From the NCBI RefSeq assembly GCF_000007985.2, contig NC_002939.5, positions 330,001 through 362,000 of the forward strand: DNA of 32,000 nt, read 5' to 3'. Every line of letters begins with the position of its first letter. Positions within the stretch are counted from its first letter, which is position 1. Positions 1-32,000 of this stretch are shown here, in pieces. The notes under the pieces are model-generated. The model worked only from the letters and a program-made list of their open reading frames with translations, made no database searches and was not told the origin of the DNA. This DNA comes from Geobacter sulfurreducens PCA (GTDB lineage Bacteria > Desulfobacterota > Desulfuromonadia > Geobacterales > Geobacteraceae). The position numbers were made by a program, and so were the translations under genes.

Positions 1-249
1 AAGGATCTGCCGGAAAAGTACACCGGTGTTTCGCTGTCCGCACCGTCCGAAACCCTGGCGCTTCCCGATGCGGGTATCTGTCTCAATACCGTTGTTGAAG
101 AGTTTGAGAACAATCTGATTCTGCAGGCTCTCAAGAAGACCGGCGGCAACAAGAAAGAGGCGGCACTGCTGCTCAATCTGAAACGGACTACCCTGATCGA
201 AAAATTAAAAAAGAGAAAGCTCGATGTAATTTCCACGTCTCTTGCATAG
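1..249 (+). CDS. 3' end of a sigma-54-dependent (NtrC/Fis-type) transcriptional activator, 5'-truncated by the window edge
   Basis: Frame 1 is open from nt 1 to TAG at 247-249. The C-terminal peptide ...EEFENNLILQALKKTGGNKKEAALLLNLKRTTLIEKLKKRKL is the Fis-type HTH that ends bacterial enhancer-binding proteins. Absent from the ORF track because no start codon lies in the window. Confidence 0.6.
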   Translation, partial: KDLPEKYTGVSLSAPSETLALPDAGICLNTVVEEFENNLILQALKKTGGNKKEAALLLNLKRTTLIEKLKKRKLDVISTSLA

Positions 250-257
250 ACGCGGGT

Positions 258-1025
258 ATGTTCATCGACCCGACACAACGCCCCAACCTTCAAACCGACA
301 CTGCAGCCGGGGAGCGCCCCTCCGTCACCGGCGTGGCGGATACCTCGCGCTTTGAGGCCCTTCTTGCCGGGCGAGCCGCGTCACCGGGACGGAAAACCGA
401 CATTAGGGAGACCGCTGCCGCGGCGGCCGAGCTCATGCGCCTCGATATGATGCGAAGCGCCTTCTCCCTGGGAGATACCGCCGGCGAGACGCCCCGGCCC
501 GTCGGGGCCCAGGCCATGGAGTTCATCCTCAAGAGCTTCGCCCAGAACCGTGGCGAAGTGACCGGTGCTGATGCCGCGCAGGCAGAGGTCGGGGCGCCGG
601 CCGATGTGTCCGCCGCCGAGGTCTCGTCGACCGGCCCGCGCGATGCCGGCTGGCTCGAAGATGTCATCCAGCGGGCCTCCCGCCGCTACGGGGTCGAGGT
701 GGGGCTCATCAAGGCGGTCATCAAGGCCGAGAGCAACTTCAACCCCAACGCAGTGTCCCATGCCGGAGCCCAGGGGCTCATGCAGCTCATGCCCGCCACC
801 GCACGGGGCCTCGGGGTTACCGATTCGTTCGATCCAGAACAGAACGTCATGGCCGGCACGCGTTTCCTCAAGGATCTGCTGAAGCGGTACGGAGGCGATA
901 TCGACAAGACCCTGGCCGCATACAATTGGGGCCCCGGCAACGTCGACCGCAAGCCCCATCTGCTCCCTCGTGAGACACGCGACTACCTCGTCAAGGTGAA
1001 GGAATACTACAGCCAGTTCGCCTGA
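258..1025 (+). CDS. SLT-domain lytic murein transglycosylase with a long Ala/Pro/Gly-rich N-terminal region and no obvious signal peptide
   Basis: ATG 258, 255 aa. The C-terminal half has the family-1 SLT signature IKAESNFNPNAVSHAGAQGLMQLMPATARGLGV...AYNWGPGN with the catalytic Glu in AES. The N-terminal ~140 aa has no hydrophobic stretch. Confidence 0.85.
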   Translation: MFIDPTQRPNLQTDTAAGERPSVTGVADTSRFEALLAGRAASPGRKTDIRETAAAAAELMRLDMMRSAFSLGDTAGETPRPVGAQAMEFILKSFAQNRGEVTGADAAQAEVGAPADVSAAEVSSTGPRDAGWLEDVIQRASRRYGVEVGLIKAVIKAESNFNPNAVSHAGAQGLMQLMPATARGLGVTDSFDPEQNVMAGTRFLKDLLKRYGGDIDKTLAAYNWGPGNVDRKPHLLPRETRDYLVKVKEYYSQFA

Positions 1026-1167
1026 GCGTAGCGCTTCCACGCCGTAGCAACAGACCAGCGCTTTCCGGCTGATCCTCTTCTCCTGTTCGGCCCGTCGACA
1101 CTGCAGCGACCCGGCACCCGTGCGTTTCTCTCTGGGGAGGGGCTGTGAGCGCAAGGACGAATACCCC

Positions 1168-3132
1168 ATGCCCCATCGCCTCCACCTGGAACAGTTCGGC
1201 CCCGTCCATGCCCTCCCCGTTCTCCACTATCGCCTGGAGTTCGCACATCTCGTCCGCGAGGCAGTGCGCCGCGTCAAGCCCGACTGCATCGCCATCGAGT
1301 TGCCGTCCACGATCGAGGCGCCGTTCCTGCGGGCAGTGGAGCGCCTGCCCGAGATATCGGTCATCCACTACGAAGGTCGGCAGCGCCGCGATGGCGCCGA
1401 ATCGGTCTACCTCCTGGTGGAACCGGCCGATCCCCTGGTCGAAGGGGCGAGACTGGCCCTGGAGCGGCGGATTCCCCTGCGGCTCGTGGATGTGGACACC
1501 GACTCCTATCCCCGCCATGTGGAAGCGCTTCCCGACTCCTACGCCATTCACCGGATTGGCCTCACCCCCTACTATGAGGAGTACCGGCGTGCGGCCGCCT
1601 CTGTGGCGCCGGGCCGGGAGGATCGGCGGCGCGAGCGGGGAATGGCCTGGCGGCTCCAGGAACTGGCAAAAGAGCATGGCAGCATTCTCTTTGTCTGTGG
1701 CATGTACCATCTGGAGCGGATCAAGGACGATTTCGGGCGGCCCCAGGCCGCTCCCCTGGAGAGGGTGCGGCGCCAGGGGGTGAGGCTGTTCAATCTGCAT
1801 CCCGACTCCTGCCGGGAGATCCTCGACGAGTTTCCCTTTATTTCGGCGGTCCATGAACTGCGTCGTGGTCCTCTGCCGCCTGAACCCGACGATCGCGGCG
1901 AGACGCTCCGCAAGCGATTCAGTGCGTTCGAGCTAATTGTCGGCGGGAGGAAGGACCTCCCGGCGGAGGAGCTTTTGCGCCATGCGGTAGAGCGGGGTGC
2001 CCGGCATGCGGGGCGGGGGGAGGAGTTCCCCGACCGGCAGCGGATCATCTTCCGGCTCTTCCAGGAGGCGGCCCGCCACTACCGGCAGGAGACGGGCGAC
2101 CCGGTCCACCTCTGGCAGAAGCGGGCCTTTTTCCGTTTTGCCCGCAATTATGCCCTTGCCTCGGGCGCACTCCTGCCCGATCTGTTTCAGCTGCTCATGG
2201 CGGCACGGGGGTGTGTGGACGATAACTTCGCCTACGCCCTGTGGCGCCTTGCCACCTTCTACCACTGGCAGCGGGCCGAGGCAGACATCCCGACCATCAG
2301 TATCTCTCCCGAGGAAATCTGGGGCGGGAGCCGCCGCATCCGTTTCCGCCCACGGGAGCGGCGCCGGAAAGGGCTGTCGCATTTGGGCTTTCTCAAGCGC
2401 AAGAAGGAAAAGCGCCCCGGAGAATGGCTCGAAGGATTCACTGACCCGAGCATCTGCTCCTATCCGCCCGAGGATGTGCTGATTGAGGAGTATGGCCGCT
2501 TTCTCAAGAAAAAAGGGGCCATGCAGCTTTCCGAGGAACTCTCCCGTACGGAGCCGTTCACCTCGTCACTTCTGGATGGGATCGATCTGCGGGAAACACT
2601 GCGCAACGTTGCCGACGGGCGGGTCTATGTTCGGGAAAGCCAGCGAGCCAAGGGGGGCGTGGGCTCGGTGGTCGTCATCTTCGACGAAGACCGGGAAAAC
2701 GGTAACTATCCCTACCGCACGACCTGGCTGGGCGAGCACGAGCAGGAATCAGACATGGCCTTCTATGCGACGCCGCCGGAGGACAACATCGTCGGTCCCG
2801 GCATCTGCCGCTGCGAGTACGGCGGGTTTCTTCTCTCCTACCCGCCGCGCCGGATGATGGATGTCTGGCGCGACCCGGACTATGTCTTTGCCCGGTCAAA
2901 GCCGGAGGTGCTTCTCCTGGCCGCTCTCGACTATTCGCCCGAAAAGCATGTGGTCCACGTGGCTGCCCGGCCACCCCGCAGCATCTTCCGGCAGATCGCC
3001 GCACGAATGGGGAAAAAGATTGTCCACATCCCCTTGGGCTCCCTTTCGTCGGTAAAGCTCAAATCCATCCGGGTGCTTCATATCCTGCACGGTCACGACA
3101 AGCGTCAGGTGGCCAAGGACTACATCTGGTGA
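1168..3132 (+). CDS. Large conserved hypothetical protein: TraB/PrgY/GumN-like N-terminal domain fused to a ~450-aa uncharacterised C-terminal region
   Basis: The ORF opens at GTG 1120; the first ATG at 1168 (MPHRLHLEQ...) is preferred. N-terminal motifs VLHYR...VKPDCIAIELP and RERGMAWRLQELAKEHGSILFVCGMYHLERI resemble, from memory, TraB-family signatures (GTxH / PDxVxVEL / ERDxxMA..L....VvGagHl.gI). I recognise nothing in the rest of the protein. Confidence 0.75.
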   Translation: MPHRLHLEQFGPVHALPVLHYRLEFAHLVREAVRRVKPDCIAIELPSTIEAPFLRAVERLPEISVIHYEGRQRRDGAESVYLLVEPADPLVEGARLALERRIPLRLVDVDTDSYPRHVEALPDSYAIHRIGLTPYYEEYRRAAASVAPGREDRRRERGMAWRLQELAKEHGSILFVCGMYHLERIKDDFGRPQAAPLERVRRQGVRLFNLHPDSCREILDEFPFISAVHELRRGPLPPEPDDRGETLRKRFSAFELIVGGRKDLPAEELLRHAVERGARHAGRGEEFPDRQRIIFRLFQEAARHYRQETGDPVHLWQKRAFFRFARNYALASGALLPDLFQLLMAARGCVDDNFAYALWRLATFYHWQRAEADIPTISISPEEIWGGSRRIRFRPRERRRKGLSHLGFLKRKKEKRPGEWLEGFTDPSICSYPPEDVLIEEYGRFLKKKGAMQLSEELSRTEPFTSSLLDGIDLRETLRNVADGRVYVRESQRAKGGVGSVVVIFDEDRENGNYPYRTTWLGEHEQESDMAFYATPPEDNIVGPGICRCEYGGFLLSYPPRRMMDVWRDPDYVFARSKPEVLLLAALDYSPEKHVVHVAARPPRSIFRQIAARMGKKIVHIPLGSLSSVKLKSIRVLHILHGHDKRQVAKDYIW

Positions 3133-3139
3133 CATGTCC

Positions 3140-3167
3140 TTGCCCCTTCGGGGGGGCGGGGTATACT
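3140..3167 (+). promoter_or_regulatory. Candidate sigma-70-type promoter for the heme/HAMP/PAS sensor gene
   Basis: TTGCCC (3140-3145), 16-nt spacer, TATACT (3162-3167). It lies 28 nt upstream of ATG 3195, and the SD GGAGGA is at 3185-3190. Confidence 0.3.
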
Positions 3168-3194
3168 TGAGACAAAATCCGGCCGGAGGACCCG

Positions 3195-4412
3195 ATGTCC
3201 TGGTTTGCCAACCTGAAAATCACCCCAAAATTCATAGTTATTCTTTGTGTCCTGTTTGTAGCTCTCATGGGTGTCAATGCCGTTGACGATTATCTGCGGC
3301 AGGAGTCGTTGATCGTCAAGGATGCCACCGATAATGCCCGTATCCTTGCCCGGCAGATCGTTGAAACCCGGGAATATATGTCTTCGGTGGTCCGGGGCGA
3401 ACCGGAGGCGAACTACAACCTCGTCCCCCAGGTGGTCGCTACCCAGGTGGCCAAGCGGATCACGACCGGCAGCAAGTACTACGTCCGTCAGGTGTCGTTA
3501 CGCTACCGCAATCCCGCCAACCGCCCCGATGCCTATGAAACGGCGATGCTTCAGCGGTTCGGCAGGGAAAAGGCTGCCGAGCAGTGGGAGGTGGTAACGA
3601 TCGACGGCAAACGGGTCTTCCGCTATCTGCTGCCCATGACTGCCGACGCCTCATGTCTCGGTTGCCACGGCCGCTACGAGGAGGCCCCGGCCTTCGTCCA
3701 GGCGCGGTTCCCCAAGGGGCACCCCTCCTATGATTACCAGATCGGCCAACTGATCGGCGCCGTGTCAGTTTCCATTCCCATGGCGGATCTCTATCGCCAG
3801 ATCGGTATCAACCTCAAGCTCGATCTGGCAATCGTCTCGGGCGTAGTCCTCCTCATCCTCGCGGCCATGAGCTTTATGGTCCACCGCTCCATTATCAAGC
3901 CGGTCCGGTCGGTGGCAACCTCCATTGGCAACGTGGCCGCTACGGGGAATTTTTCGGAACGGCTCAGGAGAAGTTCCAACGACGAGGTGGGAGAGCTGGT
4001 GGGAGCGTTCAACGAACTCATGGAGGAGTTGGATCGCACGACGCGTCAACGGCAGGAGTCTGAAGACCGCTACCGCAACGTGCTGGAGATGGCCCAGTCC
4101 GCCATTGTCACCTTTTTGGCCGACGGGAAGCTCATCATTACCAACCGCAAGGCAGAGGACCTGTTCGGCCTTCCCAAGGGAGAGCTGCTGGGTGTCTCCA
4201 TCTACACCTTCATGGAGGAGGGGGATGCGGTAAAGGGCGCCATCGAGACCTATCTGAGGGAAGGGGCGGCAGCCATGATCGGGGAGACGACCCCGCAGCG
4301 GATTCGCAGCATCCGCGGGAATGTGACAACGGTGGAAATGGCCCTCTCGGTGTCCCGGTCGGACCACAACCCCCTCTTTACCGCTATTTTGCGAGAAAAC
4401 GGCCGGTCCTAG
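3195..4412 (+). CDS. Membrane sensor protein: periplasmic c-type-heme (CXXCH) DUF3365/Tll0287-like domain, TM, HAMP and PAS; no output domain
   Basis: N-terminal TM (FIVILCVLFVALMGV); periplasmic region with YRNPANRPDAYETAMLQRF and CLGCH (heme-c motif, nt 3654-3668); second TM (LAIVSGVVLLILAAMSFMV); HAMP (IIKPVRSV...NDEVGELVGAFNELMEEL); PAS (YRNVLEMAQSAIVTFLADGKLIITNRKAEDLFG...). The ORF stops right after the PAS core. Confidence 0.85.
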   Translation: MSWFANLKITPKFIVILCVLFVALMGVNAVDDYLRQESLIVKDATDNARILARQIVETREYMSSVVRGEPEANYNLVPQVVATQVAKRITTGSKYYVRQVSLRYRNPANRPDAYETAMLQRFGREKAAEQWEVVTIDGKRVFRYLLPMTADASCLGCHGRYEEAPAFVQARFPKGHPSYDYQIGQLIGAVSVSIPMADLYRQIGINLKLDLAIVSGVVLLILAAMSFMVHRSIIKPVRSVATSIGNVAATGNFSERLRRSSNDEVGELVGAFNELMEELDRTTRQRQESEDRYRNVLEMAQSAIVTFLADGKLIITNRKAEDLFGLPKGELLGVSIYTFMEEGDAVKGAIETYLREGAAAMIGETTPQRIRSIRGNVTTVEMALSVSRSDHNPLFTAILRENGRS

Positions 4413-7042
4413 TCCCTGGCCAGCCCCTTGGTCACCACGTCGCGGATGTCTCTTGCCAGGGTGGGCTCCCGCGCTATCCGTTCCAGTTCTGTCTTCATCC
4501 GTTCCCTCCGGTTCAGCTCATGACGTCGCCAGCGGGTAAGAGGCTCGGCCATTCTGGCACCGATCATCGGGTTCAGGCTGTTCAGCTTGATCACGTGGTC
4601 CGCCAGCAATCGGTAGCCGCCTCCGGCCCTATCGTGGAACCGGACCGGGTTGTTGACGGCGAAGGAGAGGATGAGAGAACGGGCCCGGTTGGGGTTGGCC
4701 AGGGTGAAGTCGGGATGTTCCAGGAGACGCTGCACCCGGGCGAAGGTGTCCGGCAGGGGAGATGTCGCCTGGATGGCGAACCACTTGTCGATCACGAGAG
4801 GCTCCTCCCGCCACCGGGCATGGAACTCAGCCAAGGCCGTCTCCCCTTCGCTTCCCTCTGTATGGGCCAGAAGCGTCAGGGCGGAGAGGGAGTCGGTCAT
4901 GTTGTCGGCCTCCCTGAACTGACGCAGGCACGCCTGGCGGATCGAAGGGTCATCCAGAGTCATGAGGTAGCCGAGGCAGCAGGCGGCCAGGCTGCGCCGC
5001 CCTGTCTCCGCGGGCTCAAACCGGTAGGGGCCCGTGGGCCGGCACTGATCCCACAGGGCCGATAACTCCCCCCGCAACTGTCGGGCAAGGGCTGTCCTGA
5101 CAAAGCGGCGAGCCTCGAAAATCCCCTCCACCTCGATTTCTTTCATCTGCTCGCCCAGAAGATTTTCCGATGGCAGCGTCAGGGCCTCGGCCAGGAAAGC
5201 CCGGTCATTTCCCCCCGAGGTGAGCAGTGTCCCACATGCTTCGACCAGTGCCGGGGGAAGGCGGAGTTCCTGCCCGGCTCGCCGGTCTGCCACCAATTGC
5301 AAGATGGTTCCCGTCATGAGCCGTTGTCCAGCCTCCCACCGGTTGAAGAGATCACCGTCTTTCCCCATGAGAAGCGCAAGGTCCGCCTCGGTATAAGCAT
5401 AGTGCAGCCTCACGGGGGCGGAAAAGCCCCGAAACAGTGACGGCACCGGCTCTTCGGGAATGCCCCTGAAGCAGAACGTTTCCTCCTGACGACTGAGCTC
5501 CAGAGCCCGTCCCGGCTCCAGGGGAGCCTGCTCTCCATCGAGGTGCACGGACAATTCATTTCCGTTCCGGTCCAGGAGCCCCATGGCCAGGGGGATGAGA
5601 AGCGGTTCCCCGCCGGCAACGCCTTGGCGGATGGTGAGGGTGTACGCCTTGGTGTCTGCATCGTGGCTGCCGGTTACATGGATCTCCGGCGTGCCTGCCT
5701 CCCGGTACCATCTCATGAACTGCGTCAGGTCGCGCCCTGATGCTTCGGCCAGGGCGCTGACCAGGTTCTCCACCGTGGCACCGGTGCCGTCGTGGCGGTC
5801 GAAATAGAGATCCATGCCCCGGCGGAAGGCGTCGTGTCCCACAAGGGTGCGGAGCATGCGGATCAACTCTGCGCCCTTGTTGTAGACCGTGGCGGTGTAG
5901 AGGTTGTTGATGGCGTCGTAGGTCTCGGGCCGGACCGGGTGTGCTAGGGGCCCCGCATCCTCGGGGAACTGGTGGGTCCTGAGATACCGGACGTCCTGGA
6001 TCCGCTTTACCGCCGACGATCCCATGGCGGCTGAGAATTCCTGATCCCGGAAGATGGTGAGTCCTTCCTTGACAGAGAGCTGGAACCAGTCACGACAGGT
6101 GACCCGGTTGCCGCTCCAGTTGTGGAAATATTCGTGGCCGATGACCCCTTCGATGGCGGCATAGTCGGCATCGGTGGCCGTGTCGGGCCGGGCTAGGACG
6201 TAGCGGGAGTTAAAGACATTGAGCCCCTTGTTTTCCATGGCTCCGAAGTTGAAATCGTCCACGGCCACGATCATGTAGAGGTCCAGATCGTACTCCCGGC
6301 CGAATGCCTCCTCGTCCCAGCGCATGGCCTCGGCCAGGGAGCGGACGGCATGGTCGCACTTATCCCGGTTATGGCTCTGGACGTAGATTTGAAGCGCCAC
6401 CCGGCGCCCCGATTTCGTGACAAAGGTATCCTCCACCTTCACCAGGTCTCCGGCCACCAGGGCGAAGAGATAGGACGGCTTGGGGAAGGGGTCGTGCCAG
6501 GTGGCATAATGGCGGCCGTCGGGCAGATCGCCGCTGGCCGCCAGATTGCCGTTGGCCAGCAGTACCGGGCAGGTCGCCCGGTCTGCGGTGATGGTGACGG
6601 TGTAGGCTGCCAGCACGTCGGGGCGGTCCGGGAAATAGGTGATGCGGCGAAAGCCCTCTGCCTCGCACTGGGTGCAGAAGGTGCCGCCGGAGCGGTAGAG
6701 CCCCTCCAGCAGGGTGTTTTCCTGTGGCTTCAGCTCTGTAGAGACAGAGACCGTGCACTGTTCGGGAACGTGATGAATGGTGAGCGTTTCATCGTCCCGG
6801 ACATACTCGTCGGTCGTCAGGGGCTTGCCGTCCAGTGCAATGCACCGCAGCACGAGCCCTCTGCCATCGAGGACCAGAGGACGAATTCCCTTTGTCCGGT
6901 CATGATTGGCGACCACGGAGAGATCTGCCCGCACAAGGGTTACATCGTCGTGCAGGTCAACGGTCAGGTGAACGGATTCAACCCGATAATCGGGCGGGGT
7001 ATAGTCACTGAGGGCTACAGGATGGTTGTGGGGCAGGTGCAT
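4409..7042 (-). CDS. pepN: Aminopeptidase N (M1 family zinc metallopeptidase)
   Basis: 877 aa. GAMEN exopeptidase motif (FNFGAMENKGLN) and zinc site HEYFHNWSGNRVT...WFQLSVKEGLT. SD GGAGGAGG at 7052-7059, 9 nt upstream of ATG 7042-7040. Confidence 0.95.
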   Translation of the reverse strand: MHLPHNHPVALSDYTPPDYRVESVHLTVDLHDDVTLVRADLSVVANHDRTKGIRPLVLDGRGLVLRCIALDGKPLTTDEYVRDDETLTIHHVPEQCTVSVSTELKPQENTLLEGLYRSGGTFCTQCEAEGFRRITYFPDRPDVLAAYTVTITADRATCPVLLANGNLAASGDLPDGRHYATWHDPFPKPSYLFALVAGDLVKVEDTFVTKSGRRVALQIYVQSHNRDKCDHAVRSLAEAMRWDEEAFGREYDLDLYMIVAVDDFNFGAMENKGLNVFNSRYVLARPDTATDADYAAIEGVIGHEYFHNWSGNRVTCRDWFQLSVKEGLTIFRDQEFSAAMGSSAVKRIQDVRYLRTHQFPEDAGPLAHPVRPETYDAINNLYTATVYNKGAELIRMLRTLVGHDAFRRGMDLYFDRHDGTGATVENLVSALAEASGRDLTQFMRWYREAGTPEIHVTGSHDADTKAYTLTIRQGVAGGEPLLIPLAMGLLDRNGNELSVHLDGEQAPLEPGRALELSRQEETFCFRGIPEEPVPSLFRGFSAPVRLHYAYTEADLALLMGKDGDLFNRWEAGQRLMTGTILQLVADRRAGQELRLPPALVEACGTLLTSGGNDRAFLAEALTLPSENLLGEQMKEIEVEGIFEARRFVRTALARQLRGELSALWDQCRPTGPYRFEPAETGRRSLAACCLGYLMTLDDPSIRQACLRQFREADNMTDSLSALTLLAHTEGSEGETALAEFHARWREEPLVIDKWFAIQATSPLPDTFARVQRLLEHPDFTLANPNRARSLILSFAVNNPVRFHDRAGGGYRLLADHVIKLNSLNPMIGARMAEPLTRWRRHELNRRERMKTELERIAREPTLARDIRDVVTKGLARD

Positions 7043-7082
7043 GGGGACTGACCTCCTCCGAGTGGCGGTCTGATGGGTAATG

Positions 7083-7111
7083 AAAAAGGGACCGTGAGTG
7101 CGGTCCCTTTT
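7083..7111 (-). terminator. Intrinsic terminator hairpin (bidirectional type) closing the 6S-like RNA, 40 nt upstream of the pepN start
   Basis: Minus-strand RNA reads AAAA-GGGACCG-CACUCA-CGGUCCC-UUUUU. The stem is 7088-7094 paired with 7101-7107, with a 6-nt loop; the U-tract corresponds to A 7083-7087 on the plus strand. Confidence 0.7.
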
Positions 7112-7116
7112 ATTCT

Positions 7117-7300
7117 AGTCTCTCCACCATGCCGTTGGCTTGTAAGGGCCTCACAGCGAGTTCCTTACAGGTGGCAGGCTCTGTGCCGCTTCAGGCAAAT
7201 CCCACGTACTGGGGCAGCACACCACGGCTTAAAGAGCCCCCAAATGATAGTAAATGTTCCGCTGGGGCGTGTCAGCCTCACGCGCATGGTAGAGAGAATC
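7117..7300 (-). ncRNA. ssrS: 6S RNA-like structured RNA (~180 nt): rod-like fold with a large central bubble
   Basis: 14-bp closing helix UCUCUCUACCAUGC (7297-7284) with GCAUGGUGGAGAGA (7132-7119), including one G-U pair. Inner helices GGCU/AGCC and CAGCG/CGCUG. Asymmetric A/U-rich bubble of 18-19 nt (7259-7242) opposite 14 nt (7172-7159). Helix GGGGCUCU/AGAGCC-ug-CC, then a terminal arm. Own promoter upstream and terminator downstream. Folded by eye only. Confidence 0.55.
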
Positions 7301-7314
7301 TTAATTTTGATTGT

Positions 7315-7343
7315 AGTCTAGCGCCAGCCACGGGATAAATCAA
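7315..7343 (-). promoter_or_regulatory. Candidate sigma-70-type promoter of the 6S-like RNA
   Basis: Minus strand: TTGATT (7343-7338), 17-nt spacer, TAGACT (7320-7315). The predicted start near 7308 is about 10 nt before the closing helix. Confidence 0.45.
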
Positions 7344-7389
7344 GCCCCTTTTTGGGAAGGCTTCAGGATATGGAGGATGGGTGGAATGC

Positions 7390-7418
7390 TTGACCTTTTT
7401 TGCCATATGCTATAGGCT
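7390..7418 (+). promoter_or_regulatory. Candidate sigma-70-type promoter for the hyp operon (divergent from the RNA promoter)
   Basis: TTGACC (7390-7395) followed by TATAGG (7411-7416, 15-nt spacer) or TAGGCT (7413-7418, 17-nt spacer). This would give a ~170-nt leader before hypB. Confidence 0.25.
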
Positions 7419-7593
7419 CGGAGTTAGGCACGAAATGGTGTGTTCTGGCAGTTTTGCACCCTCCTCCGCGCCCCCACCATCGGATTCGCTCCATCAGTAG
7501 ACAGAGACCATCAGGCCGTTTTCCCGGAGCGCCCCTTTTTGACCTCGGGCGCCCGTCCATATGGCCGTAATGAAACAGGAGGCGACCAGCGTC

Positions 7594-8358
7594 ATGTGTA
7601 CCACCTGCGGTTGCGAAACAGGCTCTCACCATCATCACCATGAACACGGCCATGGGCACAGTCACAGCCACGGCCACACCCACGACGACGAGCGCGAGTC
7701 GCGAAAGATCGCGGTGGAAACCGACATCCTCTCACGTAATAATCGCTTTGCCGCCGACAATCGGGCGCTTTTTGCGAAAAAGGGAGTGTTTGTCCTCAAT
7801 CTTGTGAGTTCGCCGGGCTCCGGCAAGACAACCACCCTTGAGCGGACCCTTGGAGATCTGTCGGACAGGTATCGTTGCGCCGTCATCGAAGGGGATCAGC
7901 AGACCGACAACGACGCGCAACGCATTGCCGCTACCGGCGTGCCGGCCCGGCAGATCAACACCGGCGCCGGCTGCCATCTCGATGCCCACATGGTTGGACA
8001 TGCCGCCGAGGAGTTCGATCTGGACGCGTTGGATCTCCTTCTCGTCGAAAACGTGGGTAATTTGGTCTGCCCCGCTTCCTTTGATCTGGGAGAGCATCAC
8101 AAAGTGGTGGTCCTGTCGGTTACCGAGGGAGAGGACAAACCCCTCAAGTATCCGAATATGTTCCACGCGGCAGACGTTATGCTGCTCAACAAGATCGACC
8201 TGCTCCCCTACGTGGATTTCGATGTCGAGAAATGCCTGGAGATGGCCAGGCGGGTGAGCCCTGGGATTACGATCTTTCAGGTTTCGAGCCGGACCGGCGA
8301 GGGGATGGATGCTTGGTATGCATGGCTGGCCGACCGCATTGCGGCGGTGAAGGGGTAG
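7594..8358 (+). CDS. hypB: Hydrogenase nickel-incorporation GTPase HypB
   Basis: MCTTCGC N-terminal high-affinity Ni motif (as at the E. coli HypB N-terminus), His-rich tract HHHHHEHGHGHSHSHGHTH, and P-loop SSPGSGKTT. In-frame ATGs at 7561 and 7570 are also possible, but only ATG 7594 has an upstream SD (AGGAGG 7577-7582). Confidence 0.9.
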   Translation: MCTTCGCETGSHHHHHEHGHGHSHSHGHTHDDERESRKIAVETDILSRNNRFAADNRALFAKKGVFVLNLVSSPGSGKTTTLERTLGDLSDRYRCAVIEGDQQTDNDAQRIAATGVPARQINTGAGCHLDAHMVGHAAEEFDLDALDLLLVENVGNLVCPASFDLGEHHKVVVLSVTEGEDKPLKYPNMFHAADVMLLNKIDLLPYVDFDVEKCLEMARRVSPGITIFQVSSRTGEGMDAWYAWLADRIAAVKG

Positions 8359-8373
8359 GTCGGGAATTCGGCC

Positions 8374-10665
8374 GTGGTGCTCAGGCTCAGGATAGCCGTT
8401 GAGGGCATTGTCCAGGGCGTCGGGTTCCGCCCCTTCATCTTCAGGCTGGCTGCCCATCACGGTATCGTCGGATGGGTCATGAACAGCGGCGCCGGTGTCG
8501 TCATGGAAGCTGAAGGTGATGCCGGCGCCCTCGCTGCCTTTCGCTCCGCCATTGTGAGTGATGCCCCCCCCCTGGCGGTCATTGCCCGAATCGCCATTGA
8601 GGAAATTGCACCCCAGGGGGATGGCTCTTTTGTCATCGGCGAGAGCGGCGAGGGAGCGGGTACGGTGCGGGTGGCCCCCGACGGCGATGTCTGTCCAGAC
8701 TGCCTTCGGGAACTCTTTGACCCGTCGGACCGGCGCTACCGCTATCCGTTCATCAACTGCACCAACTGTGGGCCTCGCTATTCCCTCGTCACTGCTGTCC
8801 CCTACGACCGGTCCAATACTACCATGGCGCGCTTTCCCCTGTGCGATGCCTGTCGGTCCGAGTACGAAGATCCGATGGATCGCAGATTCCATGCCCAGCC
8901 CGTAGCCTGCCCCGACTGCGGCCCGACGCTGAGGCTGGTGGATGCCTCGGGTGCCGGTCTGCCGGGGGACCCCGTCGACCAAACCGTGGAGCTTCTGACC
9001 GAAGGCAAGATCGTCGCGATCAAGGGGCTCGGCGGTTATCACCTGGCGGTGGACGCCGCCAACGACGCCGCCGTGGCGGAACTGCGACGACGCAAGCACC
9101 GGGATGAAAAGCCCTTCGCCGTGATGGCGCGGGATATGGAAGCCGTGGCGCGGTTTGCCTTGGTCGACTCCGTGGAGGCGCGGCTTCTGACCGGGCCCGA
9201 GCATCCCATAGTGTTGCTGCGCAAACGGCCAAGTACCATCCTCTCCGGTCGAGTGGCCCCTGCCAACGGCTATATCGGGACCATGCTCCCCTATACGCCG
9301 CTGCACCACCTGCTGCTCGAGGAGCGGTTCGCTGCTCTCGTCATGACAAGCGGCAACCTGTCGGACGAACCCATTTCCTACCGGGATGATGAGGCGGTTG
9401 AGCGGCTTTCGGCGATCGCCGATGCATTTCTGGTCCACGACCGGGAGATTCGGACCCGCATCGATGATTCCGTCATCCGGGTATTCAGGGGAAGCCCCCT
9501 CTTTTTGCGCCGCTCCCGCGGCTATGTTCCCCGCGAGGTACGGTTGCCCGTGGAGATTCCGCCCGTTCTTGCCGTAGGCGCCGAGCTCAAGGGCGCCCTG
9601 TGCCTCACTCGGGGAGACCGGGCGTTCCCGAGCCAGCACATCGGTGACCTCAAGAACGACACAACCCTGACGTCTCTGGCGGCAACGGCGGAACACCTGC
9701 AGGCGCTCCTGGAGATCAGGCCCCAGTTGGTGGCCCACGACCTCCATCCCGACTATCTTTCCACGGGCTACGCCGAGGGGATTGCCGGGCTCCCCCGGGT
9801 GGCGGTCCAGCATCATCACGCTCATCTCGCCTCTTGTATGGCCGACAACGGTCTTGACGGCAGCGTCATCGGCGTCATCTTCGACGGCACCGGCCTCGGG
9901 ACCGACGGGACCGTCTGGGGGGGCGAGTTCCTCGTGGGCGGATATGACGGATTCCGCCGGGCCGCCCACTTCCGGCAGGTACCCCTGCCGGGTGGAGACG
10001 CGGCTGTGAGGGAGCCGTATCGCATGGCGCTCGCTTACCTGCACGATGCCTTTGGTGCCGATTTCTTTGAGCAGCCGGTCCCCTGGCTGACCGAGGTAGG
10101 GGATGAGGATCGCTCGCTGTTTCTGCGCATGCTGGAGCGCCGGATAAACTCTCCCCTGACCTCCAGCTGTGGCAGGCTCTTCGATGCCGTGGCCGCCATG
10201 GTGGGGCTGCGGCGCACGGTGAGCTACGAGGGGCAGGCGGCCATCGAGCTGGAAGGGCAGGCGGAAGAGTCCGCCACGGGACGGGCCTATCCCTTTGCCG
10301 TGCTGAGTCGGCAGGGTGCCATCGAAGTGGACTACCGGCTCATGATCCGGGCACTGATGGAGGATCTTGCCGTGCAGGTCTCCCTCCCGGAGATGGCCCG
10401 GGCGTTCCACAACACGGTTGCGGCCTCTGTTGTCGACGTCTGCCGCAAGGTACGGAGCGAGACCGGCCTCGACCGGATCGTCCTCTCGGGAGGAGTCTTT
10501 CAGAACCGGCTCCTCTGCGAGGAGTCGTGCCGGCTGCTTGAGGCAGAAGGGTTCCGGGTGTTTACCCACCGTCTCGTTCCTCCCAATGACGGAGGCGTGG
10601 CGCTGGGACAGGCCGTGATTGCAGGGGTGGCCCACCGTGTCCCCCGGAGTGATAAAGGAGAATAA
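8374..10665 (+). CDS. hypF: Carbamoyltransferase HypF
   Basis: GTG start, 763 aa. Acylphosphatase domain (VQGVGFRPF), two zinc-finger pairs (CPDC...CTNCGPRYS; CDAC...CPDCGP), YrdC-like segment (KGLGGYHLAVDA) and a Kae1-like C-terminal domain. Confidence 0.95.
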   Translation: MVLRLRIAVEGIVQGVGFRPFIFRLAAHHGIVGWVMNSGAGVVMEAEGDAGALAAFRSAIVSDAPPLAVIARIAIEEIAPQGDGSFVIGESGEGAGTVRVAPDGDVCPDCLRELFDPSDRRYRYPFINCTNCGPRYSLVTAVPYDRSNTTMARFPLCDACRSEYEDPMDRRFHAQPVACPDCGPTLRLVDASGAGLPGDPVDQTVELLTEGKIVAIKGLGGYHLAVDAANDAAVAELRRRKHRDEKPFAVMARDMEAVARFALVDSVEARLLTGPEHPIVLLRKRPSTILSGRVAPANGYIGTMLPYTPLHHLLLEERFAALVMTSGNLSDEPISYRDDEAVERLSAIADAFLVHDREIRTRIDDSVIRVFRGSPLFLRRSRGYVPREVRLPVEIPPVLAVGAELKGALCLTRGDRAFPSQHIGDLKNDTTLTSLAATAEHLQALLEIRPQLVAHDLHPDYLSTGYAEGIAGLPRVAVQHHHAHLASCMADNGLDGSVIGVIFDGTGLGTDGTVWGGEFLVGGYDGFRRAAHFRQVPLPGGDAAVREPYRMALAYLHDAFGADFFEQPVPWLTEVGDEDRSLFLRMLERRINSPLTSSCGRLFDAVAAMVGLRRTVSYEGQAAIELEGQAEESATGRAYPFAVLSRQGAIEVDYRLMIRALMEDLAVQVSLPEMARAFHNTVAASVVDVCRKVRSETGLDRIVLSGGVFQNRLLCEESCRLLEAEGFRVFTHRLVPPNDGGVALGQAVIAGVAHRVPRSDKGE

Positions 10666-10671
10666 CTAACC

Positions 10672-10902
10672 ATGTGTCTTGGTGTGCCCATGCAGGTCGT
10701 CGCTGTCGGTGAGGGTGAGGTTGTGGCGGAAATAGACGGCGTCAGGAAAGAAGCCAGCCTCATGCTGTTGGACGAAGAGGTGCGGGTAGGGGATTTCGTC
10801 ATCGTTCACGCCGGGTTCGCCATCTCCAAGCTCGACGAGGAGGATGCGCAGGAAACCCTTCGGCTGATGAGGGAAGTATTCCGCCCGGAGGATATGGCCT
10901 GA
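10672..10902 (+). CDS. hypC: Hydrogenase assembly chaperone HypC
   Basis: 76 aa beginning MCLGVPMQVV, the invariant N-terminal Cys motif of HypC/HupF. Confidence 0.95.
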   Translation: MCLGVPMQVVAVGEGEVVAEIDGVRKEASLMLLDEEVRVGDFVIVHAGFAISKLDEEDAQETLRLMREVFRPEDMA

Positions 10903-11993
10903 TGAATTACCAGGACGAGTTTCGCGATCGGGCCCTGGTGCAGGGGTATGCGCAGCGCATCGCCCGGTTGGTGGAGGGACGCACGGACGTCATGACCTTC
11001 ATGGAGGTCTGCGGCACCCACACCATGTCGATCTACCAGTACGGCCTCCGCAGCCTCCTGCCGCCCCAGGTGCGGCTCATCTCCGGCCCGGGCTGCCCCG
11101 TCTGCGTGACCCCCAACGAATACCTGGACCGGGCCGTGGCCCTCTGCCGTCTCCCCGGTGTCATCGTCGCCACCTTCGGCGACATGGTCCGGGTGCCGGG
11201 CTCCTCCTCGTCGCTCCAAGAGGAGCGGGCCATGGGGGCAGACGTGCGCATCGTCTATTCCCCGCTCGACGCCGTTGCCCTGGCGGCGGCGAATCCGGAC
11301 CGGAAAGTGGTTTTTCTCGGGGTTGGTTTCGAAACCACGGCTCCGGCCATCGGCGGAAGCATTCTCGCGGCCCGGAAGCAGGGGCTTGCCAACTACTTCG
11401 TCCTGGCTGCCCACAAGACCATGCCGATCCCCATGCGTGTTCTGGCCAATGACCCCGAGCTCGGCATCGACGGCTACCTGTGCCCGGCCCACGTCAGCAC
11501 TATAATCGGTGCCGACGCGTACCGCTTCCTTCCCGAGGAGTTCGGCATCCCCTGTGTGGTAACGGGCTTCGAGCCGGTCGACGTCATGCAGGGGGTGGAG
11601 ATGCTTGTCCGCCAGGTCGTGGAGGGAAAGCCCCGGGTCGAGATCCAGTACAGCCGTGTGGCCACCTGGGAGGGGAACCGCAAGGCCCTGGACGTACTCG
11701 CCCAGGTATTCACTCCCTTTGACGCACCCTGGCGGGGGATCGGCATCATTCCGGGAAGTGGCCTCCGGATCGCCGATGCCTACGCCGCCTTCGACGCCGA
11801 GCGGGAGATCGCGGTGGAGGTCGAAGAGACCAAAGAGCACCAGGGGTGTCTCTGCGGGGAGATCCTCAAGGGGAAAGTGACACCCTTCGACTGTCCCCTG
11901 TTTGCCAACGCCTGCACCCCCGAGTCGCCCGTGGGCGCCTGCATGGTTTCCAGCGAGGGGACCTGCGCGGCGGCCTACAAGTACGGGCAATAA
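10902..11993 (+). CDS. hypD: Hydrogenase maturation Fe-S protein HypD
   Basis: 363 aa. Motifs EVCGTHT, GPGCPVCV and a C-terminal Cys cluster (CLCGEILKG...CPLF). Its ATG overlaps the hypC TGA by 1 nt (TGATG). Confidence 0.95.
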   Translation: MNYQDEFRDRALVQGYAQRIARLVEGRTDVMTFMEVCGTHTMSIYQYGLRSLLPPQVRLISGPGCPVCVTPNEYLDRAVALCRLPGVIVATFGDMVRVPGSSSSLQEERAMGADVRIVYSPLDAVALAAANPDRKVVFLGVGFETTAPAIGGSILAARKQGLANYFVLAAHKTMPIPMRVLANDPELGIDGYLCPAHVSTIIGADAYRFLPEEFGIPCVVTGFEPVDVMQGVEMLVRQVVEGKPRVEIQYSRVATWEGNRKALDVLAQVFTPFDAPWRGIGIIPGSGLRIADAYAAFDAEREIAVEVEETKEHQGCLCGEILKGKVTPFDCPLFANACTPESPVGACMVSSEGTCAAAYKYGQ

Positions 11994-12013
11994 TTCAACA
12001 ACCGGAGAACCCT

Positions 12014-13027
12014 GTGAACAAGGAACTCATTCTGCTCGGTCACGGCAGTGGCGGAAAGCTATCCCACCAACTCCTGGACGACCTCATCATCCCCACTCTG
12101 TCGGGGATATCCCTGGCGGGTCAGAACGACGCGGCCCTGGTGGATGCCGACGGCCGCAGGCTGGCATTCACCACCGATTCCTACGTTGTTGACCCCGTCT
12201 TTTTCCCGGGCGGCAATATCGGAACCCTGGCGGTCAACGGGACCGTCAATGACCTGGCCATGATGGGCGCGCGTCCCCTGTTCCTGAGTGCCGGCCTCAT
12301 CATCGAGGAGGGATTCAGCAGGAACGACCTCGGGACCATCCTTGCGTCCATGCGCCAGGCTGCCGATGCCGCCGGGGTAAGGATCGTCACCGGCGACACC
12401 AAGGTCGTCCCCCGGGGCAAGGCCGACCGGATCTTCATCAATACGTCGGGCATCGGACTGGTGGAGCACGACTTCACCATCTCCGGCGCCTGTGCCCGCC
12501 CCGGCGACCGGATCATCATCAATGGCACCGTGGGGGACCACGGCATTGCTGTCATGGCGAAGCGGGAGGGGCTTGAGCTCCTGACCGACATCGTCAGCGA
12601 CTGTGCCCCTCTCAACGGGCTGGTGGCCGACATCATCGCCGAGGGCGGCGGGGATGTTCATGTTCTGCGCGACCCAACCCGGGGAGGGGTCGCCACCACT
12701 CTCAAGGAGATAGCCCTCCAGTCCGATGTTACGATCATGATCCGCGAGGAAGCCATCCCCTTGGCCGGGCCAGTGAAGGGGGTTTGTGCCATCCTGGGTC
12801 TCGATCCCCTTTACGTGGCCAACGAGGGCAAACTTCTCGTTGCCGTGGCCCCGTCGGCCGCCGAGCGGGTTCTGGCGCGCATGAAGACGCATCCCTGCGG
12901 AGGGGCTGCCGCGATCATCGGTGAAGTCACCGATGCGGGCGGGGGAAAGCTCCGGCTGGAGACATCGGTCGGGGGCGTAAGGGCAGTGGAGATGCTTGCG
13001 GGCGAGCAGTTGCCGCGCATTTGCTGA
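12014..13027 (+). CDS. hypE: Hydrogenase maturation carbamoyl dehydratase HypE
   Basis: GTG 12014 preceded by GGAGAA. The protein starts VNKELILLGHGSGGKLS (compare E. coli ...LAHGSGG), has an AIR-synthase-like fold and ends in the conserved PRIC. The upstream in-frame part of ORF 11846 overlaps hypD and is discounted. Confidence 0.9.
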   Translation: MNKELILLGHGSGGKLSHQLLDDLIIPTLSGISLAGQNDAALVDADGRRLAFTTDSYVVDPVFFPGGNIGTLAVNGTVNDLAMMGARPLFLSAGLIIEEGFSRNDLGTILASMRQAADAAGVRIVTGDTKVVPRGKADRIFINTSGIGLVEHDFTISGACARPGDRIIINGTVGDHGIAVMAKREGLELLTDIVSDCAPLNGLVADIIAEGGGDVHVLRDPTRGGVATTLKEIALQSDVTIMIREEAIPLAGPVKGVCAILGLDPLYVANEGKLLVAVAPSAAERVLARMKTHPCGGAAAIIGEVTDAGGGKLRLETSVGGVRAVEMLAGEQLPRIC

Positions 13028-13033
13028 CGGCAC

Positions 13034-13054
13034 GGGCCGGCTGGCAGCCGGCCT
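13034..13054 (+). other. GC-rich hairpin just after the hypE stop (no U-tract)
   Basis: GGGCCGGC (13034-13041), loop TGGCA, GCCGGCCT (13047-13054): 7 GC pairs plus one G-U. It is followed by CTCTGTCC, so it is not a canonical intrinsic terminator. Confidence 0.3.
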
Positions 13055-13113
13055 CTGTCCGATGACGACAGGCGCACCCTGAGCGCCGGAATTTGCCGGA
13101 GGTAACGGTCACC

Positions 13114-13968
13114 ATGGATAACCGCCAACCACGCCCGACCGGAGTAGATGAGCCGGTAACCCTCATGCTCGTGGGAGGGGGAATTCGCTGCTATGCTTTC
13201 ATCGGCGCTCTGCGGGCCGTGGAGGAGATCGGCGTTCCCATCGGCAGGATCATCGGAGCGTCCACGGGCAGCATCATCGCCGCCCTGTATGCCGCGGGCA
13301 TGCCGACCGCCGATTTGAAGCGGCTTGCCCTCGAAACCGACACGGAGTTGTTTCGTGACTTCTCTCCGCGCGGAGTCTTCTCCGGCATGGGGATCTGCCG
13401 GGGCGATGCGCTTGAGCGGTGGCTCGACGAGCGGCTGGGCGGCGTTTGTCTGGCAGATTTGCGCCGCAGCCCGCTTGCTGTCATTACCACGGATATCCTC
13501 AACCACGCTCCTTTCGTCCTTTCGGCCGACAATGCGCCCCGGTTGAAGGTCTCCGCCGCGGTCCGCTTCTCCGCGGCCATTCCCTTTATCTTTGCCTGGA
13601 AGAAATTCGTCGTGCGCGGCAAGGAGCACGTGCTCATCGACGGCACCCTCATGGCGAGCGTGATCGAGAGCCAGTGTGCCGAAGCGGGCAAGACCCTCGT
13701 CCTGCGGACCTTCTCCAAAAGAAGCATGAACCACCATTCCTCCTCCGTCATGACCCTGCGCCGCTACGCGGGCGACCTCCTGAACATCTTCTTTCACTCC
13801 ATGGATCGGGAGTTTCTCAAGGGGGCCCGCTGGAAGGACACCATCACCATCCATTGTGGCATGGTGCCTTCTCTCTCGTTTTCCGTTACGGCGGACGAGC
13901 GGGAATTTCTGATGGAACAGGGCTATCAGCAGACCGCCAAATATCTTCGGTACAAGTGGGGGCTGTGA
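13114..13968 (+). CDS. Patatin-like phospholipase
   Basis: Oxyanion motif VGGGIRC, nucleophile elbow GASTG (GxSxG) and catalytic Asp in IDGT. The ORF opens at TTG 13093; ATG 13114 is preferred (GGAGG at 13098-13102). Confidence 0.85.
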   Translation: MDNRQPRPTGVDEPVTLMLVGGGIRCYAFIGALRAVEEIGVPIGRIIGASTGSIIAALYAAGMPTADLKRLALETDTELFRDFSPRGVFSGMGICRGDALERWLDERLGGVCLADLRRSPLAVITTDILNHAPFVLSADNAPRLKVSAAVRFSAAIPFIFAWKKFVVRGKEHVLIDGTLMASVIESQCAEAGKTLVLRTFSKRSMNHHSSSVMTLRRYAGDLLNIFFHSMDREFLKGARWKDTITIHCGMVPSLSFSVTADEREFLMEQGYQQTAKYLRYKWGL

Positions 13969-13989
13969 GAAGCATCTCCGGCTTTTTTT
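13968..13989 (+). terminator. Weak terminator-like hairpin with a T7 run after the patatin gene
   Basis: AGAAGC (13968-13973), 7-nt loop, GCTTTT (13981-13986), within a run of seven T (13983-13989). The stem is AU-rich with one G-U, so this is a weak call. Confidence 0.25.
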
Positions 13990-14010
13990 CTGTCTAACCC
14001 CCTGATGTTC

Positions 14011-14019
14011 TGCTAGTAT
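14011..14019 (+). promoter_or_regulatory. Candidate extended -10 promoter element upstream of the PilZ gene
   Basis: TGcTAGTAT (14011-14019). There is no convincing -35 element. Confidence 0.2.
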
Positions 14020-14146
14020 GGCGACAATGTATGCTGTATACGCGTGGCCGGGCACCGGCAGCGGAGTAATGTCCTAAAGTTTTGCCCGGAATGGACGATA
14101 TGGTTGACAGTGACAACCAGTTTCGGCAGGCAGGCGGAGGAGTAAG

Positions 14147-14506
14147 GTGGAAAAGAGAAAGTTCGAGCGGATCGATTTCAGGAGCGAGGCGATAATCCGG
14201 CACAATGGAACGAGCTTCAGGGCGGAAGTGGAAAACGTGAGCCTCAAGGGCCTCTTTGTGCGTACAGACCAGAAAATTCCCATCAACGAGCAGGTTGATG
14301 TCTCCATGTTTTTCTTCGGATCGTCCGCGGAGCTCTCGTTCAGCCTTGAGGCGAGCGTGGTACGGATAACCGACGACGGCATCGGCCTCAACTTCCGAAA
14401 GATCGACATGGACTCCCTGGTTCACTCGGATACGGCGGTTACGACAACCGGCGCTGATCGCCAAGGCGTAATCGAAGAATTTTACGGTTTCATCGAAAAG
14501 GACTAG
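14147..14506 (+). CDS. PilZ-domain protein (c-di-GMP receptor type)
   Basis: GTG start with SD GGAGGAG at 14136-14142, 119 aa. Both PilZ signatures are intact: RxxxR (RKFER) and D/NxSxxG (NVSLKG). Confidence 0.85.
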   Translation: MEKRKFERIDFRSEAIIRHNGTSFRAEVENVSLKGLFVRTDQKIPINEQVDVSMFFFGSSAELSFSLEASVVRITDDGIGLNFRKIDMDSLVHSDTAVTTTGADRQGVIEEFYGFIEKD

Positions 14507-14581
14507 CGAACGGCTCTTCGAATTCCTGTCCCATTGCGTTCTCTGCCGTCGCGTGGTTACGCCTCGCGGCACTGATTCCCC

Positions 14582-15349
14582 ATGGACGATCTCCGCGACT
14601 GCTACGGGTTGCTCGGTCTCAGCCCCGGCGCTTCCGCCGACGAGGCGAAGCGTGCCTTTCGCGCAGCCGTTTCCGCCTGCCATCCCGATCGTTTTGTCAA
14701 TGACCCGGTGCGCCGCCGCAATGCAGAAGAGCGGCTGCGCCTGATCATCGAGGCTTATCACCGGATCGATGCCTGCCGTAAGCTCGGGCCTGATATGTCG
14801 GCCAGCGCACATGCAGGACTGCAATCCGGGACCTGGTCGGCGGGTCGAAGCCCCGGATTCCCCTTCTCCTCACTCGTCACGTTTCCCAACGGGCTCTTCC
14901 TCCTGCTCTGCGGCGTCTGCGCCGTCCGCTTCACTCATCTCTACGGGGCCACGGCAAGTGCTGCTCTGGCGGCACTGGAGCTGCTGCTGGTCCCGCTGTT
15001 CTTCGGGGTTGCCCACAATCTGATCATCCCGGCGAACCGGCTGGTGCGGAACCTTTACGGCGCATTCACCGTCTGCTTTCTTCTGGTCGTTATTGCCGGC
15101 ACAGTTACCGCGCGACACGACAACAGTCTTCCGCTCCCTGCTTCATTTGAATACTCCGACGGGGCCCCTGCTTCCTCAGTGCTCTGGCCCGCTACGAGCC
15201 ATGATCGCCCGGCAGAGCCCACCGATGGGCCGGCTGCGGACACCCCTCTGTATCGACAGGGTGTCCGACCTCCCCACTCTCCCGATGCCCCGGTCGTCCC
15301 TCTTGCCCCTGCGGCTCCTGCTGCACCCCTCGTGCCGCCGGCCCGGTGA
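14582..15349 (+). CDS. J-domain (DnaJ-like) membrane protein with a Pro/Ala-rich C-terminal tail
   Basis: N-terminal J domain CYGLLGLSPGASADEAKRAFRAAVSACHPDRF with the HPD tripeptide. About three hydrophobic helices follow (LFLLLCGVCAV, ALAALELLLVPLFFGV, FTVCFLLVVIAGTV). The tail is PDAPVVPLAPAAPAAPLVPPA. Confidence 0.8.
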   Translation: MDDLRDCYGLLGLSPGASADEAKRAFRAAVSACHPDRFVNDPVRRRNAEERLRLIIEAYHRIDACRKLGPDMSASAHAGLQSGTWSAGRSPGFPFSSLVTFPNGLFLLLCGVCAVRFTHLYGATASAALAALELLLVPLFFGVAHNLIIPANRLVRNLYGAFTVCFLLVVIAGTVTARHDNSLPLPASFEYSDGAPASSVLWPATSHDRPAEPTDGPAADTPLYRQGVRPPHSPDAPVVPLAPAAPAAPLVPPAR

Positions 15350-15460
15350 GGAATGCCTGTCCGGGGCGTCCGTAAAGGCGGTCGGGAATGATTGCATTTG
15401 ATTTCAGCGGGACGCCGGCGATGGGGGGTACGCCGGGGCCTCCCCGACATGGAGGGACCT

Positions 15461-16564
15461 ATGCCGATACGCCTCGGCGAGATGCTGATCAAAGCCGGAA
15501 TGATAACCCATACGCAACTGGATGAGGCCCTGAAAGGGCAGGTGATCTTCGGGGGCAGGCTCGGAACGAACCTCATTGAAATGGGGGTGATCGGTGAGGA
15601 AGAGCTCGCCCGGGTCCTGAGCGAAAAGCTTCGGGTTCCCTGTGTCGATCCCGACGAGCTCATGGCAGTGCCCGATCACCTTTTGTCCCTTGTTCCCCGT
15701 GATATGGTTGAACGCTACAAGATCGTCCCCCTCGGGGTCGACGGGCGACGGCTCAGGCTCGTCATGGCCGACCCCTCGGATCTGCCGGCCATTGATGAAA
15801 TCGCTTTTCGTACGGGATTTGTCATTGTGCCGATGGTCGCTCCGGAAATCCGGCTTTTCATGGCACTGGAGAAATACTACGGCATCCGGCGCGAGGTGCG
15901 TGCCCTGCCTGTATCGGAGACTCTGGGGGGACGCAGATGTACTTATGGGACCAAGCGGCCTGCGGAGCAACTCATGCGCCGGGATGTGGTCGATTTTTCA
16001 ACCTTGCCCGACAATGGTAAGTATCTCCCCTGGGAAGGGGGCGACATCGATGATAATCGTATCGAGGCGGCCGAACGGTACACAATTGACGCTCTCTCCC
16101 GGACGCTTGCCGACTGCCGCGAACGCGACGCTGTGGCCGATGCCCTGGTGGACTATGCCGGCCGCCTCTTTGGTTGCGCCGGTCTGCTGCTCGTCATGAG
16201 GGATATGGCCGCAGGGTGGGAAGCGGTTGCCGGTCATGAGCGGTTGCGGGAGTTCGGGCAGCTGAGGATATCGCTTCAGGAGGCATCACATGTCCGGACA
16301 GTGGTTGAGGAGCGGAGTGTGTATCTCGGCCCGCCGGGCAACATGCCGACTGACCGGCGGTTGGCGGAGGCCTTGGGCGGGGCTGGCGCGCCGGGGCTGA
16401 TGCTCGTGCCCATGGTGATGGGGAGGCGTGTGGTTACCATCCTCTGTGCCGCAGGGGAGATGGTCGCCTTGGGGGCTCGGTTGTCGGAAGCACAAACCAT
16501 TGCCCGGAAAGGGGTGCTGGCGTTCGAGATTCTTATTTTGCGGGGTAAGATTCTGATGACATAG
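15461..16564 (+). CDS. Stand-alone MshEN (T2SS-E N-terminal) domain protein with a GAF-like C-terminal domain and no ATPase domain
   Basis: ATG 15461 preceded by GGAGGG; the ORF opens further upstream at 15392. The N-terminus is MPI-RLGEMLIKAGMITHTQLDEALKGQ-VIFGG-RLGTNLIEMGVIGEEELARVLSEK, followed by ...VPLGVDGRRLRLVMADPSD, typical of the GspE-N fold. The C-terminal ~170 aa shows a GAF-like pattern (LLLVMRD...LMLVPMVMGRRVVTILCA). No Walker motifs. Confidence 0.8.
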   Translation: MPIRLGEMLIKAGMITHTQLDEALKGQVIFGGRLGTNLIEMGVIGEEELARVLSEKLRVPCVDPDELMAVPDHLLSLVPRDMVERYKIVPLGVDGRRLRLVMADPSDLPAIDEIAFRTGFVIVPMVAPEIRLFMALEKYYGIRREVRALPVSETLGGRRCTYGTKRPAEQLMRRDVVDFSTLPDNGKYLPWEGGDIDDNRIEAAERYTIDALSRTLADCRERDAVADALVDYAGRLFGCAGLLLVMRDMAAGWEAVAGHERLREFGQLRISLQEASHVRTVVEERSVYLGPPGNMPTDRRLAEALGGAGAPGLMLVPMVMGRRVVTILCAAGEMVALGARLSEAQTIARKGVLAFEILILRGKILMT

Positions 16565-16961
16565 CGATTGCCAGCCGGTCAGATGCCGGCCCATTCGGGC
16601 CGACCTGAACGGAAGGGGGGGCTGGGGACATCACCCTCCGGAGTCGGGCTGCTGCGGCGTCAATGGCGCAAGTGATTGATTTGCCGCTGGATTCTCTGGT
16701 GCAGAGGAGCAGAAGCAGGCCGTCGTCGAGGGGTTTTATCGCTACGATTCCCTCTGTGTACCGGAGGAAGAGCGTTTCTGTGCTGACGGACGAGATGCCG
16801 AGGGTTATCACGCATTCAGCCAGGTCTTCCGAGACCGCAGACAGGGTCGTGTCATCAAAGAGAGGAGGAAACACTCGTTCGAGGATCTTCCCGCCGCGAT
16901 CCGTGACGAGGCTGCCGATGGCACCGGGAAGCACGCTGAGTTCTGCAAGCGCCTGTCTCAT
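16533..16961 (-). CDS. Roadblock/LC7 (MglB-like) single-domain protein
   Basis: ATG 16961 lies 1 nt after the stop of the upstream gene (TGA-C-ATG). MRQALAELSVLPGAIGSLVTDRGGKILERVFP...LFLRYTEGIVAIKPLDDGLLLLLC fits the Roadblock/LC7 pattern. The longer ORF start at 17024 would overlap the upstream gene. Confidence 0.7.
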   Translation of the reverse strand: MRQALAELSVLPGAIGSLVTDRGGKILERVFPPLFDDTTLSAVSEDLAECVITLGISSVSTETLFLRYTEGIVAIKPLDDGLLLLLCTRESSGKSITCAIDAAAARLRRVMSPAPPSVQVGPNGPASDRLAIAMSSESYPAK

Positions 16962-16962
16962 G

Positions 16963-17658
16963 TCACGCGGTTTGCACGGCGCGGCGGATTGCTTCTTCAA
17001 CCATGGGGGGCTGATGGTCTGCACCGGCGGCTACGGCGAGAAGATGATGCTTGCCGGTATAGATGAACAGATGTTCTCTTGTGCCTTCAAGGACCATCGA
17101 GGTGGGGCTCCCGGTTCCGAGGCGCGACCCGATCCGGTCTGCCAGGCGGGCGAGGAAGCAGGCCCCGGCGGCTAAGCGGTCCGCCGAAGGGCTTTTTTCG
17201 TCCGTGGGTACGCCGTCAAAGTCAAGGGTGATGGCGTCGGATACCATCCCGATTGCACGTATCCGCTCGCGCAGCGGCGTTTGTTCAGCCCGTTCCCCCT
17301 TCGGATCGACGTGCCGATGACGTTCATCCATGGCCCGGTGCGCATCGAGCAGAAGGTGTTGCCGGTTCTTCCTGATGGAGTGGCGATCGGTAGCTAGGTG
17401 GGGGTAGGCAGTGAAGCGTCCGCCCGGCCAGCGCATGATCCGTTGGAGCGCCTCTTCTCCCTCGCAGCTGCCTTTTTCGGCGTGGACAATCTCGCCATCC
17501 TGGAAAAAAATAACACCGCACCGCCCTCCGAATTCGACTGAGATGCAACCGGAGAACCTGTTGGTTCCCTTGAGTTGGATCAGGTCTGCCAGTGAGACCC
17601 CAACCATCGATCCGTTGAATCCTTCATGTCGTTTCCTGCAGAGCGCTTCCTGCGCCAT
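16963..17658 (-). CDS. DUF4388 (PATAN-type) domain protein fused to a Roadblock/LC7-like C-terminal domain
   Basis: ATG 17658 preceded by AGGGAGGG; the ORF's upstream ATG at 17745 has no SD. The segment GVSLADLIQLKGTNRFSGCISVEFGGRCGVIFFQDGEIVHAEKGSCEGEEALQRIMRWPGGRFTAYP matches the DUF4388 pattern. The C-terminal part (...MVLEGTREHLFIYTGKHHLLAVAAG) is Roadblock-like. Confidence 0.75.
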   Translation of the reverse strand: MAQEALCRKRHEGFNGSMVGVSLADLIQLKGTNRFSGCISVEFGGRCGVIFFQDGEIVHAEKGSCEGEEALQRIMRWPGGRFTAYPHLATDRHSIRKNRQHLLLDAHRAMDERHRHVDPKGERAEQTPLRERIRAIGMVSDAITLDFDGVPTDEKSPSADRLAAGACFLARLADRIGSRLGTGSPTSMVLEGTREHLFIYTGKHHLLAVAAGADHQPPMVEEAIRRAVQTA

Positions 17659-17989
17659 GATCCCTCCCTGGTGACTGCGCTGTGGCGTGTGTCGGATTCG
17701 ATCCGCACCTTTCAATGGTGCCGGCGAAGTGTCGCTGTATAACATATTTTGTGATATCGAACAAGATAGTTAATGATGATTAATCGGACAACGCTCCGTG
17801 ATAACGGCTGGTTGATGGACTTAGTTGCATACAATTAAAATATAGCAATTAATAATACGGTGGTGATTGACTATGCCAGAACAATGTTTTGTTTATTTTG
17901 TGGTTTTGACTGGAGGCATGGGGGCGAAATGCTGAAGAAAAGAGGAAAAACGTTGTGATTTTCTCGTGGAAACGGTAGTCTTTTAAGCA

Positions 17990-18018
17990 CGTGACCAAGC
18001 GGCAAGAGCCAGGTCACG
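17990..18018 (+). repeat. Inverted repeat / stem-loop in the leader of the OB-fold protein gene
   Basis: CGTGACC (17990-17996) and GGTCACG (18012-18018) form a perfect 7-bp inverted repeat. An inner GGC-AAGA-GCC mini-hairpin lies between them. The element ends 12 nt before the SD AAGGAG (18031-18036). Confidence 0.4.
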
Positions 18019-18042
18019 CAAATTTACCGCAAGGAGTCAACC

Positions 18043-18774
18043 ATGAAGTATGTGAATGCCTTTGTTCTTATGATTCTGCTTGCATCCCAGTCCATTGATG
18101 CCCACGCCTTCGGCTCCATGGGCGGCATGGGCGGGGGTGGGGCGGTCTCTGTACAGAGTACCCCTCTGGCAGGCAAGGTTGTGGAGACGTTCAACAGCGG
18201 CGGGTATACCTACGTCAGTCTTGAGCGGGACGGTAAGACCGTATGGGCCGCCATTCCCGAGACTTCACTCGAGGTCGGCCGCGAGGTGACTCTCAAGCCG
18301 GGCATGGAGATGCAACAGTTCTTCAGTAAAGCCCTTAACCGGACCTTTGACAGTATCTATTTTTCCGAGGGGCTGGCGACCCAGGCCGCAAGCACCAAGG
18401 GAAAGAGCTCGGCTGGAAGCAAGGGGGGGGTGGTCACTCCCGCAGAGAAGATTGCTGTAGAAAAGGCCGCTGGGGCCAATGGCTTCACTGTTGCCGAGCT
18501 CCATGGCAACAGGGAGAAACTTGACGGCAAGACGATCAGTGTCCGGGCCAAGGTGACCAAGGTGTCGGCCGGCATCATGGGTAAGAACTGGCTGCATCTT
18601 CAGGACGGCTCCGGCGACAGCTCGAAGGGAAGCCATGATCTGACCGTGACGACCCAGGACCTCCCGGCTTTGGGCGAAGTGGTCACCGTCACCGGAACGC
18701 TCAGGAAGGACAAGGATTTCGGCGGCGGCTACAAGTATGACGCGATTGTGGAAGACGGGACGGTTTCGCACTGA
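18043..18774 (+). CDS. Secreted hypothetical protein with two OB-fold-like repeats
   Basis: Signal peptide MKYVNAFVLMILLASQSIDAHA, then a Gly/Met-rich linker GSMGGMGGGG. Two internally similar modules: GKVVETFNSGGYTYVSLERDGKTVWAAIP..EVGREVTL and GKTISVRAKVTKVSAGIMGKNWLHLQDGSG..LGEVVTVTGTL. The OB-fold assignment is inferred from this pattern only. Confidence 0.7.
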   Translation: MKYVNAFVLMILLASQSIDAHAFGSMGGMGGGGAVSVQSTPLAGKVVETFNSGGYTYVSLERDGKTVWAAIPETSLEVGREVTLKPGMEMQQFFSKALNRTFDSIYFSEGLATQAASTKGKSSAGSKGGVVTPAEKIAVEKAAGANGFTVAELHGNREKLDGKTISVRAKVTKVSAGIMGKNWLHLQDGSGDSSKGSHDLTVTTQDLPALGEVVTVTGTLRKDKDFGGGYKYDAIVEDGTVSH

Positions 18775-18799
18775 CACGGCGATCATTCGGTGCATGCAC

Positions 18800-18827
18800 G
18801 GGGAGGGGCAACAGCTCCTCCCCTTTT
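18800..18827 (+). terminator. Rho-independent terminator after the OB-fold protein gene
   Basis: GGGGAGGGGC (18800-18809), AACA loop, GCTCCTCCCC (18814-18823): a 10-bp stem including one G-U, followed by TTTT (18824-18827). Confidence 0.7.
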
Positions 18828-18865
18828 CCGTTCCAGGCCCAATTCTCGACAACCGTTGTCCCCTG

Positions 18866-20125
18866 ATGTATCCTTCCCCCATGACTTTGACGATCCTCGC
18901 CTGTTACCTCGCGGTCCTCACCTTCGAGCATCTGCTCCGCATAATGAACCTCAAACATCTCAGGCGCCAGGGTACAACGGTCCCCGATGGCTTCGCCGGC
19001 GCGGTGGATGAAGGGAGCCTTCGCACTGCAACTGCCTATACCCTCGACCGGAGTCGCCTGGGGATTGCGGAATCACTGGTCGACAGCGGCCTCCTTGTCG
19101 GGTTTCTCTTCGCGGGGATCCTTCCTCTCTTCGACCGCTGGGTTGCCTCGCTGACCTCCTCGTTCATCCTCGGGGGTGTCGTCTTCTTTCTGCTTCTCTC
19201 CCTCGTTCAGAGTGCACTGGCGATCCCCTTCGGACTCTATGAAACATTCGTCATTGAGCGTCGGTACGGCTTTACCACCATAACGCCGAAGCTCTGGTGG
19301 TCCGACCTGCTTAAGTCGACATGTATTTCAATGACGCTTGCCACGCTCATGATTTCCGGCGCTTTCGCCCTGGTTGCATGGAGTCCCCTGCACTGGTGGC
19401 TCTGGGTCTGGGGCTTTCTCGCGTTTCTGACCCTGTTTCTCATGTACCTCTCACCGTATGTCATCGAGCCGTTGTTCAACCGCTACGAGCCGGTGAAGAC
19501 CGAAGGGCTGGAAGAAGAGATCCGTGCCATGGCCGAGCGGGCCGGACTCAGGGTGAGCCGGGTTATGCAGGTGGATGCCTCCCGGCGCAGCCGCCACTCC
19601 AATGCCTACTTTACCGGCATCGGCCGGGTGAAGCGCATCGTGCTGTACGATACGCTGCTGGGCCAGATGACCCACGCGGAGATTCTGGCGGTCCTGGCCC
19701 ATGAGATCGGCCACTGGAAGCTCGGACACATCCGCCGGAGGCTTATTGCCGGTCAGGCAGGTGCCCTTGCCGCTGCCTGGCTGGCGTGGCGGGTCACATC
19801 ATGGGAGGGGCTGCCCGGACTTCTCGGGATGACGGAGGCGACGTTTCCGGCCCGGCTCGTGATCGTCGGCTTCATCGGTACCTTGGCGCTCTTTCCGCTC
19901 ACGCCCCTGTTTGCCTGGTTGTCGCGCCGGCAGGAGCGGGAGGCCGACCGATTCGCAGTGGAGCTCTGCGAAAATCCCGCATCGCTCGCTACGGCGCTGG
20001 TTAAACTTTCCCGGGAAAATCTCTCCAATCTCCATCCGCACCCCCTCTACGCAGCATTTCACTATTCCCACCCGCCGGTGGTTGAACGGGTGCAAGGGCT
20101 GCTGGCGCTGGCGCGAAAAGAATGA
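18866..20125 (+). CDS. Ste24/CAAX-prenyl-protease-type M48 zinc metalloprotease, integral membrane
   Basis: Multiple TM helices, HEXXH site (LAHEIGHWKLGH) and the C-terminal family motif HPHPLYAAFHYSHPPVVERV. Start taken at ATG 18866 (MYPSPMTLTILACYL...); ATG 18881 is also possible. The ORF's upstream part (from 18737) overlaps the preceding gene and terminator. Confidence 0.85.
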   Translation: MYPSPMTLTILACYLAVLTFEHLLRIMNLKHLRRQGTTVPDGFAGAVDEGSLRTATAYTLDRSRLGIAESLVDSGLLVGFLFAGILPLFDRWVASLTSSFILGGVVFFLLLSLVQSALAIPFGLYETFVIERRYGFTTITPKLWWSDLLKSTCISMTLATLMISGAFALVAWSPLHWWLWVWGFLAFLTLFLMYLSPYVIEPLFNRYEPVKTEGLEEEIRAMAERAGLRVSRVMQVDASRRSRHSNAYFTGIGRVKRIVLYDTLLGQMTHAEILAVLAHEIGHWKLGHIRRRLIAGQAGALAAAWLAWRVTSWEGLPGLLGMTEATFPARLVIVGFIGTLALFPLTPLFAWLSRRQEREADRFAVELCENPASLATALVKLSRENLSNLHPHPLYAAFHYSHPPVVERVQGLLALARKE

Positions 20126-20160
20126 TCTGTGCGAGTGTGGACGGCAGTGGAGGCAGGGCG

Positions 20161-21000
20161 TTACTGAAGAAGAGGCTTTGAGAGGGTTCCCCGGATCGGC
20201 AGCCGGTAGTGACCCGGCGTTATCAGGTATTTTGCCAGAAGGGTGAAGACGAGCTTCTGCCGGTCCAGGAATGCGGGCCGGGGCATCAGCTCCAGGGACA
20301 GATTGAGGGGCGAGTTCCCCATGGGAGCCATGAGGGGCATGGTGCCGCTCAGGCGGACGTAGACGTCCTCTCCCTGGAGGGAGAAGCTGTCGATGGTTGC
20401 CCTGCCGCCGGCTACCCTGACCATGCCGCGCACCGTTTCGTACACGGCGTCCGGCAGAGGAACACCGCTGATCGTTGCTCCGCGGATGTGCGCTCCCTTC
20501 ACCGCCAGTTTCACTTCGCCCCCTTTGGATCGCCCCGTGCCGGCAAGGGTGGCGTCAGCTGTCATCACTCCTTTGATATCGGCGTCGGTGGCGGTCCGGA
20601 AAAAGGGGATGTCCTCCAGGCGAACGTCACGTGCGGAGAAAACCCCCGTGCCGGCCCGGGGCCGGAAGGTGCCGTCGAACTGTCCCGCGCCGATAGAGCC
20701 GTCCACGTCAACGGAGACTTTTCCCGCCAAAAGCGGCAGGAGTTCGAGTCGCGTCCGGACAGTGTCCAACCGCAGGAGCGGCCCCCGGTTGTCGGCAATG
20801 GTAACACCCCGGGCGGAAACGCCCAGCGGAAACGCCTTGCCGAAGTCGGACGCGCTGAAGTCGTAACCCTGCCGGGCAAACCAGCGGACGGTCAGCTGTT
20901 CCAGTTCCCGCGAGGGGACCAGAAGAAGGGTGAAGATTAGGATGAGGAGCAGGCCGGCGATGATGCCGGCGCCCCAGGCGAGCCAGCGCTGTGCCGTCAT
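20161..21000 (-). CDS. gspN: Type II secretion system protein GspN
   Basis: 279 aa with an N-terminal TM (IIAGLLLILIFTLLLV) and a beta-rich periplasmic domain. It is the last gene of the gsp operon; its ATG overlaps the gspM stop (ATGA). Confidence 0.7.
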   Translation of the reverse strand: MTAQRWLAWGAGIIAGLLLILIFTLLLVPSRELEQLTVRWFARQGYDFSASDFGKAFPLGVSARGVTIADNRGPLLRLDTVRTRLELLPLLAGKVSVDVDGSIGAGQFDGTFRPRAGTGVFSARDVRLEDIPFFRTATDADIKGVMTADATLAGTGRSKGGEVKLAVKGAHIRGATISGVPLPDAVYETVRGMVRVAGGRATIDSFSLQGEDVYVRLSGTMPLMAPMGNSPLNLSLELMPRPAFLDRQKLVFTLLAKYLITPGHYRLPIRGTLSKPLLQ

Positions 21001-21545
21001 CGCGCCCCCTGAGGTGCGCCGCGCAGCAGTGCCACGGTAAGAGTCAGGTCGAGTTTTGACGGGTCGTCGAAGCGGGTGCGCAGCAATGCTTTTCTGATAA
21101 TGGCGGGGCGTTGGCCCTTCTCGATGCGGTGAAGGAGATTGACGGCTTCATTTGCCGTGAGACTGTCAATTTTGATGTCGGCTGCTTCCTCGGTAAAACC
21201 GTTTTTCAGTTCGGTTTTGAGAGGGGTGATGCGAAGCGATTTGCCGCGGATGCCGGTTTCTTCCACGAGCTTTGCGGGCGAATCGTCTGCGCGGACCGCG
21301 GCCAGCCTGTTTGCAAGGCGCATGGATGTGCTGCGGGCCTCCTGGTAGCGCCCCTTCAGGCGGAGCATTTCCACCAGGTCCGCTTCACGTCGTTGCCGCT
21401 TGTTCTCCAGAAGGCCGATCCGGTTGTACACGAAGGAAAAAATCACGGCGAGGGCGAGGATGGCTATGACCCCGTAGCCCCAGCGCAAGCGGGTGGGGCG
21501 ATCCATGTCGTTCCATGTGTCGCGGATTCTGTTAAGCGCACTCAT
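20997..21545 (-). CDS. gspM: Type II secretion system protein GspM
   Basis: 182 aa, bitopic (YGVIAILALAVIFSFV), with a coiled region and a ferredoxin-like C-terminus. ATGA overlap with gspL. Confidence 0.7.
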   Translation of the reverse strand: MSALNRIRDTWNDMDRPTRLRWGYGVIAILALAVIFSFVYNRIGLLENKRQRREADLVEMLRLKGRYQEARSTSMRLANRLAAVRADDSPAKLVEETGIRGKSLRITPLKTELKNGFTEEAADIKIDSLTANEAVNLLHRIEKGQRPAIIRKALLRTRFDDPSKLDLTLTVALLRGAPQGAR

Positions 21546-22858
21546 TTCGCCACCTCGCTGATGGTCCCCCTGAGGGAGAACGTGACGGACCCGTCCGGTT
21601 TTGCCGTGATCTGTCCCACCTCTGCTCCGGCCAGGACGCCGGCAAGTCGGTCGCGGTACTGGCTGACTGCCTGGCTGGAGCGGGCGTCTCCCTTGAGGCG
21701 CACTGCCGTGCCGTCGATCTCCACTTCGAAAAGGCCGGTCACGTCGTCGCCTTTGGCCTTTGCCAATCCCCGCAGGGTATTCAGGATGTGGCTCCCTGCG
21801 CCTGCCGCGCCGAGTCTGCGGATCTCAGCCTTCAGTTCACCCAATTCGTCAACACTCTTCTTCCGTCCGGGGAAAACCTCCCGATAGAGGGCGGCAATGG
21901 ACGCGTCCACCGATGCCAGGTCCCGCTTCACCATGGTATAGCGGATGCCGGCGTCGGCGGCAAGGAGCAGAAGCAGAAGCACTGTCAGGATCGCGGGGAT
22001 GCGGAGTTGACGCTTGAGTTGCTCACGTCCTCTGGTCCAGGCGAGTTCGCCTGCGCGAAAGGTTCCGATCCGCCCGGTCTGGAGCGCACGCGCCAACGCC
22101 CATGCGCCGGCACTTTCCCGAGCGGCCGCCTCATCCCCGCCGAAGGCGGCTGCTAGGCTGTCGGTTACGGGCAGCGCCAGCATGGGTGCTCCCGCTGCTT
22201 CCGCAGTCGCGTTGCCCACGGGAGAGCCGTGCCGGAAGAGCCGTTCAATCCGTACCTGCCTGGCCATTTCCAGCGCCGCCAGGGTGCGGGATAGTTCCCC
22301 CTCGTCCCTGCCAAGAGCCCTGAAAAAGAGGGGCTTGCCGTTCCCGTACACCGCCAGTGCCGTGCCGTCGGTGACGGCCAGGGTCGCTTCGGCTGCGTCG
22401 GAAGAGAGAAGTTCCTCCCAGTGGATGGGGGCGGTTGTTACCACCTCGGGGTCTATTCCCGCCTCGGTGCATGCCTGGACAAGGTGGGCAATCTCCCGCT
22501 TGCGCGCCCAGAGCGCCAGCACCTTCCCCTCGGCGGCCAGGGGCAGACCGTCGAAGACCAGATCCTCATTCTCCAGGGCGGTTTCTCCCTTCAGCTCCAG
22601 GGGAAGGAGCAGGCGGATCTTGGCCCGCTCATGGATCGGCAGATCGATTTCCCGGCTGAAGAGCCGGCCCAGCGGGATGGCGAGTACCGGCCGGCAGTCG
22701 TCGTCGGATGAGGCAAGTTCCCGGAGCGCCGCGGTCAGATCGGCCTCCGAAGCGGCAGGGCGGCTTTCGCGCCCTTGGAACACCAGTTCACCCGCCCGGG
22801 TGAAGAAACGGCTTGCCACCAGGTCCGTGCCGGTCCATTCGAGAATCAGATAAGTCAT
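21542..22858 (-). CDS. gspL: Type II secretion system protein GspL
   Basis: 438 aa: actin-like cytoplasmic domain, single TM (IPAILTVLLLLLLAADAGI) and a periplasmic domain. Assignment also rests on position between gspK and gspM. Its ATG overlaps the gspK TGA. Confidence 0.7.
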   Translation of the reverse strand: MTYLILEWTGTDLVASRFFTRAGELVFQGRESRPAASEADLTAALRELASSDDDCRPVLAIPLGRLFSREIDLPIHERAKIRLLLPLELKGETALENEDLVFDGLPLAAEGKVLALWARKREIAHLVQACTEAGIDPEVVTTAPIHWEELLSSDAAEATLAVTDGTALAVYGNGKPLFFRALGRDEGELSRTLAALEMARQVRIERLFRHGSPVGNATAEAAGAPMLALPVTDSLAAAFGGDEAAARESAGAWALARALQTGRIGTFRAGELAWTRGREQLKRQLRIPAILTVLLLLLLAADAGIRYTMVKRDLASVDASIAALYREVFPGRKKSVDELGELKAEIRRLGAAGAGSHILNTLRGLAKAKGDDVTGLFEVEIDGTAVRLKGDARSSQAVSQYRDRLAGVLAGAEVGQITAKPDGSVTFSLRGTISEVAK

Positions 22859-23778
22859 CAGTACTCTCTCCAGTAGAGATAGCGGGGCTGGGTTCCGTCA
22901 AGGTTCACCACTGCTTCCACAAGTCTGGTCACGTCGCCCACCGCTGCCCGGGAAACGAGACGATAGGTGCTTCCCCGAGCGCCGGCAAAGCCGGACAGTT
23001 TCCCGGCGATTGTCTCCATGCCGGGAATCTCGGATAATTCCCCAACGCTTTTGAATGGCTTTATGCGGCGCCGTTGCATGATGTCCCGGGCGATTCCTTC
23101 GCTGATGCCCTCGTCAAGTGCCATGAGCACCTGCAGGGGAGCGGTGTTCACGTTGATGGCCCCCCCGTCGACGAAGACCGTGGCAAAGGGACGGAGCCGC
23201 TCCAGGACGGCGGGTTCCACTCCCCGGACGAGCCCCAGTTCGCCGAAGGTGGCAAAGGGGGCGTTGCGGGGGGCATAGGGGGCGCTCAGTGACTGGTAGT
23301 AGGCAGATTCTCCGCCGTCGGGCCGCGGCTCGTCATTGGCGTCCAGCCAATCGGCCAGCGAGTCGTGAAGCGCTGTCGGCAGCTTGAGAGCGGTCAGCAG
23401 CCGGCGTTCCGCAGGGCCGTAAAATACATGTTCGTCACCGTTGGGAAGGGTGACGGCATTCAGGTTGAGCTTGCCGTCCTCTTCCTCAATGGTGATGCTC
23501 ACCCGTCCCTTTTCATCTTCAAATTGAACGGGATCAGCAAGGAGCTGCTGCAGCCCCTGGTCATTGCCGGAGGTGCGAAGGTTCCGCAGCAGCGAAATCC
23601 CGCCGGTTACCCCTCCCTCGGCCATGAGGCTTGCCTGCTGCAGGTTCACGAAGTTGCGGTGGAGCGACGTGTCCACATAAACCCCATGGATGAACTCGGT
23701 GGTCACTGCGATGAGGAGGGCAGTCACCACGAGGGTCAGGATGAGGGCGAAGCCCCGCTCGGACTCCGATCGTCTCAC
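22858..23778 (-). CDS. gspK: Type II secretion minor pseudopilin GspK
   Basis: GTG 23778 overlaps the gspJ TGA (GTGA). The N-terminus RRSESERGFALILTLVVTALL is a prepilin-like leader lacking Glu+5, as is typical of GspK. A helix-hairpin-helix-like region lies near the C-terminus. The ORF's upstream extension to 23925 lies inside gspJ. Confidence 0.8.
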   Translation of the reverse strand: MRRSESERGFALILTLVVTALLIAVTTEFIHGVYVDTSLHRNFVNLQQASLMAEGGVTGGISLLRNLRTSGNDQGLQQLLADPVQFEDEKGRVSITIEEEDGKLNLNAVTLPNGDEHVFYGPAERRLLTALKLPTALHDSLADWLDANDEPRPDGGESAYYQSLSAPYAPRNAPFATFGELGLVRGVEPAVLERLRPFATVFVDGGAINVNTAPLQVLMALDEGISEGIARDIMQRRRIKPFKSVGELSEIPGMETIAGKLSGFAGARGSTYRLVSRAAVGDVTRLVEAVVNLDGTQPRYLYWREY

Positions 23779-24404
23779 GACTGCCGCCCCTTGGGCCGGG
23801 CAAGGGTAGTGAATTCCACCGTCTGGTCGCCCTGCCGGACCCGGATGGTTATCCTGACCCGCTCCGGAAGACGTGGGACCAGCTCCGTGTTCCAGGTCTT
23901 CACCCATTTGCCGGCATCGTAGCACTCCACGAGAAACCCTTCGATTGCCTCCATCTGCGGATAAGGCATCGGCTTCACACTCCCGAAGAGTTCAGTTGAC
24001 TCGCGGGTGAGAGAGAGCGTGCTGTCTGTCTCCTTTACTGCATAACGGATCTTCTCCAGGTCGGACGCTGGAAGGTCGCCGGCCCGGGGCGGAGCTACGG
24101 CCGCAAACTCCAGACTCGATGCGGGCTTCCCGAAGATGTCCCGGTCCTCGACCACGAACCGCAGACGCACGTCGTTTCCCCTGAAAAATGCGCCGTCGAT
24201 TTCACGCCGGAGGAGATCCAGGGTGCCGCGCAATTCCCGGCGTTCCTCGGCCCCCTCGTCGGTGCGTTCCTTAGCTCGCACCACGGTGAAGTAACTGGAG
24301 TAGAGGGCTCCGGCCACCACTGCCAGCAGCAGCATTACCACCAGGGTTTCCAGGAGAGTGAACCCCCGTTGGCCGCCGGGGCTATTTCGCCACGTAGCGA
24401 ACAA
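23775..24404 (-). CDS. gspJ: Type II secretion minor pseudopilin GspJ
   Basis: TTG start at 24404, the only start codon in frame, with SD GGAGGA upstream. The leader is ...GGQRGFTLLETLVVMLLLAVV. Confidence 0.8.
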   Translation of the reverse strand: MFATWRNSPGGQRGFTLLETLVVMLLLAVVAGALYSSYFTVVRAKERTDEGAEERRELRGTLDLLRREIDGAFFRGNDVRLRFVVEDRDIFGKPASSLEFAAVAPPRAGDLPASDLEKIRYAVKETDSTLSLTRESTELFGSVKPMPYPQMEAIEGFLVECYDAGKWVKTWNTELVPRLPERVRITIRVRQGDQTVEFTTLARPKGRQS

Positions 24405-24738
24405 GGCTCACCGTCCTCCGTGCATTATCCCACGAGATGGCCACGGTTACCTTCCGGAATCCCGGAACCTGCGTTGCCGTGGATGTCATTACCCATGCAT
24501 AGTCCGGTCGAACCGGTGCAAAGGTGCCGTTGCTCTTTTCGGGAATGTCCTGTCTGGTGTCGAGATCGTCGAGCATCTGGCGACCCAGCAGAACGGCCAC
24601 CCCTTCATCCCGATCGCGGCCGGCGACCGCCAGATGGTTGTTGACCACTCCGATCACCGTGAACACCACCCCCGCAATGATGGCAACGGCAATCATTACT
24701 TCGAGCAGGGTAAACCCCCGTGCGCCGATGGTTCTCAC
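24382..24738 (-). CDS. gspI: Type II secretion minor pseudopilin GspI
   Basis: GTG start overlapping the gspH TGA (GTGA). Leader RTIGARGFTLLEVMIAVAII. 118 aa. Confidence 0.8.
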   Translation of the reverse strand: MRTIGARGFTLLEVMIAVAIIAGVVFTVIGVVNNHLAVAGRDRDEGVAVLLGRQMLDDLDTRQDIPEKSNGTFAPVRPDYAWVMTSTATQVPGFRKVTVAISWDNARRTVSLVRYVAK

Positions 24739-25262
24739 AGGGGCTCCTCCCGGTACCCTTCCGCGACTTTCACCTTGCCGGAGGACGGGTAGGCCATGAC
24801 CGTCATAACGGCGTCGCTTCCCTCTGCCTTGAGATGGAAGACGGTAAACTCTTCAAATCCTGCCGCACCTACGGTGACCACCACCTCGCCTGCAGCACGC
24901 TTGCCGACCCGAGGGGTGAAGGTGCTGGCTATGCTGATTCCCTCGGGCAGGAGGCGCCGCCGCAGGATCGGATCGTCCGGCTCTCCTTCCGTGCCGTCCG
25001 GCAGGATCGTTGTGATGGCGATGGCGCTTTCGCCGGGCACCAGCTTCATGCGGTAGGCGGTCTTTGCTGTGATGGCCCGATCCTGGATGAACCGCAAGGT
25101 GGCGGCGAACTCACGGGCTGCCCGATGAAGGTTCGCCGTGTCGCCGGGCGTGAGCCGTGGAAGGACCAGCGCCGCCGCCAGAGCCAGGATGGCTATCACC
25201 ACCACCAGCTCCATAAGGGTGAACCCGTGGTTATTGCAGGTTCCAGCTCTCGATGTCGGCAT
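24735..25262 (-). CDS. gspH: Type II secretion minor pseudopilin GspH
   Basis: Leader ...NNHGFTLMELVVVIAILALAA. 175 aa. Its start overlaps the 3' end of gspG by 32 nt. Confidence 0.8.
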   Translation of the reverse strand: MPTSRAGTCNNHGFTLMELVVVIAILALAAALVLPRLTPGDTANLHRAAREFAATLRFIQDRAITAKTAYRMKLVPGESAIAITTILPDGTEGEPDDPILRRRLLPEGISIASTFTPRVGKRAAGEVVVTVGAAGFEEFTVFHLKAEGSDAVMTVMAYPSSGKVKVAEGYREEPL

Positions 25263-25674
25263 TCTTCCCTTCGCCCCCCTTCACACCGTCGGCGCCGAAG
25301 GAGTAGAGATCGTAGTCGCCGTGCTCGCCGGGAGACAGGTAGACGAAATCGTTACCCCAAGGATCTTTGGGCACCTGCTTGCTCTCCAGGTACCCCTCGG
25401 AGCGGTAGTTTTTCGGGATCGTTCCCACCGTGGGAGCGGCAACCAGCGCCATAAGGCCCTGCTCCGTGGACGGATAGGTGCCGCTGTCGAGTTTGTAGAG
25501 CTTGAGGGCCGTCTCCAGGTTCTTGATCTGCACTTTGGCATCGGCAACCTTGGCATCGTCGGAGCGGCCGATGATCCGGGGCCCCACCAGGGCTGCCAGC
25601 AGGGCCAGGATAGCGATGACCACCATGATTTCGATGAGGGTGAAGCCGCGTCTGTTGCGCAGGGTGTTATGCAT
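25231..25674 (-). CDS. gspG: Type II secretion major pseudopilin GspG
   Basis: Leader RNRRGFTLIEIMVVIAILALLAALV and the conserved C-terminal PKDPWGNDFVY...YSFGADG. SD GGAGG lies 9 nt upstream. Confidence 0.9.
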   Translation of the reverse strand: MHNTLRNRRGFTLIEIMVVIAILALLAALVGPRIIGRSDDAKVADAKVQIKNLETALKLYKLDSGTYPSTEQGLMALVAAPTVGTIPKNYRSEGYLESKQVPKDPWGNDFVYLSPGEHGDYDLYSFGADGVKGGEGKNADIESWNLQ

Positions 25675-25700
25675 GGTCCGTTACCTCCGGTTGGAAAAAA

Positions 25701-26912
25701 TCAGCGAATGAGTTGATTAAGTTCAAAGATGGGGAGCAGTACCGCGACCACCACGAGCCCTACGGCCAGCCCCATGGCCAGGACGAGGAGCGGCTCAAGA
25801 AGCGCCATGAGGCCGGATACGGACGACTCGAACTCCCGCTCGAAGGCGCTGCCGGCCTTGCCGAGCATCTCCTCAAGCTCTCCCCCCTTCTCGCCAACGG
25901 CGACCATGTGGACCAGGAGAGGCGGAAAGAGTCCCGTGGTACGCAGAGCCCCCGAAAGGGTGCCGCCTTCGGCCAATCCGGCTGTTACGCCGGTGAGGGC
26001 GGCACGATAGTGGCGGTTGACCACAACCTGGGCCGTGATTTCGAGAGCCCGCATGACCGGTACACCGCTGGAAAGGAGGAGTCCCAGCACCTTGGCGAAG
26101 CGGGAGAGGATGAGTTGGCGCAGGAGACTTCCCACCACCGGAATCCGCAGAAGGAAGCGGTCGCGGCGGAGGCGGAAGGCATCGTCCTTCATGAGACGCC
26201 GGTAGAGCAGCACCACTCCGGCCACGGCGGCGATGCATGCCCACCAGAACGAGCGGAGAAAGGTGCTCGTCTTGATAAGGGCGATGGTGATGAGGGGGAG
26301 GGCTGCCCGATTGTCCTCAAAGATAGTGACGATCTTGGGAATGACAAAGGCCAGGAGGAAGAGCATTACCGCGCTTCCCACCAGGACCATGAGCGTCGGG
26401 TAGGCCAACGAGGCAGTGATTTTGCTCCGAATGGCCCGCTGTTCCTCGAGGAAGAGGGCGACTCGCTCCAAAACGGCGTCCAGGGCGCCGCTTGCCTCGC
26501 CTGCCGCCACCATTGCCACGTAGCTCTCGCTGAAAAGCCGCGGTTCGAGGGAGAGTGCCTTGGCCAGGTTGGCTCCCTCGGCCAGGCGTTCCCGAATCCG
26601 GCCGAGGGCCTTTTTGATCTCGCCGGGCTCCTCCTGCTCCCAGAGCGTGGTCACTGCCTCGTAGATCGGCACCTGGGAGCCCACCAACGTAGCAAGCCGG
26701 CGGGTCATGAGAGCCACCTGGGCGGGGCCTGCGTTTCTCCCTCCGAAACGTCGGGAGACGGTCCCCGCCGTCTCGGAGACTGGGCCAATGTCACGCGGAT
26801 AGAGGCCGTCCCGCTTCAGGTGAAGCTTCGCCTCCTTCAGGCTCTCAGCCTCGATGGTGCCGGACGTCTCCCGTCCCCCGGCCGTATAGGCGCTATACCG
26901 GAAGGTCGGCAT
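25701..26912 (-). CDS. gspF: Type II secretion inner-membrane platform protein GspF
   Basis: 403 aa with a duplicated GspF/PilC-type domain and three TM segments. N-terminus MPTFRYSAYTAGGRETSGTIEAES. Confidence 0.9.
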   Translation of the reverse strand: MPTFRYSAYTAGGRETSGTIEAESLKEAKLHLKRDGLYPRDIGPVSETAGTVSRRFGGRNAGPAQVALMTRRLATLVGSQVPIYEAVTTLWEQEEPGEIKKALGRIRERLAEGANLAKALSLEPRLFSESYVAMVAAGEASGALDAVLERVALFLEEQRAIRSKITASLAYPTLMVLVGSAVMLFLLAFVIPKIVTIFEDNRAALPLITIALIKTSTFLRSFWWACIAAVAGVVLLYRRLMKDDAFRLRRDRFLLRIPVVGSLLRQLILSRFAKVLGLLLSSGVPVMRALEITAQVVVNRHYRAALTGVTAGLAEGGTLSGALRTTGLFPPLLVHMVAVGEKGGELEEMLGKAGSAFEREFESSVSGLMALLEPLLVLAMGLAVGLVVVAVLLPIFELNQLIR

Positions 26913-28455
26913 ACTCCTCCTGCGTTACCCGCAGGACCTCCTCGATGGTTGTGATGCCCGCTGCGGCCTTGGCCAGGCCGTCGTCGCGCAGGGTCCGCAT
27001 CCCCTTGCCGACAGCGTATTCCTTGATGGCTCCGGCCGGTTCCCGACGGATGATCATGGAGCAGATCTCCCCGTCCACGGGTAGGAGTTCGTAGATGCCG
27101 ACCCGGCCCAGGGTCCCGAGGCCGAAGCATGCATCGCATCCCCGCCCCCGGTAGAGGGTTGAGGGGAGGGTGATGCCGGCGTAGTCCCGTTCCGGCGTGT
27201 AGGATTCGCGGCAGTGGGGGCAGATGCGGCGCACGAGCCGCTGGGCCAGAACAGCGGACAGGGACGATGCCACCATGAACGGTTCGATTCCCATGTCGAC
27301 GAGTCGGGCGATGGCGGTGGCACTGTCGTTGGTGTGAAGGGTAGAGAGGACCAGGTGCCCCGTGAGTGACGCCTGCATGGCGATTTCCGCCGTCTCGGCG
27401 TCGCGGATCTCTCCCACCATTACGATGTCCGGGTCCTGGCGGAGAATGGCGCGCAGGCCCTGGGCAAAGGTCAGCTCGATCTTGGGATTGACCTGAATCT
27501 GGCCGATCCCCTTGACTTGATATTCGATGGGGTCTTCGATGGTGATGATGTTCTTTTCCGGCGAGTTGAGCCGGTTGAGTGCCGCGTAGAGGGTGGTGGA
27601 CTTGCCGCTTCCCGTTGGCCCGGTGACGAGGATGATGCCGCTGGTCCGGCCGAGGAGGCGCTCCATGGAGCGGACGCCTCCTTCGGACAGCCCGATGTTT
27701 TCGAGAGAAATGAGCCCCTTCTGTTTGTCCAGGAGACGGAGCACCACGCGTTCGCCGAAGAAGGTAGGGATGATGGAGACACGGATGTCCACATCCCGTC
27801 CCGCTACGATTACCCTGATGCGGCCATCCTGGGGAAGGCGCTTTTCGGCGATGTTCAACCCGGCCATGATCTTCACGCGGGAGACCAGAGCTTCCTGCAC
27901 CACCTTGGGAGGGGCGAGCTTGCGGTAGAGGATGCCGTCGATCCTGAAACGAACCTCCAGTTCCCGCTCGTAGGGTTCGATGTGGATGTCGCTGGCCCGC
28001 TCCTTCACCGCCTCCGAGAGGATCGAGTTCAGAAGCCGGATGACCGGCGCTTCGTCGGTCAGGTCCAGAAGATCCTTGGGCTCGGCCAGCTCAGTGGCGA
28101 TGACCGAAAGGTCTTCCCCTTCAAGCTCTTCCACGACCTCCTGGGCCGAGCTGCCGAGCCGGGCGTAGAGATGGTTCACCGCGCCGAGCACCGTATCCGG
28201 CGTTGCCGCGGCCAGTTCCACCTCCATCCCGTAGACTCCCCGCACCTCATCGATGGCCGACAGATCCGCGGGATTGCCTGAAACAACCAGGAGCCGCCCA
28301 TCCCGCTCCCGCAGGGGAAGGACGAGCCTGCCCCGGGCAAAAGCCAGGGGCAGCCGCGCGAGCAGTGCCGCATCCGCCTCATTGTCCCCGATCTCGGCCA
28401 GGAAGGGGATGCCGAGCCGCCGGGCGATCTGTTCCATGTCGTGTGCGTCCGTCAT
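26893..28455 (-). CDS. gspE: Type II secretion ATPase GspE
   Basis: Walker A GPTGSGKSTT; Asp/His boxes; tetracysteine CPHC...CDAC. The N1E-type N-terminus is present, but I found no MshEN c-di-GMP motif. ATGA overlap with gspD. Confidence 0.95.
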   Translation of the reverse strand: MTDAHDMEQIARRLGIPFLAEIGDNEADAALLARLPLAFARGRLVLPLRERDGRLLVVSGNPADLSAIDEVRGVYGMEVELAAATPDTVLGAVNHLYARLGSSAQEVVEELEGEDLSVIATELAEPKDLLDLTDEAPVIRLLNSILSEAVKERASDIHIEPYERELEVRFRIDGILYRKLAPPKVVQEALVSRVKIMAGLNIAEKRLPQDGRIRVIVAGRDVDIRVSIIPTFFGERVVLRLLDKQKGLISLENIGLSEGGVRSMERLLGRTSGIILVTGPTGSGKSTTLYAALNRLNSPEKNIITIEDPIEYQVKGIGQIQVNPKIELTFAQGLRAILRQDPDIVMVGEIRDAETAEIAMQASLTGHLVLSTLHTNDSATAIARLVDMGIEPFMVASSLSAVLAQRLVRRICPHCRESYTPERDYAGITLPSTLYRGRGCDACFGLGTLGRVGIYELLPVDGEICSMIIRREPAGAIKEYAVGKGMRTLRDDGLAKAAAGITTIEEVLRVTQEEYADLPV

Positions 28456-30350
28456 TTGCTCAGTTGGAGGTCGCGCTTGAGGTCAAAGGGAGCGTCGAGA
28501 CTGAGCGCTTCGCCGAACTTGTCGCGCTGCTGGCCGGAGACATCGTTCATCTCCTCGGCTCCCCGAATGATGCGCGGCGTAAGGACGATCATCAGGTTGG
28601 TCTTCTCCCTGCGCGTCGATTTGGTCTTGAACAGCCAGCCCAGAAGCGGGATGTCGCCCAGCAGCGGGATCTTGTTGATGGTTTCGGTGTCCCGGTCCTG
28701 GATCAACCCGCCGATCACCACCGTGTCCTTGTCCTTGACCACGACAGCGGTCTTGGCCGAGCGCTTGGTGGTGACGAGGTCATTCGCCTGTCCCTTGTTT
28801 TCCTTTACTGCAGAAATTTCCTGGTAGATGTCGAGCTTCACGTACTCCCCTTCGCTGATCTGGGGAGTGATCCTGAGCGTGATGCCGGTATCCTTGCGCT
28901 CGATGGATTGCTGAGAAATTCCGCCGGTCGTCAGATTGGTCTGGGAGAGGAATGGAACGTTCTCACCCACGAAGATTTCCGCTTCCTTGTTGTCCGAGGT
29001 CAGGATGTTCGGGGTGGAGAGTACATTAATGGCGCCGTCGGAGACGAGGGCCTTGACCTGGGCCGACACACTGACGTTTTTCCCAAGTTCTTCAAGTGCT
29101 TTTACCAGGAGAAATTGCGGGCCGCTGGTGGCGCTGAGGAAATTGAACGGGTCCAGGACGGCGCCGCCGGACGCGTCGCCCTGCGTGCCCACGGCCAGCG
29201 CGCCGATCTGAACACCCACATCCTTGAGCTTGTCGAGGGAGACTTCGGCGATGAGGGCCTGGACGAACACCTGGCGCCGCCGTTTATCGAGCTTCTGGAT
29301 CACCTGGAGGATGTTCTGGTAATCGACCGGCGAGGCCATGATCACCAGGGAGTTGGTAGCCTTGTCCGGCGTGACCGAGATCTTTCCACCCTCGAAGGGG
29401 GATTGAACGGGCGCCGCTGCGGGCACCCCGGGCTGCCCGGGGGTGGTGGGCGTGCCCTTGATGAGGCCGTCGATCACCTTTGCCACGTCGGTGGCATCGG
29501 CGTTCTCCAGATAGTAGACGTTGATCTTGCTGCTGGTGGTCGGCGGGACCACGTCCACCATGGCAATCAGTTTCTTGATGTCGTCCTTGTCCTGATCGCT
29601 GCCGAAAATGACCAGCGCATTGAGCCGGGTGTCGGGGACGATGAGGACCCCTGCGCTTGATGTTGCGGTAGCCTGTCCCGCCTGGCCGGCCGGCCGGCTT
29701 GTCTTGCCGCCGAGCCATTCGCGGATCACGCCGGAAACGCTGTCCGCCGAGGCATTTTTGAGGAAGATGATCTCGGCGCCCTCCCGCTTCTGGGGAGAAT
29801 CCACCAAGGTGAGAATGCCGGTGAGTTTCTGGATGTTCAGGGCAGAATCAACCACCATCAGCATGTTGCTGGCGCCAAATGCCGCGATGTAGCCGTCCTT
29901 GGAGACAATGGGCTGGAGAAAGGCCACCGCTTCCTGGGCGGAGATGCGCTCCAGGGGGATTATCCGGGCCACATAGGCATCGCTCACGGGGAGGCGGTCC
30001 TTGTCGCTCAAAAGCCTCATTCCTGATTGCTTGGCTGCCGCCGTAGGAACCACCTTGTAGACCTTGCCGGCCTGTACAAGGGTGAACCCTTTCAGCTCCA
30101 GAACCGATGTGAACAGGCTGAACGCCTCATCCGGCGTCAGCTTGGAGGGGGAGTAGATGGAAATCTTTCCCTTCACCCGCTCGTCCAGGACGAAATTCTT
30201 GCCGGTCAGGTCGCTGATGAACTTCACCATGGTGGCGATGTCCACGTCGTTGAAGTTGAGAACCACCCCCTTGGCACTCGCCGGCAGCGGTGCAAGAAGG
30301 GCGCAGGCCAGGACGGCAGCGGTCAGCAGATTCAGGAAGCGTTTCTTCAC
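28452..30350 (-). CDS. gspD: Type II secretion outer-membrane secretin GspD
   Basis: GTG 30350 preceded by GGAGG at 6-nt spacing. Signal peptide KKRFLNLLTAAVLACALLAPLPASA; N0 domain (LNFNDVDIATMVKFISDLTGKNFV); C-terminal secretin domain (...VVIGGLIQD...IPLLGDIPLLGWLF). Confidence 0.95.
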   Translation of the reverse strand: MKKRFLNLLTAAVLACALLAPLPASAKGVVLNFNDVDIATMVKFISDLTGKNFVLDERVKGKISIYSPSKLTPDEAFSLFTSVLELKGFTLVQAGKVYKVVPTAAAKQSGMRLLSDKDRLPVSDAYVARIIPLERISAQEAVAFLQPIVSKDGYIAAFGASNMLMVVDSALNIQKLTGILTLVDSPQKREGAEIIFLKNASADSVSGVIREWLGGKTSRPAGQAGQATATSSAGVLIVPDTRLNALVIFGSDQDKDDIKKLIAMVDVVPPTTSSKINVYYLENADATDVAKVIDGLIKGTPTTPGQPGVPAAAPVQSPFEGGKISVTPDKATNSLVIMASPVDYQNILQVIQKLDKRRRQVFVQALIAEVSLDKLKDVGVQIGALAVGTQGDASGGAVLDPFNFLSATSGPQFLLVKALEELGKNVSVSAQVKALVSDGAINVLSTPNILTSDNKEAEIFVGENVPFLSQTNLTTGGISQQSIERKDTGITLRITPQISEGEYVKLDIYQEISAVKENKGQANDLVTTKRSAKTAVVVKDKDTVVIGGLIQDRDTETINKIPLLGDIPLLGWLFKTKSTRREKTNLMIVLTPRIIRGAEEMNDVSGQQRDKFGEALSLDAPFDLKRDLQLSK

Positions 30351-30459
30351 GGAAATCCTCCGCACGTTATCCACAATGACAAGCATCTACCGTGCGCTTA
30401 CCACAGCCCCCAAAAAAGGAACTCTGCCGCGCAGCGCAAAGCGAACGCCGTCATTGTGC

Positions 30460-31335
30460 TTATCGTATATCGTAGCTAAACGTAGTCGGCTGGCCGTCCC
30501 TGACCAGATCGAGCTTGATGCGGTTCTGCCCCTTGAGCGATGCTAGAGATTGGATGGCACGCTCAGGGGAGTCCACGGGGAGATCATTTATGCGGAGCAG
30601 AATGTCACCGTTCCGCATGCCGATCATTGAAAACACACCCGCAGGCTTGACCTCTGAAATCCGGAAGCCCTCGACTTTGCCCTCTTTTACGCTCGGCAAG
30701 AGGCGTGCATCGGTCATTACCTGGCCAAGATTTTCGAGGGCGGCGTTGAGAGCGCGCTGGTCAATTACGTAGCTTCCCGCCCCCACCTGAACCGCACCGG
30801 TTTGTGGTGCGACAGCCGGCGGAGGAGGGGCGGATGTCGGCTCGATTCCCATGGCCAGGGGGGTTGTGAGGCGAATTTTTCGTCCGTTGGCGAGGATTTC
30901 CACGCTCTCTTTCTGAACTCCCACGAGGGGGCCAATGCCGAACACGGTATCACCCAGACGAAAAACCCGTTCTTCAGGCGGCGTTGCCCGGCGGATGAGG
31001 GCGAATGTCTCCCGGAACGAACCGCGGGCCGTTCCCAGCAGGGTTAAATCTCCATGGGTCGGCGCAGGCTGCTGGGCTCCCGCCGCCCCCTGAACCGGTG
31101 CGGAGAGGGGCGTCAGTTTTCCCTGTGTCGCCCGACCGAACAGTCCCTGGTCCAGAATGGAGGCAAAACTCAGAATGTCGTCGGAAACAGCTGCGGCGGG
31201 GGCTCCGGTCGCGCCCATTGCGGTATGCGGTGCTGTCCGGGCCAGGCGATAGGAGATCAATCCGGCGGCGATCCGCGCGGCCGCCAGTGAGTTCAGCGCG
31301 ATCAAGAGTGCAGTGAGGAGATAAACCTTTTTCAT
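30460..31335 (-). CDS. gspC: Type II secretion protein GspC (N-terminal membrane anchor, C-terminal PDZ domain)
   Basis: N-terminal hydrophobic segment MKKVYLLTALLIALNSLAAA and C-terminal PDZ (GFRISEVKPAGVFSMIGMRNGDILLRINDLPVDSPERA). It sits directly upstream of gspD. Confidence 0.75.
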   Translation of the reverse strand: MKKVYLLTALLIALNSLAAARIAAGLISYRLARTAPHTAMGATGAPAAAVSDDILSFASILDQGLFGRATQGKLTPLSAPVQGAAGAQQPAPTHGDLTLLGTARGSFRETFALIRRATPPEERVFRLGDTVFGIGPLVGVQKESVEILANGRKIRLTTPLAMGIEPTSAPPPPAVAPQTGAVQVGAGSYVIDQRALNAALENLGQVMTDARLLPSVKEGKVEGFRISEVKPAGVFSMIGMRNGDILLRINDLPVDSPERAIQSLASLKGQNRIKLDLVRDGQPTTFSYDIR

Positions 31336-31366
31336 CGGGCCATTTCACGTGATTTTGACTGCTGCA

Positions 31367-31394
31367 ATACTAGCACATCCATGGGTCGAGGCAA
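31367..31394 (-). promoter_or_regulatory. Candidate sigma-70-type promoter of the gsp operon
   Basis: Minus strand: TTGCCT (31394-31389), 16-nt spacer, TAGTAT (31372-31367). It lies ~30 nt upstream of the gspC ATG (31335). Confidence 0.35.
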
Positions 31395-31444
31395 GAAAAA
31401 ACACCGCTGGTGCGGCATCTGCAAGGGGTTTAGCCGCCCTCTGG

Positions 31445-31473
31445 TTGACAAACAACCCCTCGATTATTACATT
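31445..31473 (+). promoter_or_regulatory. Candidate sigma-70-type promoter of the htrA/degP-like gene
   Basis: TTGACA (31445-31450), 17-nt spacer, TACATT (31468-31473). SD GAGGAGG at 31492-31498 and ATG at 31504. Confidence 0.4.
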
Positions 31474-31503
31474 TATCGGGTCAATTTTACTGAGGAGGTC
31501 CGT

Positions 31504-32000
31504 ATGAAAATGGTGTCCTTGCGGTTCCTTAAGACCATGCTCACCGTTATCTGCCTGATGGCGTTGTCGGCGGGAGAAGTCCCAGCCAAAGTCATGGCTC
31601 CCGATTTTGTCACACTTGCCGAAAAGCTGAAGCCAACCGTCGTCAACATCAGTACATCAAAGAATCCGGCCCAGACAGCTCGCCCCCGTCGCCAACCCTC
31701 TCCCTTCAATGACCCGTTCCATGATTTCTTCGATCGCTTTTTTGACGAGGCACCTCGCCGTCAGCAACGGGAACGGAGTCTCGGCTCCGGGTTCATCATC
31801 AGTGATCAGGGCTTTATCATCACCAATAACCATGTGGTTGCCGGTGCCGACGAGATCAAGGTGCGCCTCTCCGACGGCCGCGAGTTCAAGGCGGAATTGA
31901 AGGGCGCCGACGAAAAACTCGACCTGGCCCTCATCAAGATTGAGTCCAAAGATCAACTCCCCGTTGCGATTCTCGGCAACAGCGATGAAATCAAAGTGGG
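31504..32000 (+). CDS. htrA: HtrA/DegP-family periplasmic serine protease, 3'-truncated by the window edge
   Basis: Own translation of frame 1 from ATG 31504; not in the ORF track because there is no stop in the window. MKMVSLRFLKTMLTVICLMALSAGEV (signal peptide) ...ERSLGSGFIISDQGFIITNNHVVAGADEIKVRLSDGREFKAELKGADEKLDLALIKI, containing the catalytic His (TNNHV) and Asp (DLAL) regions. Confidence 0.9.
   Translation, partial: MKMVSLRFLKTMLTVICLMALSAGEVPAKVMAPDFVTLAEKLKPTVVNISTSKNPAQTARPRRQPSPFNDPFHDFFDRFFDEAPRRQQRERSLGSGFIISDQGFIITNNHVVAGADEIKVRLSDGREFKAELKGADEKLDLALIKIESKDQLPVAILGNSDEIKV

Follow-up and report, generated by a model that had tools for sequence, protein, structure and literature searches.

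A 6S RNA encoded in the pepN-hypB spacer of Geobacter sulfurreducens

Does the spacer between the divergently oriented genes pepN and hypB of Geobacter sulfurreducens encode an RNA and, if so, of what kind and with which signals for its own expression? The spacer lies in a stretch of 32 kb, analyzed as a whole and called the window here. Further genes in the window are hypF, hypD, hypE, and those of a Gsp type II secretion cluster. The pepN, HypB, and GspE of the window belong to clusters (90% identity) with G. sulfurreducens and G. anodireducens as the named members. An earlier reading, made from the letters alone (the sequence-only reading), had proposed an unlisted structured RNA with 6S architecture in what it described as the largest non-coding stretch of the window. 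That stretch spans 7043 to about 7593, and the 6S gene accounts for 7083–7343 of it only. 6S RNA is a well-known regulator, an open-promoter mimic that sequesters RNA polymerase.

The identity of the RNA was addressed with covariance models, beginning with the whole-Rfam scan that had been suggested as a check. Across the 32 kb and 4227 families, the sole match was to RF00013 (6S/SsrS), on the minus strand only, at 7117–7298. This 182-nt core covers the model over its full length (positions 1–187 of 187, not truncated) with 74.2 bits (E 4.5e-13), which is 28 bits above the gathering score of 46.4. A permissive rescan of 6950–7700 at E<=1 returned no competing family; the sub-threshold matches there were mir-679 (23.9 bits, gathering score 80) and sraA (22.2 bits, gathering score 56). 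By this curated criterion, together with the covariation described below, the RNA belongs to the 6S family, in agreement with the architecture first recognized by eye. We hold with high confidence that the locus is the ssrS gene of G. sulfurreducens, encoding its 6S RNA.

A 6S RNA between pepN and hypB is a gene of an already known kind and no discovery. The 6S survey of Barrick et al. in 2005 reportedly included Geobacter. The published annotation of G. sulfurreducens already lists ssrS as GSUR0059, “6S RNA” (PMC10599522), so that the RNA was unlisted with respect to the ORF list supplied to the sequence-only reading and not with respect to the annotation of the organism. The same RNA-seq study detected this ssrS transcript (GSUR0059) at about 3 log2 units higher in gsu1771-mutant biofilm on graphite/electrode (PMC10599522). 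We assume that GSUR0059 is the present locus, 7117–7298, and for that reason a second paralogue stays a small possibility.

Coordinates of the structural elements, signals, and flanking genes are collected in Table 1. When the Rfam consensus is threaded onto the sequence, 48 pairs result, 46 of them canonical, and these include the closing, CAGCG/CGCUG, and GGGGCUCU helices. Read directly on the minus strand over 6900–7500, the closing helix has the composition first proposed for it (13 Watson-Crick pairs and one G-U), and the GGCU/AGCC and CAGCG/CGCUG helices also lie where they had been placed. The same holds for the two strands of the central bubble (18 and 14 nt), an A/U-rich and asymmetric element in which 7259–7242 stands opposite 7172–7159, with covarying helices on its flanks. 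One helix needed correction: the GGGGCUCU helix is present at the proposed coordinates, but its two bubble-proximal pairs as first drawn (7240–7173 and 7239–7174) are only 45.8% paired in homologues. The comparative data favor a shift by one nucleotide into the Rfam register, with 7241–7173 and 7240–7174, which are paired in most homologues.

Table 1. Features of the 6S RNA locus and its flanking genes. Positions are those of the window.
Feature	Positions	Strand	Remarks
Putative −35 element, TTGATT	7343–7338	−	TTGAnT in all five sequences compared (window, L086, L085, L089, L088), same register
Putative −10 element, TAGACT	7320–7315	−	17-nt spacer 7337–7321; relatives read TAGACT, TAGAAT, or TATACT
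Closing helix (sequence-only reading)	7297–7284 UCUCUCUACCAUGC with 7132–7119 GCAUGGUGGAGAGA	−	13 Watson-Crick pairs plus U-G 7291/7125
Closing stem, consensus	7280–7297 with 7119–7135	−	17 pairs, 91–99% paired in 34 homologues; 7 changed on both sides
GGCU/AGCC helix	7277–7274 with 7140–7137	−	Outside the Rfam consensus; structure-blind alignment
“Downstream” helix, 5′ strand GCCC + CAGCG	7260–7268, pairs with 7148–7158	−	9/9 pairs changed on both sides; putative pRNA template
CAGCG/CGCUG helix	7264–7260 with 7158–7154	−	94.6% paired in homologues
Central bubble, 5′ strand GAACAUUUACUAUCAUUU	7242–7259	−	18 nt; unpaired in the Rfam consensus
Central bubble, 3′ strand ACCUGUAAGGAACU	7159–7172	−	14 nt; CCACCUG at its 5′ edge, matching the Rfam consensus
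GGGGCUCU helix	7240–7233 opposite AGAGCCugCC 7182–7173	−	Read directly
Apical (“upstream”) arm	7173–7241	−	Helices 7224–7241/7173–7189 and 7217–7218/7195–7196; terminal hairpin 7210–7213/7201–7204
Alternative 3′ hairpin	7141–7169	−	UGUAAGG (7169–7163)/CCUUACA (7147–7141), inner CUC/GAG; from free MFE and in silico blocking
Terminator, GGGACCG-CACUCA-CGGUCCC + UUUUU	7107–7083	−	Read directly
Terminator with A-U stem extension, AAAGGGACCG-CACUCA-CGGUCCCUUU + UU	7110–7083	−	−17.5 kcal/mol, z = −6.1
pepN (aminopeptidase N)	4409–7042	−	TIGR02414, 1313 bits
hypB	7561–8358	+	Divergent from 6S

Folding energy gave a partial view of this structure. For the 182-nt core the predicted fold has −80.7 kcal/mol (z = −4.0; none of 200 shuffles was as stable), and the plus strand comes close to this. 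Fold energy was considered as a guide to the strand and rejected (z = −4.0 for minus vs. −3.8 for plus). The strand is fixed as minus by three G-U pairs, which turn into A-C on the plus strand. Adding the GGCU/AGCC helix to the rod changes its energy from −63.4 to −70.4 kcal/mol. The minimum free energy of the free RNA is lower than that of this open-bubble rod (−80.7 vs. −70.4 kcal/mol), and the corresponding fold holds a 3′ hairpin, 7169–7141, in place of the open bubble, so that the case for the bubble comes from comparison and not from thermodynamics. Taken alone, the hairpin has −13.5 kcal/mol; it also forms when 7268–7256 is blocked in silico (−77.0 kcal/mol), and it is only partly conserved in relatives.

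Comparison with close relatives establishes constraint. Two related genomes, with pepN 93% and 84% identical, keep the order hypB-spacer-pepN (L085 and L086). Aligning the orthologous spacers, another check proposed at the outset, revealed the same 6S gene in both (73–74 bits, approximately 97–99% identical), with flanks that diverge, freely so upstream of about −45. No covariation signal comes from the three close sequences (99% identical), which show constraint only; the single within-pair change among them breaks an A-U to A-C in the terminal hairpin. Species-representative genomes were scanned using pepN as an anchor, and among the matches listed the relatives all had <=58% identity. In the 14 sampled Geobacteraceae pepN loci, those closest to Geobacter, no 6S gene was found within about 4 kb of pepN. 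The synteny of 6S and pepN is thus limited to the G. sulfurreducens group.

Because the pepN loci of distant relatives lack the 6S gene, homologues were sought in metagenomes by a pattern scan with three conserved blocks (GTGGTGTGC, GCCTRAA, and CCACCTG), which was tested locally first. The scan returned 80 loci, 20 of which were sampled; 19 of these had a complete match, and all 19 are Rfam 6S RNAs at 68–91 bits. The pattern fixes 23 bases by construction, so it can only hide covariation and not create it, and the invariance of CCACCUG among the retrieved homologues is uninformative since this is one of the fixed blocks. Two Geobacter-like metagenomic sequences, L089 and L088, score 117 and 76 bits against the Geobacter model. 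Two riboswitches unrelated to the finding were also seen, an FMN riboswitch (L153, 1506–1657, minus strand) located some 1.5 kb away from a 6S gene and, downstream of the pepN of a Desulfococcus, a cobalamin riboswitch (L026, 7626–7804, plus strand).

For the comparative analysis we built a Geobacter-only covariance model (R1) from three Geobacter-lineage sequences and the Rfam-derived structure. The R1 alignment contains 34 sequences at E<=1e-4, a cut chosen because the weaker tail held a 24-bit reverse-strand match to L085. In that match (L085 2815–2996, minus strand), R1 gives 24.2 bits (E ~9e-4) to a true 6S RNA read as its reverse complement; such models see little difference between the two strands of a rod-like RNA, and weak matches are therefore unfit for strand assignment. 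The model was also able to find a distant 6S gene: it places the annotated ssrS of E. coli K-12 at 984–1167 (annotated 984–1166) with 32.9 bits and E 3.7e-08, and other R1 matches in that 2.5-kb locus reach at most 7.3 bits.

Among the 34 sequences, 94.1% of the consensus-structure cells are paired, compared to 78.5% in column shuffles and 39–45% when partners are slid by 1–3 columns. Compensatory double changes occur at 30 of the 48 pairs, and the covariation score is 0.426 (shuffles 0.155, slid controls 0.04–0.08). The apical helices (5–8) are 93–100% paired, with 14 of 22 pairs changed on both sides. Scored exactly as the sequence-only reading had written them, its helices are 90.8% paired and show double changes at 20 of 31 pairs; the compensatory changes that it had suggested looking for in the 7284–7297/7119–7132 helix do occur, in the more distant homologues. 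The 34-sequence alignment was fitted to the model structure, which favors pairing, a bias that the slid controls and a structure-blind alignment offset in part. For this reason MAFFT and RNAalifold were run on 22 sequences with no structural input. They recovered 30 pairs, 14 with double changes, in the closing stem, the GGC/GCC helix of the sequence-only reading, and the apical helices. In the GGC/GCC helix (columns 22–24 with 177–179) the compensatory pair types are UA:16 GC:4 and GC:14 AU:3 CG:2 UA:2.

The 6S gene may be a transcription unit of its own. The sequence-only reading had described a sigma-70-like promoter (TTGATT, 17 nt, TAGACT) and a GC hairpin followed by U5, and both descriptions hold up in comparison. 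The −35 element reads TTGATT or TTGAGT, and the 17-nt spacing is kept in the five sequences though the spacer sequences diverge, giving a conserved register. A hairpin with a T-run lies at the same place in all five sequences, with different stem sequences, and that of the window folds with z = −6.1. A generic consensus scan did not return the 6S promoter, which has 8/12 matches against a cut of 9/12, and a generic terminator scan did not return the 6S terminator, whose A-U stem extension leaves too few T in the tail; both signals were therefore judged by conservation. On that evidence, the 6S RNA has its own conserved sigma-70-type promoter (7343–7315) and intrinsic terminator (7110–7083), each a prediction from sequence.

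We also considered TACAAT (7315–7310) as the −10 element, which is better in isolation and would put the start nearer the mature 5′ end; it was rejected, since neither L089 nor L088 conserves it. With the conserved elements, transcription would start at about A7308/A7307. With a start at about A7308, approximately 10 nt of leader precede the closing stem, and approximately 34 nt of tail run through the terminator; some trimming of the ends is therefore likely.

The remainder of the spacer belongs to the hypB side. There, the three syntenic genomes hardly differ over 7385–7480, and 7344–7384 diverges. A candidate hypB promoter on the plus strand combines TTGACC (7390–7395) with an extended −10-like TGcTATAGG (7408–7416), divergent from the 6S promoter. 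The hypB leader (about 170 nt) was examined as a possible riboswitch or other RNA, with no Rfam match at E<=1, a fold z of +0.39, and no covariation, and inspection by eye for a sigma-54 −24/−12 element in it found none that is convincing. The conservation of 7385–7480 probably reflects operator DNA. The mechanical HypB ORF (265 aa) starts at 7561 on the plus strand; the conserved N-terminus MCTTCGC begins at the ATG at 7594, which has AGGAGG 11 nt before it, and the resulting 254-aa form is that of most database entries. This N-terminus is followed by a His-rich tract, HHHHHEHGHGHSHSHGH, which probably explains the variation in HypB length (248–269 aa) within its 90% cluster. Further along the plus strand is hypF (8374–10665; TIGR00143, 819 bits). 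A 967-aa ORF antisense to it (7732–10635, minus strand) was rejected as a gene, having no family match and being a shadow ORF; shadow ORFs are common in GC-rich DNA.

On the other side, the 6S gene stands close to pepN. About 40 nt separate the end of the T-run at 7083 from the pepN ATG at 7042, with only a ribosome-binding site, GGAGGAGG, between them; L085 and L086 share this arrangement. As a promoter would not fit into 7042–7083, transcription of pepN may rely on polymerase reading through from the 6S promoter. The consensus scan also recorded a promoter-like CTGACA-17-TACTAT within the 6S gene itself (7247–7275, minus strand, 9/12 matches), with the −10-like hexamer in the 5′ bubble strand; it may have arisen by chance, reflect promoter mimicry, or serve pepN as an internal promoter. 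One possible history, which we put forward tentatively and consider rather doubtful, is that in the G. sulfurreducens lineage ssrS moved directly in front of a pepN that lacks a promoter of its own, and that pepN expression relies entirely on transcripts that pass the 6S terminator or begin at the internal CTGACA-17-TACTAT. If true, a peptide-scavenging enzyme would be coupled to the growth-phase promoter of 6S RNA, an arrangement like ssrS-ygfA of E. coli with another partner.

The locus type zapA-ssrS-ygfA is absent here: the neighbors are hypB (divergent) and pepN (downstream). A zapA gene upstream and a 5-formyltetrahydrofolate cyclo-ligase gene downstream are typical of the proteobacterial ssrS locus and do not define the family. 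The genomic context of 6S RNA varies between lineages. A distant metagenomic homologue (L111, 6643–7600) has the canonical order zapB-zapA-6S, and in the Geobacter-like L089 (2534–4569) the nearest gene with a family assignment encodes a beta-lactamase fold and lies about 400 nt downstream.

These contexts bear on whether the RNA might be something other than a trans-acting 6S RNA. Its position directly upstream of pepN on the same strand, over a gap without room for a promoter and with the same arrangement in L085 and L086, would also suit a structured 5′ leader or attenuator of pepN, in which RNA and terminator control read-through with no action in trans. Such a leader would, however, not be expected to be a full-length 6S RNA by covariance model, nor to have homologues in unrelated contexts (next to zapB-zapA in L111 and a beta-lactamase-fold gene in L089), and no such element occurs within 4 kb of pepN in the other Geobacteraceae sampled. 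Moreover, co-transcription with a downstream gene is normal for ssrS, as in E. coli, where fau (ygfA) follows it, so read-through would add to the 6S function and not replace it. We consider a pepN leader very unlikely. Still less credible is a small plus-strand protein with an incidental RNA fold. The two ORFs in question, 7073–7321 and 7129–7338, are open over 82 and 69 aa, but neither matches any family, as anticipated by the sequence-only reading, which saw no coding support for them. Indels of 1, 2, and 4 nt in homologues would shift their frame, the substitutions follow base-pairing, and the promoter and terminator flank an RNA on the minus strand.

A closer alternative accepts the 6S assignment and takes this gene to be a second, specialized paralogue, GSUR0059 being another locus. 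Bacillus has two 6S paralogues, 6S-1 and 6S-2, and both the unusual context (not zapA-ssrS-ygfA) and the predicted initiating template base (C, not U) would fit such a copy. Against this, the data at hand contain one 6S match only, its score of 74 bits is like that of other single-copy homologues (68–91 bits), and two Geobacter 6S genes are not reported in the literature searched. The chance of a paralogue appears small, and a single ssrS gene of G. sulfurreducens is the reading that we carry forward.

By homology with the 6S RNAs of E. coli and B. subtilis, the rod of this ssrS RNA with its open bubble would mimic an open promoter. It would occupy the active site of the RpoD (sigma-70) holoenzyme and so damp sigma-70-dependent transcription during slow growth. 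When nucleotides or nutrients return, the polymerase is predicted to copy the 5′ bubble strand and the downstream helix into a short pRNA. The putative start is C7256, with the product 5′-GUUCCGCUGGGGC; it would begin with GUUCCGCUGG and be complementary to 7256–7268. The pRNA would displace 7268–7256, upon which the 3′ strand could form the hairpin 7169–7141, the bubble would collapse, and the polymerase would be released. In E. coli, the pRNA starts at U44 and a release hairpin mechanism has been described (PMC9670815); we infer that the hairpin 7169–7141 may be the counterpart of that release hairpin. When E. coli ssrS is aligned to the Geobacter model, C7256 aligns with U44. A C template should be compatible with initiation because the E. 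coli U44C mutant, which presents a C template, initiates with GTP (PMC9670815).

For Geobacter physiology, the locus may be of interest for its unusual context and possible coupling to pepN, for the predicted G-initiated pRNA, and for the up-regulation of ssrS in the gsu1771 mutant (PMC10599522). Biologically, it offers nothing new in kind. Its value lies mostly in calibration: from raw sequence alone, a reader correctly recognized a 6S RNA together with its promoter, helices, bubble, and terminator.

The founding member of RF00013 is the 6S RNA of Escherichia coli (ssrS, b2911), and the likeness to it is extensive. The two RNAs are of nearly the same length (183 nt in E. coli vs. 182 nt here) and share the closing stem, central bubble, and apical stem; in both, the apical arm and the 3′ bubble strand have GGUG(U/A)GC and CACCU motifs at their flanks, and the Geobacter-derived model aligns to the E. 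coli RNA end to end. In both genomes a downstream gene lies close by on the same strand. They differ in context (zapA-ssrS-fau (ygfA) in E. coli, hypB/pepN in Geobacter) and in helix sequences, for which the R1 score of 32.9 bits gives a measure. They also differ at the pRNA start, U44 in E. coli and C7256 in Geobacter, the latter predicting a GTP-initiated pRNA. The Geobacter 6S RNA has in addition the GGCU/AGCC helix, which falls in an internal loop of the Rfam consensus.

Closer in sequence are the metagenomic 6S RNAs of L089 and L088, which share the promoter pattern (TTGAnT, 17 nt, TAnAnT) and intrinsic terminators, and differ in their flanking genes and in an alternative 3′ hairpin that is shorter or located elsewhere. 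Bacillus subtilis belongs to another phylum and has two 6S paralogues. The likeness to its 6S-1 RNA (bsrA) would lie in function: 6S-1 has a pRNA starting with G, and a pRNA-induced rearrangement collapses its bubble and drives release (PMC3753640; PMC8876501), as is predicted for the RNA of G. sulfurreducens.
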